Shown in pieces: positions 1 through 64,000 of a stretch of DNA of 64,000 nt. Numbering within the stretch: position 1 is the first letter of the stretch; every line of letters begins with the position of its first letter. Position numbers and translations under genes: made by a program. The notes beneath the pieces are model-generated. The model was not told where the DNA came from. It worked only from the letters and a program-made list of their open reading frames with translations, and made no database searches. The stretch is from Thermoplasmata archaeon (GTDB lineage: Archaea > Thermoplasmatota > Thermoplasmata > Lutacidiplasmatales > UBA184). Location: assembly GCA_035499455.1 (NCBI GenBank), contig DATJYS010000007.1:130787-194786 (forward strand). The letters are read 5' to 3'.

Positions 1-527
1 GCCCGTCCACGCCCCAGAAGGCCCAAGAGGAGCCTCTCGATCTCCTCGCGGTCGGGATACGAAGCCCCCGCCGGCTTGGGGGACCCAACGTACTGCTCGA
101 CCAGGGCGTCCCACGAATCGATGAGGACCATGCCCGGATTCCCGGGCCCTATCCGCGAGAAGGCGTCCATGACGGCATCGGGGAGCCACAGCTGCTCCAA
201 CTCCGGATCGGGGGGCGTCGACGCGACCAGTTCGGGGCTGGCGCGGATGGCCCGCGCCTTCGCGTCGATCCGAGTGGTCCCGGCAAACGACTCGATGACC
301 TCGACCGGGCCCTCGGGCCCCGAGCCTAGCCAGGGATAGTCGTGCTCTATCTCGCTCTTCGTCACTCGACTCGTGATCAGTATTCGCTTCCCCCGGAAGG
401 CGCTCAGCACGGTCAGACCCAGGGTTGACTTCCCCGCTCCCGGCTCCCCGCGAATGAGGAGCGAGCGCGGGGGCTCGCGAAGGTTGAACTCGACCAGCTC
501 CGGGGGAAGTCGCAAGAGAACGCTCAC
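1..527 (-). CDS. KaiC/RadA-like RecA-superfamily ATPase; 5' part of the gene only, C-terminus lies beyond the window edge
   Basis: Reverse-strand translation from a GTG at 527 gives VSVLLRLPPELVEFNLREPPRSLLIRGEPGAGKSTLGL...MVLIDSWDALVEQY. This has a Walker A motif (GEPGAGKST) and a KaiC-like layout. No stop occurs before position 1. A TATA-like island (rc tcaaatatagtact, 575-590) sits ~45 nt upstream. Confidence 0.6.
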   Translation of the reverse strand, partial: MSVLLRLPPELVEFNLREPPRSLLIRGEPGAGKSTLGLTVLSAFRGKRILITSRVTKSEIEHDYPWLGSGPEGPVEVIESFAGTTRIDAKARAIRASPELVASTPPDPELEQLWLPDAVMDAFSRIGPGNPGMVLIDSWDALVEQYVGSPKPAGASYPDREEIERLLLGLLGRGR

Positions 528-856
528 GGTTGCTACTCCGGGCAGTTTGCAAAGCAGAGATGCTGTGGAGTACTATATTTGAGGTGGGTTCTCGGAGCGG
601 CACACTCTATCGAACCTGGGGCCCCGGGTTCAGAATCGATCGAACGCATCTCCGAGGCGGCGACGGAGGGCCACCGAACTCGGTACTTCGATCCTCTTTG
701 TCGGCTTTCCGGGGATCGTCGGGACTCAACGTCTCGGCTTCGTCAGAAGACCAGAGTTGCAAGAGGGTCGCCGACGACGGTGAGTCGGCCCGGGAAGCGG
801 TTGGGGGGGGGGACCGATCGAAAATTCTCTTGTATGCAAACGTCCATGAACCGCCG

Positions 857-1408
857 ATGCCGGCTGCGGGCAGTCCTCCGTACCAAGACTACGGTCGGAC
901 TCTCCCCCAAGCTTCGGGAAGCAGACCGAGCACGCGGAGAGGCTCTGCTCGAAAACTGGCAACGCTGGTACTCGTGGTCGGCCTCGCAGTCCTCCTGGTC
1001 CTTTCGTTGATCCCGCTGCGCTCCGTTGGGGTCGTAGCCTCCCGCGCCACCTCCTACGCTGTCGAAGTTCCGGCCGACGGGTTTGGAGCCCAGTCGGTAA
1101 ACCGAAATTTCCTGAGCCTCTGCAACTCCAACCTCGGGGCGGCTGGTGGAAACTTCACCTATTGGGTGGCCTGGCACGTTCTGGGAGCCGCTCAACCGAG
1201 TTACGTCCGACTTCAAGAGATACCGTTCGCTACGCTGTACAACGAGAGCGGGCTCCGGTCGGGCGGGTTTGCCCAGTCGAATGCATCTGCCCTAGAGATG
1301 TTCTGCTCGGGAAACTTGTTTCTCGGCGCTTACTCGACTGTTGCGCTCAATCTCTCCGTTCAGGTGGGAGTCGTGTACGACCATCCCGTGAAGATTCCGA
1401 TCCTCTAA
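857..1408 (+). CDS. signal-anchored secreted or membrane hypothetical protein
   Basis: Internal ATG at 857 of ORF 530..1408. An N-terminal basic stretch is followed by one TM helix (LATLVLVVGLAVLLVLSLIPL) and a non-biased extracellular domain. The upstream part of the ORF is R/G-rich junk. Confidence 0.4.
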   Translation: MPAAGSPPYQDYGRTLPQASGSRPSTRRGSARKLATLVLVVGLAVLLVLSLIPLRSVGVVASRATSYAVEVPADGFGAQSVNRNFLSLCNSNLGAAGGNFTYWVAWHVLGAAQPSYVRLQEIPFATLYNESGLRSGGFAQSNASALEMFCSGNLFLGAYSTVALNLSVQVGVVYDHPVKIPIL

Positions 1409-1609
1409 CCTGCGCCGACGGGCCGAGAGAGCTTCCGCGAAACCTGCCTACGGAGCTTCGTCGACAGTGCTTCGGGGGACTCTTCTCGGAGTGCACCCCC
1501 CCCGGCGCGAGGCTTCAACGGTAGTAGGACGGAGTCGGCACTCGCCAGACTGAGATCGGTGCCGCGGTCTACGGCTCGACAGCCGAGCCAACGCCGGCGT
1601 TGGCAGCCC

Positions 1610-2188
1610 TTAGAGTCGACGGATCAACGATTCGATATCGGGGCGGGCCAGCTCCGATCGGACGTAGGCGAGGCGCTCCTGGATCGTGGCGTCGGTACCA
1701 AATCGTCGCGCGATCTCCTCGACCTTTCCGAGGCGCCCGGACGCCACTCCATCGATCACGTTCGTGACGATCTTCTCTGCGTAGGCCTTCCATCGCTTTG
1801 TCAGGAGCCGCGTGTACCAGACTACCTCCGGGGTTGCATAGGCGATCCCGTCGGCCTCGGTCGAGCCCTCCGTGCACAGGAAGCGAAAGAACTGCTCGGC
1901 GGGCTTGCTCCCCGAGAAGGCGGCGGAGTTGATCACGTCGAGCGGGACTCCCCCCAGCGAGAGGATCCGGAATCGCGCGAGCTGGTCGCTCTCCCAGTCG
2001 AACGCGAGGTCCTTCGCCGTGCGCAGCAGCTTGATCGTCTTTCCGAAGTCATCGGTCGCGACCATCACATCGACGTCGTGGGTGCTGGTGGCCGCGGTCT
2101 GGGCCACCGCCTGTCCGCCGACCACAACAAAGGGTATGCCCAATCGTTTCAGCAGTACGTCGGCCGCCGCTACTCCCGGCTCGGTCAT
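1610..2188 (-). CDS. nucleotidyltransferase-fold (Pol-beta-like NTase) protein
   Basis: Carries G-G...D-x-D (VVVGGQAVAQTAATSTHDVDVMV), typical of minimal NTase-fold proteins. Its start overlaps the stop of the upstream gene by 4 nt. Confidence 0.55.
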   Translation of the reverse strand: MTEPGVAAADVLLKRLGIPFVVVGGQAVAQTAATSTHDVDVMVATDDFGKTIKLLRTAKDLAFDWESDQLARFRILSLGGVPLDVINSAAFSGSKPAEQFFRFLCTEGSTEADGIAYATPEVVWYTRLLTKRWKAYAEKIVTNVIDGVASGRLGKVEEIARRFGTDATIQERLAYVRSELARPDIESLIRRL

Positions 2189-2763
2189 GCCGCCGCCGGG
2201 AGGGGGGGATTATTCTTCTCGACCCATCGAAGTTCCTCGCGCGGTAAGGATTCGCCGACGACCGGAAGCGCTCGGGCAAAATCCTGGAGCCGGACCTTGG
2301 TGGCCGCGCGCTCGAGCCCCTCGTTTCGGATCCGCCGGTATAGTTCGTTCGGGTCGAGAGACCCCTTGTTCCGCGTCGCGACGACCCGGGCGGCCAACGG
2401 ATCGAATCGAAGGAGGAGCGCCACCAGTTCCTCGAGGCCCGGTTCGCGTAGCGTCTCCGGGTCCTTTACCGGCAGGATGCGGAACTCCGAGGTGACCTTC
2501 CCCGAAAGGCCTTCCGGGAGTGCGAGCCACGGGCGAAACTGGACGGGATACCCGGATCTGGTCACCCGATCTGAGGTGAGCAGGAAGGCAGGAACCCGGT
2601 GCTTACGAAGGCGCTCCACGTCAACGACCGATCGGATCAGCGGGCGATACTCCTTCTTGGGGCGCCCTCGAACCTTGGCCGGTCGAGGAAGCATCTCTTG
2701 GGGCAGAGGGCGTTCTCCTGGCTCTCGGAACAGGCCCGCCTCAACCCTCATTGGATAGGTCAT
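2185..2763 (-). CDS. hypothetical protein co-transcribed with the NTase (possible antitoxin or regulator partner)
   Basis: 192-aa ORF with non-biased composition. It overlaps the downstream NTase gene by 4 bp. A strong TATA island lies immediately upstream at 2766-2800. Confidence 0.45.
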   Translation of the reverse strand: MTYPMRVEAGLFREPGERPLPQEMLPRPAKVRGRPKKEYRPLIRSVVDVERLRKHRVPAFLLTSDRVTRSGYPVQFRPWLALPEGLSGKVTSEFRILPVKDPETLREPGLEELVALLLRFDPLAARVVATRNKGSLDPNELYRRIRNEGLERAATKVRLQDFARALPVVGESLPREELRWVEKNNPPLPAAA

Positions 2764-2765
2764 TG

Positions 2766-2800
2766 GGCTATTAAGTATAAATACTATATTTCTAGACCGT
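2766..2800. promoter_or_regulatory. AT-rich TATA-box island in a divergent promoter region
   Basis: The motif ttaagtataaatactatatttcta lies in a ~70% GC background. It sits between the divergent starts at 2763 (-) and 2846/2927 (+). Confidence 0.6.
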
Positions 2801-2926
2801 GGCTTCCGCGAAGATCTCCCGCCTCATGAGGGGGGACCCCACTTCGTGGGCGCGGCGCGCGCGTCGGGTGAAGCGTGGGACCTCGATCGCAGTCGAACTG
2901 ATGTAGCGCGGGGCGCTCGCCCTGAC

Positions 2927-3367
2927 ATGGCCCGAATGAACGACCAGGAAGGTAGCAAGTTTGACGCGCCGCTGGACGTCGTCTGGAAGTACCTGCAGAG
3001 TCCCGAAGCTCACGGGGCCGCCCACCAGGGTACTCGGAACCGCGCGATGAAACCGGTCAACGACACGTCGTTCGTCGTTTCGTGGGAGCAGAACATGAAC
3101 GGGAACTGGGTCAAAGTCGCGAACCGCATCACCGTCTTCCCGCCCCTCGGGATGGTCGCCGAGGCGATCGAGGGCCCGATGTCCGGGTCCAAGATGTTCA
3201 CCGTCTACACGCCGCACGGACACCAGACCGAGGTGTCGATCTATGGGGAGATGCAGGGCGCCGGAGTCCCCCCGGCCCAGCTCGAGGCGATGGTGCGCGG
3301 CGCATGGGAGATGGCGTTCAACGAGGACTCCGCCGGCATCAAGGCGTTCCACAAGGGGTCGAAGTAA
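2927..3367 (+). CDS. SRPBCC (Bet v1 / polyketide cyclase-like) ligand-binding domain protein
   Basis: MARMNDQEGSKFDAPLDVVWKYLQSPEAH... is an SRPBCC-type N-terminus. Starts at an internal ATG of ORF 2846..3367. Confidence 0.55.
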   Translation: MARMNDQEGSKFDAPLDVVWKYLQSPEAHGAAHQGTRNRAMKPVNDTSFVVSWEQNMNGNWVKVANRITVFPPLGMVAEAIEGPMSGSKMFTVYTPHGHQTEVSIYGEMQGAGVPPAQLEAMVRGAWEMAFNEDSAGIKAFHKGSK

Positions 3368-3482
3368 TCGTCGTCGTCGTACCTCGGCCGCGGCGCCACG
3401 GCGGACGCCCCGGCCGAGCCTCCACCCGCAGCCACGATGGATCGGGTGGCGATAGCCGTCCCGGACCAGTTTGGCCCGGGCA

Positions 3483-3776
3483 CTACCGGGTGGGGCCCTC
3501 GACCGAGACCATCCTCGGAGTGGTCGCCCCGTCCTTCCGCAGCTTCAGGACGGGCGCGTACTCGGCAGAAGCGTACCACGCCCGGAGCGCCTCCGCATTC
3601 GGGAACTCGAGGATGACGACGCGCGGCGGGTTCCAGTCCCCCTCGATCACCGTGGGGGAGCCGGCGCAGAGCGTCTTCCCCCCGTACTTTTCGAGAGCCG
3701 GTCCGAACTTCTCGCGGTACTCCTTCGCCTTGGCCTGGTCGTGCCAGTCGATCTCCGTGATCAGATAGGTCGACAT
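3483..3776 (-). CDS. DUF1330 family protein
   Basis: 97 aa: MSTYLITEIDWHDQAKAKEYREKFGPALEKYGGK...VILEFPNAEALRAWYASAEY. Size and motifs match DUF1330. Confidence 0.6.
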   Translation of the reverse strand: MSTYLITEIDWHDQAKAKEYREKFGPALEKYGGKTLCAGSPTVIEGDWNPPRVVILEFPNAEALRAWYASAEYAPVLKLRKDGATTPRMVSVEGPTR

Positions 3777-3806
3777 CCTCGCTCGCCCGGGGACTCCCTA
3801 CCGCGG

Positions 3807-4610
3807 ATGAGCATAACAGGAACTTCCGGCGGGACCATCGCAGAAGCGCTCCCGGGAAGTCGCTTTAACAGCCGCACCATCCACCGCCCGGTCATGGAGC
3901 CGCTGTCCCCTCCCCGCTCGGTCCGCATCCTTCCCGGGGAGATCGAGACTCGAGTGGTTACGACCCGACTCCTGGTTCCCTCCCCCTCGCAATCGAACTG
4001 GAGCCCGTTCCGACGGGTCGCCGAGAGCATTGCGAACCGGGCGCGCCAGCTTCCGGCGCACGCCCACGAACGCGAGGAGATCCTGACGTACGTGACCGAG
4101 GGGTTTGCCGCCTACCAGCTCGAAGGTTCCGAAGCCACCCCTCTCGAACGCGGGAGCGGGCGGCTCCTTACCGTCGCCGGACGCGTGAGCCACCGGGTAA
4201 GCCCTGCGAAGGGGGGAGCCATCCGATGGTTCAACCTCGTGCTGGGTTTGCCCAGCGGCCCGGCGTCCGAACCCCGCCTTCAAACGATGAACCCCGAGGC
4301 GCCGACGATCGAAGAGGACACGGTGAGCGTCCGCCCGATCGTGGGCCGCCACGCTCCGATGGAGTCGCGGGCGGGGCTCGAGTGCCAGGAGCTCCGCTTC
4401 CCCAACGAGGGCACCACGTTCCGACGACTCGGTTCGGAGCGCCGATCGATTCTCTACGCCATGTCGGGCCGGGGCACCGTGGATCAGAAGGACATCGAGG
4501 GCGGCGAGGCCGCCTTCATGGAAGGTCTTCCCGGGGTCGCGATCCACGGAGGCGAGGGGTTCTCCGCGATCCTGGTCTCGGCTCCCGTCTCTCCCTCCTC
4601 GGTCTCGTAG
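3807..4610 (+). CDS. pirin-family cupin protein
   Basis: HAHEREEILTYVTEGFAAYQLEGSE...GAIRWFNLVLGLP matches the pirin N-terminal cupin motif. Starts at an internal ATG (3807) of ORF 3471..4610, because the upstream part is antisense to the DUF1330 gene. Confidence 0.6.
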   Translation: MSITGTSGGTIAEALPGSRFNSRTIHRPVMEPLSPPRSVRILPGEIETRVVTTRLLVPSPSQSNWSPFRRVAESIANRARQLPAHAHEREEILTYVTEGFAAYQLEGSEATPLERGSGRLLTVAGRVSHRVSPAKGGAIRWFNLVLGLPSGPASEPRLQTMNPEAPTIEEDTVSVRPIVGRHAPMESRAGLECQELRFPNEGTTFRRLGSERRSILYAMSGRGTVDQKDIEGGEAAFMEGLPGVAIHGGEGFSAILVSAPVSPSSVS

Positions 4611-4701
4611 TCGAACTCGCAGGATTCGACCCGGCTCCCCTCACGCGTCACGGATCACGAACCCCCGGGGGCCCTGTGGGCGCGGCGAGTCCATCGTTGA
4701 C

Positions 4702-5679
4702 TCACGGCGTGATGACCACCCGGCCGACGGCGGAACCGCTGTCGACGAAGCGGTGCGCCTCGGGTACGTCCTCCAGGCGATATTGGCGGTCGATCGAGGC
4801 TCGGATCCGACCTGCTTCGATGATCCGGCGAAGGTAATCCAGGTCCGAAGCCCTAGGGGGAGACCCTCGAACCACGACCTTCTTGTCGTCCCTACCGATG
4901 GCCCACGGAGCCCGGAGCCACGCTGCGAGGTGAGGATTCGCGATGAGGTATGAGCCCCCGGCGTTCAACGCTCCCAAGCACGTCGAAAAATCAGCCTGGC
5001 CGACCACGTCGAGGATGACGTCGTAGGCGTTGACGGCCGTGCCGAAGTCTTCCCGGGAGTAGTCGATCACCCGGTCGGCCCCCAGTCGAAGCATCAGGTC
5101 CATCTTCCGGGGGTGATCGACCCCCGTCACATCGGCGCCCAGGAACTTGGCGATCTGGACCGCCAGGGCGCCGATCCCCCCGGCGGCGCCGTTGATCAGG
5201 ATTGTTCGTCCTTCTAGACGCCCGGCCTTCCGGAGAAAGTGCAGTGCCTCTAGGCCCCCGGTGGGGATCGTCGCCGCCTCCTCGAAACTCATGTTGGCCG
5301 GCTTGATCGCCACCGCGCTGTCCCGGGCCGCCTCGTGCACGCAGAGGTACTCGGCATACGCGCCGAAACGGAACCCCGTCGTGCCGTAGACCTCGTCACC
5401 GACCCGGAACCGTGTCGCCCGAGCACCCACGGCCTCCACCACTCCGGCGAACTCCTGACCGAGGATCTTCCGGCGGGGATGGACCGGCCCCATCAACAGA
5501 CGCACCACGAAACGCATGCCGACCCCGAAGCGGAGGGCGCGGAGCTCGCAGTCGCCCGCCGCTACGGCGGTCGCCCGGACCCGAACGAGCAGCTCCTTCG
5601 CCCTGGGAACCGGCTTCGGTACGTCCTGGAGCTGGAGACCTTCCGCCGAGCCGTACGCGGTCCAGACGATCGCTCGCAT
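4702..5679 (-). CDS. zinc-type alcohol dehydrogenase / quinone oxidoreductase (MDR superfamily)
   Basis: Has the GAAGGIG nucleotide-binding motif, a GroES-like N-terminus and VGDEVYG. Confidence 0.7.
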   Translation of the reverse strand: MRAIVWTAYGSAEGLQLQDVPKPVPRAKELLVRVRATAVAAGDCELRALRFGVGMRFVVRLLMGPVHPRRKILGQEFAGVVEAVGARATRFRVGDEVYGTTGFRFGAYAEYLCVHEAARDSAVAIKPANMSFEEAATIPTGGLEALHFLRKAGRLEGRTILINGAAGGIGALAVQIAKFLGADVTGVDHPRKMDLMLRLGADRVIDYSREDFGTAVNAYDVILDVVGQADFSTCLGALNAGGSYLIANPHLAAWLRAPWAIGRDDKKVVVRGSPPRASDLDYLRRIIEAGRIRASIDRQYRLEDVPEAHRFVDSGSAVGRVVITP

Positions 5680-5745
5680 CGCAATCCGGCTCCTTCCCGC
5701 GTGGGGATCACGCCCCCGCTTGGACTGTTGGTCGGGGAGCGGACG

Positions 5746-6501
5746 CTAGCTCCGAGTCGGCGCCAGGCCCGGAGCGACGTGCCCCTTCGACAGACCGTAG
5801 ACCTTCCACCCGAGGAGGAAGGGGAAGACGACGAACGTGAGCGCGGCCGGGATTGCGAAGATCGCGGACGTGACGGGGACCGCCGCGACGCCGGCGAGCC
5901 CGACGACGCCGATCACCGCGGTCACTCCTCCGAGCCCCTTGCCAAAGGCGGAGGCGCGGGTCATCGCCAGACCCAGCAGGATGAATCCCACGGAGAGGAA
6001 GATGTAGGCGCAGGTGTCGAACTCGTTGAACATCCCCTGGGTCGCTTGCCATGCGATCACGGCGGCGTCTTGCTGGGCGAGGGTCGCACCTGCGGCGTGG
6101 TATTGCGCCGAGATCTGGGCCATCGCGACGTTCGGCTCGCTCTCGACGGCCAGCACGGCGAGTCCCAGGAAGCTCAGCGCGAACCCGAACAGGGCCGGAG
6201 CGAGGCTCGAACGCCGGAGCGACCGGTAGAGGGCCAGGAAGAGCGGGACCATCAGGATGGTCCCGACCAGGAACAGCGTCTGACCTACGATGATCTGATC
6301 GTGAAGACCGGGGAATCGCATGATCGGTCCCGACCCCTCGGCGGTGGTCCCGGTTCCGATGAACACCACCTGGTAGACGATCGATGCAACGAAGACGATC
6401 CCGCCGAGCAATCCGGACACGCCGCCCCAACGGACGACGGCGGTCTCTTCCTCCGCCGAGAGCCCCTGGTACCCTGCCGACATGGAATCCCCAGGCGCCA
6501 A
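5746..6501 (-). CDS. multi-pass membrane protein, hypothetical
   Basis: ~6 predicted TM helices with non-biased composition. The antisense plus-strand ORFs are R/D/G-rich junk. Confidence 0.5.
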   Translation of the reverse strand: MAPGDSMSAGYQGLSAEEETAVVRWGGVSGLLGGIVFVASIVYQVVFIGTGTTAEGSGPIMRFPGLHDQIIVGQTLFLVGTILMVPLFLALYRSLRRSSLAPALFGFALSFLGLAVLAVESEPNVAMAQISAQYHAAGATLAQQDAAVIAWQATQGMFNEFDTCAYIFLSVGFILLGLAMTRASAFGKGLGGVTAVIGVVGLAGVAAVPVTSAIFAIPAALTFVVFPFLLGWKVYGLSKGHVAPGLAPTRS

Positions 6502-6666
6502 AGGGGATAACGGCCCGCTACGGTGTGTAAATGCGGAGCGTTGCCCCCGAGATTAGCGGAGTAGGTTGAACGGCGGAGACCGTTCCGACCGCCGGGGGGG
6601 CGTTGCGGACCCTCCCCGAAAGCTCTACCCCGTGGCCCGGTATCGCATCCCAGCCAAGAACGTTCG

Positions 6667-7260
6667 ATGCCGCTCACGTCCAAGCCCCTCTCCGCTGCCA
6701 CCTGGCCCGCGTTCGCCCAGCTCGTCGAGAAGCACGGCGGGATCTTCGGCGGCTGCTGGTGCATCTCGTTCCATCTCGTTCCCGGGGAGGGGAAACGCGG
6801 GGCCGCGGCGTACCGCGCGATGAAGGAGGAGCGGGTGCGGGAAGGACGGGCGCACGCCGCGCTCGTCTTCGACGGGTCGAACGCCATCGGATGGTGCCAG
6901 TTTGGCCCGACCGCGGAGCTCCCCAATATCCGGAGCAAGAAGGTCTACGAGGAAGGATTGGGCAAGCTCCCCGACTGGCGCATCACCTGCTTCTTCATCG
7001 ACCGAGAGCGCCGAGGGGAGGGGGTCGCCTCGCTCGCCCTCCGCGAGGCGCTTCGGTTCATCGCCCAGCAAGGCGGCGGAGCGGTCGAGGGGTACCCGGA
7101 GGACTACACGGGAGAGAAGACCTCCGCTTCGTTCCTCTGCAGCGGGACCCTCGCCATGTTCGAGAAGGCGGGGTTCCATAAGCAGCGCAAGATCGCGATG
7201 CGTCGATGGGTCGTCGCTCGGCGGGTCCGCTCTGCGAAAGCGCGCCCCCGACGTGGGTGA
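6667..7260 (+). CDS. GNAT family N-acetyltransferase
   Basis: Acetyl-CoA binding motif region ...RRGEGVASLALREALRFIAQQGG... and overall size. Confidence 0.6.
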   Translation: MPLTSKPLSAATWPAFAQLVEKHGGIFGGCWCISFHLVPGEGKRGAAAYRAMKEERVREGRAHAALVFDGSNAIGWCQFGPTAELPNIRSKKVYEEGLGKLPDWRITCFFIDRERRGEGVASLALREALRFIAQQGGGAVEGYPEDYTGEKTSASFLCSGTLAMFEKAGFHKQRKIAMRRWVVARRVRSAKARPRRG

Positions 7261-7275
7261 TCGGAACCCCAGGAA

Positions 7276-8082
7276 CTAGCAGGTCCCGGAGGTCGTCCTC
7301 TGCGAGACGACCCCTCCGACGCCCGCGTCCACGACCGTGGTCAGGGTCGACCCCGACGTGACGCTGTTCCCGTAGAGCGCGCAGGTCGTGTCGGTCACGA
7401 CCCACATAGGATCGCCCTTCGGCGCCCCGGAGACATAGCCGGGCGGTGCGAGGAAGAACTCGGCGCTCACGCCGGTCGAATTGGTGCCGGCGCTCGCGAA
7501 GAACGTCGTGCTCTTGGCCGTCGCGCCGGCCGTTCCCGCCGCCACGGTGCTATCGATCGGCACCGTCATGAACGCGCCGGGGCCGTTGTAGCACGCTCCG
7601 TTGGTGGGCGTCGTCGCCACCACCTCCGAAACCGAGCCTTCGACAGCGACGACAACCAGGGCGTTACCGGTCGCGAGGTAGGCGTACAGCCACTCCGTGG
7701 CGAGCCCCGCGGTGAGGGTGCCCCCGAACGCGGGAAGCGTCCCGGCGGACGCCAAGATGAGCGTCGGCGCGCAGAGAGTCGCCCCCAGGTGCGACGCGTT
7801 GACCGCGGGACCGAGCGGCGCCCCGGAGGCGAGTCCTTCCGCGAAAACCAGGGACGGTCCGGCGGGCGGCCAGCTCCAGAAGGAAGAACGCGCGGTGGAG
7901 GTCGCGGGACCGAGCGTCGTGTAGAACGAGGTCGGGTCCGCGGAGCTGCTGGGGTGGGGCGCTCCGCCGAGGTCGTAGTACGCGAACCCCGCGAGCACCG
8001 ACAGGGCGGCGACCACGACCGCCGCGCCCGCGAGCCACCGCCGGCGACGACGCTCTCGCTCGGCCTTCTCCGAGAACGCCAT
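7276..8082 (-). CDS. signal-anchored Ser/Thr/Gly/Ala-rich surface protein (probable N-glycosylated cell-surface protein)
   Basis: Start taken at MAFSEKAERERRRRRWLAGAAVVVAALSVLAGF (a TM anchor). The extracellular domain carries several N-x-S/T sequons. The longer upstream extension to 8208 is low-complexity. Confidence 0.4.
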   Translation of the reverse strand: MAFSEKAERERRRRRWLAGAAVVVAALSVLAGFAYYDLGGAPHPSSSADPTSFYTTLGPATSTARSSFWSWPPAGPSLVFAEGLASGAPLGPAVNASHLGATLCAPTLILASAGTLPAFGGTLTAGLATEWLYAYLATGNALVVVAVEGSVSEVVATTPTNGACYNGPGAFMTVPIDSTVAAGTAGATAKSTTFFASAGTNSTGVSAEFFLAPPGYVSGAPKGDPMWVVTDTTCALYGNSVTSGSTLTTVVDAGVGGVVSQRTTSGTC

Positions 8083-8464
8083 CCGACGCGACGCGAGCGC
8101 ACCCGCGAGTCCGCTTCGCAGACCCACCGCGTCGCCCTCCGGGTCGTTGACCGCCGGGGGACCCGGGGGCCGGATCTCCCTCCACGCGGGCCGGTCCGAG
8201 GCCCCCATTCTCGAGCGAACAGGCGGGTCCCTGGTACTTCAATCCTCGGTCAGCGGGTGCTGGACGGTGACGCGGTCCCAGCCCCGGCGTCGGGTCCGTA
8301 CCGAATTCCTCGCGCCGGAGGTGGCCCGGAGAGCACGCAATGGGACGCCGCAGGAAGGCCGAGCGAGTCCCTCCTTCCCGGGCAACGAGTTCGCATCGAA
8401 TGCTCGCGCCTCCGAGCAGGGCTTCACGTACCGGGGGCCGGGGGGTACGCTGGGCCGGAGCCGG

Positions 8465-8968
8465 TCAGCGAAGGTCCTCGGCGATCGCGACGGCGAAATG
8501 GGCCCACAGCTGGGAGTCCTCCCGACGAAGCTCGCGCGATCGACGGCGCCGGGCGGCCGGGGTCGGGGGGGTGCTGACCTGTTCGACCTGGGACCCGGTG
8601 AAGTGGAGGCTGCAGGCTCGGCCCCCGGTCGACCGAAGCTCGTACAGAAACTGCGAGTATCGGGCGGGGCCGCTCAGATGGGTCGAGGTCCACGACCACC
8701 GGTCGGGGTAGAGGTGCACCAGCTTCGTCTTCACCGTCCGGGCACCCCGCCTCGCGCCGAACGGGTCTTGCTCGAACGAGTCCGTCAGCAGGATGAGATT
8801 CCGCGAGAGACGTTGGACCCGGCGGCGCGCTCGCAGTCCCCCGAGCTCGAGGTCCGACGCGCGATAGTCCGTCGCCCACTCGTACGCCCGGCGCCTCGGA
8901 ACCGGTAGTCTCGTCCGGAATCCGTAAGTGAACCGCGCGAGCGGCATTCGGGCGGCCGCATCGGGCAC
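8465..8968 (-). CDS. SRPBCC-superfamily protein (paralog of 16168..16677)
   Basis: Alignable to the product of 16168..16677: YEWATDYRASDLELG / YRWCTDYTPGDARLEG, and RVQRLSRNLILLTDSFE / RRILRRSPREVVYEDLE. Confidence 0.5.
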   Translation of the reverse strand: MPDAAARMPLARFTYGFRTRLPVPRRRAYEWATDYRASDLELGGLRARRRVQRLSRNLILLTDSFEQDPFGARRGARTVKTKLVHLYPDRWSWTSTHLSGPARYSQFLYELRSTGGRACSLHFTGSQVEQVSTPPTPAARRRRSRELRREDSQLWAHFAVAIAEDLR

Positions 8969-9155
8969 CGGAGGATAAGGCCCCGGAACTCACCGCGGGA
9001 CACGCTTCCAAGAACGGCAAACCCGAGACCGGAACACGGGGCGCGCGCAGAGCAACACCCGAGCACCCCCGGGTGACATTTCTGAGACGGTTCGGCCGAG
9101 GCGTCACCGCCCGGCGCGAGGTGCGCGCCGGGCCGGCGGATCGGGGCGCTGCGCT

Positions 9156-9893
9156 TCAGGATCCTGGACCCTTCGCCGCGGGAAAGGAGCGATACGCCGC
9201 CACTGCGACCCCGGCCACCGCCCCGACCGTGAGGAACGGGGCGAGGGCGCGCACACCGACCATACAGGCAGCGCCCACCGCCGCGCCGGCGAAGAGGAAC
9301 AGCACGGCGAGACCGCCCCTTCGCTGCGCCGGGCCGGAGATCCCCAGGGCGGGGAGGTCGACCATGAATCCGGTCAGCGCGGTGGTGATGACCGTCGTGG
9401 TCAGCCCGGGGACCGCCAGATGCCGCGCAACCGCATTCTGGAGTCCCATCCCGAAGGAGCTGAGTCCGATCAGGAGGTAGAGGAGGGTGGCTCCCGGTCG
9501 TCCGTCCACTGCCGCCCAGACCCCGGCGAAGGCCGTCATGCAGGCGAGGACGCCGCACAGCACCCAAGTCGCCCGTCGCGGCCACGGTCCGGGCGGTCGC
9601 GGTCGCAGGAGAAAACGACCCGCTACGATCGCGCCCCCGCAGAACCCGGTAAGCGCGGCTGCGGAACGCAGCGCGGTGAGCAGGCTCCGCTGGCCCACGG
9701 CGAGCGCCATGAATACGACGTTTCCCGTCATATTCGCGGTGAAGATCTCTCCGAGGCCGAGATAGCTCACCGCGTCGACCACGCCGGCCGCGAGCGTGAG
9801 TCCGATCAGCAGGGCGTCTCGGGTTCGCTCATCGGCCCCGGTCCCCCCGGGGGGGATCCCTGGCCCCGGAGCCGGTGTCGGTGAACCGGTCAT
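9156..9893 (-). CDS. DUF1275 (YoaK-like) membrane protein
   Basis: LLIGLTLAAGVVDAVSYLGLGEIFTANMTGNVVFMALAV is the characteristic DUF1275 N-terminus. Multi-TM. Confidence 0.65.
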   Translation of the reverse strand: MTGSPTPAPGPGIPPGGTGADERTRDALLIGLTLAAGVVDAVSYLGLGEIFTANMTGNVVFMALAVGQRSLLTALRSAAALTGFCGGAIVAGRFLLRPRPPGPWPRRATWVLCGVLACMTAFAGVWAAVDGRPGATLLYLLIGLSSFGMGLQNAVARHLAVPGLTTTVITTALTGFMVDLPALGISGPAQRRGGLAVLFLFAGAAVGAACMVGVRALAPFLTVGAVAGVAVAAYRSFPAAKGPGS

Positions 9894-10161
9894 GCTCTCG
9901 GAGCCATGGCGCCTGCTTAGCGGTCACGGGAGGAGCCACCAGCGGCCGATGGGGTACCCCCTCCTCGAACCCGGCCCGGGCCGACCTCCGAAACCGGAGA
10001 GGCGGATCTCCTGACTCCCCGCGGCGACGAGCCCGGGGCCACCCCCAGGACCGGGGCCCGCGGACCGGTCGATCCTCGGAACGGGTGCGGCGCGTGTTTC
10101 ACGACCTCGGAACTGCGTTCAAATATCGAGGAGGTCGTGACGCGACGCACGGTTCCCCGCC

Positions 10162-11166
10162 ATGGGCGAAAATCTCGAGGTGGTCCGCCTCTCGGAGGAT
10201 GACCGGGTCATCCAATGGCTCTTGGGGGCCGATCAGCCGGCCGCTCGGTACTACACGTTGACGGACCTGTTGGGGCGGTCCGCGGCGGACCCCGAGGTGC
10301 GTCTCGCCCGATCGAGAATCGCCCGCGTCGGCTGGGCGAAAGAACAGCTGGAGGCGCAGGGGCCCAAGGGATTCTGGGAGGCGCACGAGCCCAAGAACCT
10401 CAAAGAGTGGATCGACTTCCTGTACTTCCCCACGTTTCTCGCCACGAACTGGCGGGCGCTCGTTCTCGCGGACCTGGGACTCGACGCCTCGACCCCGGGG
10501 ATCAAGAAGGTCGCGGAGCTCCTCTTCGAATTCAAGCTCCGTCGAGGCTCCCCGTTCAACTTCTACTACGAGGAGGCGTGCATCTCGGCGAACACCGCTC
10601 GCATGCTGACCCAGTTCGGCTACGCCGACGACGTACGGGTCCGGAAGCTCTACGACTGGATCCTCGAGGACCAGCGAGCGGACGGCGGGTGGAACTGCTC
10701 CCAGGACACCCCCGGCACGCTCGACGTGTGGGAGCCCCTCGCCGCCCTCGCCGCTCTACCGAAGTCGAAGCGATCGGCCAAGATGGAGGAGGCGATCGCT
10801 AACGGCGCGGAGTTCTACTTGCGCCGACGCTTGTTCCGAGAGGGTCGGCCGTACGCCCCCTGGCTACGCCTTCACTACCCGAACCACTACTTCTACGACC
10901 TCCTGGTCGGGTTGGATGTGATCACCCGACTGGGATTCGCGGGAGACCGACGCCTCGAGCCGGCGCTGAAGTGGCTGCGAGCGAAGCGTCGTGCCGACGG
11001 TCGGTGGCGGATCGACCGTCCTCACCCGGACGTGGGGGCGGGGGTCACCCTCCACCCCGACAAGAGCACCATGAAGCCGCTCGTGATCGAGGAACCGGGG
11101 GCCCCCAGCAAGTGGATCACGTTGAAGGCGTTGCGAGTGCTGAAGCGAGTGGCGGATGCGCGATAG
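10162..11166 (+). CDS. alpha/alpha-toroid repeat protein (prenyltransferase / terpene-cyclase-like fold), function unknown
   Basis: Repeated ADGGWNCSQD and ADGRWRID motifs resemble QW / prenyltransferase-squalene oxidase repeats. 334 aa, non-biased. Confidence 0.4.
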   Translation: MGENLEVVRLSEDDRVIQWLLGADQPAARYYTLTDLLGRSAADPEVRLARSRIARVGWAKEQLEAQGPKGFWEAHEPKNLKEWIDFLYFPTFLATNWRALVLADLGLDASTPGIKKVAELLFEFKLRRGSPFNFYYEEACISANTARMLTQFGYADDVRVRKLYDWILEDQRADGGWNCSQDTPGTLDVWEPLAALAALPKSKRSAKMEEAIANGAEFYLRRRLFREGRPYAPWLRLHYPNHYFYDLLVGLDVITRLGFAGDRRLEPALKWLRAKRRADGRWRIDRPHPDVGAGVTLHPDKSTMKPLVIEEPGAPSKWITLKALRVLKRVADAR

Positions 11167-11250
11167 AGCAGAGCGATCTCGTCCGCCCCCCTCTCCGCTG
11201 CCACGGAGACTGCCTAGATCCCCCCAACGAGCGCGCGGGGGACGTTAGGG

Positions 11251-11790
11251 GTGGGTGCGGTGAGGAAGAGTGCTTATAGGAGCCGCTCGGCTCGCGGCGC
11301 CCCGACGAGCTCGGAGCTCGATCTGATCCGCCGGCTTTACGTCTACAATTCGCGAGTACGAGCGAAGTATCTGGCCGCGATCTGGAAGCTTCCGCTCCGC
11401 GAGCGGTACCGAAACCGGGGCGCCTCCTATCCCTCGATCGTCGACATCTTCCTGCACGTCCTCGATGCCTACCGCCTCTGGTTCGACGAGGTCTACGCGC
11501 GCGGGCCCCCGCCGAACTGGTATCCTCTCGGGCAGCGATTCACGATCTCCGAGGCTCGCCGGGAGATGCGTTCGATCGACCGACGGGTCGCGGCGGTGCT
11601 CCGGCGACTTCGCCCCCGCGACCTCGACCAGAAGTTCTCACTTCCGAAACGGTGGAAAGACCCGCGGCCGATCGAGCTTCGGGAGTTGCTGGTCCACATG
11701 ATCGAGGAGGAGCTGCAACACCGCGGCGAGATGAACGCCCTGCTCTGGCAGGTCGGACGCGATCCACCGGTCACGGGGTTCGACGACTAA
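11251..11790 (+). CDS. DinB/YfiT-like (DinB_2) four-helix-bundle metalloenzyme family protein
   Basis: IVDIFLHVLDAYRLWFDEV...LLVHMIEEELQHRGEMNALL shows the His motifs typical of the DinB_2 family. Confidence 0.5.
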   Translation: MGAVRKSAYRSRSARGAPTSSELDLIRRLYVYNSRVRAKYLAAIWKLPLRERYRNRGASYPSIVDIFLHVLDAYRLWFDEVYARGPPPNWYPLGQRFTISEARREMRSIDRRVAAVLRRLRPRDLDQKFSLPKRWKDPRPIELRELLVHMIEEELQHRGEMNALLWQVGRDPPVTGFDD

Positions 11791-11877
11791 CCGGGAGGCC
11801 GTCGAGGTCCTCCCCAAGGGCAGTGGGAAGCGCGTCCGCTAAGGGCCGGACCGGTCTGCCCCCCGCGGGCACGGTCG

Positions 11878-13680
11878 ATGACGAACCCCGGTACCGCGCG
11901 CCCCGACCCGCCCGAGGGGGAGGATAGGCGGACCCCCGCGGAGAAGGACGGATATCGGACCACTCCCGACTACCCGACGACCGTCGCGTACCTGGAGCGC
12001 CTGGCGTCGGCCTATCCGGAGTCGGTGCGCATCGAGGACTTCGGCCTGACCGGAGAAGGACGGGAGCTCAAGGTCGTCATCGCCTCGAAGGACGCTCTCT
12101 TCGAGCCCGCGGCCGTCCACGCCGCCGGTCGCGTCGTGCTGCTCGTCCAGAACTCCATCCACGCCGGGGAGATGGACGGAAAGGACGCCTGTCTCGCGCT
12201 CCTACGAGACATCCTCCAGGACCCCGGGCGCGCAACCCTCCTCGACCGCGTCGTCCTCCTCTTCGTTCCGGTCTACAACATCGACGGCCACGAGCGGCGG
12301 TCCGCCTACAACCGCATCAACCAGAACGGCCCCGCGGAGTTCGGATGGCGGGCGAACGGAACGAACCTCAATCTGAATCGGGATTACATGAAGGCGGACG
12401 CGCCCGAGACGCGGGCGTTCCTGCGGCTCGTCCGCCGTTGGGAGCCGGACTTCTTCGTCGATAACCACGTCACGGACGGGGCCGATTTCCAGTACGACGT
12501 CACCTTCGGCATCGACGCGACCCCGGACGTATACCCCGGGACCGCCCGATGGGTCCGCGAGTCGATCACCCCCGAGCTGGTGCGTCGGGTCGATGCGTCC
12601 GGGCACCTCGCCTTCCCCGCGCCGGTGTTCTTGAAGGACGATGCCGACCCGAGCCAGGGGCTCGCCCTCCACGACGACCCTCCCCGGTTCTCGACCGGAT
12701 ACATGATCCTCGAGAACCGGCCGGGGATGCTCGTCGAGCTCCATATGCTGAAGGAGTACCGAACCCGGGTCACCGGAAACTACGAGATCCTTCGGGCCCT
12801 CATGGAACTGTTGAACGATCATGCGGCGACTCTCCTGGGGCTGAACCGCGACGCCGACCGGGCCGCCGAACTCCTCGGGTCGGAGGGAGCCGCCGCGACC
12901 CCGTTCCCGCTCTGCCTGGACCGGAGCGCGGAGAGCGTGGAGGTGCCGTTTCGGGGATACGCGTGGGAGCGGGTGGCCAGTGCGATCTCCGGTGCCACGA
13001 AGATCCGGTACGCGCCCACGCCGTGGAACACGACGCTCCGCATGGACTCGGGCACGCGCGTGGCGCTCTCGGTGAAACCGCCCGCAGGGTACATCATACC
13101 GCCTCAGTGGACGGACGTGATCCGGGTCTTGGAACTCCACGGGGTCACGCTCCGCCTCACCACGGCTGCGTGGACCGGGCCTATCGAGAGCTACGACTGC
13201 TCGGGGATGAAATGGCCGGGTCGCCCGTTCGAGGGCCGGCACCCCATCCTGCGGGCGAGCAACGTCGAGCGAGGGATCGGGGAGTTTGGGACGTGCGTCC
13301 TCACCCGCCGCACGGCGTCCTTTCCGAGGGGATCGGCGGTAGCGCCCCTCGCCCAGAGGCTCTCCAAGGTCGCGATCCACTGGTTGGAGCCCGAGGCTCC
13401 GGACTCTGCCTTGCGATGGGGGTTCTTCGACTCCATCTTCGAGCAGAAGGAGTCCGGCGAGGCGTACGTACTGGAGAAGATCGGTCCCGGGCTCTTGGAG
13501 GGAAACGCCCAGCTCCGGGGGGAGTTTGAACAGCAACTGAGGGCCAGCGCCGAATTCGCCGGCGACCCGGGCGCTCGTCTCGAGTACCTCTATGCCCGAT
13601 CGCGGTGGGGCCGGGCGAACCGGGTCGGAGAATACCCGGTGGGCCGCCTCCCGGCCCTCGACGGTCTGCCCCTGGATTGA
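11878..13680 (+). CDS. M14-family zinc carboxypeptidase-like protein
   Basis: QNSIHAGEMDG (an HxxE zinc motif) and NLNRDY, in a 600-aa non-biased protein. Confidence 0.55.
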   Translation: MTNPGTARPDPPEGEDRRTPAEKDGYRTTPDYPTTVAYLERLASAYPESVRIEDFGLTGEGRELKVVIASKDALFEPAAVHAAGRVVLLVQNSIHAGEMDGKDACLALLRDILQDPGRATLLDRVVLLFVPVYNIDGHERRSAYNRINQNGPAEFGWRANGTNLNLNRDYMKADAPETRAFLRLVRRWEPDFFVDNHVTDGADFQYDVTFGIDATPDVYPGTARWVRESITPELVRRVDASGHLAFPAPVFLKDDADPSQGLALHDDPPRFSTGYMILENRPGMLVELHMLKEYRTRVTGNYEILRALMELLNDHAATLLGLNRDADRAAELLGSEGAAATPFPLCLDRSAESVEVPFRGYAWERVASAISGATKIRYAPTPWNTTLRMDSGTRVALSVKPPAGYIIPPQWTDVIRVLELHGVTLRLTTAAWTGPIESYDCSGMKWPGRPFEGRHPILRASNVERGIGEFGTCVLTRRTASFPRGSAVAPLAQRLSKVAIHWLEPEAPDSALRWGFFDSIFEQKESGEAYVLEKIGPGLLEGNAQLRGEFEQQLRASAEFAGDPGARLEYLYARSRWGRANRVGEYPVGRLPALDGLPLD

Positions 13681-13807
13681 GCGGGGGAGCTCGTCCGTCG
13701 GCGGAGTACCGCGCTCGCGCGGAGCGCGGGGCGCGGATCAACAGCCCGAGCCGCGCTCTCGCGCGGTGCCCTCGAGCGGGAGCCGATCGCCGCGGAGATC
13801 GGCGCGC

Positions 13808-14143
13808 TCAGAAGTGGGCGGGCCCGGCGCTCTCGATGTACTCCGCGAGCACGGTCCAGTTCCGGCGACGCGCGTATCGGATCAAGTGCGCCGGGTGGAA
13901 GAAGAGGTTGGAGAGTTCGGCCCGGTCCGACTCGGGAAGCAGATCGCTCTCGAACTTCACCGCGGGGGCCCCGCCCTCGAACGCCTGGTTGCAGCCAAAA
14001 CAGAACGACCCCTTCGTGGCCAACGCGACGTGCTTGGCGAGCATCGACGCGCTCTCCAGGAAGCCCCTACAAATTCTCTTTCCTCTCCACTGGAACGACG
14101 AGAAGGGGGCGATCCGCTTTCCCGGCGCGAGGTCGTGAGCCAA
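13808..14143 (-). CDS. small Cys-rich Mss4-like / GFA-like protein (hypothetical)
   Basis: KGSFCFGCNQAFEGG contains a CxxC. 111 aa. Assignment is weak. Confidence 0.3.
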   Translation of the reverse strand: MAHDLAPGKRIAPFSSFQWRGKRICRGFLESASMLAKHVALATKGSFCFGCNQAFEGGAPAVKFESDLLPESDRAELSNLFFHPAHLIRYARRRNWTVLAEYIESAGPAHF

Positions 14144-14244
14144 GCCTCATTACGGCGAGTGGCTCGGGGTAGCCTCGGAACGGTACGTCCGCGGCGGGTC
14201 GCGATCCCGCCGCGCTGCCGGACGTCGAACGAGAGGTACCTGGA

Positions 14245-14823
14245 ATGGCTGGGAAACGGCGAGCGGCCCCGGTCGTTCCGAAGGGGTTCCGCGTGGTACG
14301 AACGGCATCCCCCGGTCGCCACCCGCTCTTGAAGGTCTTCCCGGGGCTCGACCGTCTCACGGCGTTCCGTCGGTACCCCGTCTCCGAGAAGGCGCGCCGG
14401 AAACTGGCGAGCACCACCGAGGTGGAGATCGTCCCCCGCCCCGGGGAGTTCATGTACGTGGCCCCCCACGCGCTCCCGAAGGACGCGGACCGTCGGTGGA
14501 AGCCGGTCGTGAGCAAGACCGACTGCATCGTCGTGGGAGGAGAGCATCTCCGGCGGAGCCCGGGGATGGTCCTGTTCCTCGACATCATCCACGAGATGGT
14601 GCACCTTCTTCAGCGACACGACGGTCGCGAACTCTGGGACGAGGAGTACTCGTACGTCGACCGGCCGACCGAGCTCGAAGCGTATGCGTTCACGCTGGGG
14701 GAGGCGCGACGGCTCGGAGCGTCACCGGCGTTCCTGCGGGAGTACCTCAAGGTCGAATGGACCACCCCGACGCAGCACCGTCGCCTCGTCCGGAATCTCG
14801 GCGGCTATCTCGGTCGGCCCTGA
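14245..14823 (+). CDS. minimal HExxH...E (gluzincin-like) putative metallopeptidase, paralog A
   Basis: DIIHEMVHLLQ followed by TELEAYAFTLGEARRLG...EYLKVEWTTP..HRRLVRNLG. Clearly paralogous to 49642..50160. Confidence 0.55.
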   Translation: MAGKRRAAPVVPKGFRVVRTASPGRHPLLKVFPGLDRLTAFRRYPVSEKARRKLASTTEVEIVPRPGEFMYVAPHALPKDADRRWKPVVSKTDCIVVGGEHLRRSPGMVLFLDIIHEMVHLLQRHDGRELWDEEYSYVDRPTELEAYAFTLGEARRLGASPAFLREYLKVEWTTPTQHRRLVRNLGGYLGRP

Positions 14824-15069
14824 CGTTCGCGGCCGTACCGGCCGGCTCCGCGCCCGGCACCGGTCGCTGCGACGCTCGACGATCTCCGGCAGGGAAGTCC
14901 GAACGAAGCCCCCGGTGTGACCCGCGCGGTGGTTCGAGAGTCTTCCGCTCGGGGTTCCCTCGGCCCGCACGGTCAGGGGGCCCCGGCACGGAGCCGAGGG
15001 CGTGGCGCCGGGAATGTCCTTATATCGGGACATTCTGGCAATGCTCGGAGCCCGAGCTTGGACCCTTCC

Positions 15070-16065
15070 GTGCCGCCCGCCGTGCAAGCGCCGCCGCCGC
15101 CGACCGCTGCGCCCTTCCCTTCGCCGAAACCTCCCTCATGGGGTATCTCCGTCAGCGTCGGCCGGACCATCGCCGCCGTCCTGGTGCTCGTCGCCGGCAT
15201 TCTTGCCGCGGTCTCCACGTTCGTCAGCTGGTGGACGATTTCGGAGAGCGGGGGACCCGGCGGAACGCTCAGTTTCCTCCCCGGAGGAAACCTCCAAGCG
15301 ATCGGCAGCGGTTCCACGGAATCCATATCGTACGCGAGCGTCCAGCTCGGCCCCGTCGGCGCCCTCTACGAGGCCGTGCTGGCGCTGGCGATCGTCATCG
15401 CATGCCTCGCCCTCATCGTCGGAGTGCTCCTCCTTCTGGCGGCGATGGGGAAGATCCAGAATCCGGCCCGATACACCACCCTTCGCAACCTGATCCTGGT
15501 GGCGCTGGTCGTCAGCCTGTTCCTCATCGTGATCGTTCCCTCGCTGCAGGGTACGCTGATCCGACACTCGGGGAGCACCGGCACCTCGATCTGCACCCTC
15601 ACGGGGAACAGCACCAATCCGTGCAACGACTTCTGGGGAAGTTCGGGGTCGTACACCTGGGGCGCGGATGCCGGGTGGTACCTGGCGCTCTCCGCGACGG
15701 TCCTTCTGGCGGTCGCTCTCTTCCTCTGGCGTTCCGCCCGTGCCGCGCCCTGGGGGTCCTCTGCTCCCGCGGGGCCCGGCGCCGCGCCCGGCGCGTTCCC
15801 TTCGATGCCGGCCGCCGGTCCGGCGACGCCGGCGGATCGGCTCCTCCAGGCGAAGCGGCTCGCCGACGCGGGCCTGATCACGCCGGCGGAGTATACGGAG
15901 GTCAAGGGGAGGCTTCTCGGACAGGTCTCGGCCGCGGACCTGGCTCCCGGAGTCGCATCCAGACCCGAGGACGAGCTGACCAAGCTGAAGTCCCTGCACG
16001 ACACGGGGGCGATCTCCGATGAAGAGTACGCGGACCTCCGTCGGAAGGCGCTCCTGCGATTCTAG
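15070..16065 (+). CDS. multi-pass membrane protein with two C-terminal SHOCT domains
   Basis: TM segments, then RLLQAKRLADAGLITPAEYTEVKGRLL and ELTKLKSLHDTGAISDEEYADLRRKAL (SHOCT motifs). The GTG start at 15070 is inferred. ORF 14917..16065 has no plausible N-terminus before it. A TATA-like tccttatatcgg lies at ~15015. Confidence 0.5.
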   Translation: MPPAVQAPPPPTAAPFPSPKPPSWGISVSVGRTIAAVLVLVAGILAAVSTFVSWWTISESGGPGGTLSFLPGGNLQAIGSGSTESISYASVQLGPVGALYEAVLALAIVIACLALIVGVLLLLAAMGKIQNPARYTTLRNLILVALVVSLFLIVIVPSLQGTLIRHSGSTGTSICTLTGNSTNPCNDFWGSSGSYTWGADAGWYLALSATVLLAVALFLWRSARAAPWGSSAPAGPGAAPGAFPSMPAAGPATPADRLLQAKRLADAGLITPAEYTEVKGRLLGQVSAADLAPGVASRPEDELTKLKSLHDTGAISDEEYADLRRKALLRF

Positions 16066-16167
16066 ACGGCCGTCGACTCCGACGTAGGCCCGCCGATCGA
16101 TCGGGCCGCGGGCGTCTCCCGAGCGCACTCGCGAACCGGGGTTTCCCCCGCTCCGCCCTCAAGCGGC

Positions 16168-16677
16168 TTAGCGGCGGGCTCGCTTGGGTCGCGCCTTTCG
16201 GTAATCCCTCTCGAGAAATCGACCGAACGACTTCCAACTCTTCTTCACGGAGCGTTCCCACTGCCCCTTCGGCGGGTTCCTTCCGCCGATCCCGTACGGA
16301 CTGCGACGGGCGGTCAACGTCAGTTGGGTCCGGTCCGCGCCCAACCGGGTGAGTCGGTAGTCGAGCAGGTACGCCCGGTGGCTCCCGATCGAATCGGAGT
16401 GCCAGCGGTTCGGGGGCATCAGACGAATGATGTGCCGGGTCCAGAACCATCCGCCGTCGAGCTCCTCGAGATCCTCGTAGACCACCTCCCTCGGCGATCG
16501 GCGGAGGATTCGCCGTTCAAACTTCTCCCCCTCGAGGCGAGCATCGCCCGGAGTGTAGTCGGTACACCAACGGTACACGAAGTCAAGCGGGGCGCGGAAC
16601 GACACTCGCACCTGGTAGCGCGGCCCCGGCCACGACTTCGGCATCGAGATCATTTCGGAGGGCATGACCCCCCTCAC
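16168..16677 (-). CDS. SRPBCC-superfamily protein (paralog of 8465..8968)
   Basis: See 8465..8968. 169 aa. Confidence 0.5.
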   Translation of the reverse strand: MRGVMPSEMISMPKSWPGPRYQVRVSFRAPLDFVYRWCTDYTPGDARLEGEKFERRILRRSPREVVYEDLEELDGGWFWTRHIIRLMPPNRWHSDSIGSHRAYLLDYRLTRLGADRTQLTLTARRSPYGIGGRNPPKGQWERSVKKSWKSFGRFLERDYRKARPKRARR

Positions 16678-16858
16678 GAGAGGGGGGTTGAAGACCTCTG
16701 CGGAGGAGCGGCCCCGTCCTCGGGCTCGGGAGCGAGCCGGACCGCCCGGAGCGGAAGGGCGTCGTCGAGGGGATCGCGACGAGCGGGTCGTTCGAGTTCC
16801 GTCGACCGCCCTTCCGAAGCACCCTTAACCGAGCGCGCGGCTCCCGGACCGGCCGACC

Positions 16859-17695
16859 ATGCCGTGGAAGTACACCGAGGAGTACTATCGGGAGTACACC
16901 CGAACCACGTGGAACGAGAGCGCCGAGGTCTATCAGGCGCTGCTCCGGAACCTCGAGCCGTTCCGTTCCGACCTGAGCGACCGGCTTCTCGCCCGGCCGG
17001 GCGAGAGGATCCTTGACCTCGGCACGGGGCCGGGGGAGCCGGCCCTGACGCTCGCGGGACGAGTCGGTCCGACCGGAAAGGTCGTGGGCGTCGACCTGTC
17101 GGAGGAGATGGTGGCGATCGCCCGGAGGGCGGCCACCGCCCGATCGGTCTCCAACGCGGAGTTCCGGGTCATGGACTGCTCGTCGCTCGCGCTCGAGGAC
17201 GGGGGGTTCGACGGCGCGATCAGCTGTTTCGGATTCCAGATCTTCACCGACCCCGAGAGAGCGGCCCGCGAGACGTACCGCGTGCTCGGTCCTAAGGGAC
17301 GGATCGCGGTCTCCGTCTGGAGCTCGGGCGACCGGGTGCCGTGGATCCATGCGATCATCGGTCCGATGCTCAAGCACGCGGAGCCGGACGAAACCGGGTA
17401 CATTCCGACGCCGTACGAACTGGGGGGACCCGGCGAGATGGTGAGATTCCTCGAGGCGGCGGGGTTCGTCGGGGCACGGGAGGAGCGGGTCTCCCATCCC
17501 CTCACGTTCCGGAACGAAGAGGAGTATCTCCGGTCGATCCTGAAGGGGACCCCGATCGGCCACTCCCTCTCCGAAGAGCCGCCCGAGGTGCAGGAGCAGG
17601 TGCTCCGGGAGACGCACGCGAACCTCGCTCCGTGGACGTCGGACCGCGGGATCACCCTGCCTTCCGAGTGCGTCCTCGTGACGGCTAGCAAGTAG
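16859..17695 (+). CDS. class I SAM-dependent methyltransferase
   Basis: ILDLGTGPGEPALTLA (motif I) and VGVDLSEEM (motif II). Confidence 0.7.
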   Translation: MPWKYTEEYYREYTRTTWNESAEVYQALLRNLEPFRSDLSDRLLARPGERILDLGTGPGEPALTLAGRVGPTGKVVGVDLSEEMVAIARRAATARSVSNAEFRVMDCSSLALEDGGFDGAISCFGFQIFTDPERAARETYRVLGPKGRIAVSVWSSGDRVPWIHAIIGPMLKHAEPDETGYIPTPYELGGPGEMVRFLEAAGFVGAREERVSHPLTFRNEEEYLRSILKGTPIGHSLSEEPPEVQEQVLRETHANLAPWTSDRGITLPSECVLVTASK

Positions 17696-18198
17696 CACTC
17701 CGGGGCCCGGTTCTCCGCGCCGGACAATGGGCCTTGTCGCCAAGGGCGGTGCGGTGCCCTGCGACGCGGAGTCGAAGTGGTAGCGCCACGCCCGCCCATC
17801 CGACTCCGCCGCCGGTCCGTTCTGCCGGCCCATCATCGACCCGAAATCCGACATTCTCAACCTGGGACTGGGCGGGGTATCGGGTCTGAGCACGGCGTAC
17901 TGTAGCTCCTGCGGGCGGTCTTCGCAGTGGGTCAGTGGACGACGGTCTCTGGAAGGCGCCGATCGCTCTCGGGAGGGGCCGAACGCTTCGCCCTCCGAAG
18001 CGGTCGGACCCTGCCTCCCCACGCGGGCGCGGCGGACGCAGCCTCTTCCCTACCATCGAGGAGAACCGGATCGTCGCCGCCCCCGCGAGCGGACGGTGCC
18101 GGTCGGGCGCGAGATGGGTCGGGGGAGATCCACCGGCTCGAGCCCGTCGTGACCCCCTCTCCTGCACCTTGATGTAGGGCCACCCTTCTGCGCCCGCC

Positions 18199-18828
18199 GT
18201 GCCGCCCACCAAGAAGGCCCCGCCTACTCCGAACTGGCCCGGGTTCTATCGGTGGACGGCCAAGCGCCCTCCGCGCGAGCTGCTGCTCCGGACCCTCGAT
18301 CACATCCAGTGGGAGGGGACGCCGCGGCGGACGCGCACCGCCATCGACCTCGGCAGCGGAGCGGGAAACGACACGCTCGAGCTGCTGCGTCGGGGGTGGC
18401 GGGTGCTCTCGATCGACCAGCAACCCGCGGCGCTCGACTTTCTGACCCGCCGGGTTCCATCCCGGCACGGCCCGAATCTGACGATGCTCGCCGCCCCGAT
18501 GGAAGGCCTCACGGTTCCGACATCGGACCTCGTCTACGCGAGCTTCTCCCTCCCGTTCTGCGCCCCTCCGAAGTTCCCCGCCCTGTGGGCGGGGATCCGC
18601 CGCTCCCTTCGTCCCGGCGGCCATTTCGCCGGCCAGCTGTTCGGGGATCAGGACGAATGGGCGGGGGCGCGGCCGATGACGTTCCACTCGATGCGGCAGG
18701 TGCGCGCGCTCACGCGGGGGTACCGGGTCGAGCTGTTGCGCGAGACCGTCGAGGAGGGCCGCTCCTTCGAGGGGCCGAAGCACTGGCATTACTTCGACCT
18801 CATCCTTGAAAAGCCGCGCGAGCGCTGA
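18199..18828 (+). CDS. class I SAM-dependent methyltransferase
   Basis: AIDLGSGAGNDTLELLRRGWRVLSIDQ (motif I, then the acidic residue). Confidence 0.65.
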   Translation: MPPTKKAPPTPNWPGFYRWTAKRPPRELLLRTLDHIQWEGTPRRTRTAIDLGSGAGNDTLELLRRGWRVLSIDQQPAALDFLTRRVPSRHGPNLTMLAAPMEGLTVPTSDLVYASFSLPFCAPPKFPALWAGIRRSLRPGGHFAGQLFGDQDEWAGARPMTFHSMRQVRALTRGYRVELLRETVEEGRSFEGPKHWHYFDLILEKPRER

Positions 18829-18924
18829 CCGGTTCCGGACGCTGCCGCCGACGGCCGAGCACCGGGGGGCCTGATCCTCCCTCCTCCGCCTTCTCTAAGC
18901 TCTCGAGCGGATGCCCTCGACGCG

Positions 18925-19377
18925 ATGGTCCGACGCATGACGCGCACCTTGCGGCTGCCGATCTTCATTCACGCTTCGCCGAAGCGCGTCTTCAAGTGGA
19001 TCTCGGACGACCGACGGTTGACCCGTTGGCTCTCGGATGCCGCGGCGCTTTCGGCCCGGAAGGGCGGGCGGTATCGGCTCGGGTGGGACGGCGGTCCCAC
19101 CCACACCGGCCGCGTGCTCGCCTTCGCCCGGGGCAAGCAGTTGACGCTGAGCTGGCAATGGCCGGGGAAGGAACACCTGGGTCCGACCAAGCTGAAACTC
19201 GCCGTCGAGCCCGCGGACGGCGGGACGGTGCTGCGGTTCCTCCACTCGGGGTTCGGGACCACCGGGGAGTGGGTCGAGCTCTACGAAGGGGCGATCCGGG
19301 GATGGACGTACTTCATGATGAATCTCAAGTCGGTGCTCGAGAGCGACCGGGACCTGCGCTCGCCGCTCGACTGGTAG
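18925..19377 (+). CDS. SRPBCC-superfamily protein, AHSA1 (Aha1-like) type
   Basis: IHASPKRVFKWISDDRRLTRWLSD...GTVLRFLHSGF matches the AHSA1/SRPBCC pattern. Confidence 0.6.
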   Translation: MVRRMTRTLRLPIFIHASPKRVFKWISDDRRLTRWLSDAAALSARKGGRYRLGWDGGPTHTGRVLAFARGKQLTLSWQWPGKEHLGPTKLKLAVEPADGGTVLRFLHSGFGTTGEWVELYEGAIRGWTYFMMNLKSVLESDRDLRSPLDW

Positions 19378-19590
19378 CGCGGGATCCCTTCGATCGGGCG
19401 TCCGGACCGGGCCGCGCCCCCTTCCGGGCGGCAGGTCCGAAACTCCGCCGACGTCGTCGCCCCTCGTCCCCGTACGTCGTCCCACCTCCGGTCGAACGGG
19501 AACGCTCAGGGCGGTGATCGATTCATTCGTCGGGGTGTCAGAAACGGCGGGAGGAACGGGTTGCTACGGCGCCCGGTACTGAGCGTCCGA

Positions 19591-20154
19591 CTAACCCTGT
19601 CCGCGCTTCGCCCACACCTGTACCCGCCAGGCCAGGGAGAGGAACGTTCCGAGGACGAACAGGAATCCGAGGCCGAGGAGGAGGTAGTTGAACGGGAACG
19701 CCCCGGTGAGGGCATGCAGGAGAGATCGGACGCTCGCCAACGCGCCGAACAGCACGACCGCCTGCTCGAGGGCGAGCGGGGCGAGCAGTCCCACGACGAG
19801 TCCGACGAGCAGCCGACCCCCGGTAAAGAGCACCTTACCCTGGGCGTCGCGGGTCACCGGTATCCGCCGGCCCACACCGGAGCCGATCGCCGCTCCGACC
19901 CCGGCGGCGACGAGGAACGAGCCAAACTCGGGGATGAGGGCGAGGCCGGGCTGCGAGCGCAGGGCTTCGAAGAGGGCGAGGAGCACGGCGCCGAGCGTGT
20001 ACAGATGGAACAGGGGACTGACCCAGATCACCCCCGAGACCGGTCGCGGTCGGAGCAGCCGGAACGCGAGCCCGATCAGCACGAAGACCAGAATGTCCCC
20101 GACGAGGATCAGCGGATAGACACCGACCGGGAGATTGCTCGGAACGGCGATCAT
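19591..20154 (-). CDS. multi-pass membrane protein, hypothetical
   Basis: Start MIAVPSNLPVGVYPLILVGDILVFVL... (ATG at 20154). 5-6 TM helices. Confidence 0.5.
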   Translation of the reverse strand: MIAVPSNLPVGVYPLILVGDILVFVLIGLAFRLLRPRPVSGVIWVSPLFHLYTLGAVLLALFEALRSQPGLALIPEFGSFLVAAGVGAAIGSGVGRRIPVTRDAQGKVLFTGGRLLVGLVVGLLAPLALEQAVVLFGALASVRSLLHALTGAFPFNYLLLGLGFLFVLGTFLSLAWRVQVWAKRGQG

Positions 20155-20345
20155 CGTCCTTCCTTCTCCGGAGCAGGAACCCAAGCCTCTTCTAGTTCGC
20201 GGAGCCTATCGAGCGGCGTCGCGGAGTCGCTTCGCCGTACCGGAGCGTCGTCAGTCGTTGATAGGCTTCCGCACCCCAGGGCCGGTACCCGAGGGCCGAA
20301 TCCGCTTCCCCGGGGTTGCGGGACCGACCGTCGCCCCGAGCCCGC

Positions 20346-21443
20346 TCAGAGAACGCGGCCCGCCCGCGCGATCGGCTCGCCGTCCACCGAGATCGTCCCG
20401 CCCCCCACCATCGCGAACTGGGTGAACGGGATCGTGGCCTTCCCACCGGCCACGCCGTTCCCCCCGATGCCGACGAGGATCGCTCCCTCTTCGCAATCCT
20501 CGCACGGGGGGAGCTCCCGCGCTTTGGGGTTGAGGCCGATCGACAGGTATCCGATCTTGTCCCGTCCCTTCGGTGCCGCCCGGAACGCCTTCTCGAACTG
20601 CGCCCCACCGACGCCCGTCGAGCGAGACGTGAGGCGACCGCCCTCGAAGGTCCAGCGGCTGTCCGCGAATCTCACGTAGCGGCCCATGTCGTAGACCGGA
20701 CGGTTGCTCACGAGGGTGCCGGACGCGTCGGACCTATCGAGCGGGGCGAAGATCTGGCCCGAGGGGTTCCCCTCGAGCATCCCCCGGGGTCGCAGCCCGG
20801 AGGCTCCTGGGGGGATACCGGAGGCGAGGAGGGGGCGGGTCCCTCGCAACGAGATACGCAGGTCCGTTCCGTTGGCGTGCCGGATCCGCAGCTCCGAACC
20901 GCGGGAGAGCCGGCGAGCGATGCGGTTCCCCTTCAAGCCCATCTTCCGTGCGTCCACCGCCCCGGCCTCGACGAGCCGCGCGCGCCACGCCGGTCCGCGC
21001 ACCCCGAGCCGTCGCGCCGAATCGTCGCTCGCGAGGCCGAGGGACATCCGGTAGCCTCGCAGCTTGCCTTTCCGAGCTGCGGCGTACCACTCGTCGTTGA
21101 AGGCGATGAACTTCGAGACAAAGACCCCGCGGTCGATCGCGCGAACCATCCGCGCGGGACCCCAGAAGTAGAGGTAAGCCGAGGCGTTCTCGACGACCCC
21201 TCTCTCGGCGGCCGAGAGATGCGCGAACGGCCCCGACTGTTGGGCGTCGACCGCGTTCCACCACGCCTCTTCGTCTTCGTACAGCACCGAGGCTTGGGCC
21301 CCGAGGCGTCGGGCCTCTTCGACGAACGCCCGAGTGTAGTCGAGCGTGTGGTTCCACGACTCAATGACCACCGAGTCTCCCTTTCGTATCCGAAGGTTTC
21401 GGTCGAGAATCGCTCGGGCGAGCGACGCGATCGGGGAGGGCAT
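20346..21443 (-). CDS. M29-family aminopeptidase (AmpS/aminopeptidase T-like)
   Basis: LARAILDRNLRIRKGDSVVIESW...LYEDEEAWWNA...MVGGGTISVDGEPI matches the M29 layout. Start taken at MPSPIASLARAIL. The ORF extends to 21527. Confidence 0.6.
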   Translation of the reverse strand: MPSPIASLARAILDRNLRIRKGDSVVIESWNHTLDYTRAFVEEARRLGAQASVLYEDEEAWWNAVDAQQSGPFAHLSAAERGVVENASAYLYFWGPARMVRAIDRGVFVSKFIAFNDEWYAAARKGKLRGYRMSLGLASDDSARRLGVRGPAWRARLVEAGAVDARKMGLKGNRIARRLSRGSELRIRHANGTDLRISLRGTRPLLASGIPPGASGLRPRGMLEGNPSGQIFAPLDRSDASGTLVSNRPVYDMGRYVRFADSRWTFEGGRLTSRSTGVGGAQFEKAFRAAPKGRDKIGYLSIGLNPKARELPPCEDCEEGAILVGIGGNGVAGGKATIPFTQFAMVGGGTISVDGEPIARAGRVL

Positions 21444-22548
21444 CGCCCTCCGAAGTACCCCGGGTATATACGGGGTGGTCCGAGGAACCGGCGCGGGTAG
21501 CTCCCCGGGCCTGCACGAGCGGTCCAAGCGTTCGATCGATCTGCCCCAGCCCCGCCCTCATCCGGTCGAGATCGAGCCCGATGTAGTGGACCGACATGTC
21601 CAGGTTCGCGTGGCCGAAGAGGTTCTTCAGCTGGATCAGGTCCATCCCCGAGGCATGGGCCACCCGGCCGAACGTGCGCCGGAGATCGTGATGCGAGACC
21701 CGGACCCCTCGTCGATCGAACCCGGCCGCCCGGGCGGCCTTCGCCAGCTGCTGGTCGGCCCACGACGCCGAGAAGGGGAGGACCCGACTATCGGCCGGCA
21801 CGCCCGATAGCCGACCTACGAGCTCCCGGCGCGCGATGCCGCTCAGCGGGATCTGCCGCCACTTTCCTCCGAGCCTCCCCTTCCCTCGCACGTTGAGCCA
21901 CCCTTCGTCGAGATTCACGTCGCCCGCCCGGAGTCGCAGGACCTCCACCCGGCGAAGACCATTGAATCCCTCCAGAGCGACGATGAGCCGCGCGGGACCG
22001 GAGGCACGTCGGAGCAGGGTCGCCAACTCCTCTGGCGCGATCCACCGGCGACGGGACGGGCCGCCGGCCGGGAGGCGCCAGACCTCGGGGGAGTCGGCGA
22101 CCGGGTTTCCGCTCCATCGAAGGAACTGTCGGAGGGCGGCGAAGTAGAACTGCGTCGTCGCCCGCGCCCAGTTCTTCTGGGTTCTCAGCGCGCCGACATG
22201 GCTCTCCGTCACGTCCGCCGCGCAGGTGACGGGGGGCGTCCCCCCCAGCTGGCGAAGCAAGGGCGGGATCCGGGCCAGGGTGTAGCGGATGCCCCGCTGC
22301 CAGCGCTCGCCGATCGACCTCCGCCGTGTCCACACCTCGAGAAAGGAGGTGACCTCGTCCCTCCAGTCCGTCCCCGGAGGCGGGAGCGCGTCATCGCGAC
22401 GGGCGCCGCGCGGAGCACTCCCCGGCCGCGCGGCCGGGGATCTCCGCACCGGCGCATACTCCCCTAGGGTCCGCTGAACGCCGCGGGGTTGCGCGGCGAT
22501 ATCGCACGATCGTCGATCTCCCACCGCCGAGGAAGGCGGAGTTCGCAC
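21361..22548 (-). CDS. tyrosine site-specific recombinase (XerA/XerC/D-like integrase)
   Basis: C-terminal catalytic region HHDLRRTFGRVAHASGMDLIQLKNLFGHANLDMSVHYI (H-x-x-R ... H ... Y). The N-terminal core-binding region is TSFLEVWTRRRSIGERWQRGIRYTLARI. The first ~60 aa of the ORF are low-complexity, so the true start is probably internal. The 3' tail overlaps the aminopeptidase start. Confidence 0.7.
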   Translation of the reverse strand: MRTPPSSAVGDRRSCDIAAQPRGVQRTLGEYAPVRRSPAARPGSAPRGARRDDALPPPGTDWRDEVTSFLEVWTRRRSIGERWQRGIRYTLARIPPLLRQLGGTPPVTCAADVTESHVGALRTQKNWARATTQFYFAALRQFLRWSGNPVADSPEVWRLPAGGPSRRRWIAPEELATLLRRASGPARLIVALEGFNGLRRVEVLRLRAGDVNLDEGWLNVRGKGRLGGKWRQIPLSGIARRELVGRLSGVPADSRVLPFSASWADQQLAKAARAAGFDRRGVRVSHHDLRRTFGRVAHASGMDLIQLKNLFGHANLDMSVHYIGLDLDRMRAGLGQIDRTLGPLVQARGATRAGSSDHPVYTRGTSEGDALPDRVARPSDSRPKPSDTKGRLGGH

Positions 22549-22737
22549 CGTGAGTCGTTCCGCCGCTCAGGAAGGTGAAATCCGCCTCCGCGGCCGGCCG
22601 CCGATCGGAGCCCGGGCGGCCTCCGACTCAACAGGGGACGGTCGCAGCGTCACCGCGGGGCGGTAGAACATCGCGGCGCCGAGTGTTTCACTCCCTCCCA
22701 AGAACCCGTATACCCTCCGGGCCATGCTGTAGACCGC

Positions 22738-23568
22738 ATGGCGAGCCACGAGGGACCCGGGTTTCTGCCGGTATCGGACGGTAAGCTCTACTACGAAGCG
22801 TCGGGGAAGGGGACGGCCCTCGTGTTCATCCACGCCGCGATCGCCGACCATCGGATGTGGAACCGAGAGTTCGCCTCGTATGGGAGGGATCACACGGTGG
22901 TCCGGTACGACGTCCGCGGTCTCGGAAAGTCTCCTCCCGCCACCGTGGAGTACTCGGACGTCGACGATCTACAGGCTCTTCTGGCGCACCTCGGAGTCCC
23001 ACGGGCGGTCCTCATCGGATGCTCGAACGGGGGGCGCATCGCGCTCGATTTCGCGGTGGAGCACCCGGACAAGGTATCCGGGCTGCTCCTCGTCTCCCCG
23101 GGAGTCTCGGGATTCACCACCGAACACGCCCCCGACGGGATACCGGTCTTTGAGCAGGACAACGTCCGATCGTCCAAGATCCCCGAGGCGTGGAAGGCCG
23201 GCCGCCATGAGGAGGCGCTCACCGCGCTTCAGCAGTACTGGACCTCGGCTCAAGTAGGGACGAATCTGGAGTTGGTGCGCACGATGATGCGCGAGAACGC
23301 GGGTGAGATCTTCTCGGATGCGAGCGCGAGCCACAACCGGGCCATCACGCCGCCCGCGGCCCAGCGCCTCGGGTCGATCTCCGTCCCCACGAAGGTGCTG
23401 CTCGGAGATCGGGACGAACCCTCGATGACTTTCATCGTTCGCACCGTGGTTCAGGGGATCCCGGGGGCCAGCCTGGTTCCTGTGCCGGGGGCGGACCACC
23501 TCGTCAATCTCTCGCGGCCGGCCGACTTCGACCGGGCGCTCGGGAAGCTGCTCACCGAAGTGAAGTGA
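22738..23568 (+). CDS. alpha/beta hydrolase fold protein
   Basis: GCSNGG nucleophile elbow (G-x-S-x-G), HAAIADHRMW and a C-terminal GADHL. Confidence 0.7.
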   Translation: MASHEGPGFLPVSDGKLYYEASGKGTALVFIHAAIADHRMWNREFASYGRDHTVVRYDVRGLGKSPPATVEYSDVDDLQALLAHLGVPRAVLIGCSNGGRIALDFAVEHPDKVSGLLLVSPGVSGFTTEHAPDGIPVFEQDNVRSSKIPEAWKAGRHEEALTALQQYWTSAQVGTNLELVRTMMRENAGEIFSDASASHNRAITPPAAQRLGSISVPTKVLLGDRDEPSMTFIVRTVVQGIPGASLVPVPGADHLVNLSRPADFDRALGKLLTEVK

Positions 23569-23577
23569 CCGACGGGC

Positions 23578-24039
23578 CTACTCGAGCAGGTCGATCTCGA
23601 AGGCATCGTAGAGCGCCTTCAGCCCCGTGGGGGCCGGGCGGTTCGGGCCGTGGAGCACGTCGAGCAGACCGGCGGTCTTCGGTCCCATGATCAACAGGTA
23701 TCGCGCCGGCTTCGGTCCCGGATTCCAGAAGGTATGCGCCGTCCCCCGGGGAAGGAGCACTCCCGTGCCCGCCGGAGCGTCGATCTCCTGACGGTCGTAC
23801 TGGAACCGAAGCGCTCCCTCGAGAACGTACCAGGCTTCGTCCTCGAGTCGGTGGCGATGCAGCGGCACGCCCCGGCGCGCCGTGCCTCCCCGCCCGGGAG
23901 GAGTGAGATTCTCTGAGATCACGAAGTCGCTGCTCGGGGTTCCGATCGATCGGTTGACCATCGGGGGGCGCACCACGTCCGGGTCCGGCATGGCGGGTCG
24001 AAAGCGGCGCGGCTCAAGTACACTACCCTTCCCCGACAA
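23578..24039 (-). CDS. cupin-domain protein
   Basis: PLHRHRLEDEAWYVLEGALRFQY...GTAHTF is a cupin two-motif pattern. Confidence 0.6.
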   Translation of the reverse strand: MSGKGSVLEPRRFRPAMPDPDVVRPPMVNRSIGTPSSDFVISENLTPPGRGGTARRGVPLHRHRLEDEAWYVLEGALRFQYDRQEIDAPAGTGVLLPRGTAHTFWNPGPKPARYLLIMGPKTAGLLDVLHGPNRPAPTGLKALYDAFEIDLLE

Positions 24040-24412
24040 CGGCGCGGTCTCACGTCACAGGGGTGACACAGACGTCTCCGAGACTTGGATCCGGCCACCT
24101 CTTCTGGGATGAGGCCGACGACCCGCGTTCCGGGGCGATCCATTGCGAGGAGACCGCGCTCGGGAGCCCTGCCTTCGATCTCACGGGCCTGGGGTGGCTA
24201 GACTGGATCGTATCCGTGCACGGGAACCAACGGCGAGGCGCTCGCCTCAACCGGACCGTCGACTCCCGTTTCGCCTTCTATCGAACGGTCGCGCCGATGC
24301 ACGGAGTGGTGCACGCGGCCGAGACGGGCCGCCCGCGCTGGTTGCGCCGATTCGATCCGCTGCCGACCCGGGGGTTCTTGGAACAACCGTGGGAGAGAAT
24401 TCGACGACGGCC

Positions 24413-25222
24413 ATGGTGGATCCCTCCGGAGCGCCGGGCCCGGCCTACTGTGTCGGACACCGCGGCCTTCTTATCCGAGGGACGCATTTGTCACCGACCG
24501 TGAGCAGCCCGGCGGGGAATGGCGAGCTGTTCCCGGGCGGGTTCCGCAAGCCTACCTCGATCCTGATCTCGGGAGGCAGCCGCTCGCTGCTCAAGTGGTT
24601 CGCCTACGCGGCGCTCGCCCCGTACTCCGCGAGGGTCTACTGGACGGATGTCCGGTTTCCCGGCGAGATCCTGGACCCGCTCGATCCGATGGCCGCGGGT
24701 GCGGTCGACAAGGATTCGCTCTACGTCCTGACCCCCCGCGAGCTCGAGCCGGACGACCAGAGCGCCGACCGAGCCCAGTCGGCCGCCGCCGCGCTCATCC
24801 GGTCCGACGAAGCTCCGGGGTCGCTGCAGGGGCTCGTGGAGTTCCTTCGCATGCCGTCGCATGCGCAGAAGCTGATCTCGACCACGACCGGCGATCGCCT
24901 CCCATCGATCCTCGTCACGGCCAATTCGCAGCGGCTCGCGACCGTCTACTCGCTCGAACGGATCGCCCCGCTGATGCGGGCCCTGCTCGACGCGGGGACG
25001 TGCCAGGTCGCCCTCTGGGCCGAGGCCCCGACGACCGCGATCTCGGTCTTCGAGGTCATCCTGCACCTCGAGGGTCTCGGTCCCCGGGACTGGCACGAGG
25101 CGACCATCTCGTGCGAGAAGGGGATCCGAACGGGGCCGCTGGCGGTCGGGAGAACCACGCGGCTAGGAGAGATCCCGTCCGTCGCCCGGATCCTCGACCG
25201 ATCGATCCCCGCGCTCGCCTGA
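24413..25222 (+). CDS. hypothetical protein
   Basis: The internal start (MVDPSGAPG) of ORF 24143..25222 is followed by a non-biased 270-aa sequence. The antisense ORFs are R/G/D-rich. No family assigned. Confidence 0.35.
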   Translation: MVDPSGAPGPAYCVGHRGLLIRGTHLSPTVSSPAGNGELFPGGFRKPTSILISGGSRSLLKWFAYAALAPYSARVYWTDVRFPGEILDPLDPMAAGAVDKDSLYVLTPRELEPDDQSADRAQSAAAALIRSDEAPGSLQGLVEFLRMPSHAQKLISTTTGDRLPSILVTANSQRLATVYSLERIAPLMRALLDAGTCQVALWAEAPTTAISVFEVILHLEGLGPRDWHEATISCEKGIRTGPLAVGRTTRLGEIPSVARILDRSIPALA

Positions 25223-25576
25223 AGGCGGCTCAGAACGCGCCGATATCGGCCGGAACGGTCGCGCCGGCCCGACAACTCCTCCTAATGTAACACCGCGGCC
25301 TACCGTGCTCAGTCATGCCGAAGAAGAAGACGAAGAGCAAGAAGAAGAGGTAACGGCCCCGGCCGGCCGTGTTCCTTCGCCCAGGGGATTGCTTGCGTTA
25401 ACCTCTCACCCTGCTCGAATGAGCAGGGGATGTTTTCGGATCCCCGTTTGGAATCCACGGAGGGCGCTCCCGGGAGGATTGCGATTTCAACCGAATCGAA
25501 ACGGCGGCCTGCGGGCCGTTTCGCGGTGTCGCCGACTTTCCCATAGACCGACGACGCGTCGGGGGATCGATGGACC

Positions 25577-26026
25577 ATGGACACGTACGTGGAACGAGAG
25601 GAGATCGAGGTGCTGCGGGTGCGAGCCGATATGAAGGGCGCCGGTCCGGCGGAGGCCTTTCGCCTCCTCGAGTCGAAGCTCGCCAGCCTGCGCGGGCGCC
25701 ACTTCTACGGTACGATCCGTATCCTTCCCGAGGGGGAAGAGTACTTCGCCTGCGTCCAGCGTCAGGAGGGGGAGGAGCCTGAGAGGATGGATCTCGAGCT
25801 CGGGCGCATCCCCGGCGGGCTGTACGTCCGTCGAAAGATCACCGACTGGGAGAGCATCATCGCGGCCGGAAGGCTCCCCTCGATCGGTCGGGAGATGGCC
25901 GAGACCTACACCGTCGACCCGTCTCGACCCGAGATCGAGTACTATCGGAGCAGGAAGGAGCTACATCTGCTCGTTCCGGTCCTGGTTCGTGCTCCTCTCG
26001 AGGCCGGAACGTCGTCGCGACCGTAG
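25577..26026 (+). CDS. GyrI-like small-molecule-binding domain protein
   Basis: 149 aa with an effector-binding-domain-like pattern (FYGTIRILPEGEEYFACVQ..., GGLYVRRKI). Lies 15 nt upstream of the YcaQ-like gene on the same strand. Confidence 0.45.
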   Translation: MDTYVEREEIEVLRVRADMKGAGPAEAFRLLESKLASLRGRHFYGTIRILPEGEEYFACVQRQEGEEPERMDLELGRIPGGLYVRRKITDWESIIAAGRLPSIGREMAETYTVDPSRPEIEYYRSRKELHLLVPVLVRAPLEAGTSSRP

Positions 26027-26041
26027 CGACCGAAAGCGGAG

Positions 26042-27307
26042 GTGACGACCGGCCCGATGAACCGCGCTCCGATTCGCGCGTCGCTCCGGTCGGTCCGCCG
26101 ACTGGCGGTCGCCAACCAGCATCTCGGGCCGCGGCGCCGGCGCCGGTCCCGATCGGAGGAGATCCTTTCCGTGGTCCGCGAACTGGGTTTCGTGCAGTGG
26201 GATCCTGTCAGCATCGTCGCGCCGTCCCACCTGATCTCCCTCTGGAATCGCGTCGACGCGTTTCGAGCGTCGGACCTGGAGCGCCTGCTCTGGGTCGACA
26301 AGAAGCTGTTCGAGCACTGGACGCCGCTGGCGTCGATCGTCCTCACCGAGGACTACCCGCTCTACCACTCGCTCATGCGCCGGTACCCTGGGTCCCTGTC
26401 GAAGTCGTGGGGGAGCCATCGGATCCGCGCGCAGAGGTTTCTCGATGACCACCGGGACCTGCGCGCCCGGATCCTCCGGCGCCTTCGCGAGGGACCGTGT
26501 ACGCTGGGCGATTTCGAAGACCACGCGCGGACGCGTCGGAACGACGGGGAGTGGACGCCCACGAGCACGGTCGCGCACATGCTGTTCCACCTGCTCATGA
26601 GCGGGGACGTGATGGTCGTCGGCCATCAAGGGAACCAGAATCTCTGGGGGCTGGCCGAGCGGTTCCTACCGAGCTGGGTCGACCAGACCGCCCTCTCCGA
26701 GGAGGCGGCCGAACAGGAAGCGGCCGTGCGAGCGATCCATGCGCTCGGGACCGCGACTCCCCGGGAGATCACCCTGTATTTCGTCCGAGGACGGTACGCG
26801 AATCTGAAGGCGACCCTTCGCCGCCTCGAAGAGGGGTCGCGCATCCGCCGGGTGGAGGTCGAAGGGCTCACCGGACGGGAGGAGCGGTACCTTCTCGCCG
26901 AGGACGAACCCGTTCTCGACTCCGTCTCGTCGAGCGCGTGGGAGCCCCGACTCTCGCTCCTCCCCCCGTTCGACAACATGCTCGGCCACATCGAGCGGAC
27001 GAAGCGCCTGTTCGATTTCGACTACGTCCGGGAGCAGTTCTTGCCGAAGGAGAAGCGGCGGTACGGGACGTACGTGTTGCCGATACTCTGGGGGGAACGG
27101 TTCATTGGCCGGATCGATCCTCGGCTCGACAAGGCCCGCGGCGAGCTCGCAATCCAGGCCGTCCACGCCGAACCGGGCGCGCCCCGGGACCGAGAGGTCG
27201 TCGCCGAGATCGGCGCGACGATCGAGCGATTCGCGTCGTTCCTCGGGGCGAGCCGAGTGAGCTACTCGGGCCGGGTCCCCGCGATCTGGAAGGGAACGCT
27301 TCGGTAG
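26042..27307 (+). CDS. YcaQ/AlkZ-family (HTH_42, DUF1006) winged-helix DNA glycosylase-like protein
   Basis: ANQHLGPRRRRRSRSEEILSVVRELGFVQWDPVSIVAPSHLISLWNRV is the characteristic N-terminus of the YcaQ/HTH_42 family. ~420 aa. Confidence 0.6.
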   Translation: MTTGPMNRAPIRASLRSVRRLAVANQHLGPRRRRRSRSEEILSVVRELGFVQWDPVSIVAPSHLISLWNRVDAFRASDLERLLWVDKKLFEHWTPLASIVLTEDYPLYHSLMRRYPGSLSKSWGSHRIRAQRFLDDHRDLRARILRRLREGPCTLGDFEDHARTRRNDGEWTPTSTVAHMLFHLLMSGDVMVVGHQGNQNLWGLAERFLPSWVDQTALSEEAAEQEAAVRAIHALGTATPREITLYFVRGRYANLKATLRRLEEGSRIRRVEVEGLTGREERYLLAEDEPVLDSVSSSAWEPRLSLLPPFDNMLGHIERTKRLFDFDYVREQFLPKEKRRYGTYVLPILWGERFIGRIDPRLDKARGELAIQAVHAEPGAPRDREVVAEIGATIERFASFLGASRVSYSGRVPAIWKGTLR

Positions 27308-27364
27308 GGGCCGCGACCGGTCCCTACGGGCCATCCCGGGTCGCCGGCACCGTGCGAGCCGGGT

Positions 27365-27979
27365 TCACCGGGCTCCCCGCCAGACCGCCGTAAGGGCCCC
27401 CTCCTTCGGGAGCTCCTTCGGGAGAAGTCCGAAGAGGATCATGTCCATCGTCCGCCTCCCGACGGTGACCGCGGCCCGTTCCCGCCCTTCCTCGACGAAC
27501 CCCAATCGCCGGAGCACCCGCAGGGACGCAGCGTTCCGGTCGAGCGCTTGGGATCCGATCCGACGCAGGGCCAGGCGGGTGAACGCCACGCGGCAAAGGA
27601 AGTACGACGCCTCGGTGGCGTACCCCCGGTTCCAGTGACCCGGGTCGATCCAGTACGAGAGGCTTTCGACCTTCCGGTAGGGCCAGACCACGCCCCTCAA
27701 ACCGACCCGTCCGATGCATCGGCCGTCCCGCCGGGTCACTACCGAGAGCGAGAGGTGCTCTCCCGTCCGGTACTCGGCCCGGGTCCGGCGCACCATCGCG
27801 CCGGGGTCCCGCATCTCCTCGCGCGAGTGGAGGGGAGCGCCGACCGCCATCGCGGTTCGGGGGTCGCGGAAACTCCTCCTAAGGTCCGGGATGTCGGCGC
27901 GCGTCGGCAGTCGAAGGATCAACCGAGGGGTCTCGATCGGTAGCCGAGCCGCCCGAAACCTCGTCTCAACGCCGGGCAC
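27365..27979 (-). CDS. GNAT family N-acetyltransferase (RimJ/RimL-like)
   Basis: PRLILRLPTRADIPDL...WNRGYATEASYFLCRVAF..LHRI pattern. Confidence 0.65.
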   Translation of the reverse strand: MPGVETRFRAARLPIETPRLILRLPTRADIPDLRRSFRDPRTAMAVGAPLHSREEMRDPGAMVRRTRAEYRTGEHLSLSVVTRRDGRCIGRVGLRGVVWPYRKVESLSYWIDPGHWNRGYATEASYFLCRVAFTRLALRRIGSQALDRNAASLRVLRRLGFVEEGRERAAVTVGRRTMDMILFGLLPKELPKEGALTAVWRGAR

Positions 27980-28200
27980 CGGGTCCCCCCCAGGACGCGG
28001 AACGGGGCGCCGAACATGACGCCTCGCCTTGCCCCGTCGGGCGGGACCCTCCCGCAGCGGACGCTCTCGTCTCGAGTCTCGGTGAGCGTCGAATCCTGGT
28101 CCGCGCGCATGGCCCGGGCGGCGAGCGCGCGGTACGCCCGAGGCGAGCCCCGAGCCTTTCGTTCGTGGCGTGGCGATCGTGGGGACGACGATCCCTCGGA

Positions 28201-28806
28201 CTAGCGCACGTCGCGCCAGCCGTGGGCCAGGGCAAGGAGACCGACGACCCAGAGGACGGCGGCCACGGCGCCGACGTAGTACAGCCGAACCGTGAGGAGG
28301 ATCAGCGTCGGTTCGAGCAGGAGCAGGACGAGACTCGAGGCGAAGAGCCGGTGCGCCCGCATCTCATAGAGCGAGGCGCGGGGATGCTGGGTGCGAAGGC
28401 ACTCCATCTCGAACCAGAAGTTGAGCGACGAGAGGGAGATCAGGAACAGGCTCACGACGATGTTGAGCAGCGTCGCCTGGTAGAGCCGGTCGTCGATCTG
28501 CCCCGCCGCGGCCCGGTCGTACAGAAAGATCAGAACGAAGGTGAGGATCGCGATGCACGTTCCCCCGAGCCCGGCCGTGAGCGAGCGGTTCTCGTTCGCG
28601 TCCTGGTACTCGACCAGGAAGGCCGGCGCCACGGACGCCTCCGCTCCGAACGCCCTACCGGGGGTGCGGGGGCCCGCCGGGGTCGTCGCTGCACCGCCCG
28701 GGTCCATTCCTCTCGCGCATTCCCGTCGACCTACTTGAGGCTCGTTGCCCGCCCACGAGTCCGGCCGCGGACGGCGACAAAGCGAGTCGGCGCGAGGCTC
28801 GGGCAA
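28201..28806 (-). CDS. membrane protein, hypothetical
   Basis: Three TM helices in the C-terminal two thirds. The N-terminus is uncertain and the start may be the internal MDPGG. Confidence 0.4.
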   Translation of the reverse strand: MPEPRADSLCRRPRPDSWAGNEPQVGRRECARGMDPGGAATTPAGPRTPGRAFGAEASVAPAFLVEYQDANENRSLTAGLGGTCIAILTFVLIFLYDRAAAGQIDDRLYQATLLNIVVSLFLISLSSLNFWFEMECLRTQHPRASLYEMRAHRLFASSLVLLLLEPTLILLTVRLYYVGAVAAVLWVVGLLALAHGWRDVR

Positions 28807-28914
28807 GCCCGCCCACTCCCGGGGAGTCTCCGCCCCCTAGAAGACCTCGAATACACCGAAGGTTCCCACCCTCCTCGCCCGATGGCTACCCCCTCGTCCG
28901 GTCTCCCTGCCACG

Positions 28915-29886
28915 ATGAAGGCGTGGACGTTCGACCGCTACGGCCCTCCGGACGTCCTCGCGTGGACGGACGTCCCTCTGCCAACGTTCCGCGACGAGGA
29001 CGAGCTGCTGGTCCGCGTTCGGGCCGCGTCCGTGAATCCGGCCGACCGCCACTCGCTGAAGCCGCCCTTTCTCCTCCGCCGGCGTCAGGGATTCCTCCGA
29101 CCGAGGCTCGGAAGGCTCGGCAGCGATTTCGCGGGGCGGATCGAGGAGGTCGGCAAGAACGTGAAGGACCTGCGGGTCGGCGACGAGGTGTTCGGGGTCG
29201 GTCGGGGAACCTTCGCCGAGTACGCGGTCGCGGATCAGAGCCAGGTGATGCTGCGTCCGGCCGGGCTCTCGCCGGAGCAGGCCGCCGCGGCGCCGATCGC
29301 CGGCGTCACCGCCCTCCAGGGGCTCCGGGACCGGGGGCATCTCGGTCCGGGGCAGCGGGTGCTGATCAACGGAGCGTCGGGGGGTGTGGGCACCTATGCG
29401 GTGCAGATCGCCGCGGCGCTGGGCGCCGAGGTGAGCGCGGTGTCGGGCCCCCAGAACGTCGAGCAGACCCGATCGCTCGGCGCTTCCCGCGTCTTTGACT
29501 ACTCGACGGAGGACTTCACCCGGAGCGGCCTCCGGTGGGACCTCATCGTCGACACCCAGCTCAACCACTCGCTCGCGCAGTATCGCGCGGCGCTCAACCG
29601 CCGGGGGACGCTCGTGGCGATCGGGGCCGGGCCGGGGCCGGTGGGAACCGTGCTACGACGCCTCCTGGGAACGTGGGCGGCCTCCCAGATCGTGGGACCG
29701 CGGCTGAGGTTCTTCATCGCCTCGATCCAGCGCAAGAGCCTCGAGGAGATTGCGGCGCTTCTCGTATCCGGCAAAGTGACGTCGGTGATCGACCGACGGT
29801 ACCCTCTCTCCGAGGTCCCCGCGGCGATTCGGTACCTCGCGGAAGGGCACGCGCGCGGAAAGATCCTGGTGACGTACGGTACCTAA
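28915..29886 (+). CDS. NADPH:quinone oxidoreductase / MDR-family zinc-independent dehydrogenase
   Basis: MKAWTFDRYGPPDVL...GASGGVGTYAVQIA. An alternative ATG lies at 28882. The ORF's 5' extension back to 28165 is antisense to the membrane-protein gene. Confidence 0.7.
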   Translation: MKAWTFDRYGPPDVLAWTDVPLPTFRDEDELLVRVRAASVNPADRHSLKPPFLLRRRQGFLRPRLGRLGSDFAGRIEEVGKNVKDLRVGDEVFGVGRGTFAEYAVADQSQVMLRPAGLSPEQAAAAPIAGVTALQGLRDRGHLGPGQRVLINGASGGVGTYAVQIAAALGAEVSAVSGPQNVEQTRSLGASRVFDYSTEDFTRSGLRWDLIVDTQLNHSLAQYRAALNRRGTLVAIGAGPGPVGTVLRRLLGTWAASQIVGPRLRFFIASIQRKSLEEIAALLVSGKVTSVIDRRYPLSEVPAAIRYLAEGHARGKILVTYGT

Positions 29887-30058
29887 CGTCGCGCGCACCA
29901 CAAGCGCCTTCGTCGCCCCGCTCCGCCCGGGGATCCACCCCGCCGGTCGCGAGGGAGAGGTCCTCGGGGCCGCCTGCGCGTGCCGCGAGGGGTTCATTTA
30001 GAGGAAAGCGCACCAATTCTGCTCGGCGGGGCCCGGTCCGATCCCCCCCAAAGCGAAG

Positions 30059-30355
30059 ATGGTCGATCTCCTGGTACGGTGCGAGCACGGCGACCCGGTC
30101 GAGACGGCCCTCGGCCACGTCCGCGAGGTGATCAAGTACGGCTACCCGCCGACCGGCGCGGGCCCCCTCTGGGAGCATCTGCGACACTCGGGGTTCTGCG
30201 TCGCGCCGAGCGACGGTCCGATGACCGACCAGCCCGTGGAGTCCCCCGAGGCGTGGCGCGTCGGTCGCCAGTTCGCCGCCGCGATCCTCTGGACGGCGTT
30301 CCGCAGCGGCGGGATCCGGTGGGATCCGAAGACCGGACTCTACTCCGTTCGCTGA
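30059..30355 (+). CDS. small hypothetical protein
   Basis: 98 aa with non-biased composition. Confidence 0.3.
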   Translation: MVDLLVRCEHGDPVETALGHVREVIKYGYPPTGAGPLWEHLRHSGFCVAPSDGPMTDQPVESPEAWRVGRQFAAAILWTAFRSGGIRWDPKTGLYSVR

Positions 30356-30942
30356 CGCGGCGAGCGTTTGGGCGGGGGCGAGAACCGCTCGCTCCAGGAG
30401 TCCGACAGCTCGTCCCGCCGTGGCTTGTAGACCTCAGCGTAGAACCGTCGCTGGGACTCGAGGGCCCCGCGGTCGTGCGTCTCGATCGCGGCGAGCGCCT
30501 CCTTCCAGGCGGTCCGGAAATTCTCGGGGGTGCCGAACCGGGCGACCACGGCCTCCTCGAACGCTTGCTGGGTCTGGTCGCGCCCGCCGATGGTGAAGAG
30601 GAGCTCCGGCGAGCTCGGGTCGCGGATCGCCTCCTCGTCGCCGAGCCGGAACCGCTCGGGCACGGGGTGCTCCGGGCCGCCGGACGACGGAGCGTCCCGC
30701 GAAGGGGCGCTCCCGCTGAATCCCCGCTTCGCCGCCGCGTAGAAGATCGCCCGGTTCAACCCCCAGGAGTACGCGGAGTCGAGCGGCAGGCCGAGGGTCT
30801 TGGCCCGCGCCGCCTGCAGGACCGCCATCACCACGAACCGGGTCACTCGTCCTTGGTTGCGCACCATCCGGTCACCGTCCCGTGGGCTCGCCGCCGGTGG
30901 CTTTCTCCTCCGGAGCGTGCCGGGAGCGCTCGGAGAGCGCAT
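30340..30942 (-). CDS. hypothetical protein downstream of the flotillin gene
   Basis: Begins 8 nt after the flotillin stop on the same strand. No recognisable family. Not NfeD-like. Confidence 0.4.
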   Translation of the reverse strand: MRSPSAPGTLRRRKPPAASPRDGDRMVRNQGRVTRFVVMAVLQAARAKTLGLPLDSAYSWGLNRAIFYAAAKRGFSGSAPSRDAPSSGGPEHPVPERFRLGDEEAIRDPSSPELLFTIGGRDQTQQAFEEAVVARFGTPENFRTAWKEALAAIETHDRGALESQRRFYAEVYKPRRDELSDSWSERFSPPPKRSPRQRTE

Positions 30943-30950
30943 CGCCGCCG

Positions 30951-33050
30951 CTACGACGGGTCGCCATCGGTGTCGTCGCTCCTGGGCCGCTTGGAGAGCT
31001 TGATCCGTTGGACGGGGTCCGCGGGAGGGTCGGGAGGCGGGACGGAGAGGGAGGGGATCGGGTCCGGCGGAAGCGGGATGCTCGGATCCTGGTGGGAGGG
31101 AGCGCTCGTCAACGGCGAAATATAGTCCGGCTCCTGGCTCGGGGAGTACCGCGTCGCCGTCGCCTGGGACTTCTGCGCGAGCAGGGTCGCGAGGTACGCC
31201 GAGAACATCGTGTTGGTCCCGTCGGCGCCGCCGCCCGCGGTGACGAGCGTGTCCGGCGTGATCCGGACCTTGCCGGCCTGGAGCAGGTCGACCGTCTTGA
31301 TCAGGGCGACCTTGTCGGAACCGATCACGTCGGCCTGGGCGTGGTAGGCGTCGGCCTGGGCCTCTCCGACGCGACGGATCGCCGCGGCGTTCCCGTCAGC
31401 CACGATCCGCGTGGAGTCGCGGACCCCTTCCGCCTGCTTCACCGCGGCCTTCGCGTTGTTCTGGTTGATGACGATCTGCAGGTCCGCTTGGACGACCTGC
31501 GGCTGCAGGTTCGCCCGCGCCGTCATCTCCTGCACGGAGATCCGCTGGCGCTCCGCGGACGCCTGCTCGACGTACTGAGCCTGCTGCTGGACGGCGATCT
31601 CCTTGTTCGTCTGCGTGGCGAGCAGGGTCTCGTCGACCTGGATGTAGGAGATCAGCAGGTTCTGCGCCTCGACCATGTACCGCTGGAAGGCGAGCCGGGC
31701 CTTGTCGAGCGCCTCCTGCTGCAGCTGGGAGCGGCTGCGGACGAACTCGAGCGCCTGCTTCTCGCCGGCGTTGTTCCGGAACTCGGCGTCGATGAGCGGA
31801 TGGACAATCTGCTGGATCAGATTGAAGACGGATCCGAACCGGGCGATCACGAACGCTGCGTTCTCCGGGAGGATCCGGATGACCATCCGGACGTCGACCT
31901 CGAGCTGGAAGCCGTCCTTGCTCGTCACCTTGAGCTGGTTGAACTTGAAGAACTCGACCCCGGCGGCGGAGTCGGCCGTCAGGTACGGATACGCCGACTG
32001 GTCCCGGGCCGGAGCGGCCGAGGGGCGCGACATCCCCGGGGCGCTCGGTCGCTCGGAGCTCGCCCAATCCACCATGATCGCGCTGGTCGGAACGAGGTAG
32101 GCCGTGAACGCCTTCGTGTTGAGATTGTACTTGCCCGGAGCGAGCGGGCTGCGCCAGATCCCCCGGCGGTTCCGGTCGGTGGTGAGCAGGCTCTCGACCT
32201 CCGCGGTCAGCTTCTGGTCGAAATCGGGAGCGGAGGAGACCGGCATCGGGTGATCCTGAGGTCGGTCGAGCTCCTCGCCGATGTTCGACCGAAGAACCGC
32301 GACGAATCCCGGAGGCACCTCGTAGTTGTCGATGACCCCGACCTCGAACAGGAGGGGGTTGACGTAGTACGTCCCCGGCTGGATGGTGTCGACCTGGGGG
32401 CCTCGGAATCCCCCGCTGTCGAGGAACGCGGGGCCGTCCTGGAAGAAGTTGTGGTCGCGCGCCGCGGGGAACTGGTGGGTGGGGGTCGAGAGCGGGGTCG
32501 GGGCGACGAGAAGCCGCGACGGCAGGGGCCTCCCGTCCTGGGCGGTCACCAGGCCGACCTTGCCGGCCGTCACCTGGATCGCTCCGAGGAGGGTGGGGGC
32601 GAAGAGGCGGGTGTTGAGCCGGTACCGGCCCGGTCGAAGGAACGCCACCTGCGGACCCTTGAATCCGCCCCCGTCCAGGAATCGCTCTCCGTCCTGGAAC
32701 TGGTTCGACTCCACCTCATCGCCCAACCGCCGGCCCTGCTTGAGCGGTCGGCCGTCGATCGCCTCGATCGTGGCGATGTTGTCCGGACCGACCTCGATGA
32801 CCGGGACCTTCTGGACGCTCCAGATGATCGGGGCCCGGTAGTACAGTCCCGGGACCAGGGTCGCCGCCTGGACGCCGATCTGACCGTGCCGCGCGATCAC
32901 CTGTCCGGGCGGCATGCGCTTGCCGCCCAGCTTGCGGGTGACGATCCCGACCTGGTTCTCGTGGATGAGGTACAGGCCCAGGATCAGAAAGACGATGAGC
33001 ACGAAGGCGACGATCAGTCCGAGAGCGACGATCGCTACCGTGTAATCCAT
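30951..33050 (-). CDS. SPFH/band-7 flotillin-like protein with internal duplication and Pro-rich tail
   Basis: N-terminal TM helix, then an SPFH region. The flotillin-type C-terminal coiled-coil is ...QQQAQYVEQASAERQRISVQEMTARANLQPQVVQADLQ.... A duplicated motif appears as FQDGERFLDGGGFKGPQVAFLRPG and FFQDGPAFLDSGGFRGPQVDTIQPG. The tail is PLPPDPIPSLSVPPPDPPADP. Confidence 0.7.
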   Translation of the reverse strand: MDYTVAIVALGLIVAFVLIVFLILGLYLIHENQVGIVTRKLGGKRMPPGQVIARHGQIGVQAATLVPGLYYRAPIIWSVQKVPVIEVGPDNIATIEAIDGRPLKQGRRLGDEVESNQFQDGERFLDGGGFKGPQVAFLRPGRYRLNTRLFAPTLLGAIQVTAGKVGLVTAQDGRPLPSRLLVAPTPLSTPTHQFPAARDHNFFQDGPAFLDSGGFRGPQVDTIQPGTYYVNPLLFEVGVIDNYEVPPGFVAVLRSNIGEELDRPQDHPMPVSSAPDFDQKLTAEVESLLTTDRNRRGIWRSPLAPGKYNLNTKAFTAYLVPTSAIMVDWASSERPSAPGMSRPSAAPARDQSAYPYLTADSAAGVEFFKFNQLKVTSKDGFQLEVDVRMVIRILPENAAFVIARFGSVFNLIQQIVHPLIDAEFRNNAGEKQALEFVRSRSQLQQEALDKARLAFQRYMVEAQNLLISYIQVDETLLATQTNKEIAVQQQAQYVEQASAERQRISVQEMTARANLQPQVVQADLQIVINQNNAKAAVKQAEGVRDSTRIVADGNAAAIRRVGEAQADAYHAQADVIGSDKVALIKTVDLLQAGKVRITPDTLVTAGGGADGTNTMFSAYLATLLAQKSQATATRYSPSQEPDYISPLTSAPSHQDPSIPLPPDPIPSLSVPPPDPPADPVQRIKLSKRPRSDDTDGDPS

Positions 33051-33220
33051 CGCCCCTCACCCTCCCTGCCCGGTGCGCCCGGACGTCAACCGGGCACCGG
33101 CCGAGAGTAGTTGAGCGCACCCCCCGGGTCGGGGTGACGGGACCTGGGGCCCCCGAGCATCACCCCTCGGACCTCCGAGCCTCCGGCGCAGCGGCCGGGG
33201 GCGCGGTGGCATTATGAGCG

Positions 33221-33796
33221 TTGGTGTACCCCGAGCCGACCGTGCTCGTCCTGTCCGTGAACGTGGGGACCCCGGCACTCCTCGGGACGGCCGGGGGCGC
33301 GCCGGTCGTCTCCGGGATAGTGAAGTCGCCGGTCCGGGGGCCGGTCCGCGTCGTGCGGAACAACCTCGAGGGGGACCGTCAGGCCGATCTCCGGGTTCAC
33401 GGAGGAGAGGAGAAGGCGGTGTATCTCTACCCCTCCGAGCACTATGCGCACTGGCGGGGGGTCTTTCCTCACCGCTCGCTGGAGTGGGGAGCGTTCGGCG
33501 AGAACCTCACGACCGAGGGCCTGATCGAGACCGGCGTGCACCAGGGCGATCGCCTCCGCATCGGGAGCGCGGAACTGGAAGTGACCCGCCCGCGCTTCCC
33601 GTGCTCGAAGCTCGCCCTTCGATTCGGGACCGACCGGATGGTCCGGTGGTTCCTGGACTCCGGGCGCACCGGATTCTACCTCAAGATCCGGGAGGAAGGA
33701 GTGCTCCAGTCGGGGGACCCGATCACGCTCCGGCCCGGATCGCCGAGAGGCCCCCGCCTCGACGCGCTCGTCCGGGCGCGCCAAGCCTCCGACTGA
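33221..33796 (+). CDS. MOSC-domain protein (YiiM-like)
   Basis: GENLTTEGLIETGVHQGDRLRIGSAELEVTRPRFPCSKL matches the MOSC beta-barrel signature. Confidence 0.65.
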   Translation: MVYPEPTVLVLSVNVGTPALLGTAGGAPVVSGIVKSPVRGPVRVVRNNLEGDRQADLRVHGGEEKAVYLYPSEHYAHWRGVFPHRSLEWGAFGENLTTEGLIETGVHQGDRLRIGSAELEVTRPRFPCSKLALRFGTDRMVRWFLDSGRTGFYLKIREEGVLQSGDPITLRPGSPRGPRLDALVRARQASD

Positions 33797-34279
33797 GCGC
33801 GATCCTCCCGCCCGGCCCGCGTGGACCGTGCAGGCGGTATCGCCGGCGCACGGATCCCGTCCCGCACGACGGGCGCGCCGGTTCTCCACGCTCGGATTTC
33901 AAAGACCCGGTTGAACGGGCTCTCGGGCGCCTTCACGAGCTCCCCGGGCGTCCGTCCCCCCTGGCACGTTCAGCGCCTTGTACGTCCCGAGGCGCTCTCC
34001 AAGCACGAGGGTGGAGCCGTGCATCGCGGCTCCGAGATCTTGACCGAACCTCCCGATGAACTGGTTGAGCTTCTCCCGGTCGAGCGGCTGGATTTCGCTC
34101 ATCGATGCGGGAGCTCCTCTCTCCGGCGGGCGCCGGAACGGCCTTCTAGGGTACTTATCCCGGAACGCTCGGGCCAGTACGGAAAGCAGCGGCGTTGCGG
34201 CCGGAACCCTTGGGACCCATACCAGCACCGGGTCGTTCACGAACGACCGCGACGGAGGCCCGCTCCACCCGATGAGCAC

Positions 34280-34738
34280 TCACTCCACCGATCGACGGCC
34301 CCGATGCTTCGACGGCTCCTTCGACTCGGTCGGGCCGGCCCGTACGACCAGGGCCGCGTGGCGGAATGTGGCCGCCGGAGGGGGATCGACGCCCTGGGGC
34401 AGCTGGGGCACGCTGACGTTGAGCATCACGACGGGACGGTCGGATCCGACGGCGAAGCCGTGGGGGATCCCGCCCGGTATGTAGAACGAGTCACCCTCCC
34501 GCAGGGGCCGCTCCTCGTCCACGACGAGCAGGGTGCCTTCCCCGGCCAACACCACGCCGAGCTCCGCGAACGGGTGCTCGTGGAGCTCGAAGCGGCGTCC
34601 CTGGGCCATGTGGTAGAGGCTGATCGAGCTCCCGTTGCCGTCCACCATGCGCCGGACATGGACGCCGCCGGCCAGGGCCGTCCACCCGGGCGCCGGGTCG
34701 AATCGGACGCGAGACTTGGGCCGCTCCACGAGCGTCAT
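34280..34738 (-). CDS. cupin-domain protein
   Basis: LHEHPFAELGVVLAGEGTLLV...GGIPHGF (cupin motifs 1 and 2). Start taken at MTLVERP. Confidence 0.6.
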   Translation of the reverse strand: MTLVERPKSRVRFDPAPGWTALAGGVHVRRMVDGNGSSISLYHMAQGRRFELHEHPFAELGVVLAGEGTLLVVDEERPLREGDSFYIPGGIPHGFAVGSDRPVVMLNVSVPQLPQGVDPPPAATFRHAALVVRAGPTESKEPSKHRGRRSVE

Positions 34739-35048
34739 ACCCGCCCTCCTCGGATAAGAGGGTTTCATCGCCCCCAGGGACCGGCGGACCTCCTGGCCGG
34801 GACCGCTCGGTGATCGTGGCAGTGGTCAGGCGGGGTGCGGCTGTAGCTCGGGATCCCCGCCGGGGTGCCCTACCGACACCCCCCACGTCAACGTGCGCCC
34901 GCGGACGCGGGGCGAAGATCCGCACCCGCATCGGGATGGGTCGCGACGACCACTAGACTAGGGTGGGATGGTGGCCGGAGCTGGCCGACGACCGGGTTCG
35001 CGGGGTGGGGAAAACCGCATTAACCCCACCCGGCTCCCGTCGCATACC

Positions 35049-35336
35049 ATGGGTGACATCGCAAGCATCCGCGCCAACCAGAACGCGACCTTCGCCGCAA
35101 CGATCACCGCAATCTCCGCGCCCCGTGAGGTCACGACCTCGCGCGGCACCTCCTCGGTGGCCGACGCCACGCTTCAGGACGACACCGGAACCACGACGCT
35201 GACCCTGTGGGGCGAGGACATCACGAAGTACAAGGTCGGCTCGAAGCTCCAGATCACGGACGGCTGGGTCAAGGACTTCAAGGGGAAGCTCCAGGTCTCG
35301 CTCGGCCGCTCCGGGAAGATCACGGTCCTCCCGTAG
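35049..35336 (+). CDS. single OB-fold nucleic-acid-binding protein (SSB/RPA-like mini-protein)
   Basis: 95 aa with an OB-fold-like pattern: TLQDDTGTTTLTLWGEDITKYKVGSKLQITDGWVKDFKGKLQVSLGRSGKITVL. ATG at 35049. Confidence 0.45.
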   Translation: MGDIASIRANQNATFAATITAISAPREVTTSRGTSSVADATLQDDTGTTTLTLWGEDITKYKVGSKLQITDGWVKDFKGKLQVSLGRSGKITVLP

Positions 35337-35495
35337 TCCGGTCCGACTCGCCCCCTCGGGGCGGCGGCACCCGCCAACCCGTTCCCCGGGTCTCGTACCC
35401 GGGTCACCGGGCGAGTCCCCGGTCGGCCCCGTTCCCCTCCCCGCCGCTCTCGTCCGTGCTATGGTGTGACATGGTATTAAGGTCCGACGCTCCCG

Positions 35496-36629
35496 GTGCG
35501 GAGCATGTCCGACCCAACGCACGCCCTCCCGGCGTTCCGGAGCGACATCGACCGGCTGGATAGGGAGCTGGCCGAGCGGGTTCGGCGTCGCCTGGCGCTC
35601 GCCCGCAAGGTCGCGCGCTCGAAGTCTCGCCTTGGTCTCCCGCTGCGGGACTATGGGGTGGAAGGTGCGGTCGTCCGGAGGTGGGTTCGTCGCCTCGGGG
35701 CCGCCGGGGTCGACCCGGCCCGGAGCGAGGCGCTCGCCCGGTGGTTGATCGAAGAGTCCGTCCGGGTCCAGGAGCCGCTGGTTCACCGACCCCGCAACCG
35801 GGTCCGGTCCGGTGCGCTGGACCTCGGCATCGTCGGCGGGGCGGGGGCGATGGGTCGCTGGCTGCGCGAGTTCTTCGAGTCCGACGGCCACCGGGTGTCG
35901 GTCGTCGATCCGAGGGCCCGACCGCGCGATCGCCCGACGTTCCCGGGAGTGACCGCGGCGGCCGAACGAATGGACGGCCTCGTCTTCGCGACCCCGATGG
36001 CATCGACTGCCCCCCTTCTGGAGGAAGCGATCGCGTCCGGTCCGGACCTACTGATCTTCGACATCCTGAGCGTAAAGGCCCCGATCGTGCCGGCGATCCA
36101 TCGGGGCGTTCGTCGGGGGCGCCTCCTCACGAGCGTGCACCCGATGTTCGGGCCGTCCGCGCGGACCCTTTCCGGACGAAACCTCCTGATCGTCGGGTGC
36201 GGGGTCCCGGCGGCGGACGCCGCCGCCCGCTCCCTCTTCGAGCACTCGGCGCTCACGATCAGCGACGTGAGCCTCGCCGAACACGACCGGCTGATGGCGG
36301 AGTCCCTCGGCCTGAGCCACGCGGTGAACCTGCTCTTCCTCGGTGCCCTTTCCGAAGGCGGCGGCTCACCGGCCCGGCTCGCCCGGGCCGCCAGCACGAC
36401 GTTCCACCGACAGTCGTCCCTCGCGCTGTCGGTCGCCCGCGAGGGGGTCGAGCTGTATCTCGAGATCCAGGCCTCCAATCCGCACTCCCGCGCGATCTAC
36501 CGGACCCTTCGCTCCCGGCTCGCGGAGCTCGAGAGGGTGGTCGAGCGGCGGGATCTCGAGAGCTTCCGAAAGTGGCTCGGCCGCGGCCGCGCGATGCTGG
36601 AGCCCGGAGCCCGTCCGATGCGGTCGTAG
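35496..36629 (+). CDS. tyrA: bifunctional chorismate mutase / prephenate dehydrogenase (T-protein-like)
   Basis: The N-terminal AroQ chorismate-mutase helix is DIDRLDRELAERVRRRLALARKVARSK. It is followed by the prephenate dehydrogenase domain: DLGIVGGAGAMGRW Rossmann fold and SVHPMFGP. Confidence 0.65.
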   Translation: MRSMSDPTHALPAFRSDIDRLDRELAERVRRRLALARKVARSKSRLGLPLRDYGVEGAVVRRWVRRLGAAGVDPARSEALARWLIEESVRVQEPLVHRPRNRVRSGALDLGIVGGAGAMGRWLREFFESDGHRVSVVDPRARPRDRPTFPGVTAAAERMDGLVFATPMASTAPLLEEAIASGPDLLIFDILSVKAPIVPAIHRGVRRGRLLTSVHPMFGPSARTLSGRNLLIVGCGVPAADAAARSLFEHSALTISDVSLAEHDRLMAESLGLSHAVNLLFLGALSEGGGSPARLARAASTTFHRQSSLALSVAREGVELYLEIQASNPHSRAIYRTLRSRLAELERVVERRDLESFRKWLGRGRAMLEPGARPMRS

Positions 36630-36677
36630 CCACGGAGGGACGGTTTGGCCGGCGCGAGGGCGGTCCACCGTTCGGCG

Positions 36678-37016
36678 CTACGGCGCCGTTCCGATGATCT
36701 CGGCGAGGACGCGGTCCAGCCGATCGTCGCTTGCCAGCACGGCCCACGATTCCACCGAGCGGATCCGTAGGACCCCCGAGCCCATCCAGGGATCCTCGAG
36801 GAGACGGCGACGCACCTCGTCCTCGCTCTCGGAGTGGACGAAGAGGAGGGCGACGTGCGGGGGTCCCGTCCCCAGCGGCCCCGCGATGAGGATGACCCCC
36901 GCGCGAACGAGACCGTTCACGAACGCCGCGTGCTCGCTCCATCCCACCTGCTCCCGCATCGGACGCCCTTCCACCCACGCCGGACCCTGCTCGTTCACCA
37001 CCGCGAAAAACGCCAT
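36678..37016 (-). CDS. YciI-like / Dabb-type small alpha+beta barrel protein
   Basis: 112 aa (MAFFAVVNEQGPAWVEGRPMREQ...GPHVALLFVHSESEDEV). Size and pattern fit the YCII-related domain. Confidence 0.45.
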   Translation of the reverse strand: MAFFAVVNEQGPAWVEGRPMREQVGWSEHAAFVNGLVRAGVILIAGPLGTGPPHVALLFVHSESEDEVRRRLLEDPWMGSGVLRIRSVESWAVLASDDRLDRVLAEIIGTAP

Positions 37017-37214
37017 CGTCGCCGCTCCCGCCCGCGCTCCCCCGAGCCGGGCGAGATAATGAGGGGGGCCACCCCCCGTTAGAACAGGCGGACACTTTCG
37101 TCGGGAAGCAGGTCGTCCACCGCCGAGAGATCGGACGAACGAGGCGGCCCGGCGGGTCTACCGGTTCGAGGGTTGGACGACGAGTCGAGGCTCTCCCGTC
37201 TAGGCCGTTGCGCG

Positions 37215-37262
37215 GAGGAGGGGGGCGGCGTTATATAGGTATTTAAACAGTATATAAGAGAA
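37215..37262. promoter_or_regulatory. strong AT-rich promoter with tandem TATA boxes upstream of tbp
   Basis: The motif ttatataggtatttaaacagtatataagagaacc lies immediately 5' of the ATGATG start at 37265. It is the most AT-rich island in the window. Confidence 0.65.
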
Positions 37263-37264
37263 CC

Positions 37265-37915
37265 ATGATGCGAGTTCGGATCGAGAACGTAGTCGCCTCC
37301 GCGTCGCTCGGCGTCAAGCTCGACCTCGAATCGATCGCGCTCGCCCTGGACGGGGCCGAGTACGAGCCCGAGCGGTTCCCCGGCCTCATCTACCGTCTGA
37401 AGGACCCCAAGACCGCGATGCTGCTCTTCCAATCCGGCAAGGTCGTCTGCACGGGCGGCAAGAGCTGGAAGCAGGTAGACACCACGCTGCGGATCGTCTC
37501 GGACCTGATCCGTAGCACCGGCCAGAAGATCCCTCTCCACCCCAAGATCCAGGTGCAGAACATCGTGGCGACCGCCGACCTTCAGAGCGAGATCAACCTC
37601 AACTCGGTCGCGATCACCCTCGGGCTCGAGCGGGTCGAGTACGAGCCGGAGCAGTTCCCCGGCCTCGTCTGTCGGATTGAGGAGCCGCGCGTGGTCGTGC
37701 TGTTGTTCGGCAGCGGCCGCCTCGTCTGCACCGGCGCGCGCCGACCGACCGATGTACAGCTGGCCGTCCAGAGCATCAAGAACGAGCTGGAAGCGTCCGG
37801 CCTGCTCGGCCGCGAGAAGGGCCGAGCCCCCGGGCCGGATCGTCCGGGGAACCGGCCCGCCCGCCTCACGGTCACGGGTTCTCCCGGCAAGTCCGTCAGC
37901 CCCCTTCCCGCGTAG
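37265..37915 (+). CDS. tbp: TATA-box-binding protein (archaeal TBP) with atypical C-terminal extension
   Basis: Two direct TBP repeats: ENVVASASLGVKLDLESIALAL...EYEPERFPGLIYRL..PKTAMLLFQSGKVVCTGGKS and QNIVATADLQSEINLNSVAITL...EYEPEQFPGLVCRI.EPRVVVLLFGSGRLVCTGAR. The extra C-terminus is a ~34-aa basic Pro/Gly-rich tail. Confidence 0.9.
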   Translation: MMRVRIENVVASASLGVKLDLESIALALDGAEYEPERFPGLIYRLKDPKTAMLLFQSGKVVCTGGKSWKQVDTTLRIVSDLIRSTGQKIPLHPKIQVQNIVATADLQSEINLNSVAITLGLERVEYEPEQFPGLVCRIEEPRVVVLLFGSGRLVCTGARRPTDVQLAVQSIKNELEASGLLGREKGRAPGPDRPGNRPARLTVTGSPGKSVSPLPA

Positions 37916-38139
37916 ACCCGTAGCCCGACCGCGCCCCGCGGGACCGTGGCTGAGCGCGTCGCACGCGAGCCGGTCCCCCCGGGGTGGGGTCGGCGACCAC
38001 AGGATCGCTGACGGGAACTTCGGGTCGACCCGACCCACCGCCGGGGCGGGTCGCCACCCCTGCCTTATCACCTACCGACGCCTTGCGGGGAGCGTCCAGT
38101 GAGTTTTCACGCTCGTGAGTCGGGCGTGCAAGGAAGAAC

Positions 38140-38463
38140 ATGAAGAAGTTCAAACAGAGCTACCCTCGTCGGGGCCGAATGTTGGCGACCCCGTTCACCC
38201 CGCTCTCGGACGAGGACTTCCGCGTGCTGGTGGCGGGCGGCCTCGCCGTACCGGGCCAGCAGGGAGCGTCCCTGTACGTCGCGAAGTGGCGGGACGGGCC
38301 CGGGGTCGACGCGGACGTCTTTCTGAAGGCGTTGCACGCGCAGGGTTCCTCCCTCGAGGTACGCACCTATCGGTCGGACGTCAACGTCCGCGTCGTCCGC
38401 ACGACTCCCTCTAAGAGGGGCGACCCACCGCTCCCGGTCGCGCGTTCGCCCCGAACGGGCTGA
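38140..38463 (+). CDS. small hypothetical protein
   Basis: 107 aa with a Lys-rich N-terminus (MKKFKQSYPRRGRML) and a non-biased core. The antisense long ORF is R/G-rich. Confidence 0.35.
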   Translation: MKKFKQSYPRRGRMLATPFTPLSDEDFRVLVAGGLAVPGQQGASLYVAKWRDGPGVDADVFLKALHAQGSSLEVRTYRSDVNVRVVRTTPSKRGDPPLPVARSPRTG

Positions 38464-38565
38464 GCGCGATCCCCTCGCCGGGCCCCCGGTGGTCCGGCGG
38501 ACGGCCTCCCGGGTGAACGAAGAAGCGTCGCCGGATTTATCTCGCCCGGCGGGTCCCGAGAATCG

Positions 38566-38961
38566 ATGCCGAAGGTCAGCGTCCGATTCGTGTACGCGGG
38601 ACTCCGCACCCGCGACCTCGCGAAGTCGCTCCGGTTCTACCGGAAGCTCGGGTTCACCGTGTACCGTCGTGGTACGATGGGCCACGGCGGGCGCTGGGTG
38701 CACCTGCAGTTCCCCGGGGCGGTCCAGCGCCTGGAACTGAACTTCTATCCCCGGTCGAACCGGTACTACGAGCCGATCCGCAAGGGGACGGAGTTCGACC
38801 ACCTCGGGTTCCGCGTCTCGGACGTCGAGGCGTGGGAACGAGAGCTCCGACGCCGGAAGCTGCCGATCGTCGCGCGGATCCGGGAGACGCACGAGAACTT
38901 GGTCTACACCCGCGACCCGGACGGCAATTGGATCGAGTTCTTCGGGCCGGTTCCCGGATGA
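38566..38961 (+). CDS. VOC-family (glyoxalase/bleomycin-resistance/dioxygenase fold) protein
   Basis: VRFVYAGLRTRDLAKSLRFYRKLGF...FDHLGFRVSDVEAW...DPDGNWIEFF. Confidence 0.7.
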   Translation: MPKVSVRFVYAGLRTRDLAKSLRFYRKLGFTVYRRGTMGHGGRWVHLQFPGAVQRLELNFYPRSNRYYEPIRKGTEFDHLGFRVSDVEAWERELRRRKLPIVARIRETHENLVYTRDPDGNWIEFFGPVPG

Positions 38962-39073
38962 GCCGCCGTTCGGGGCGCCCGGCCCTCGACCGAGAAGGCG
39001 AGTCGGTGCGATCGGCGGGGGCGTCGGCTCGATCGTTAGGGTCGACCACCCCGACTGGCCTCGGGCGGGCCCG

Positions 39074-39724
39074 ATGAGCGAAATGAATGTGGTCGCGCGG
39101 TTCTTCATCAACCTCGGCAACTCCCGCCGCTCCGCCCGCCTCCTGAGGAGGCTCCGGTCGGCCGGACCGATCCCGTGGGCCGGGCGGATCCTCGAGCTGG
39201 GCGCCGGCCAGGGAGGGCTTTCGGCGCTGCTGCACGCGACGTATCGGCCGAAGCAGGTGACGGTCACCGACTTCGACCCGCGTCAGGTCGACGCGGCGCG
39301 GGCCCTTCTCGTCCGGCGGTTCGGAGCCGTACCGTCGTCGATGGAGCTCCGGGCCGTCGATGCCCGATCGCTCCCGTTCGAGGACGGAGCCTTCGACATC
39401 GTCCTCGCCATCCTGATGCTCCATCACGTGGAGGAACGCCACGGAGAGTACCGCCAACGTCCGGGCGCGCTCCGGGAGATCCGCCGCGTGCTCGCCCCGG
39501 GAGGGCTCCTCATCTACTCCGACTTTTCCCGCACCGCGGAGATGCGCGAGACCCTCGGACAGCTGGGGTTCACGGCCATGTTCCGGCGCCCGGGGTGGCG
39601 CCACCACGAACTCGCCGTGTTCCGCGCACCCGAGTCCGATCCTCCGCTAGCCGCGCGGCCGACCCCGGCCGAGATCGAGGGTACGGTGGCCGCGAACCAC
39701 GGGCCGGTTCCGTCTCCCCGGTGA
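39074..39724 (+). CDS. class I SAM-dependent methyltransferase
   Basis: ILELGAGQGGLSALL (motif I), VTDFD, and DIVLAILMLHHV (motif III). Confidence 0.65.
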   Translation: MSEMNVVARFFINLGNSRRSARLLRRLRSAGPIPWAGRILELGAGQGGLSALLHATYRPKQVTVTDFDPRQVDAARALLVRRFGAVPSSMELRAVDARSLPFEDGAFDIVLAILMLHHVEERHGEYRQRPGALREIRRVLAPGGLLIYSDFSRTAEMRETLGQLGFTAMFRRPGWRHHELAVFRAPESDPPLAARPTPAEIEGTVAANHGPVPSPR

Positions 39725-39804
39725 GACGCTCGGTCTTGCAGGACCGCGGCGCCGATCGGGGATCGGCACCGCGGCCGCTTCTGGTCTCGGGGGACAGCGA
39801 GGCG

Positions 39805-40179
39805 TCAGCCCGGGGGCGGGACGACGTGTGCTTCGACGGTGAGCACCCGATCCACGGGGGGCTTCCACGTCAGCGCCAGGATCCCTCCGATCAGCGTAAG
39901 CAGGAATCCGAGGAAGAGCCCGCCGAGCGCAAACAGGAAGCTGGCGAGGGAGAAGACGATCGCCAGGATTCCCCAGACGACGTGTGCGGAAGGGACGAAG
40001 AGCATCAGCAGCCCGACGACGATCGTGAGCGCCCCGACGGCCAGCCCGATGAAGAAGAATCCCGAGAAGAACCCCAGGGCCGCGAAGATCGCGCCGAGCA
40101 CGGCGAGCACGAACCCTCCGATGAGGATGAAAAACCCGCCCACGATCGTCAGGACGCCGGCCGCAATCGGTCTCGCCAT
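39805..40179 (-). CDS. small multi-pass membrane protein
   Basis: Start MARPIAAGVLTIVGGFFILIGGFVL.... Four TM helices. Preceded by a gene that overlaps its start by 4 nt. Confidence 0.5.
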   Translation of the reverse strand: MARPIAAGVLTIVGGFFILIGGFVLAVLGAIFAALGFFSGFFFIGLAVGALTIVVGLLMLFVPSAHVVWGILAIVFSLASFLFALGGLFLGFLLTLIGGILALTWKPPVDRVLTVEAHVVPPPG

Positions 40180-40307
40180 GCGGCTCCCAGAGGACCCCGA
40201 GGGGAAATTCGTTTCCCTCCCCCCGTCAACGGCCCCGAGCGCCGTCCGGGTCGGTCCGGGCGGGTCGCTCTCGCCTCCCCGGGGGGCCCGACCCCGTCGA
40301 ACGAGGA

Positions 40308-40670
40308 TCACCCGTCGGTGGTCATGCGCACTTCGGACCAGGTGAGGGACCGCGCGGTGAGACGGTCCACTATCGCGTTGATGAGATGGTCCTCAAGGTC
40401 GGAACCCGCGCCCCAGACCGCCCCGAGGAATCCGGCACCGCCGCCAGCGTAACCGACGTCGATCCGTTGCACCGTCGCGTCGAACGTCGCCATCAGGAGG
40501 AGCCCCAGATAGTCGCCCGAGCGGAACGTGTACTTCCGACCGACGAACAGGACGATATTCATCGTGCCGAAAGCGTAGCCGACCGAACTCTGCACGGTCA
40601 CTCCCACGGCGGGAAGGAGCTCGGAGAGCTCCTGCGGGCTGAGCACCCCCTGAACGGTCAGCGCGCGCAT
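40308..40670 (-). CDS. hypothetical protein (operon partner of the membrane protein 39805..40179)
   Basis: Start MRALTVQGVLSPQELSELLPAVGV.... Non-biased composition. Its stop overlaps the start of the downstream membrane gene (40308-40311). Confidence 0.4.
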   Translation of the reverse strand: MRALTVQGVLSPQELSELLPAVGVTVQSSVGYAFGTMNIVLFVGRKYTFRSGDYLGLLLMATFDATVQRIDVGYAGGGAGFLGAVWGAGSDLEDHLINAIVDRLTARSLTWSEVRMTTDG

Positions 40671-40777
40671 AGACCCGTGACCGGTCGGTCCGATCGGTCT
40701 CCGCTCAGTGGGTCGAGGGATCGACGCTTCGCCACTGGGCACTTCCTCCTCCCCAGAGGTTATCGGAAGAAAGAAGA

Positions 40778-41179
40778 TTGCGGGTCGTGCACCCGAGCGT
40801 CTGCCCTCGGTGCGGCGGGTCAACGCCGGGCGCCGCCGCGGTGTGCCAATGGTGCGGCGGCCCACTTCCTCCGCCGTTCTCGCTCCCCCCGGCCGGGTTC
40901 CGGCCGATGGCGATCCCGGCTCCGTCCGCCCCGACGACGTCGCCGGGCGCGATCGCAGTGGGAATCCTGATCCTCATCGGCGGGATCGTCGGGCTCGGTA
41001 TCGCTGCGGTCGTTTCCCACGGCGTGTCGTCGTACAATCAGGGATGTGCGCAGATCCCCCAGTGTTCCCCCCAGTCGGACCCGAGCGGAGGGATCGTGGT
41101 GTTCGCCGTGATCGCGATGATCGTGGGCGGGGTCGCGATCGCCTACGGCGCGCGCGGGTACTTCTCGAACTCGAGTTAG
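40778..41179 (+). CDS. zinc-ribbon (N-terminal) plus two-TM membrane protein
   Basis: CPRCGGSTPGAAAVCQWCGG is a zinc ribbon. It is followed by two hydrophobic helices. Confidence 0.5.
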   Translation: MRVVHPSVCPRCGGSTPGAAAVCQWCGGPLPPPFSLPPAGFRPMAIPAPSAPTTSPGAIAVGILILIGGIVGLGIAAVVSHGVSSYNQGCAQIPQCSPQSDPSGGIVVFAVIAMIVGGVAIAYGARGYFSNSS

Positions 41180-41332
41180 TCTCGTAGCGGCCTCGCGCTT
41201 CGTCCTCTAGGTTTCGGGGCTCCTCGTTCGAGCCCGGGTCCGTGCCGACCCCCGCGCCCCGCCCTCGGCGCTGGGTGTTTCACCGCCTCCCCCCACGCTC
41301 TAAAACCCCACGGCGGCTGGGCTCGAACACCG

Positions 41333-41725
41333 ATGAGCGGCGAAGTTGGCCACTTTGAGATACCCGCAGAGAACACCGAGCGAGCGCGCAGGTTCTACTC
41401 GGAAGCGTTCGGCTGGAAGCCGACGCCGGTCCCGGGGATGGACTACACGATGGTAAGCACCGGGCCGGTCGATGCGAAGGGTATGCCGTCGTCTCCCGGC
41501 CACATCAGCGGAGGGATCGGGAAGCGGGGCGGAGTGCTCGAGCACCCGGTCGTAACGATAGTCGTCGAGGACCTGACGGCCGCCGAGAAGAAGGTCGAGA
41601 AGAACGGCGGAACGATCCTCCAGAAGCGAAAGCCGATCGGCGACGGGAGCATGGGCTTCACCGGCTACTTCAAGGACACCGAGGGGAACGTCGTCGGCCT
41701 CTACGAGTGGCCGAAGCCGAAGTAG
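41333..41725 (+). CDS. VOC-family (glyoxalase-like) protein
   Basis: GHFEIPAENTERARRFYSEAFGWK...GNVVGLYEW. Confidence 0.65.
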   Translation: MSGEVGHFEIPAENTERARRFYSEAFGWKPTPVPGMDYTMVSTGPVDAKGMPSSPGHISGGIGKRGGVLEHPVVTIVVEDLTAAEKKVEKNGGTILQKRKPIGDGSMGFTGYFKDTEGNVVGLYEWPKPK

Positions 41726-42106
41726 ACTCGTCCCGGCGGCCGGAGCTCATCGGGGTCGGGCCCCGACCGACCGTCCCCCGCTGCCGGGCGGCTCGAGCGT
41801 CGCCCGAGGCCCTCGGACAGACGCCGGCGGGTCACCGTTCGAGGCGCCCGGAGCGTACCGCGCCCGGCTCCCGCGCGAGCGCGGGGGGAAGTGCCTTCCG
41901 ATGGATGCGGCATCAGAGGCGTGGGTTGCGGGGTGGTCCCCCAGTCGCTCCCGACGCCGATTCTGCCTCTGGGGGTGCCGGCTCGCTGGGTGCTAGGTCC
42001 AGGTCGCCCCTAGCGGAGGAAACCGCAGCGTCGCAGGACCTCCGGCCGGCGTGAGTTCCCTCGCCGGTTCGAAAGCTCCATATCCCGTGGGCGATAGACC
42101 TCGACC

Positions 42107-42409
42107 GTGATGCCCAATACCGCGCCGAGCAGCCCGCCCGCGCCGTACGCGGCCCCCGCTTCGATGGCCAACGAATGGAAGGCCCGGGGAGGACTGGTCA
42201 AGATGATCGGGTTCGTCATCGAAGGGGCCGGCATCCTCGTCTCGGGCGCGAGCGTGCACTACTTCCTCGATCTGATCAACGGGAACGGCTTGAACACGCA
42301 ATCGCTCTACAACAGTCTGTTCAATACGCTCGAGGCCGGCGTAATGATCGCCGGCGTCGGGGTCATCGTGATCGGGATCGGCCTGTATCTCGAATCCCGC
42401 CAGGCGTAG
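42107..42409 (+). CDS. small two-TM membrane protein
   Basis: 100 aa with two hydrophobic helices (MIGFVIEGAGILVSGA..., GVMIAGVGVIVIGIGLYL). Confidence 0.35.
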   Translation: MMPNTAPSSPPAPYAAPASMANEWKARGGLVKMIGFVIEGAGILVSGASVHYFLDLINGNGLNTQSLYNSLFNTLEAGVMIAGVGVIVIGIGLYLESRQA

Positions 42410-42428
42410 ACCGGCGCGCGTCCGGCCC

Positions 42429-43523
42429 TCAGATCCCGTACATCCGTCGCGCTGCCAGGATCCGGGGGTCATCGTACCCCATCACGTCCGGGTTGCGCCC
42501 CGCCCCGACCGCGAGCCAGTAGGTCAGCAGTTGGAACGGCACGATATCTACGATCGGAGCGACGGCGGGGTCCACCTCGGGCAACGGCCTGAACTCAGCG
42601 TCCGAGCCTCGGGCGCCCCGGGCGAACAACACCGTCTTAGCGCCCGCCCGACCCGCGGCCGCGAGGGCGGTCTCCGCCCGACGCCGGTCGAGATCGGTGA
42701 CCGCCACCCCGAGCACCGCGGTCTGGCCGTCGACCGACGGAAGGACTCCGTGCAGGAACTCCTCTACGCCGACGGCGGCGACGAACCGACCCGCGCCCTC
42801 CCGGAGTTTCAACGCCGCCTCGCGGGCGGTCGCCTGGGCGGCTCCCGACCCGAGGATCAGGAACTTCGGTCGGTCGCGGAGCTCCTCGGCCGTCGTTCGC
42901 CATTCGGCGTCCCGCTCGACGACCCCGCGCACGAACCGTGAGACCTCCTCAAGGGCGGGAAGCTCCTGGCCCGACCAGGCGCGCTGCAAGGCGAGGGCGG
43001 CGGCGATGGCGGTCGTGTAGCTCACCGTGTGGACCCACGCCTTCTCTTCGGCCTCCTGCGTGGGGAGGAGGTGGTCCGCGAGGTCGGAGGAGCGGCTCTT
43101 CGCCGTTCCGCTGATCAGCACCTGCGGAACGCGCGCTGCGCGGAGCGCCCGTTGGGCTTCCAGAGTGAGGGCCGTCTCGCCGGAGGAGGAGAAGACGACC
43201 GCCCCGGCGGCGCGGTCGAGCCGCCGGAGGGACAGAAGGAGCTCGAACGCGTCGGCCGCCCACGCCGGTACCGCATTCCACCCCAGATGATCGCCGGCCC
43301 AGGCGGCGGCGAGCGCCGCGTGGAAGGACGTACCCATCCCGGTGAAGACGAGGGGACGGGCCGCGGCGGGAGGCGGGATCCCTCGAACTCGGTCCGACAT
43401 CCCCCGCAGGGTGGCATGGATCGCCGCGGGCTGCGAGAGGATCATGTCGTGCAGGAAGAACGGGTGCGCCGATCGGCCGTACGGCGGGGACGGATCCTCC
43501 GGTGGAGGGAACTCGATCGTCAT
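42429..43523 (-). CDS. tandem SIS-domain sugar-phosphate isomerase/binding protein (GlmS C-terminal / AgaS-like)
   Basis: Two SIS-like halves: FTGMGTSFHAALAAA..., then VVFSSSGET, then KFLILGSGAAQATAREAALKLRE. Confidence 0.6.
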   Translation of the reverse strand: MTIEFPPPEDPSPPYGRSAHPFFLHDMILSQPAAIHATLRGMSDRVRGIPPPAAARPLVFTGMGTSFHAALAAAWAGDHLGWNAVPAWAADAFELLLSLRRLDRAAGAVVFSSSGETALTLEAQRALRAARVPQVLISGTAKSRSSDLADHLLPTQEAEEKAWVHTVSYTTAIAAALALQRAWSGQELPALEEVSRFVRGVVERDAEWRTTAEELRDRPKFLILGSGAAQATAREAALKLREGAGRFVAAVGVEEFLHGVLPSVDGQTAVLGVAVTDLDRRRAETALAAAGRAGAKTVLFARGARGSDAEFRPLPEVDPAVAPIVDIVPFQLLTYWLAVGAGRNPDVMGYDDPRILAARRMYGI

Positions 43524-43551
43524 CGGTGCGCTGGCAGGATCGACCGTCTCC

Positions 43552-44031
43552 CTACAGTCTATGGTCCAGACGATCGGGCACGCGGGGCAACGCGCTCAAG
43601 TGCCGATCGACCGAGGAGGCGTTGCGAAAGCCGCGGTGCGTGAGTCGGAGCTGGCTCCCGGCTCCGCGCGCGAGGAGTTCGCCGGTCCCGGTCGTCTCCG
43701 CGTCGAGCACTGCGGGCGCCGCCCAGGTTCGCTCCACGAGGGCGTCGGGCACGAGTCGAAGGAACCGCCCGTCCTGGGAGTGGCGTTGGCCCTCAGATTC
43801 GGTCTCGAAGGAGAACGCCGCGCCGATCTTCGCCTCCAACTTCAGAGAGCCCGGGAGGGCGAACCCGCGGTCGAACCGCTCCGTCCACGCCCGATAGACG
43901 GCGGCGGGGCTCGCCGTCATCGTTCGCTCGCCCGTCGGCCGATCGGGTTCGGCGAGGTTCGGACCGGACGCGGTGAGGGCCTCGCGAGCGCGCATCGTTC
44001 TCACCTTCGAGCGGAGGGGAGGCAGTTTCAA
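43552..44031 (-). CDS. SRPBCC-superfamily protein, AHSA1 type
   Basis: MTASPAAVYRAWTERFDRGFALPGSLKLEAKIGAAFSFE...LRLVPDALVERTW. The start may be the internal MRAREA or MTASPA. Confidence 0.5.
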   Translation of the reverse strand: MKLPPLRSKVRTMRAREALTASGPNLAEPDRPTGERTMTASPAAVYRAWTERFDRGFALPGSLKLEAKIGAAFSFETESEGQRHSQDGRFLRLVPDALVERTWAAPAVLDAETTGTGELLARGAGSQLRLTHRGFRNASSVDRHLSALPRVPDRLDHRL

Positions 44032-44078
44032 GACGATTCCCTACCGAGCGTTCGGGGAGCGGGGCTGCGGCGACGGTG

Positions 44079-44951
44079 CTATCCGGGACCGTCGAACCGC
44101 CGCATCCGTCCGACCAGCACGCTCGGGATCTCCCGGAAGGAGACCCACGACATCGGCCGCGGCGGTGCGAGCTCCGCGGGGAACAGAGGCTCCTCGAGCG
44201 CGTCGAGAGCGAACCCGGCGGCGAAGAACGGTCGCAACAGCGCGTTGAGAGGGCGATCGAAGAACAGCTGCGGACGGGGCTGGCCGATCATCGCGAGGCC
44301 CTTCGCCGTCGTGGGTGTGGCGTACCGGTAGACGAACACGCCGCTCCGCTCGACCAGGGTGCCGGCGTCGTCCTCCTCTTCGAGAACGCGGCGCGCTCCG
44401 CTGCCGTTGAAGCACGGGTGGGTCACCGCGAAGACGAACCGTCCTCCGGGGCCCAGGAGCTCCCCGAGGCTCTCCGCCAGCGGCTCGATCGCCGCGATGT
44501 CCATCAGGGCCATCGGACAGACCACGGCCGCGAACCGGTGCGCGCCGAGCGCGCGGAGGGCGGGGCGGTCCGTCGCGTCGAGGCGTCGGTACTCGATCCC
44601 GCGATGATCGACGGACGTGCGTCGCCGCGCGTGCTGGAGCATCGCCTCGCTGAGGTCGGTCGCCAGGACGCGCGCGCCCAGGGTCGCGAGACGGCGAGCG
44701 AACTGACCGTTCCCGCAGGCGATCTCGAGGACCGTCTCGCCCGGACGCACCGCCAGGAGGCGCTCCATCGCGGGAGAGACCAGCAGGCGGTGGGTCGCGT
44801 TCCCCTCTCCCATCCGCTCGTCCCAGAACGCGGCGTTCGCCTCCCAGATCTCCCGGACCTCGTCCGCCGCCGTCCCCGCCTTCCCCCCGCGGGACGCGGG
44901 GGCCTTTCGGGGAGCCCGTGGGGCGGTCATCGCGGGCGCCTCCGACCCCAC
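44079..44951 (-). CDS. class I SAM-dependent methyltransferase
   Basis: VLEIACGNGQFARRLATLGARVLATDLSEAM (motif I plus the acidic loop). Confidence 0.7.
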   Translation of the reverse strand: MGSEAPAMTAPRAPRKAPASRGGKAGTAADEVREIWEANAAFWDERMGEGNATHRLLVSPAMERLLAVRPGETVLEIACGNGQFARRLATLGARVLATDLSEAMLQHARRRTSVDHRGIEYRRLDATDRPALRALGAHRFAAVVCPMALMDIAAIEPLAESLGELLGPGGRFVFAVTHPCFNGSGARRVLEEEDDAGTLVERSGVFVYRYATPTTAKGLAMIGQPRPQLFFDRPLNALLRPFFAAGFALDALEEPLFPAELAPPRPMSWVSFREIPSVLVGRMRRFDGPG

Positions 44952-45021
44952 CGGGGGTCCCGAAGCGGGCGGCGGGCGGAGCGGTCGACCCTCATGGACG
45001 CCGCCCCCCTTCGAAGGGCGC

Positions 45022-47049
45022 TCACCAAATGACGACCTGGCGGCTCGGCGGCTGACGCATCGGCGCGCCGACCGGCACGTCGAACGCCTTCCAGAACTCC
45101 GGCAGGTTCGCGAGCGTCCCGTTGACGCGGAAGTTGCCGGGGGAGTGCGGGTCGATGGAGACCCGGCGCCGCGTCTCCGCCTCCCGCATCGACCCCCGCC
45201 AGATCTGGCCGTAGGAGAGGAAGAACCGCTGTTCGGGGGTGAACCCGTCGATCGTCCGGTTCGGCGTCCGGCCGTCCGCGAGCCGGTGCGCGAGGGCCTC
45301 GTACGCGAGGCTCACCCCGCCGAGGTCGGCGATGTTCTCCCCGGCCGTGAGGGCTCCGTTGAGCGCGAGGCCGGGCAACGGACGGAACCGCGAGTACTCC
45401 CGCACGATGCGGTTCGCCCGCGCGCGGAACTCGCGGGCATCCTTCGGGGTCCACCAGTCCCGGAGGTTCCCGTCCGGATCGAACTTCCGCCCTTGGTCGT
45501 CGTAGCCGTGGGTGATCTCGTGCCCGATGACCGCCGCGATCCCCCCGAAGTTGACGGGGTCGTCCATCGTCGGGTCGAAGAACGGCGGCTGGAGGATCCC
45601 CGCGGGAAAGAAGATCTGGTTCTGCGTCGGCACGAAGTGCGCGTTGACGGTCGGTGGGGTCATGTGCCACTCTTCCCGGTCGACGGCGGCACCGATGCGG
45701 GCCACGTTCCGGTCGATCTCGAACGCCCAGGCCCGGTGCAGGTTGCCGAGGGGGTCCCGGGCGGAGAGGCGGATCCGGCCGTAGTCGCGGTACTTCTCCG
45801 GGTGCCCGATCCGGGTCGTGAACCGGTCGAACTTGGCGACGGCGCGCTCGCGCGTCTTCGGGGTCATCCAGGGGATCCGTTCGAGCCGGGCCCGGAACAC
45901 CTCATGGATGTCGTGGACCAGCTCGAGCATCCGCGTTCGAACCTCCGGCGGGAAGTGGCGTTCGACGTAGAGGCGACCCAGCGCCTCGCCGAGGGCGGCG
46001 TCGACCAGGGCCGTCGCCCGCTTCCAGGGGGGCTCCGGCTTCTCCTGTCCGAGGAGGCGACGATGGAAGAACTCGAAATCCTCCCGTTCGAACCGGGCCG
46101 CGAGGAGGGGGGCGCTGTCGTGCAGGAGCTGCCAGCTCAGGTACGCCCTCCAGTGCGCCGGCGGGATCGACGCGAGGAGGCCGTCCAGGGAATCGAAGAA
46201 CTCGGGCTGCCCGACGATCACGTAGGGGATCTCTCGGACGCCCCGCAGGCGTAGGTACTCCCTCCACCGGAGCCGGGGAAAGCGTCGGTCGAGTTCCCGG
46301 AGCGAGAACCGATGGTAGTTCTTGTCGGGGTCGCGCAGGTCGACGCGGCTGCGGCTCGCCTTCGCGAGGGCGGTCTCGATCGCGAGGACGACCCGCGCCG
46401 CTTCGCGGGCCTCCGCCGGACGGTCCCCGGCCAGCACGCGAAGTGCCCGGAGGTGGCGGAGGTAGTGGGTCCGAAGGGGGGCGAAGCGGTCGAGAAGATA
46501 GTAGTCCCGATCCGGGAGGGAGATGCCGTCCTGCCCTAGATACAGGGCGTACACGGAACTGCGACGTTCGTCGGGGGCGACCGCCGTGGAGAACGCCCCC
46601 GGGATCCCCTTGCGGTGCAGCGCCGCCAGAACGGGGACGATCCCGCCGGCGGTTCGGATCGCCTCGATCCGCCTCAGATCGGTCGCGATCGGGCGCAACC
46701 CCTCCCGCTGCCGCGCCCGGGCGTCCAGAGCCGCGGCGTAGAACGTGCCGACCTGGCGGCTCGCCGGGTCGGAGGAGCTCCCGCGGGTCCGCGCCGCCTC
46801 GTCGAGGATCTCCCGCAGCAGGGCGAAGTTCCGTTCGCGCAGCTCATCAAAGCCGCTCCACCGCGTCTTGTCGGCCGGGATCGGGTGGGCGTCGACCCAG
46901 CCGCCGGCCGCGTATCGGAAGAAGTCGCGGGTCGGGTCGGCCTTCGGATCGATATGACGGATCGAGAATCGGACCGGTTCCCTTGGGGCACCGCGGGGCG
47001 CCGGACGCCGGGAGGCTCTCGGGCCCCTCTTCGTTCCGACCGCGCCCAT
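45022..47049 (-). CDS. M13-family zinc metalloendopeptidase (neprilysin/PepO-like)
   Basis: VIGHEITHGYDD (HExxH) and ENIADLGG (M13 EN-x-AD-x-GG motif). 675 aa. Confidence 0.85.
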   Translation of the reverse strand: MGAVGTKRGPRASRRPAPRGAPREPVRFSIRHIDPKADPTRDFFRYAAGGWVDAHPIPADKTRWSGFDELRERNFALLREILDEAARTRGSSSDPASRQVGTFYAAALDARARQREGLRPIATDLRRIEAIRTAGGIVPVLAALHRKGIPGAFSTAVAPDERRSSVYALYLGQDGISLPDRDYYLLDRFAPLRTHYLRHLRALRVLAGDRPAEAREAARVVLAIETALAKASRSRVDLRDPDKNYHRFSLRELDRRFPRLRWREYLRLRGVREIPYVIVGQPEFFDSLDGLLASIPPAHWRAYLSWQLLHDSAPLLAARFEREDFEFFHRRLLGQEKPEPPWKRATALVDAALGEALGRLYVERHFPPEVRTRMLELVHDIHEVFRARLERIPWMTPKTRERAVAKFDRFTTRIGHPEKYRDYGRIRLSARDPLGNLHRAWAFEIDRNVARIGAAVDREEWHMTPPTVNAHFVPTQNQIFFPAGILQPPFFDPTMDDPVNFGGIAAVIGHEITHGYDDQGRKFDPDGNLRDWWTPKDAREFRARANRIVREYSRFRPLPGLALNGALTAGENIADLGGVSLAYEALAHRLADGRTPNRTIDGFTPEQRFFLSYGQIWRGSMREAETRRRVSIDPHSPGNFRVNGTLANLPEFWKAFDVPVGAPMRQPPSRQVVIW

Positions 47050-47053
47050 CGGA

Positions 47054-47908
47054 TCACTCGGTGGCCGGGTCCGAACGGGGGGAATCCGGGGACGGCAGGG
47101 GGCGGGAGTACTCCTCCATGATCAGCCGCGCGTCCTCCTCGCGCTGGCGCGTCCGGGCCATGAGCTCGCGGCCCTCCCGCTCGACCTCGGCGATCTCCCG
47201 CGACAGGGCATCGACCTGGGCCACCAGCTCGGCGCGGTTCCGTCCGATCACCCGAAGCTCCGCGACGACGGCCCCGGCCGCCTCCAGGTTCGCCGGGATC
47301 TCCGACCGGCGCTTCTCCCGCTCGGCCCGCGAGGCTTCCATCTCCTTCATGATCCGGTCGATCTCCGCGCGGGCGGCGAGGATCGCGGCGTCGGCCTCCT
47401 TGCGCTGCCGCTCGTGCTCGGCGGCGATCTCCTTCCGCGATTCGTAGAGCTGGAGGTCCTTCGCCTTCTGGCGCAGCTCGGCGATCAAGGCGTTCTCCTC
47501 CTCGATCGGGAGCGCGCGGGTCTGCTGGCGGAGCTCGAGCTCCGCCATCTCCTTGCGGAGCTGCTCGGGATTCAGCCGCTCGCCCCGGTCGAACGTGAGC
47601 ACGAGCTCCCGGCGACGGATGACCGCATCCTCGAGCGCCTGGCGGGCCTTGTCCCGGGCGTTCCGGAGCTCCGCCAGGTGGCGGCCGAGCTGCCCGGACT
47701 CATGGTGGAGACGTTCGGCCTCCGCCTGGGGGCCGTGCTGGCCGTAGTAGAGCTCCTGTTGCTTCGAGGTGAGCGCCCGCACCTGGCCGACCAGTTCGCG
47801 GCGCCGATCGAGCAGCGAGTTGAGCCGGCCCTCGAGTTGGCGGAGCCGGTCCCGCTCCGCCCGCTCCTCCCGCTGCCACTGCTCGGAGAACCCCGCGCGG
47901 GAGCGCAT
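47054..47908 (-). CDS. coiled-coil protein, function unknown
   Basis: Long charged heptad-like stretches (ELRQKAKDLQLYESRKEIAAEHERQRKEADAAILAARAEIDRIMKEMEASRAEREKRR). Its stop is 5 nt before the M13 peptidase start. Start taken at MRSRAGFSEQ. Confidence 0.5.
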   Translation of the reverse strand: MRSRAGFSEQWQREERAERDRLRQLEGRLNSLLDRRRELVGQVRALTSKQQELYYGQHGPQAEAERLHHESGQLGRHLAELRNARDKARQALEDAVIRRRELVLTFDRGERLNPEQLRKEMAELELRQQTRALPIEEENALIAELRQKAKDLQLYESRKEIAAEHERQRKEADAAILAARAEIDRIMKEMEASRAEREKRRSEIPANLEAAGAVVAELRVIGRNRAELVAQVDALSREIAEVEREGRELMARTRQREEDARLIMEEYSRPLPSPDSPRSDPATE

Positions 47909-48138
47909 GGGAGCTCCACACGCGGCGAACCTAAAAGGAGCCGGAGCGCCGGTCCCTCGCGGGCCCCCCGGCGTCGCGTTCGGCGGGGCGGGACGCCGCG
48001 CGACCCGCTCCCGGAGGCGGGCCATCGGCTGCGTCGGGAAGGGGGTTTCGATCCGGAACTACGGGCGGCATCAGGGCAGATCCGCGCGACGCCCGCGCGT
48101 ACGGCGCGCCGCGAGTCCGGTGGATCGAGGACGCGGGC

Positions 48139-48372
48139 CTAGCTATCCTTCTTCTCGTCGTCCGAGCGCTTGAACTCCTTCTTCGCCGAGGCGCCCAGCG
48201 ACTTCGCGCCGCTCCAGAGTCCCTTGCCGACCTTCTCCGCCGCGGCACCGGTCTCCTTCGCGAGCTTCACCGTTTCCGCTTCGGCCTTCTGGCCCACTCC
48301 GACCGCGCGACCGCACGCCGCACACGAGGCCGCGCCCGCCGCGAGCTCCGCTCCGCATCCCGCACACTGCAT
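48139..48372 (-). CDS. small zinc-ribbon protein with Lys-rich C-terminus
   Basis: MQCAGCGAELAAGAASCAACGRAV (CxxC...CxxC) then a K/E/A-rich tail. Start taken at MQCAGCG within ORF 48139..48447. Confidence 0.5.
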   Translation of the reverse strand: MQCAGCGAELAAGAASCAACGRAVGVGQKAEAETVKLAKETGAAAEKVGKGLWSGAKSLGASAKKEFKRSDDEKKDS

Positions 48373-48530
48373 GTTGGGGACCTCGACCGACGACACTCCG
48401 AGGTATATTTCCGCCTTGTCGCGGGCTCCGTAGGGCGTCCCGGGCACCCTCCCGGGGCAGCGCCGGGCGGGGCCCCCCGGCGCCTTGCTCCGGAGGGACT
48501 CTAAGTAGGGGAGCCTGTCGGTACCGGTCG

Positions 48531-49559
48531 ATGCGCCCTGCCACGTCGACCGGAACGCTGGCCGGGATCGTCGCGTTCTTCCGACGACACCCCGTGCTCC
48601 TGCTCCTCGCGTTCACTCCGGGGATCCCGGAGTACCTTTCGGGCTCCAGCTCGACCGCCCTCCTGGTCGCATCCCCGGTCGTGTTCTTCCTGTTCCTCGG
48701 GCTCAATCTCGGCCTCTACGGTCCCGGCGTCCTCCTGCTGCGCGAGGCGTGGATCCGATGGGGTCGGAGCTGGGGCTCGCTGCTCCTGTTCGGAGCGGCG
48801 TACGGCCTCCTCGAGGAAGGGACGGCGCTCAGCACCCTGTTCAATCCGAACGCCTCCGTGGTGAACACCCTCGGGCACTACGGGCGCGCAGCGGGGGTCA
48901 ACTGGGTGTGGCTCATCGGCGTCCTGGGGATCCATATCGTGCTGAGCGTCGGGCTCCCGATCCTGCTCCTCGGGCTCGCGCTCCCCGAAACGCGCGGGCG
49001 ATCCTTGCTCTCGCGCCGGGAGAGCACGATCGCGGTCGGCGTCTACGCGGCCGACATACTCGCCCTCGTGGCGATCACCGGATTCTGGCGGGTCGAGCCC
49101 GGCTGGCTGGTAGGGGCCGTGGCCGCCGCGGCCGCGCTCTGGGTCGCCGCGGTGTCCCTCCCCCGGGGATTCCTGGACCCCCCCGGGGAGACGGCGAGAT
49201 TGAGTCCAAGCGCCTTCTTCTTCCTGGGGGTCGCGTTCTTTCCGATCCTGCTGCTCGTCCCGGCCTTCGGTGAGGATCTCCATCTCCCCGCGCCGTTCGT
49301 CGGACTGGCCGAGATTCTGCTCGCGGCCGCGCTGTTCCTGGGAGTACGCCAGACGATCGGACGAAGGGGGAACGCCCCGCACCTGATCCTACTCTCGTTC
49401 GGGGCGACCGTGCCGATCGCGCTCATCGGGCTCGTCAGCCAGATCCGCCTGCCCATCGAGCTGGTGGTTGACGGGCTGTACGGCGCGTTCTTCTGGCAGC
49501 TCTGGAGGCATTACCAGACCCCGATCGCTCTCGTGGTCCCGAGCGGAGCCGCCGGGTGA
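48531..49559 (+). CDS. multi-pass membrane protein, hypothetical
   Basis: 8-9 TM helices, non-biased. Confidence 0.55.
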   Translation: MRPATSTGTLAGIVAFFRRHPVLLLLAFTPGIPEYLSGSSSTALLVASPVVFFLFLGLNLGLYGPGVLLLREAWIRWGRSWGSLLLFGAAYGLLEEGTALSTLFNPNASVVNTLGHYGRAAGVNWVWLIGVLGIHIVLSVGLPILLLGLALPETRGRSLLSRRESTIAVGVYAADILALVAITGFWRVEPGWLVGAVAAAAALWVAAVSLPRGFLDPPGETARLSPSAFFFLGVAFFPILLLVPAFGEDLHLPAPFVGLAEILLAAALFLGVRQTIGRRGNAPHLILLSFGATVPIALIGLVSQIRLPIELVVDGLYGAFFWQLWRHYQTPIALVVPSGAAG

Positions 49560-49641
49560 CCGTCATCAGAGGACGCCGCCAACCGCGCTCGTCCGGCGGC
49601 GGTCCACCGGCGGAAACCGAGGCCGGCGCGCGGAGGACGGG

Positions 49642-50160
49642 TCACTTCGACGCGCGTCGCCGCCGCTTCGGAAGCACTCCGAGCCGACGCGCCAGCCGAC
49701 GATGGTCGGCCGCCTCGACCCACTCGACCTTGAGGTACTCGACGAGCTCGGGGTCGGTCATGCCGATCCGTCGGCCTTCCTTGACCGTGAACGCGTACGC
49801 CTCGATCTCGGTCGGGACGTCGACGTACTTGCGCTTCCGGTCGAACAGCGGACGGCCGGCGCGGAACTGCTTGACGTGGCAGAGTTCGTGGACGACGTCG
49901 AGGTAGACCGTCCGGAGGTCGCTGGTCTTGAGGTGGTGGCTGCTGACGATCAGGTGGCCGTCGACGTCGCTCGTCCCCATGTAGCCGAACGGCGGTGAGA
50001 AGAATTCGACCTTCAGGTTCCGCAGGATCGTCGCGGCCTTCGCGCCGAACAGCTCCCGCACCGGGGGCGCCCGGTCGAACCCCCGGAAGAACCGGGAGAA
50101 CGGGTAGAGCCGGATCGGGGCGACGCGCTGGATCCGAACTCCCTGGTACGTCTCGATCAT
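49642..50160 (-). CDS. minimal HExxH...E putative metallopeptidase, paralog B
   Basis: DVVHELCHVKQ, then TEIEAYAFTVKEGRRIG...EYLKVEWVEA..HRRLARRLG. Paralog of 14245..14823. Confidence 0.55.
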   Translation of the reverse strand: MIETYQGVRIQRVAPIRLYPFSRFFRGFDRAPPVRELFGAKAATILRNLKVEFFSPPFGYMGTSDVDGHLIVSSHHLKTSDLRTVYLDVVHELCHVKQFRAGRPLFDRKRKYVDVPTEIEAYAFTVKEGRRIGMTDPELVEYLKVEWVEAADHRRLARRLGVLPKRRRRASK

Positions 50161-50411
50161 CGCCGCGTGCCGCCCTCGGGGAGCCCGGCGCGAGGCTCGC
50201 CCGGCTCTTTAGCCCCTTCGGGAGCCGGTGAACCGGGCGGGGCGGATCCGACAGGGCCGGCCGGGAGGTCGGCACGCTCGCGGGGTCCCGCGGGAGCGTC
50301 GGAGGAAGCATTGCGTCGATTGTTCGGGACGATTCGCTCCATGGGTTCCTAACGCCCTAGTAGGCCCACCGGGATGGGGCGACCGGAGAGCAATCTCCTC
50401 ACGGAATCGAA

Positions 50412-51023
50412 ATGGCGAAGAAATGGCTGATAGGAATGGTCGCGGCGATCTCGGTCGTGTGCATGGCCGGCGTCGGGTTCTCGGCGTTCACCGCCCTGGC
50501 CCAGGTCAACGGCAACGCCACGGCGGCGACGATGGGGCTCGAGATCGTCCAGAACTTCACGACGGGCTGCTACTACAACCTGAACGTCGCGGGTGCGCCC
50601 GGTAACTACTCGTTCTCGAACGAGAACGCCGCCCAGACGTCGATCTCGCTGGTCGCGTCGAACCTGACTCCCGGCATCAACTGCCGGGCGTACCTGGAGC
50701 TCGAGAACACGGGTTCCGTCCCCGTGAACGTGAGCGTCGCCCTCGACACCGCTGGGGCGGACGGGATCTGCACGGCGTGGGCCCTCGACTGCTTTGACGT
50801 CTATACGCTGTCGGGCATCGAGGCGTCCGGGTGGCTGTACTGGAGCGGATCGCCGACGGCCGGCACCTCGAGCGATGCGTACTCCAACTGGGCTACGCTC
50901 GCCCCGGGCGCCATGGTCTGGGACGTCGTCCTGGTCGACATTCCGTTCGGGTCGGACAACGGGACCCCCTCCTCCGGGGCGTTCTCGCTCGTCTATACGG
51001 CGGCGCCCGAGTACGGCTACTAG
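50412..51023 (+). CDS. secreted TasA/camelysin-like protein (SipW-cognate-type signal peptide)
   Basis: The N-terminus MAKKWLIGMVAAISVVCMAGVGFSAFTA resembles the K-rich plus GxGxF[AS][YA]F[ST] signal of the TasA family. The mature part is a beta-rich domain with LELENTGSVPVNVSV. Confidence 0.4.
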   Translation: MAKKWLIGMVAAISVVCMAGVGFSAFTALAQVNGNATAATMGLEIVQNFTTGCYYNLNVAGAPGNYSFSNENAAQTSISLVASNLTPGINCRAYLELENTGSVPVNVSVALDTAGADGICTAWALDCFDVYTLSGIEASGWLYWSGSPTAGTSSDAYSNWATLAPGAMVWDVVLVDIPFGSDNGTPSSGAFSLVYTAAPEYGY

Positions 51024-51139
51024 GGCGCACGTCGGACAGGACCGACGAACCTCTTCCCCCGGCCCGGGGTGGCGCGAGCCGCCCCGGGCCTCTTCGTACC
51101 GATCCCCTCGGCTCGTCCGGGCGTCGTCGCGACCCGGGT

Positions 51140-51397
51140 CTAGCGAAGGTTGCCGGCCCGCGAGCGAAGCCGAACGGCGAGCAGGATCCGCGTGAGGATC
51201 ACCCCGATCGCCCCGGCGGCGAGGACGGCGAACACGGCGAGGTTGGACAGTCCCCAGCGGCTCCGCTCGACGGCGACCAGCAGGACGAGCAGCATAACGG
51301 TGAGATCGAGCAGGCCGAGGAGCGTCAGCACCCGTCCGAGCTGCCGTCGGGCGGTGACCCCGGCCGGGGTCGGGGGAGCGGCGGAGCGAAGGAACAT
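51140..51397 (-). CDS. small two-TM membrane protein
   Basis: LTLLGLLDLTVMLLVLLVAV and LAVFAVLAAGAIGVILTRILLAV. Confidence 0.3.
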   Translation of the reverse strand: MFLRSAAPPTPAGVTARRQLGRVLTLLGLLDLTVMLLVLLVAVERSRWGLSNLAVFAVLAAGAIGVILTRILLAVRLRSRAGNLR

Positions 51398-51486
51398 GGT
51401 CGCCCTCGTCGCGACGGGGCTGCCCCCTATCACTCCTCCCGTTCGCCGGAGCCAACCTTATGCGGGGCGGTCGGGCTCGCGGAGGC

Positions 51487-51927
51487 ATGGTCCGCTACAC
51501 CGACGACACGACCGTCCCCGTACCCCGCGAACGGCTGTGGCGCCTCTTGGACCTGCACTCCCAGGATGCGGTGATCCCCCGCATCCATCCGGAGGTCGTC
51601 TCCCAGGAGACGGTGAGCCAGAAGCCCGGCGAGTACGTCGTGAAGCGCGGAGTGAAGGTGATCCGCAAGGTCGCGACCGCGAACTGGAAGGTGACGTACC
51701 AGGCGCCGGACCGGTTCCGGTGGGAGATCCTCGACGGGAATGGGCCGTGGAGCGCCGGAAGCTACCTCTCGGTCGCGTACTCGGACGTCCCGGGCGGAAC
51801 TCGGATGGTCAGCGAAGGTGAGCTGACCGTCGTCGGTCTCCCCGGATTCCTTCAGAACCGGATCGTGCGCTCGGCGCTGGCTCGGGTCCACGACGAGGAC
51901 GCCGAGTACCTTTCCCAGAACCCGTGA
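51487..51927 (+). CDS. SRPBCC-superfamily (polyketide cyclase/dehydrase-like) protein
   Basis: MVRYTDDTTVPVPRERLWRLLDLHSQDAVIPRIHPEVV is a typical SRPBCC N-terminus. Confidence 0.55.
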   Translation: MVRYTDDTTVPVPRERLWRLLDLHSQDAVIPRIHPEVVSQETVSQKPGEYVVKRGVKVIRKVATANWKVTYQAPDRFRWEILDGNGPWSAGSYLSVAYSDVPGGTRMVSEGELTVVGLPGFLQNRIVRSALARVHDEDAEYLSQNP

Positions 51928-52108
51928 TCCCGCCGACCCCCCTCGGCGTGCCACCCCGCGCCGAACGGCCGAAGCGAGCAGTTTCGGCGCCTCGCCGTCG
52001 GGACCGATACCCGTCCCGACCGGTTCTCTGCGGTTGGACCGTACGACCCGGGCGATGGGGCCCCGCGACCCGCGTGCCGGAGCCTGCCCCCGAACCGGCG
52101 GGTCCCCG

Positions 52109-52357
52109 CTAGTGGGGGATGGGGTGCGACTTCAGGGAGGAAAGCTTCGCCTGTTCGTCGAAGAGATCGCGCAGGTGCCCGTTGCAGAGCACGTACTGCT
52201 TCTCGCCCGCTCGGGCCGCGGGGAACGACCGCGGCTCCGGGGCCTCGGGAGAGCACGGGTTCGACCCTCCGGACGTCTCGGCGGGCGAGCGACCGATCAG
52301 TTCCCGGTAGGCCCGGTCGACTTCGCAGACCGGCCGGGCGGCGCGGGACGGAAGCAT
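52109..52357 (-). CDS. small Cys/His-containing hypothetical protein
   Basis: 82-aa ORF from an ATG. The C-terminal EKQYVLCNGHLRDLFDEQAKL is protein-like. Weak call. Confidence 0.2.
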   Translation of the reverse strand: MLPSRAARPVCEVDRAYRELIGRSPAETSGGSNPCSPEAPEPRSFPAARAGEKQYVLCNGHLRDLFDEQAKLSSLKSHPIPH

Positions 52358-52680
52358 CGACCGCCTGGCTAGCCGGGGCGGACGCCGTCGTGGACTTCGA
52401 CGTTGCCCGGCCGGACGTCCAGGCCGAGGCGACCGAGGGAGCGCAGGCTCTTCGAGACCGGCTCGTGCTGCGGCCGGGGCAGGACGAGGTCGAGGTGGGC
52501 GACGCGGATGTGGTTGGGCCAGACGTGGATCTGTTTCACAATGTATAGAGCCCGGGGAGGGCTCTTGAACTCTCCGTTCCCACTCGCTCTCCGTGCGAGC
52601 GCGGCGCACGCGAAAGGTTCGCGCGGCGCGCGGGTCGGTGCCGCACGGGTCCGACCCGAGACGGTTTCTCCCTCCGAGGA

Positions 52681-53073
52681 TTGGGGGCGGGCACGCACCG
52701 CGGCATCGAGATCGGCCTCCACCTGAGGCCCGGGCTATCCGACGAGGCGTTCGTCGCCCGAGCGATCGGCAACCTCGCCGCCTTCCGACTCGGCGAGACC
52801 CGAGGCGAGCGGCTCGACTGGCAGGTGATCCGGGTCGAGATGCCGAACAGCCACCACTACCGGCTCGTCCTTCGGCACCCCGACCGGGTCCTCGACGTGG
52901 GGATCACTCGCGACCTCGCCGCGCTGCTCCACGACCTCTCGAAGGAGACGGTCGAGGAGCTGCGCGCGCGGTTCGAGGCGGCGGAACGGGACGGGATGAA
53001 ACCGGTCCCCCTGCGGCACGTGACCGAGGAAGTCGACTTCTGGCGGGACGACTTCTGGAACTGGTTCGGCTGA
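52681..53073 (+). CDS. hypothetical protein
   Basis: 130 aa, non-biased (RLVLRHPDRVLDVGITRDLAALLHDLSKETVEELRARFEAAERDG). Confidence 0.4.
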   Translation: MGAGTHRGIEIGLHLRPGLSDEAFVARAIGNLAAFRLGETRGERLDWQVIRVEMPNSHHYRLVLRHPDRVLDVGITRDLAALLHDLSKETVEELRARFEAAERDGMKPVPLRHVTEEVDFWRDDFWNWFG

Positions 53074-53117
53074 GGAGCCCGACGGACCGCGACGCGCGGT
53101 GACGCCCGGGAGCGCGG

Positions 53118-54152
53118 TCAGCGCTGGGATGGGGAGGTAGGAGGGTCCGCGGCGGTCGACTTCTTCCGGTCGAGCATCCCGGAGAGCGCCCCGAGCATCG
53201 TGGCCCACTTCCGCAGCGGTTCGATCCACGGACGGTAGCGGTATCCCGGGTAGGCCGGTTCGGCGCGCGCGCCCTGGATCGCGAGCCGCACCTCCAGCGC
53301 GGCGAACCCGACCGCCGTCGCGCCGAGCAGGACGAATCCTGCGAGGACGAATAGAGACCCGGGAAGCAGGAGCAGGATCGCCCCGAGCACGGCCCCCGCG
53401 GGGAGGGCGAGGTAGACGAGGTCGGCGTGGGACGCCTCGTACGTCGTGCCGTGGGTCCTCCAGACGACGTACGCTCCGCTCGCATACCGGTACTGGCGGC
53501 GGAGCAGCGAGCCCAGGTCGAGCTCGGTGTAGTCGTGGTAGACGAACGCCTCGGGAACGTACGCCGACTTCCAGCCGCGCTGGACCGCGCGGTTCTCGAA
53601 CTCCTGGTCCTCCGCCCCGTTCGTGGGCAGCGCCGCGACGAGCGGGCCGAGCTCGTCGAACAGGCGTTTGCGCCACGCCGAGTTCCCCATCGGGATCGCC
53701 CAGGGGCGGCTCCGGACCACCTCTTCGTAGAAGCGGCGGAGGTAGGCGTTGTAGTACTGCGCCGACCGGTTCCTCGCGGTCTCGGCGAGCGCCGGCGTCG
53801 GTCCCCCGGTGAACCCGATACGCTCGTCCGCGAGCAGAGGGCCGATCAACGCGCCGAGCCACTCCGGCGGCGCCACTTCGTCCGTGTCCAGGAACGCGAT
53901 GAGATCCGTCGTGATCGACCGGATCGCCTGGTTGCGGCTCTCGGTGATCGAGCCCGGGGCGGAGAGGTGGACGAACCTCGGGTCGGCGGCGCGGTACCGC
54001 TCGCAGATCGCGGCGATCTCCGGCGAGCGGCCGCCGTCCGCGATCAGCACGACATCCGGCGGTCGACGCTGGGCCCGGAGCGAGTCGAGCGCCCGGGCGA
54101 GGCGCGGGTCGTCGAGGACGGTGACGATGACGGTGACGCTCAGTATCCCCAT
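53118..54152 (-). CDS. family-2 glycosyltransferase with C-terminal TM region
   Basis: VTVIVTVLDDPRLARALDSLRAQ...FLDTDEV (DxD) and NSAWRK. Two C-terminal TM helices. Confidence 0.7.
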   Translation of the reverse strand: MGILSVTVIVTVLDDPRLARALDSLRAQRRPPDVVLIADGGRSPEIAAICERYRAADPRFVHLSAPGSITESRNQAIRSITTDLIAFLDTDEVAPPEWLGALIGPLLADERIGFTGGPTPALAETARNRSAQYYNAYLRRFYEEVVRSRPWAIPMGNSAWRKRLFDELGPLVAALPTNGAEDQEFENRAVQRGWKSAYVPEAFVYHDYTELDLGSLLRRQYRYASGAYVVWRTHGTTYEASHADLVYLALPAGAVLGAILLLLPGSLFVLAGFVLLGATAVGFAALEVRLAIQGARAEPAYPGYRYRPWIEPLRKWATMLGALSGMLDRKKSTAADPPTSPSQR

Positions 54153-55597
54153 CCGGCGATCCTCTGCGAGACGGAGGTGGGCTCGGGCAGGGTGAGGACG
54201 GTCTGGAGCTTCGGGGCGAGCTCGCCGACTCCGGCTTCGGCATAGTCGGGGTCCTCGGGTCGGAGCCAGCGCGCCGTCGACCCGTCGATGCGGAACCGGT
54301 GCTCGACGCCCGATTGGTCGAGGATCGTCTTGAACGGCCCCCGGTACGCGGCGACCTGGACCCGGTCGAGCTCCTCCCGACGCGCCGCGGAGAGGGCGCC
54401 CGACTCATGCTTCGCCAGCCCGTCGGTCAGGGAGAAGACGGTGCGCTCTCCCGTTCCTTCCGCCGACGTCAGCGCGACGCTCGACGCGTCGCCGAACGTC
54501 GCGCCGGGATCGATCGCGGAGACGACCGTCGTCGGCACGTCGACGAGGCTCACCCAGGCCCGGTCGCGGGGACCGCCCGGCCCGGACGGCGGCTTCACCC
54601 AGAGGGGGATCCGCGTGATCTCCTCCTGGAGGTTCAGCCGGTGGTACATGCTCCCCCCTTCGCCGAACGTCTGGCCGTGGTCGCTCGTCAGGATCAGGAG
54701 CGTGTTCTCCCAGCGGCCCCGCGCCCGGAGGTGGCCGGCGAGGGTGCGGATCCGCTCGTCCAGGACGCGCATCGATGCCAGGTAGTCGCGACGGGACCAG
54801 GCGAGGTCTGCCGGGGAGGGGCGGCTCTCGCCGCGCTTCCACTCCTCCGAGACCTGCGTCGTGCGCGCGTAGGCGAGCCACTCCTGGAGCCCGACCGGTA
54901 GCCCGGCCTCCGCGAAGTACGGCTCGTGGGCCTCGAGCAGGTTGACGAAGAAGAAGACCGGCCGGCCGGTGTTCGCCCCGAGCGCCGCGTCGAACTCCGG
55001 TTCGATCCACGCGCCGACGTACGCGGGCGAGGCGTGGACGACCTTCCCTCCGACCCGATTCAGGACGTCGCACATCGGGGTGAACCGCGAGAGCGCGCGC
55101 ATCATCCCGACCCGCAGCGCCGACGCGCGGGAGTCGCTGTCGAGGATCGCGTGGACGGCGGCGTCCTCGCCGTTCAACGAGGGGCAGCTCGCCTCGCGCG
55201 CCAGGATCCGCAGGAAGAACTCGCGGTCGCCGCCCCAGAGCGAGCGGTCGAAGCCTCGCGTGAGTCCGGTGCCCGGCTGGACGTAGCCGTTCGCCGAGAA
55301 GCACTCGGTCCGGTACCCCTTCTCCCGCAGGAACTCGGCGAGAGTCGGCACCCCCGGGCCGAGCATCGCCCCGCCCTTGTAGTGGGCCCCGTGCTCCCAC
55401 GGGTACCGCCCGGTGAACAGGCTCGCGTGCGACGGGATCGTCCAGCTCGCGGGGGCGACCGCCTTCGAGAACCGGAGGAACTGGTCCTGCACGGAAGCGA
55501 GGAACGGAAGGGCGCCGGAGGCGAGCTGCTGCGCGAACAGGTCGTACCGGACGCAATCCATCACGACCAGGACGACGTCCGGGGGGTCCGACCTCAT
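54140..55597 (-). CDS. sulfatase-like hydrolase/transferase (alkaline-phosphatase superfamily)
   Basis: VVLVVMDCVRYDLF...SWTIPSHASLFTGRYPWEHG. The formylglycine C/S-x-P-x-R motif is degenerate (S-W-T-I-P-S-H), so it may not be a true sulfatase. Start taken at MRSDPPD. Overlaps the downstream GT2 start by 13 nt. Confidence 0.65.
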   Translation of the reverse strand: MRSDPPDVVLVVMDCVRYDLFAQQLASGALPFLASVQDQFLRFSKAVAPASWTIPSHASLFTGRYPWEHGAHYKGGAMLGPGVPTLAEFLREKGYRTECFSANGYVQPGTGLTRGFDRSLWGGDREFFLRILAREASCPSLNGEDAAVHAILDSDSRASALRVGMMRALSRFTPMCDVLNRVGGKVVHASPAYVGAWIEPEFDAALGANTGRPVFFFVNLLEAHEPYFAEAGLPVGLQEWLAYARTTQVSEEWKRGESRPSPADLAWSRRDYLASMRVLDERIRTLAGHLRARGRWENTLLILTSDHGQTFGEGGSMYHRLNLQEEITRIPLWVKPPSGPGGPRDRAWVSLVDVPTTVVSAIDPGATFGDASSVALTSAEGTGERTVFSLTDGLAKHESGALSAARREELDRVQVAAYRGPFKTILDQSGVEHRFRIDGSTARWLRPEDPDYAEAGVGELAPKLQTVLTLPEPTSVSQRIAGWGY

Positions 55598-55730
55598 GGC
55601 CCTCAGAGTTCGGAGAGAGGGCGGGGTGGGGGTAATAGCGCTGTCGGCGCCGAGCGGTCCGGAATCATCGAAACACGCCCGCGTGGGACGAGCCGAGCCG
55701 TCCGGAGCCGCCGGGGAGCACCGCCGGATC

Positions 55731-56162
55731 CTACGGAGGGAGCGTCCGACCGCACCGAGGGCAGAAGCCGTAGGCCGCGGTGACCGCGGCCCCACACCCG
55801 GGGCAGCGGCGGGTACCCGCGACGGGGGCGGCGGGCACCGTAGGCTCGTTCGGGGGTGGGGCGGGCGCCGTGGGCATCGCGGTGAAGGAGTAGGGCGTAG
55901 AGGCGGCGGTTACCGGGGGCCCCTCTGTCTCGGTCGACTCCCGGAAGAGAGCGGCGGCAAGGAACAGCATGCCGATGATGATGAGCCCGAGTCCGATCAA
56001 CGCGGAGACTTCGAACGCATCGCACTCCCCGGTCGTGCAGATCGGGGGCTGGGGGTAGGTGAAGACGTACCCGGCGATGACGAACGAGAAGAGGAGGCCC
56101 ACGAACGTCACCCAGAATCCGATCCGGAGCCGACGTCGATCGAGCGCCATCGGCGGGTTCAC
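55731..56162 (-). CDS. two-TM membrane protein with C-terminal zinc ribbon
   Basis: Two TM helices, a Pro-rich linker, then RCPGCGAAVTAAYGFCPRCGRTL. Confidence 0.5.
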   Translation of the reverse strand: MNPPMALDRRRLRIGFWVTFVGLLFSFVIAGYVFTYPQPPICTTGECDAFEVSALIGLGLIIIGMLFLAAALFRESTETEGPPVTAASTPYSFTAMPTAPAPPPNEPTVPAAPVAGTRRCPGCGAAVTAAYGFCPRCGRTLPP

Positions 56163-56203
56163 GCATCGTCGGGCTTAATCGTTCGGAACCGTCGGGTCGT
56201 CGT

Positions 56204-56539
56204 GTGCGCGACACGGGGAGCGGGGTCCCGGGAGCGCGCCTTCGGATCCGCGTGACCCCCGGAAGCTCGCGCGACTCCCTCGCGTGGGATCCGTGGCGAT
56301 CGTGCTGGACCGTCTCCTGCCGCGCGGTCCCGCTCCGCGGGAGGGCGAATCAGGCGGTCGCCGCGCTGCTCGCCGGCTGGCTTCGCGTTCCACCGGAGTC
56401 GGTCCGATGGGAGCGGGCCGGATCCTCCCGGGAGAAGACGGTCCGGATCGAGGGGATCACGACTCCGGAGCTCGAGCAGCGGCTGGCTCCGTACCGTCTC
56501 CGACCGGCTGCCGACCCCGGCGGAACGAGCCCTCAATGA
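56204..56539 (+). CDS. DUF167 (YggU/UPF0235) family protein
   Basis: RLRIRVTPGSSRDSLAWD...ANQAVAALLAGWLRVPPESVRWERAGSSREKTVRIEG matches the family hallmark pattern. Confidence 0.65.
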   Translation: MRDTGSGVPGARLRIRVTPGSSRDSLAWDPWRSCWTVSCRAVPLRGRANQAVAALLAGWLRVPPESVRWERAGSSREKTVRIEGITTPELEQRLAPYRLRPAADPGGTSPQ

Positions 56540-56562
56540 CGCCGCCCGCTCCCGGGCCCCGT

Positions 56563-56970
56563 TCAGGGTCTCGTCTCGGTCGGAGCCGCAGGAACGCTGG
56601 CGCGGTAGACGAGCACCAGCGATCCGGATACGATCACCGCGGCCCCGAGGAGCGATCCCCACAGCGCGGGCTCCGGCCGGGGCAGAAGGAGACCGAGTCC
56701 CGTCACCACAATAACGGCGGGTGCAACGAACAGCGCGAGCCAGCGCAGCGTATGCCGCCGGTCGCTGAACGTTGGCGCATGCGGGGACGAGGGCGAACCG
56801 GCGAGCCGGGGGCTCCGCAGGTCGAAGAAGCCGAACTTCCCGCAGAGGGGACAGCGCATGTACCGTCGTCCGCCGAGCCGGAGCGCCGAGACCGACGCCC
56901 CCGGAATGTAATCGTAGTTGAACGACCGGCCGCACGCCGGGCACTCCAGGGGGAGCGTGGGGGGGGTCAC
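56563..56970 (-). CDS. zinc-ribbon plus two-TM membrane protein, translationally coupled to NUDIX gene
   Basis: The GTG start at 56970 overlaps the NUDIX TGA (GTGA). Product: VTPPTLPLECPACGRSF...MRCPLCGKFG, then two TM helices. Confidence 0.5.
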   Translation of the reverse strand: MTPPTLPLECPACGRSFNYDYIPGASVSALRLGGRRYMRCPLCGKFGFFDLRSPRLAGSPSSPHAPTFSDRRHTLRWLALFVAPAVIVVTGLGLLLPRPEPALWGSLLGAAVIVSGSLVLVYRASVPAAPTETRP

Positions 56971-57596
56971 GAGGGCTCCCCTCCGTTGGGCAAGGATTCG
57001 GGCGAGGGAGAAGGGGAGCGGACCTCCGCGGCCGCCGGCGCGAAGAGCGGTCCTCCGGAGTCGCTCTCGGACGGCAGGTCGAAGAAGTCCCGCAGCACCC
57101 GACGGGTGAACCCCCAGACGATGTGGCCCTCGAAATAGCTCGCCGGGTGCTCCGCGCGGGCCGGCTCCGCCCCGTGCCGATACGGCTGGGGAGGGTCGAG
57201 GTGGCTCTTGGGGAACCAAAACACATGGGCGACCTCCCGCGGGTTGTGGACCCGCGGCGCTGGGGCGGAGCTCCCGAGCTCGCCCACGAAGACGCCGACC
57301 TTCAGGCCGAACCGGGGCGCCGGTTGCACGCGGACGAACCGTACCGCGCCGGTGAGGTCGGACTCGGTCAACCCGACCTCCTCCTCCAGCTCTCGGGCGG
57401 CGGTCGCGCGCAGGCTGCCGTCCGCGCCCTCGACGCGGCCGCCCGGCAGGGCGACCTGACCGGACGCGGGGTCGGTGGGGCTCTTGGTCCGCTCGATTAA
57501 GAGGACCTCGGTCTCCTGGGTCCCGTCGCGAAGGACGAGGGTCACCGCCGCCCCGGCGCTCGACACCGGGGGCTCGAGGACCGTGTATCTCGAGAC
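56967..57596 (-). CDS. NUDIX hydrolase
   Basis: Nudix box GQVALPGGRVEGADGSLRATAARELEEEVGL. The start codon is not resolved: the reading frame is open far upstream through low-complexity sequence and the first ATG is ~90 codons upstream. The 57596 boundary is approximate. Confidence 0.6.
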   Translation of the reverse strand, partial: VSRYTVLEPPVSSAGAAVTLVLRDGTQETEVLLIERTKSPTDPASGQVALPGGRVEGADGSLRATAARELEEEVGLTESDLTGAVRFVRVQPAPRFGLKVGVFVGELGSSAPAPRVHNPREVAHVFWFPKSHLDPPQPYRHGAEPARAEHPASYFEGHIVWGFTRRVLRDFFDLPSESDSGGPLFAPAAAEVRSPSPSPESLPNGGEPS

Positions 57597-57853
57597 CCAG
57601 TCGCCCGCGCTCCGGGAGCGCCGGGCCCGCTCAGGACTGCCAGTCGTACGAGACCTTCCCCTGGACGACCGACCGGTCCGTCGGATGCTCCGAACCGGTG
57701 CCGACCAACCGCTCGAGCGCGGCGACCCGGCGCCGGAGTTCCGCCAGCTCCTGCCGTAGCTGGGTGATCTGCGCCAGGAGGTCGGGGACGGAAGGGGCCG
57801 CCATCGGTCTGGAATCGATGGGTGGGAAGATAAGCTTCCGGTCGGAACCCGTC

Positions 57854-58660
57854 TCATGCCACCGTCGGGGCCTCGACCGAGCGGACGAACCCCTCGATCG
57901 CGTCGGCGGTCTCGCTCGGCCGCTCCAACGGGACCATATGCCCGGTCTGCGGCAGGATGCGGATCTGCGCCCGGGGGATCGACTGACGAAGGATGCGCCC
58001 GTGGGCGGGGTCGATGACGGCGTCGTCCATCCCCTGCACGATGAGCACGGGAACGGTCAGGGTGGCGATCCGGCTCCGCTCGTCGAACCGGTCGGCGGCC
58101 CGCGTCCACGCGGTCGCCGGGCGCAGGTCCCGCTGGGCGATCCCGTCCCGAACGCGGTCGGCCAGGTCGAGGTGCGCTTCGATCCAGTCGGGGTAGTACA
58201 GGTCCTTGAGGAGCCGGAGGGCGTACGCGTCGGGCCCCTCCTTCGCGTACGTCTCGATGAACCGGTCGGTGATCGACCGGGTGTGCGAGTCGGTGTACGC
58301 CGCGCCGCTGATCATCGTCAGGCTCCGGACCCGTTCCGGGCGGTCGAGCGCGGCCCGAAGCGCGAGAAACGCGCCTCCGCTCAGCCCGACCCAGTGCGCG
58401 GCCCGGACGTGCTTTCCGTCCAGGAGGGCAAGCACGTCGGCGAGCAGCTCTTCGAAGGTGAACAGGGAGCCCGGGGGCGCCGGCGTGCGCCCGTGCCCCC
58501 GCAGGTCGGGAGCGATGACGCGGAACGACTTCGCGAGCGTTGGAGCGATCCCGTTCCACACCGTCCGGTCGCCTCCCACGCCGTGCAGGAGCAGGACGAC
58601 CGGCCCGGTCCCCTCGTCGTGGGCATCGAGCGGGGTGGGCGAAGGGACCGCGGCGGCCAT
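57854..58660 (-). CDS. alpha/beta hydrolase fold protein
   Basis: VVLLLHGVGGD...GLSGGA (G-x-S-x-G)...GHMVPLE. Confidence 0.7.
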   Translation of the reverse strand: MAAAVPSPTPLDAHDEGTGPVVLLLHGVGGDRTVWNGIAPTLAKSFRVIAPDLRGHGRTPAPPGSLFTFEELLADVLALLDGKHVRAAHWVGLSGGAFLALRAALDRPERVRSLTMISGAAYTDSHTRSITDRFIETYAKEGPDAYALRLLKDLYYPDWIEAHLDLADRVRDGIAQRDLRPATAWTRAADRFDERSRIATLTVPVLIVQGMDDAVIDPAHGRILRQSIPRAQIRILPQTGHMVPLERPSETADAIEGFVRSVEAPTVA

Positions 58661-58746
58661 CGCGCCGCCGGGGTCCGTCGCCTCTTTACCTCTGCGCGCG
58701 CCTCCTACGAGCCCCTAAATAGGACGGGCGGGCTGGATCGGGCGCG

Positions 58747-59373
58747 ATGGCGCGCGGCGTGATGCTGATGAGCGGGGGGATCGACTCGCCGGTCGCGCTC
58801 AACTACCTTCTGCGCCAGGGCCACGAGCTGCTCGCGGTGCACCTCGACAACCGTCCGTTCACCGACGACTCGCCGCTGGGGAAGGTCGTCGACCACCTCA
58901 CGCTGCTGCGCGAGCGGTATCGCCAGCCGATCCCGATGTACGTCCTGCCGCACGGTCCGACCCAGGTGAACCTGATGCGGAACACCGACCGGCACGTCGG
59001 CTGCGTGCTCTGCCGTCGGTTCATGTGGCGCTCGGCCGAGCGGATCGCGGAGCGGGAGGGGGCGACGTTCCTGGCGACGGGCGAGGCGCTCGGACAGGTC
59101 GCGTCGCAGACGCTCTCGAACATGCGCAGCGCGACCGCGTCGGTGAAGCTCCCCATCGTTAGACCGCTCATCGGGTTCGACAAGCAGGAGATCGAGGCCG
59201 TGGCGAAGGAGATCGGAACGTACGAGATCTCGACCCGCCCGGGGGTCTGCTGCCAGGCGGTCCCCGACAAGCCGGCGACGCGGTCCAACCTGGTCCAGAT
59301 CCTCCAGGAAGAGGAGCGGCTCGACGTCGAGCAGATGATCGACGACTGCGTGCGGAAGGCCGTGATCCTGTAA
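58747..59373 (+). CDS. ThiI-type PP-loop ATP-pyrophosphatase domain protein (lacks THUMP domain)
   Basis: SGGIDSPVA (PP-loop) and CVLCRR...ATGEALGQVASQTL (ThiI signature). Only ~208 aa. Confidence 0.6.
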   Translation: MARGVMLMSGGIDSPVALNYLLRQGHELLAVHLDNRPFTDDSPLGKVVDHLTLLRERYRQPIPMYVLPHGPTQVNLMRNTDRHVGCVLCRRFMWRSAERIAEREGATFLATGEALGQVASQTLSNMRSATASVKLPIVRPLIGFDKQEIEAVAKEIGTYEISTRPGVCCQAVPDKPATRSNLVQILQEEERLDVEQMIDDCVRKAVIL

Positions 59374-59549
59374 TCGGGAGCGCTCCCCTCCTCCCCGCCG
59401 TTCTCGTGAAGTCAGACCCCCCGGGAAGAAGTCGGGGCGGAATCCGGTCGCTCCTCCACCTCCCTCGCCCGTCGTAGCGGCGAACTTGCTTCCCTCGTGG
59501 GCGAGCGAAGGGTCTATCTAGGGGTCCTATTCATGCCTCGGGCGACGTT

Positions 59550-60146
59550 ATGGCGTACCAACAGAGTCCGATGGCAGCGGGCATGGAACCCCCTGAGGCA
59601 CAGACGATCAAATCGATGCTCCACATCGCGAGGATTCTCGCGATCGTTCTCGGAGTCATCGTTCTGCTCGGCGGCCTGGCGTACGCAGCGTGGATCGCGT
59701 ATCTCTCGAGCGTCTGCTCGACCTACATTGGATTCGACCCGTACTGCGGCGCGGCGATCACCGCCGCCCTGCTCCCGGCCATCTATCTGGTCCTCTGGGG
59801 GATCGTCGCGATCGTCGTCTACATGCAGATGAAGTCGATCGAGTCGAAGGTCAACTCCCACCAGTACGAGTCGGCGAAGTCCCAGACGTTGATCTGGATG
59901 ATCCTCGGCTTCATCTTCGGAATCATCCTGGGCGTCATCCTCCTGATCGCCTACCTGAAGTTCGACCCCCTGATCACCTGGCAGCGGAACCAGGGCGGGA
60001 TGCCCCCCGCGTACGGCATGCCCCCGGCGGCGGCGTCGGCTCCCGCTCCGATGGCGGCCGGGCAGAAGTTCTGCTCATCCTGCGGTGCCGCCAACGCGGC
60101 CGGAACGGCGTTCTGCTCCAAGTGCGGGGCGGCGCTGGCCGCCTGA
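59550..60146 (+). CDS. four-TM membrane protein with C-terminal zinc ribbon
   Basis: TM helices, then a Pro/Ala-rich linker, then CSSCGAANAAGTAFCSKCGAAL. Confidence 0.5.
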   Translation: MAYQQSPMAAGMEPPEAQTIKSMLHIARILAIVLGVIVLLGGLAYAAWIAYLSSVCSTYIGFDPYCGAAITAALLPAIYLVLWGIVAIVVYMQMKSIESKVNSHQYESAKSQTLIWMILGFIFGIILGVILLIAYLKFDPLITWQRNQGGMPPAYGMPPAAASAPAPMAAGQKFCSSCGAANAAGTAFCSKCGAALAA

Positions 60147-60219
60147 TCGGCCAGCCGGCTCACGGTAGTAGGGGGCGGTCGCGGGGGCCTACGCCTCTCG
60201 CCTGCCGACCGCAGGGCCT

Positions 60220-60558
60220 GTGAGCCCCGATTCGGATGCCGGGTCCCGCGCGGGGTACCGGACCCTGCGCCTCTGCTCGGGCGGGGGCGGGTTCGAGGCG
60301 ATACGCCTATCGGAAGGTCGTCTGGACCTCCCTACGATCCGCCGGAAGCTGGAAGCCGGGGGGATCCCGACCGTCGATGCTCGGGTGATGCTGATCGCGA
60401 CCCTGGAGGCCGAAGTCACGATCTCCGTGGCGGGCCGGGTCCTGATCAAGACCGCGGACCCCTCCCTCGCCGCCCGGGTCTTCGACCGGGTCCACCCCTT
60501 CCTCTCCGCGGAGCCGGACCCCGCCCGTCCCGGTCGTTCCCTCTCCCGTTCAGGTTAA
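60220..60558 (+). CDS. hypothetical protein
   Basis: 112 aa, moderately non-biased. Lies directly upstream of the thiolase gene. Confidence 0.3.
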   Translation: MSPDSDAGSRAGYRTLRLCSGGGGFEAIRLSEGRLDLPTIRRKLEAGGIPTVDARVMLIATLEAEVTISVAGRVLIKTADPSLAARVFDRVHPFLSAEPDPARPGRSLSRSG

Positions 60559-60592
60559 GCCCGAGCGACCGGTTGATGGGCCGGGGGGCCGG

Positions 60593-61747
60593 ATGCGGGA
60601 GGTCTGGGTCGTCGGAGCGAGTTCGAACCGCTTCGGCAAGATGGCCGAGTCCGCCCGCGAGGCCGCCACGCGCGTCTCGATGGACGCGATTCGACAGTCG
60701 GGCCTCTCCCCTCACGACATCCAGCACACGTTCGTCGCGAACTGCTTCGGCCTCGCCGAGCACCAGGCGCACGTAGGGCCTCTCATCAACAACGGGCTCG
60801 GGATCCCGGAGGTCCCCTCGGTGACGCTCGAATCGGCGTGCTCGTCGTCGAGCGCCGCGCTCCACGAGGCGTTCGTCCACGTGGCGGGCGGATTCGCGGA
60901 CGCCGCGCTCGTGGTCGGCGCCGAGCGGCTATCGCATCTCGATACGCTCAGTGCGACCAGCTACTTTGCCATCGCCGCCGACTACGCGTTCGAGACGAAG
61001 AACGGGGCGACGTTCCCGGGGCTGTACGCGACGCTGGCGAGCGCGTACTCGAAGGAGTTCGCGACCAGGCCCGAGATGTTCGGGGCGATCGCGATCAAGA
61101 ACCACGCGAACGCCGCCCGCAACCCCCACGCCCACTTCCAGCGGGAGCTCGCGATGAGCACCTACCTCGCCTCCCCGATGATCGCCTCGCCGCTGCGCCT
61201 CTACGACTGCTGCCCGTTCTCCGACGGCGCCGCGGCCGTCGTCGTCGCCGCCAAGGAGTTCATGAAATCCCCGGTCACCGAGCCCCTCGTGGTGCGCGCC
61301 TCCGCCCGGGCCGGCGCGGTCACCGACATGCAGGACCGGCCCGACCTTCTGGGGCTCCCGTCCACGCGGCTCGCCGCCGACAAGGCGTTCCGGCAGGCCG
61401 GCATCGAACGTTCGAAGGTCGACTTCCTCGAGGTCCACGACTGCTTCACCATCGCCGAGGCGCTGGCGCTCGAGGACCTCGGGTTCGTTCCGAAGGGGAC
61501 CGGGGCGCACCAGGCGGCGGAGGGTGTGACCGCCCGGGACGGTCGCCTGCCGGTGAACCCGTCCGGCGGCCTGAAGGCGAAGGGCCATCCGGTGAGCGCG
61601 ACGGGCGCGTCCCAGGTCGTCGAGGTGTTCGAGCAGTTCAACGGGCTCGCGAAGGGCCGGGAAGTGCCCCGCACCGAGACGGCGCTCACGCACAATGTCG
61701 GGGCGACCGGCGGCTCCTGTTCCGTCCACATCTTCTCCCGCCGCTGA
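60593..61747 (+). CDS. thiolase-domain protein (archaeal SCP-x-type acetyl-CoA acetyltransferase-like)
   Basis: VVGASSNRFGK...ESACSSSSAAL (the active Cys)...NPSGGLKAKGHPVSATG. Confidence 0.8.
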   Translation: MREVWVVGASSNRFGKMAESAREAATRVSMDAIRQSGLSPHDIQHTFVANCFGLAEHQAHVGPLINNGLGIPEVPSVTLESACSSSSAALHEAFVHVAGGFADAALVVGAERLSHLDTLSATSYFAIAADYAFETKNGATFPGLYATLASAYSKEFATRPEMFGAIAIKNHANAARNPHAHFQRELAMSTYLASPMIASPLRLYDCCPFSDGAAAVVVAAKEFMKSPVTEPLVVRASARAGAVTDMQDRPDLLGLPSTRLAADKAFRQAGIERSKVDFLEVHDCFTIAEALALEDLGFVPKGTGAHQAAEGVTARDGRLPVNPSGGLKAKGHPVSATGASQVVEVFEQFNGLAKGREVPRTETALTHNVGATGGSCSVHIFSRR

Positions 61748-61806
61748 AGGAGGGATGGCCCGCGTCCGACCTCGGTGCCGCCGCGCCCCACTCGATCCAG
61801 GAGTTC

Positions 61807-62172
61807 GTGCGGGGCTACGAGGAAGGCTCGGTCCTCCGCGGCTTCCGGTGCGCGGCGTGCGGCCACCTGACGGCGACCTGGGGCGTCGCCTGCTCGCGGT
61901 GCGGCGCGGCCCGCCTCGAGGAAGCGACGCTCTCGACCGCCGGCCGCATCGTCGCCTTCACGGTCCTGAGCGTCCCGGGCGATGAGTTCGTCAACGACGC
62001 CCCGTACGCGTACGTCGTCGTCGAGCTCGATGGCGGCGGCCGGATCACGGGCTGGATGCCGACCGTTCACGCCGAGCGCGACGTCGCCGTCGGGGACCGG
62101 GTCCGTTTCTCCCCGGGGTACAAGCCCGGGGTCCAGTTCGCGAAGGAATCGGCGGCGCCGGGCGGAGGCTGA
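61807..62172 (+). CDS. DUF35 zinc-ribbon/OB-fold protein (thiolase partner)
   Basis: FRCAACGHLTATWGVACSRCGA is a rubredoxin-like Zn ribbon. It is followed by an OB fold (GRIVAFTVL...YAYVVVELDGGGRI). The GTG start at 61807 is inferred. A GGAGG lies at ~61749. Confidence 0.6.
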   Translation: MRGYEEGSVLRGFRCAACGHLTATWGVACSRCGAARLEEATLSTAGRIVAFTVLSVPGDEFVNDAPYAYVVVELDGGGRITGWMPTVHAERDVAVGDRVRFSPGYKPGVQFAKESAAPGGG

Positions 62173-62177
62173 ACCGC

Positions 62178-63884
62178 GTGGCGGCGGTGGGGGCAGACTC
62201 CGCCGAACGTCCTTGGCTCGCGAAGTATCCGGCGGGCGTCCCGCCCCTCGTGGAGATTCCCCCCAAGCTCCTCACGGAACTGATCGGTGAGAGCGCCGCT
62301 CGCTGGGCGGACCGGACGGCGTTCGTCTTCTACGGTGCCCGCTGGAGCTACGCGCGGTTCTGGCAGGAGAGCGAGCGGTTCGCCGCGGCGCTCGCGCGCG
62401 AAGGGGTCGGTCCCGGCGACCGCGTCGCCCTGTATCTGCCGAACGTCCCGGCGCATCCGATCGCGCTCTTCGGGATCCTCCGGCTCGGGGCGGTCGCCGT
62501 CCAGATCAGCCCGCTCTACCTCGGCCAGGACCTCGGCCGACTGCTGGACGACTCCACGCCGAAGGCGCTGGTCACCCTCGAGATCCTGTACCCGAACCTC
62601 GAGAAGCTCGCCCCGCGACGAACGGTCCCGCTCGTCTACGTCGCCCGCCTCCGGGAGTTCTACCCGTACCCCAAACGCCTCTTCGTGAACCTCGTCCTGC
62701 GCCGCCAGCATCGATCCACCCGCTTTCCGAACGGGTCGTCGATACGCCGCTGGTCGGAGGCCGTGCGCACCCCCGGCGTCGCCCCGACCTGGACCGGGGA
62801 CCCCGCGACGACCGTCGCGGTCCTTCAGTACACGGGAGGGACCACCGGGCTCCCGAAGGCCGCGATGCTGACGCATCGCAACCTCGTCGCGAACCTGACT
62901 CAGGGGAACACGTGGAACACGACGCGCGAGTCCGGCCGGGAAGTGATCCTCGCCTCCATCCCGCTCTTCCACGTCTACGGTCTCACGGTGGCCCTCCTGA
63001 TGGGGCTCGCCGACGGGGCGACGATCGTCCTGCAGACCCGGCCGGACGTCCCGGAGCTGCTTCGCCTCCTCGACCGATACCGACCCACGCAGTTCCCGGG
63101 GGTCCCCGCGCTGTACCAGGCGTTCCTGCAGCGCCCCGACCTCGGAAAGTACCGGCTTCGCTCGATCAAGTACTGTCTCAGCGGCTCGGCCCCCCTGCCG
63201 GTCGAGGTCGCCCTGAAGTTCGAGGCGCTCACCGGCGCGCGCCTCATCGAGGGATACGGGCTCAGCGAAACCTCTCCCGTGACGCACGCCAACCCCGTGG
63301 GAGGAGAGCGCCGGGTCGGGTCGGTCGGGCTCCCGTTCCCGAGTACCGACCAGAAGGTGGTGGACGACACCGGCCGTGCGCTCCCGTCCGGCGAGATCGG
63401 CGAGCTCGCCGTGCGGGGGCCGCAGGTGATGCAGGGGTACTACCACCAGCCCGAGGAGACCGCCCGCGTGCTCCGCGAGGGGTGGTTCCTGACGGGCGAC
63501 ATCGCGCGGATCGACGCGGACGGCTACGCGTACATCGTCGACCGCAAGAAGGACATGATCAACGTCGGAGGCATGAAGGTCTACCCGCGCGAGGTCGAGG
63601 AGGTCCTCTTCCAGCACCCGGGAGTGGCGGACGCCGCGGTCGTCGGCGTTCCGGACCCGGCGCTCGGGGAGGTCGCGAAAGCGTTCGTCGTGCGCCGGGC
63701 CGGGGCGACCGTGACCGACGCGGACCTGATCGCGTTCGTGCGCGAGCGGATCGCCCACTACAAGGCGCCGCGGACGGTGGAGTTCCGCGATGCCCTTCCG
63801 CGAAGCGGTCTGCAGAAGGTGCTGCGGCGGTCGCTGCGCGAGGCGCCGGCTTCGAGCCCGGCCGCTACAGCCCCCGCGCGATGA
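62178..63884 (+). CDS. long-chain fatty-acid--CoA ligase (AMP-binding superfamily)
   Basis: [16 protein letters not shown] (AMP-binding motif), [15 protein letters not shown], and a C-terminal ...[10 protein letters not shown]. Confidence 0.85.
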
Positions 63885-64000
63885 GATCGCGCGCGATCAC
63901 GAGCCGCTGGATCTCGTTCGTTCCCTCGAAGATCTCGCTGATCCGGGCGTCGCGGTACGCCCGCTCGATCGGGGTCCCCCGGATGTATCCCAGGCCACCG
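63865..64000 (-). CDS. acyl-CoA dehydrogenase, C-terminal fragment (gene continues beyond window)
   Basis: Reverse translation gives ...[44 protein letters not shown]. This is the canonical ACAD C-terminus. Confidence 0.7.

Follow-up and report, generated by a model that had tools for sequence, protein, structure and literature searches.

Two short genes in one archaeal window, the window being the whole 64-kb stretch of DNA analysed here, encode proteins in which an HExxH motif is followed by a conserved glutamate. The combination suggests a zinc-dependent protease of minimal size, and it raises two questions: what kind of enzyme the two products would be, and whether they belong to a family that already has a name. 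The reading preferred here is that both proteins, called A and B, are paralogous, soluble, cytoplasmic, single-domain metallopeptidases of the gluzincin type, dependent on zinc, and members of an undescribed, mainly archaeal family. The peptidase chemistry is a prediction, and a probability of roughly 70% is given to the reading as a whole.

Two homologous genes

Both open reading frames are present exactly as the initial annotation had given them (Table 1). Its claim that they are paralogues is borne out by BLASTP, which aligns A and B over 174 columns with 36% identity and a highly significant E-value (E=1e-30). The proteins have in common the pattern D-x2-HExxH-x2-Q, then T-E-x-E-A-Y. Downstream of TExEAY, the segments EYLKVEW and HRRL.R.LG occur in both, and the colinear core described earlier was found again in full. 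The gap between the two motifs, first put at about 25 residues, was approximately right: from the second histidine to the first glutamate of TExEAY, 23 residues are counted in A and B alike. The N-terminal beta region of A is longer by about 20 residues. No third copy was found by tblastn in the whole window.

Table 1. Positions of the two genes, their predicted catalytic motifs and neighbouring genes in the window
Feature	Position	Strand	Remarks
Paralogue A, open reading frame	14245..14823	+	192 aa, pI 10.2; divergent subfamily
A, active-site helix motif D113-I-I-H116-E117-M-V-H120-L-L-Q123	14581..14613	+	DIIHEMVHLLQ, residues 113-123; predicted: H116/H120 Zn ligands, E117 general base
A, glutamate-helix motif T142-E143-L-E145-A-Y147	14668..14685	+	TELEAY, residues 142-147; E143 predicted third Zn ligand
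Paralogue B, open reading frame	49642..50160	-	172 aa, pI 10.2; canonical family type
B, active-site helix motif D88-V-V-H91-E92-L-C-H95-V-K-Q98	49867..49899	-	DVVHELCHVKQ, residues 88-98; inside model helix 82-100
B, glutamate-helix motif T117-E118-I-E120-A121-Y122	49795..49812	-	TEIEAY, residues 117-122; opens model helix 116-131; E118 predicted third Zn ligand
M14 carboxypeptidase gene	11878-13680	+	upstream of A
SRPBCC-type small protein near A	~18925-19377	+	Polyketide_cyc2/AHSA1
Phage_integrase-family gene	~21361-22449	-	same as L002 15117-16205; ~6.5 kb downstream of A
M13 PepO-like endopeptidase gene	~45022-47049	-	about 2.6 kb from B
203-aa protein	50412-51023	+	divergently upstream of B
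SRPBCC-type small protein near B	~51460-51927	+	Polyketide_cyc2/AHSA1

In the protein databases, A is 100% identical to P0121 (VML94_08210) and B to P0001 (VML94_08420), each a hypothetical protein of a Thermoplasmata archaeon MAG, on a contig of 496 kb. Between B and a 92%-identical orthologue (in L011), 60 codon changes are synonymous and 18 non-synonymous; the differences at codon positions 1, 2 and 3 number 19, 12 and 69. Such a preponderance of synonymous, third-position changes indicates real genes under purifying selection. Hydrophobic segments are absent from both proteins (maximum KD19 1.03 for A and 0.67 for B), and A and B are, as far as their sequences tell, without transmembrane or signal segments. 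The GC content of the window is 69%. Neither tRNA genes nor Rfam matches were found in it, and the regions upstream of A and of B have no notable feature.

Predicted fold and catalytic centre

The AF2 model of B, calculated from a 39-sequence alignment, is of very high confidence, with a pLDDT of 94.6 and a pTM of 0.89. Its N-terminal strands are followed by a backing helix (residues 32-48), a small beta-sheet and the helix 82-100, which carries the HExxH motif. The C-terminal half begins with the helix 116-131, which starts T-E118-I-E120-A-Y, and continues with two short helices. An N-terminal sheet with its backing helix and, after it, a helical lower part give the model the architecture of a zincin. 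The comparison with zincin folds proposed in the initial annotation led to the same result: of the nine structural neighbours that rank best, eight have the zincin fold, and these are mostly peptidases.

The HExxH of the active-site helix (HEMVH in A, HELCH in B) is invariant in 48 members of the family. In the family-wide alignment of these 48 sequences, the invariant positions are D88, H91, E92, H95, Q98, Y112, E118, E120 and A121 (B numbering), and the D, H, E, H, Q and E, E, A residues are also invariant in the 39-sequence alignment. The long unbroken active-site helix, together with the invariant glutamate motif, indicates the gluzincin type. In a metzincin or an aspzincin, the zincin site would be arranged differently. 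The invariant motif and the zincin-fold model therefore support the earlier description of both proteins as gluzincin-like minimal zincins of the HExxH+E kind.

Two invariant glutamates, E118 and E120, are among the first residues of the model helix 116-131. In the hhalign comparison, E118 lines up with the invariant Glu of the E-x-x-A motif of M78. The motif analogy and the helix positions, on which the choice between the two is based, point to E118 as the putative third zinc ligand. For A and B we infer the metal binding, the peptidase chemistry and the assignment of the ligands.

According to the proposed mechanism, one Zn2+ would be held in B by H91, H95 and E118, which correspond to H116, H120 and E143 in A. 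E92 (E117 in A) would act as the general base, activating the water bound to zinc. The invariant residues D88, Q98, Y112, E120 and Y122 (B numbering) would shape the site, and one of the two tyrosines, Y112 or Y122, probably stabilises the tetrahedral intermediate. By analogy with other zincins, the N-terminal beta-sheet would take up the substrate as an additional strand. The likeliest role of such an enzyme would be to cleave peptides or those segments of proteins that are unfolded and exposed.

Relation to known metallopeptidases

The initial annotation could not place the two proteins in a named family, and the profile searches agree with it. A has no Pfam match, and B matches Peptidase_M78 alone, with 12.9 bits against a cutoff of 22. 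NCBIfam and PHROGs yielded nothing above threshold for A or B. PADLOC gave no match for A, B, the A-subfamily relative P0144 or the fusion protein P0267, and a chance-level match only for P0244 (E=0.034). A sequence-profile search of all PDB chains returned WNK1 and SPACA9 at chance level (E>0.4), and no profile hit to a non-protease family was found. The sub-threshold Pfam matches collected over 39 members fall almost entirely on zincin families, with M78 in the lead (15 members, best E=4e-4), followed by DUF3920 (8) and PhageMetallopep (5). No description of the family was found in the searched literature, and the family is missing from Pfam, NCBIfam and the PDB as well.

The nearest Pfam family is ImmA/IrrE (MEROPS M78, PF06114, COG2856). 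Its members are small soluble gluzincins too, with an HExxH helix followed by a helix that bears E-x-[EQ]-A-[ND]. For a closer comparison, an M78 profile (A5) consisting of Streptococcus phage Sfi21 orf122 and four homologues was used. The product of orf122, a 'metallo-protease', is a genuine M78 protein (52 bits), and its gene adjoins an HTH repressor gene; all five phage M78 genes in the profile adjoin an annotated repressor or DNA-binding gene. The hhalign alignment of the archaeal family with this profile is colinear over 80 columns (probability 19%, E=1.2e-3) and brings the motifs into the same positions, HELGH of M78 against HELVH of the family and E72-x-[EQ]-A75-[ND]-R against E118-I-E120-A121-Y122. 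With a single M78 protein, the probability is 3.7%. At the level of sequence, the alignment supports a remote superfamily kinship, short of membership. The families also differ in several respects. The residue after the alanine is Tyr in the archaeal family and Asn or Asp in M78, the second His and the Glu are separated by 23 residues as opposed to 16 in the M78 set, and the archaeal proteins have an extra N-terminal beta segment with the invariant residues R12, F25 and G27. Moreover, the archaeal genes lack the Xre-type repressor partner or fusion.

M48 peptidases have an ExxAD motif that parallels the E-x-E-A-Y of the archaeal family. The minigluzincins or mini-Glu-zincins (selecase, proabylysin and projannalysin; provisional MEROPS M95) comprise about 100 aa, compared to 160-190 aa in the archaeal family. 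Neither they nor the M48/M56 domains that they resemble (BepA, HtpX, BlaR1) have detectable sequence similarity to the archaeal proteins, whose signature HExxHxxQ...TExEAY is distinct. As to membership among the minigluzincins, neither sequence similarity nor close structural similarity to the solved members was found.

Occurrence and subfamilies in archaea

Homologues were counted in a set of 5.8 billion proteins, which contains 1231 for B and 174 for A. All 174 homologues of A come from Thermoplasmata or Euryarchaeota MAGs. Precomputed Pfam domains are absent from the homologues of both proteins, and nearly all of them are named 'hypothetical'. An exhaustive profile search of 1.84 billion representatives at 50% identity gave 272 clusters with E-values up to 1e-3, a number which shows that the family is small and compact. 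Most of the 150 representatives listed have HExxH and ExEA[YF] in regular spacing.

In GTDB, with one genome per species, at least 582 loci encode a relative. Among the 80 loci listed, all are from archaeal MAGs: 52 belong to Thermoplasmata and 28 to other groups, and the taxa represented are Thermoplasmata, Bathyarchaeia, Nitrososphaeria and Methanobacteriota, apart from a few loci labelled only 'archaeon'. One member of a distant cluster (P0313, MBZ5637949.1) was deposited from a bacterial MAG (Acidobacteriia/Terriglobia); unless its contig was mis-binned, the family is not strictly archaeal.

B has 46-56% identity to members from Bathyarchaeia and Nitrososphaeria, and when 104 clusters were assigned by affinity, 82 were nearer to B and 22 nearer to A. 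By these sequence relations, B is the canonical type. It would be the ancestral orthologue common to other archaea, and A would be the product of an older duplication and have diverged since. The subfamily of A appears so far limited to Thermoplasmata and Euryarchaeota MAGs. Several MAGs carry both types on the same contig, for instance ACLQD8_00195 with ACLQD8_00505. P0003 and P0125 are a further example of co-residence (longest contig 398,195 bp for each).

Genomic context

The gene of A lies between that of an M14 carboxypeptidase and that of a membrane protein with SHOCT motifs. The latter had been pointed out in the initial annotation and was found as described: it has 331 aa, four transmembrane segments and two C-terminal SHOCT motifs. 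B is convergent with the gene of a 342-aa membrane protein, as described too; nine transmembrane segments had been claimed, and at least eight hydrophobic ones were found. On the other side of B, a divergent gene encodes a 203-aa protein without a Pfam match, which starts with a hydrophobic signal or anchor sequence (MAKKWLIGMVAAISVVCMAGVGFSAFTA...). In the contexts of the orthologues, neither the SHOCT protein nor the 9-TM protein is a conserved partner.

All-against-all clustering of the flanking open reading frames in the 52 Thermoplasmata loci revealed no conserved neighbour of the B type. The sole recurrent 'clusters' at these loci are shadow ORFs that overlap the family gene, and the annotated contexts of the orthologues are unlike one another. 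For the A type, three lineages share the order 'S58 peptidase - A - MFS transporter'. Two further lineages and the window lack it, and it is therefore not taken as a functional operon. The A and B genes of Thermoplasmata are stand-alone genes of a housekeeping type, without a fixed partner.

Some further genes in the surroundings are worth recording. The M14 gene near A, a gene for an M13 PepO-like endopeptidase near B and the S58 (DmpA-type) genes beside A types elsewhere fit a peptide-degrading lifestyle, and their linkage is not conserved. Genes for SRPBCC-type small proteins are found within a few kb of both A and B; their proximity could be coincidence, and it is not kept in the other contexts examined. 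The phage-integrase-family gene downstream of A adjoins two genes without a Pfam match and may mark an integrated element.

The genomic context bears directly on one alternative to the peptidase reading, namely that A and B are anti-repressor proteases of the ImmA/IrrE type (M78, COG2856) which cleave an Xre-family repressor upon stress or induction, possibly within an integrated element. ImmA cleaves ImmR in this manner, and IrrE cleaves DdrO. The idea draws on the position of M78 as the nearest Pfam family (15 of 39 members) and on the colinearity of the alignment with genuine M78 proteins across both catalytic motifs. In addition, NCBI names P0144 'ImmA/IrrE family metallo-endopeptidase', a gene of the phage-integrase family follows A at a distance of about 6.5 kb, and some contexts of the A subfamily include an HTH_3-CBS gene at one to three genes' distance. 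What marks COG2856/M78 functionally, however, is an adjacent or fused Xre repressor (PMC2701414), and no HTH was found in a gene directly beside the family gene in any of the Pfam-annotated contexts. An Xre HTH fusion is equally absent from the annotated contexts, and no neighbour is conserved in the 52 Thermoplasmata loci. Every M78 score is under the curated cutoff, the hhalign probabilities of 19% for the profile and 3.7% for the single protein are low, and the His-to-Glu spacing differs from that of the M78 set. An anti-repressor function is thus improbable for A and B.

Relatives in phages

A scan of IMG/VR produced one true member of the family, a 242-aa protein with HELTH ... PTEIEAF (L091 4647-5375, IMGVR_UViG_3300009091_000064). 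Its contig has 64% GC and is flagged as viral; it could stem from a virus or provirus whose host is a high-GC archaeon, unless it is misclassified.

The same database holds many smaller proteins of low-GC phages (L092-L110; 118-175 aa) with the motif HE[LM]VHV[KR]QY...D[KRS]PSEIEAY. They correspond to PHROGs 10499 and 16532, neither of which has an assigned function. Cultured phages that carry such proteins, annotated as 'hypothetical protein', are Stenotrophomonas phage DLP_6, Roseobacter phage CRP-9, Methylophilales phage Melnitz and Synechococcus phage S-SRM01 (records KU682439.2, MW514246.1, MZ577095-8 and MW015081.1). Over the catalytic core, hhalign relates the small phage proteins to the archaeal family with a probability of 98.6% (E=1.4e-15), and their invariant HE.VHV.QY...PSEIEAY core matches the archaeal HELxHVxQ...DxPTEIEAY. 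In contrast, their N-terminal half is different, the C-terminal EYLKVEW...HRRL region is missing, and they come from low-GC phages of bacteria. A tblastn search of the phage collection with B gave no match. To M78, the small phage proteins are no closer than the archaeal family is. Being remotely homologous to the archaeal family, the phage proteins form an unannotated family of phage zincins.

Association with GNAT acetyltransferases

When ten of the longer representatives were scanned, a GNAT acetyltransferase was found ahead of the zincin domain in eight. With P0267 as the query, 34 clusters of full-length GNAT-zincin fusions were obtained, which are annotated only as GNAT. Those that bear an organism name are all from Nitrososphaerota (Conexivisphaerales or Nitrososphaerales). 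AF2 models the fusion with confidence (pLDDT 89.5, pTM 0.85), as a tandem GNAT (residues 1-244) that a flexible linker joins to the zincin domain. In structure, the fused GNAT half is like generic tandem GNATs, and by sequence it weakly matches YpeA, RimI and Naa-type N-acetyltransferases.

A GNAT is also found next to unfused members. In 17 of the 28 non-Thermoplasmata loci, mostly from Bathyarchaeia, a divergent gene for a 283-aa GNAT (Acetyltransf_1 and Acetyltransf_18) lies about 126 bp upstream; in the other 11, the family gene is stand-alone. In Bathyarchaeia, the 283-aa GNAT is part of a block (L069-L090, e.g., L089 901-3736; 14-17 species) together with a 456-aa protein without a Pfam match and a 203-aa MBL-fold hydrolase. 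The neighbour GNAT of Bathyarchaeia was considered as an orthologue of the fused GNAT, and this was ruled out (E=0.034). No GNAT partner exists in the 64-kb window, nor is one conserved in the 52 Thermoplasmata loci.

The two independent GNAT associations are a weak hint that the family may be connected with the acetylation of proteins or peptides, e.g., with N-terminal processing or the removal of an acylated peptide. As GNATs are abundant and the link is missing from Thermoplasmata, it is taken as a lead; it may not apply to A and B and is not put forward as their function.

The GNAT link also bears on the possibility that the proteins have the zincin fold without being peptidases. They could be amidases or deacylases whose substrate is an N-acyl small molecule or an N-acetylated amino acid or peptide that a GNAT makes or uses, metal-dependent nucleases similar to YbeY, or catalytically latent scaffolds. 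The site of YbeY is H-x3-H-x5-H, without a catalytic Glu. A GNAT fusion or neighbourhood in two lineages and the MBL-fold hydrolase in the Bathyarchaeia block would fit such a role, and for mini-Glu-zincins, among them the structurally similar proabylysin, no activity was detected (PMC3890501). Nevertheless, the invariance of the full HExxH+E set speaks against a scaffold without catalysis, the best structural neighbours are mostly peptidases, and the GNAT link does not extend to Thermoplasmata. A function other than peptide hydrolysis is considered unlikely for A and B.

Basic tails and the wider view of the family

B ends in a basic tail, LPKRRRRASK. A C-terminal tail of this kind is conserved in the B subfamily; the medians are 16 aa for its length and +8 for its net charge. 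Elsewhere in the family, the proteins are acidic (median pI 5.8) and have no basic tail, so the basicity is lineage-specific.

The initial annotation had also noted a resemblance to SprT and WLM proteins. This holds at the level of the fold, and it does not extend to profiles, since the SprT-like Pfam model (PF10263) matches neither A nor B; membership of SprT-like or WLM families was not found. In SprT and Wss1, the third ligand is His. The most remote of the alternatives is that A and B are archaeal analogues of the SprT/Spartan/Wss1 DNA-protein-crosslink proteases and bind DNA or RNA through a basic surface or tail, which their pI of about 10.2 and the conserved Arg/Lys-rich tail of the B subfamily might suggest, but which is very unlikely given that the basicity is confined to one lineage, that richness in Arg is expected at 69% GC, that the third-ligand motif is an invariant Glu, that the family has no recognisable DNA-binding domain and mostly acidic members, which sets it apart from SprT, Spartan, Wss1 and ArdC, and that no association with repair genes is conserved. 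The anti-repressor, the Spartan-like, nucleic-acid-directed and the non-peptidase roles are alternatives of low probability, each less supported than the peptidase reading.

Starting from the peptidase reading, a much wider proposal can be made, although its chances are small. The family would be a new, mainly archaeal family of minimal gluzincins at the level of MEROPS, ancestrally coupled to GNAT acetylation, as a peptidase that processes N-termini or as a hydrolase of N-acylated peptides. In Thermoplasmata, the gene would have been duplicated and its products turned basic, with a basic tail in the B subfamily, and one or both copies would have been redirected to substrates bound to nucleic acids or ribosomes. 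On this view, the small phages' homologous proteins would be viral counterparts with which the same process is manipulated in the host.

If the peptidase reading is true, a compact zinc peptidase family of about 170 aa, modelled with confidence, is conserved over hundreds of uncultured archaeal species in Thermoplasmata, Bathyarchaeia and Nitrososphaeria. It is a distinct family but no new kind of biology, as its fold and chemistry belong to a superfamily that is already very well known. Defining it would mean one recurrent 'hypothetical protein' fewer in the annotation of archaea and one more candidate family for MEROPS. Furthermore, the family would offer a tractable minimal scaffold for studies of gluzincin catalysis, and the GNAT fusions would be a concrete lead to a partnership of protease and acetyltransferase in archaea.

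Two minor observations concern other partners of the family. In five Bathyarchaeia loci, a HycI-like protease is encoded downstream. In one distant relative (P0286), the zincin domain is fused to AHSA1 and DUF3471.

Follow-up and report, generated by a model that had tools for sequence, protein, structure and literature searches.

The locus considered here lies in a Thermoplasmata archaeon MAG (ENA ERZ27256576, contig k141_1583123), within a stretch of 64 kb that was analysed as a whole and is referred to below as the window. Its GC content, computed over the window, is 69.2%, in agreement with the approximately 70% stated in an earlier, sequence-only reading of the same DNA. A spacer of 354 bp extends from the stop of a conserved hypothetical gene of 240 aa, at 25222, to the ATG of a GyrI-like gene, at 25577, the latter being followed by an AlkZ-like gene; the limits of the intergenic region given in that reading, 25223–25576, are thus confirmed. 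The NCBI locus tags of the two flanking genes, VML94_08265 and VML94_08270, are consecutive, so that the spacer holds no annotated feature. Since the host is an archaeon, the bacterial framework in which the locus had been placed has to be abandoned, and the signals to be read are TATA boxes, leaderless mRNAs, and oligo-T termination, not sigma-70 promoters; a scan for the last was empty, and is irrelevant for an archaeon anyway. The features of the spacer are collected in Table 1.

Table 1. Features of the spacer between the 240-aa hypothetical gene and the GyrI-like gene (window coordinates).
Feature	Position	Strand	Remarks
TATA-like box TAATGTAA	25283..25290	+	-32..-25 from the ATG; putative promoter of a leaderless transcript
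Micro-ORF, 12 codons + TAA	25315..25353	+	MPKKKTKSKKKR and stop; sequence read, translation putative
Degenerate triplet repeat (GAA/AAG)n	25320..25348	+	inside the ORF; TRF
Small G+C hairpin ACGGCC-CCGGCC-GGCCGT	25353..25370	+	right after the stop; predicted in MFE and centroid folds of 25315-25440, without comparative support
Perfect 8-bp hairpin CCCTGCTC-GAAT-GAGCAGGG	25409..25428	+	6 G-C pairs; terminator-like stem, kept intact in MFE folds
TTTT run	25433..25436	+	4 nt after the hairpin; putative end of a transcript of ~120 nt
Promoter region of the GyrI-like gene	25497..25547	+	separate from the mini-gene; inverted repeat + conserved motif + TATA-like box
9-bp inverted repeat CGAAACGGC/GCCGTTTCG	25497-25505 / 25515-25523	+	3' arm contains CGTTTCG
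Conserved motif CGTTTCG	25517-25523	+	at -59 from the GyrI-like ATG
TATA-like CCCATAGA	25540-25547	+	

The micro-ORF is found exactly as described in the sequence-only reading, with the codons ATG CCG AAG AAG AAG ACG AAG AGC AAG AAG AAG AGG TAA, and the in-frame TAA reported upstream of its ATG is present at 25288–25290. The encoded peptide, MPKKKTKSKKKR, contains eight Lys, all specified by AAG, and one Arg (AGG), which brings the basic residues to 9/12 (75%). The codons of the micro-ORF fit the usage of the host genome, in which AAG represents 91% of the Lys codons and CCG, ACG, and AGC are common. The choice of Lys over Arg is unexpected, since a genome of 69% GC with an Arg:Lys ratio of 4:1 (in the genes of the window Lys makes up only 2.6% of codons vs 10% for Arg) would favour Arg if only charge mattered. 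The striking A/G richness that had been ascribed to the tract is borne out by the count: the segment 25321–25356 ranks first among the 36-mers of the 64 kb both for purines (32/36) and for A (19/36). TRF describes the tract as (GAA)n of period 3, with 9.7 copies and 76% match, and this is the sole period-3 tandem array in the window. Because the tract is a degenerate (AAG)n repeat, an origin by slippage is possible, and in-frame indels are then weak evidence for coding. A search for ATG-started ORFs of 7–25 codons with at least 55% K/R, extended to about 360 kb of other archaeal loci that were not chosen by pattern, yielded only the ORF of the window and a syntenic archaeal family, L104–L107, described below.

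Codon-position GC signal is absent from the spacer in every frame, and a scan for tRNA and tmRNA found none. The candidates for a longer hidden gene were ORFs of 109, 91, and 71 aa, rejected as being without a Pfam match (for the 109-aa and 91-aa ORFs, at E up to 1); the first of these, an antisense TTG-started ORF that overlaps the 3' end of the upstream gene, is ruled out by its first- and second-position GC.

The box TAATGTAA ends 24 nt before the ATG and contains the in-frame TAA mentioned above. Octamers with at least 7/8 A/T number only 19 in the 64 kb, this box among them, and several high-GC3 genes of the same window likewise have an AT-rich box 20–23 nt before their ATG; the spacing from box to ATG matches the geometry of leaderless archaeal genes. 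The sequence CTCCTCC upstream of the box is unlike a purine-rich BRE, and the box itself is nearly symmetric, which leaves its orientation open. Downstream of the ORF, the perfect 8-bp hairpin of the sequence-only reading exists, but it had been placed at 25398–25417, 11 nt short of its true position, and it begins 55 nt from the stop codon rather than about 45. It is followed by GATG-TTTT, and a perfect 8-bp hairpin with TTTT occurs only here on either strand of the window, with an average of 0.08 in block shuffles; TTTT as such is found at only four places on the plus strand. Under looser criteria, a local scan over 2 kb finds terminator-like sites at about the expected frequency, and a run of four T is a short signal for archaeal termination. 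The promoter and terminator signals of the micro-ORF unit can be described as modest.

Analogues were sought in JGI metagenome contigs with a degenerate pattern derived from the window ORF (ATG-CCN, eight ARR codons, two free codons, TRR), a strict one in that it admits exactly 12 codons and only ARR at the basic positions. The scan gave 57 loci; some of the matches are poly(A) or sit within long genes in another frame, and none lies above 56% GC, though JGI contains many contigs of related Thermoplasmata. The similarity of the retrieved ORFs to that of the window is partly built into the search pattern. The loci L087, L088, and L104–L107 are archaeal, with PolB, CDC48, and a Rio-type kinase present, and the named homologues of the amidohydrolase that flanks the micro-ORF belong to Nitrososphaeria/Thermoproteota. 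In L087 and L088, whose GC content is 0.54–0.56, MPKKKAKKKKKK followed by a stop is encoded downstream of an MTAP-amidohydrolase gene pair. The amidohydrolases of the two are 69% identical, and their spacers are unalignable but for two islands, CCGATAGATTTAAGAGC and, about 26 nt further on, TACACCAA-ATGCCGAAGAAGAAGGCAAAGAAGAAGAAGAA(A/G)AAG-T(GA/AG); inside the ORF they differ only in one synonymous change and in the stop codon, 37/39 nt being identical. The third lineage, L104–L107, was retrieved through synteny, independently of the pattern. Its amidohydrolase shows 63–66% identity to those of the other lineages (63–70% across all three), and L104 has the same TATA box and encodes MPKKKAKKKAKKKK with a stop, with 6 additional nt in frame and one more synonymous change (GCA/GCG).

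In these archaeal analogues the TATA box CCGATAGATTTAAGAGC precedes ATGCCGAAGAAGAAGGC(A/G)AAG... by about 26 nt, and a hairpin with T5–7 follows the stop at a distance of about 110 nt in all three lineages; what they conserve is the TATA box, ATGCCGAAGAAGAAG..., the stop, the hairpin, and the T-run, while the sequence of their 3' parts is not conserved. Judging from these comparisons, the archaeal analogues are under purifying selection. The window ORF shares with them ATGCCGAAGAAGAAG, a small residue at position 6, AAG at position 7, and a stop right after the tract, and its first 15 nt are identical to the conserved archaeal micro-ORF family. The spacing from TATA box to ORF is 24 nt in the window vs 26 nt in the analogues, and both have a hairpin and a T-run. 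Across the four archaeal versions, the stop codon stands at the same place as TGA, TAG, or TAA.

Among the low-GC matches of the scan, a Shine-Dalgarno core is present at -18..-4 in 12/32 unique 12-codon ORFs vs 2.7% when every ATG of those loci is counted (p = 2e-11), and by this enrichment the low-GC analogues show what reads as a translation signal. Three different nucleotide sequences specify one and the same peptide, MPKKRKKRKKKR, using CGG or AGA for Arg and differing stop codons. In a bacterial subset the ORF is retained between or near serS, hpf, and secA (encoding SerRS, HPF, and SecA) even though SerRS is 58% and SecA 46% identical. A viral origin was also considered and rejected: a scan of viral contigs gave only two non-stop matches, inside long ORFs, and the hairpin is missing from the viral contigs; the low-GC loci are not viral. 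PHROGs returned nothing for the neighbours of the analogues.

The window ORF belongs with these analogues to a class defined here, and unpublished, of ORFs that start with ATG-CCN, have 12–14 codons with at least 75% K/R, and stop right after the basic tract; it also has putative expression signals of its own, a TATA-like box and a hairpin with a T-run, like the mini-genes of this class, which have a TATA box at about -32..-25 in archaea or a Shine-Dalgarno site in the low-GC set. Homology to the analogues cannot be established, given the shortness and low complexity of the peptide and given that the metagenome analogues were picked with a pattern taken from the window ORF. Conservation at an orthologous position is found for the Nitrososphaeria-type trio and for the SerRS/SecA bacterial set, and not for the lineage of the window. 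The sequence-only reading had proposed that conservation of the peptide and the hairpin be looked for in related genomes, and nothing comparable is seen beside the homologues of either flanking gene. For the GyrI-like gene the set comprised 33 genome loci and 4 metagenome contigs (37 in all, with 41–76% identity), none of which has a polybasic micro-ORF, any similarity in the spacer, or synteny, their gene neighbourhoods all being different; the six loci examined for the upstream 240-aa protein, whose homologues there are 67–72% identical, likewise lack such an ORF and synteny. An orthologue of the window's copy was thus found neither there nor in the metagenome scan.

The 12-codon Lys-rich frame is real, and it has the look of an unannotated mini-gene that stands alone, equipped with an archaeal promoter and terminator of its own and similar to the conserved polybasic mini-genes of 12–14 codons seen in other archaea and in bacteria. 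From the TATA-like box, transcription would start at the ATG or within a few nt of it, which would make the mRNA leaderless. Translation of the 12 codons would give MPKKKTKSKKKR, and after the usual removal of Met before Pro an 11-residue oligolysine would remain; the transcript, of about 120 nt, would end at the hairpin and the T-run. The product is expected to be a small polycation binding RNA or DNA, and for such an 11-residue oligolysine a nucleic-acid- or ribosome-binding role may be inferred. The unit would be independent of the GyrI-like and AlkZ-like genes, which have a conserved promoter of their own. To this reading as a whole, in which a leaderless mini-gene, transcribed on its own, encodes an oligolysine peptide and in which transcription, translation, and function are all deduced from sequence, we give an even chance. 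A small basic peptide gene was one of the three options of the sequence-only reading, and it is the best supported of them: the promoter geometry, the terminator-like signal, and the conserved analogues argue for it, and the lack of an orthologue of the window's copy argues against it.

Three rivals, accident, a small RNA, and an attenuator, are kept because the copy has no orthologue, slippage is possible, the use of Lys is unexplained, the T4 is short, and the analogues are biased by the search pattern. According to the first, which is unlikely but the most credible of them, the tract is an (AAG)n microsatellite generated by slippage, now decaying and unexpressed, and the ATG, the TAA, the AT-rich box, and the hairpin with its T4 are coincidental. 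The period-3 repeat with its 76% matches speaks for it, the absence of an orthologue at either flank in relatives and of high-GC matches in the metagenome scan is consistent with it, and so are the ordinary frequency of terminator-like sites in the looser 2-kb scan and the fold of the whole 354-nt region, which is no stabler than shuffles on either strand (z -0.25 and -0.61). This array is, however, the sole one of its period in 64 kb, and an A-rich tract should erode fast at 69% GC. Moreover, four independent features align at the locus, namely a box at the distance typical of the genome, the exact bracketing of the tract by an ATG and a stop, the unique hairpin with T4, and the 15-nt identity to the archaeal family.

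A small non-coding RNA of about 120 nt, with an unpaired purine-rich 5' end that pairs with pyrimidine-rich targets and a frame that is incidental or rarely translated, is an unlikely explanation too, if anything slightly more so. The promoter and terminator evidence would serve it equally well. In the predicted folds of the RNA 25315–25440 (-47.2 kcal/mol, z = -1.85) most of the purine tract stays unpaired and the 3' part is folded, with the terminal hairpin preserved; in addition, the 37/39 nt shared by the ORFs of L087 and L088 exceed what selection on the peptide alone would need. The structured sRNA proposed in the sequence-only reading nevertheless finds no positive support: z for the putative transcript ranges from -1.4 to -1.85, and the Rfam scan suggested there gave no gathering-level match in the whole window, none in the spacer at E up to 10, and no match at 20 analogous loci. 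That the peptide rather than the RNA is the functional entity is suggested by the stops, which are kept in place as TGA, TAG, or TAA in the four archaeal versions, by the Shine-Dalgarno sites of the low-GC analogues, by identical peptides encoded with different codons, and by the 3' regions, whose sequence is not conserved.

The right third of the spacer bears on a third possibility, that of a cis-acting leader. A GTTTC[A/G] element or a one-mismatch variant of it (GTTCCA, ATTTCA) stands at -56..-61 from the ATG in 19/28 GyrI-like loci, that of the window included, and is followed after about 20 nt by a box of the CTTAAG/CTTAGG/GATAAG type; this conserved element and box identify the right third as the promoter of the GyrI-like gene. 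It is settled that the spacer splits into two units, of which one is the mini-gene and the other the conserved promoter belonging to its neighbour. As a leader of the GyrI-like/AlkZ-like operon, the micro-ORF would use its run of Lys codons to sense Lys-tRNA or ribosome speed and so decide between a stop at the hairpin with its T-run and read-through. Leader-peptide attenuators of the hisL, thrL, pheL, and trpL type consist of a short ORF with a run of codons for one amino acid, followed by a G+C hairpin and a T-run. The spacer has this classic layout on the strand of the operon and upstream of it, with 8/12 Lys codons (AAG) and a hairpin with TTTT between the ORF and the genes, the T4 being short for an archaeal terminator. 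It differs from these systems in that the stop lies 55 nt from the hairpin, and in that the MFE and centroid folds, which are predictions only, contain no apparent antiterminator or alternative pairing with the terminator arm. It differs further in that the genes downstream have no connection with lysine and possess a promoter of their own, with its motif at -59 and TATA-like box in the same spacer, in that none of the 37 GyrI-like homologue loci has such an ORF upstream, and in the archaeal host; besides, the archaeal and bacterial analogues precede unrelated genes. The leader peptide or attenuator of a GyrI-like/YcaQ operon proposed in the sequence-only reading fails on these grounds, and the view of the micro-ORF as a leader of the GyrI-like and AlkZ-like genes is not supported by the sequence comparisons; we consider it distinctly improbable.

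[quoted passage not shown] The window ORF resembles them in being unannotated, putatively leaderless, and composed mostly of codons for one amino acid; it differs in that a terminator-like signal and a separate conserved promoter stand before the GyrI-like gene and no lysine-related gene follows, so that it is not a first cistron of that kind. Lys-encoding A-rich tracts are also described as translational attenuators, an effect that needs consecutive A (AAA) inside long ORFs (PMC4552401). A run of Lys codons is the common element, whereas in the window all eight Lys codons are AAG and the tract is nearly the whole gene.

A function of the minus strand, either as a CU-rich RNA (…CCUCUUCUUCUUGCUCUUCGUCUUCUUCUUCGG…) acting as an anti-Shine-Dalgarno-like regulator or through the 91-aa ORF 25584–25309 as a gene, is hardly credible: the near symmetry of the AT-rich box leaves the orientation open and the 91-aa ORF does span the spacer, but no spacer frame has a codon-position GC signal, neither the 91-aa nor the 109-aa ORF has a Pfam match at E up to 1, no AT-rich box lies right of the tract, no minus-strand T-run is found between 24000 and 27000, and in every analogue it is the Lys frame that is read, with its Shine-Dalgarno site or TATA box on the Lys-coding strand.

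For the oligolysine peptide that the mini-gene would encode, the closest functional analogy is with polybasic ribosomal proteins of the eL41/bS22 type. The proteins eL41 (archaea and eukaryotes), bS22 (Actinobacteria, Bacteroidetes, Borrelia), and mS38 (mitochondria) have about 60% or more K/R in 24–37 residues and sit as a helix in the h27/h44/h45 pocket; proteins of this kind frequently escape annotation, and the distribution of eL41 is patchy, the protein being reportedly absent or unidentified in many archaeal genomes (PMC7005279, PMC10618245, PMC9932298). The window peptide is comparable in its K/R content of 75%, above the approximately 60% that is the minimum for these proteins, and in being the product of a small, stand-alone, unannotated gene. 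It differs in length, with 12 residues (11 without Met, and 12–14 in the analogues) vs 24–37 (eL41, the shortest one known, is twice as long with its 24–25 aa), and in the nature of its basic residues, eight Lys and one Arg vs a mixture of Arg and Lys in the known members. The low complexity of the peptide precludes any inference of homology, and a role in the ribosome is suggested by analogy. More doubtful than the small-RNA reading of the locus, and offered as a speculation, is the idea that the window ORF belongs to a cross-domain class of the shortest conserved protein genes recorded so far: independently transcribed oligolysine/arginine genes of 12–14 codons, leaderless and with a TATA box in archaea, with a Shine-Dalgarno site and near serS/hpf/secA in bacteria, whose products of 11–13 residues would be abundant RNA-bound polycations, possibly filling the eL41/bS22 pocket of the small subunit where no eL41 or bS22 gene is found.

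The locus is of the small basic protein or unannotated micro-gene kind, and its interest rests mostly on the class and less on proof for the single locus. None of six peptide strings occurs in the searchable literature, and publications on polylysine leaders, polybasic small ORFs, and new ribosomal proteins provide analogies only. Genes this small escape every standard gene caller and protein database, the minimum of which is 20–30 residues, and a peptide made up entirely of K/R is also lost in tryptic proteomics. Should the class be real, archaeal and bacterial cells would contain a conserved component that has so far gone unnoticed, the lower size bound for conserved protein-coding genes would drop to about a dozen codons, and the tiny basic ribosomal proteins "missing" from many lineages would have a concrete candidate. 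The locus also provides a search rule usable on all genomes, consisting of a TATA or Shine-Dalgarno site, ATG-CCN, a K/R run, a stop, and a hairpin with a T-run.

The peptide encoded by the micro-ORF, the 12-codon Lys-rich frame of the window, contains eight lysines, all specified by AAG, in a proteome in which Lys accounts for 2.6% of the codons and Arg for 10%. The oligolysine micro-ORFs of archaeal loci L087, L088, and L104 likewise employ Lys exclusively. If charge alone mattered, the choice of Lys in the window peptide and in these analogues would be left unexplained. The last codons of the micro-ORF together with its stop codon, and likewise the ORF ends of L088 and L104, resemble an extended Shine-Dalgarno sequence (AAGAGGTAA in the window, AAGAAGTGATC in L088 and L104), the standard of comparison being AGGAGGTGATC, the complement of the 16S rRNA 3′ end; this likeness may be a coincidence.

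The Thermoplasmata GyrI-like genes, including that downstream of the micro-ORF, share a conserved element located approximately at −61 to −30 from the ATG (the window and loci L002–L038). In the window this element includes CGTTTCG, the 3′ arm of an inverted repeat, CGAAACGGC/GCCGTTTCG, whose 9-bp arms match perfectly. The element is a predicted promoter or operator, and it is probably a binding site for a putative regulator.

Coordinates of the features in the window and in the homologous or analogous loci
Feature	Locus	Position	Strand	Remarks
Micro-ORF peptide	window	25315-25353	+	
Shine-Dalgarno-like end of micro-ORF	window	25346-25356		
Conserved element of GyrI-like genes	window	25497-25547		
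ccGTTTCA(nn)ACCTC		-56 to -61 from GyrI-like ATG		conserved across GyrI-like loci
CTTAAG/CTTAGG/GATAAG box		~20 nt 3′ of ccGTTTCA(nn)ACCTC		upstream of GyrI-like genes
240-aa gene	window	24503-25222	+	
Tyrosine-recombinase gene	window	21361-22548	-	~2 kb 5′ of 240-aa gene
Integrase region near 240-aa gene homologue	L099	1-382		
AT-rich stretch	window	37230-37264		
Polybasic 12-codon ORF	L069	2931-2969		G-rich Shine-Dalgarno-like site upstream
Polybasic 12-codon ORF	L045	6356-6394	-	G-rich Shine-Dalgarno-like site upstream
Polybasic 12-codon ORF	L046	8197-8235		G-rich Shine-Dalgarno-like site upstream
Polybasic 12-codon ORF	L065	198-236		no Shine-Dalgarno-like site upstream
Hairpin subfamily	L062	816-960		
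Hairpin subfamily	L039	127-270		
Hairpin subfamily	L086	3607-3830		
Hairpin subfamily	L061	3700-3919	-	
152-aa protein	L086	3128-3586		directly 5′ of micro-ORF

The gene upstream of the micro-ORF encodes a member of a family of ~240-aa proteins with no Pfam domain; at an E-value cut-off of 1e-5 it has 92 homologues, most of them 60–72% identical, and every named source belongs to Thermoplasmata. The tyrosine-recombinase (phage-integrase family) gene lying 5′ of it is accompanied by genes for an alpha/beta hydrolase and a cupin. As in the window, the homologue in L099 is found near an integrase gene and a cupin gene, and this neighbourhood may represent a variable or integrated region. Elsewhere in the window, its strongest AT-rich stretch, GTTATATAGGTATTTAAACAGTATATAAGA, directly precedes the start codon (ATG) of a gene that encodes 215 aa and has a GC3 of 0.90; it resembles an archaeal promoter of a strong or composite kind.

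In bacterial low-GC contigs a 12-codon polybasic ORF is kept between or near the genes for seryl-tRNA synthetase, a hibernation factor (S30AE), and SecA; among these contigs SerRS is 58% and SecA 46% identical. Another low-GC subfamily comprises micro-ORFs encoding the peptides MPKKKRKRKKKR, MPRKKGKKKKKR, and MPKKKYKRKKRR. Downstream of these micro-ORFs come a hairpin that is alike among them (…agttgggcag…ctgccact…) and then a gene of ~320 aa; in L062 and L061 this gene weakly matches an ArsR-type HTH, whereas that of L086 matches nothing in Pfam. The 152-aa protein of L086 matches PF19244 (E = 1e-11), a family made up of the catalytic subunits of poly(A) polymerases of the poxvirus type, an odd neighbour for a micro-ORF in a contig of 27% GC.
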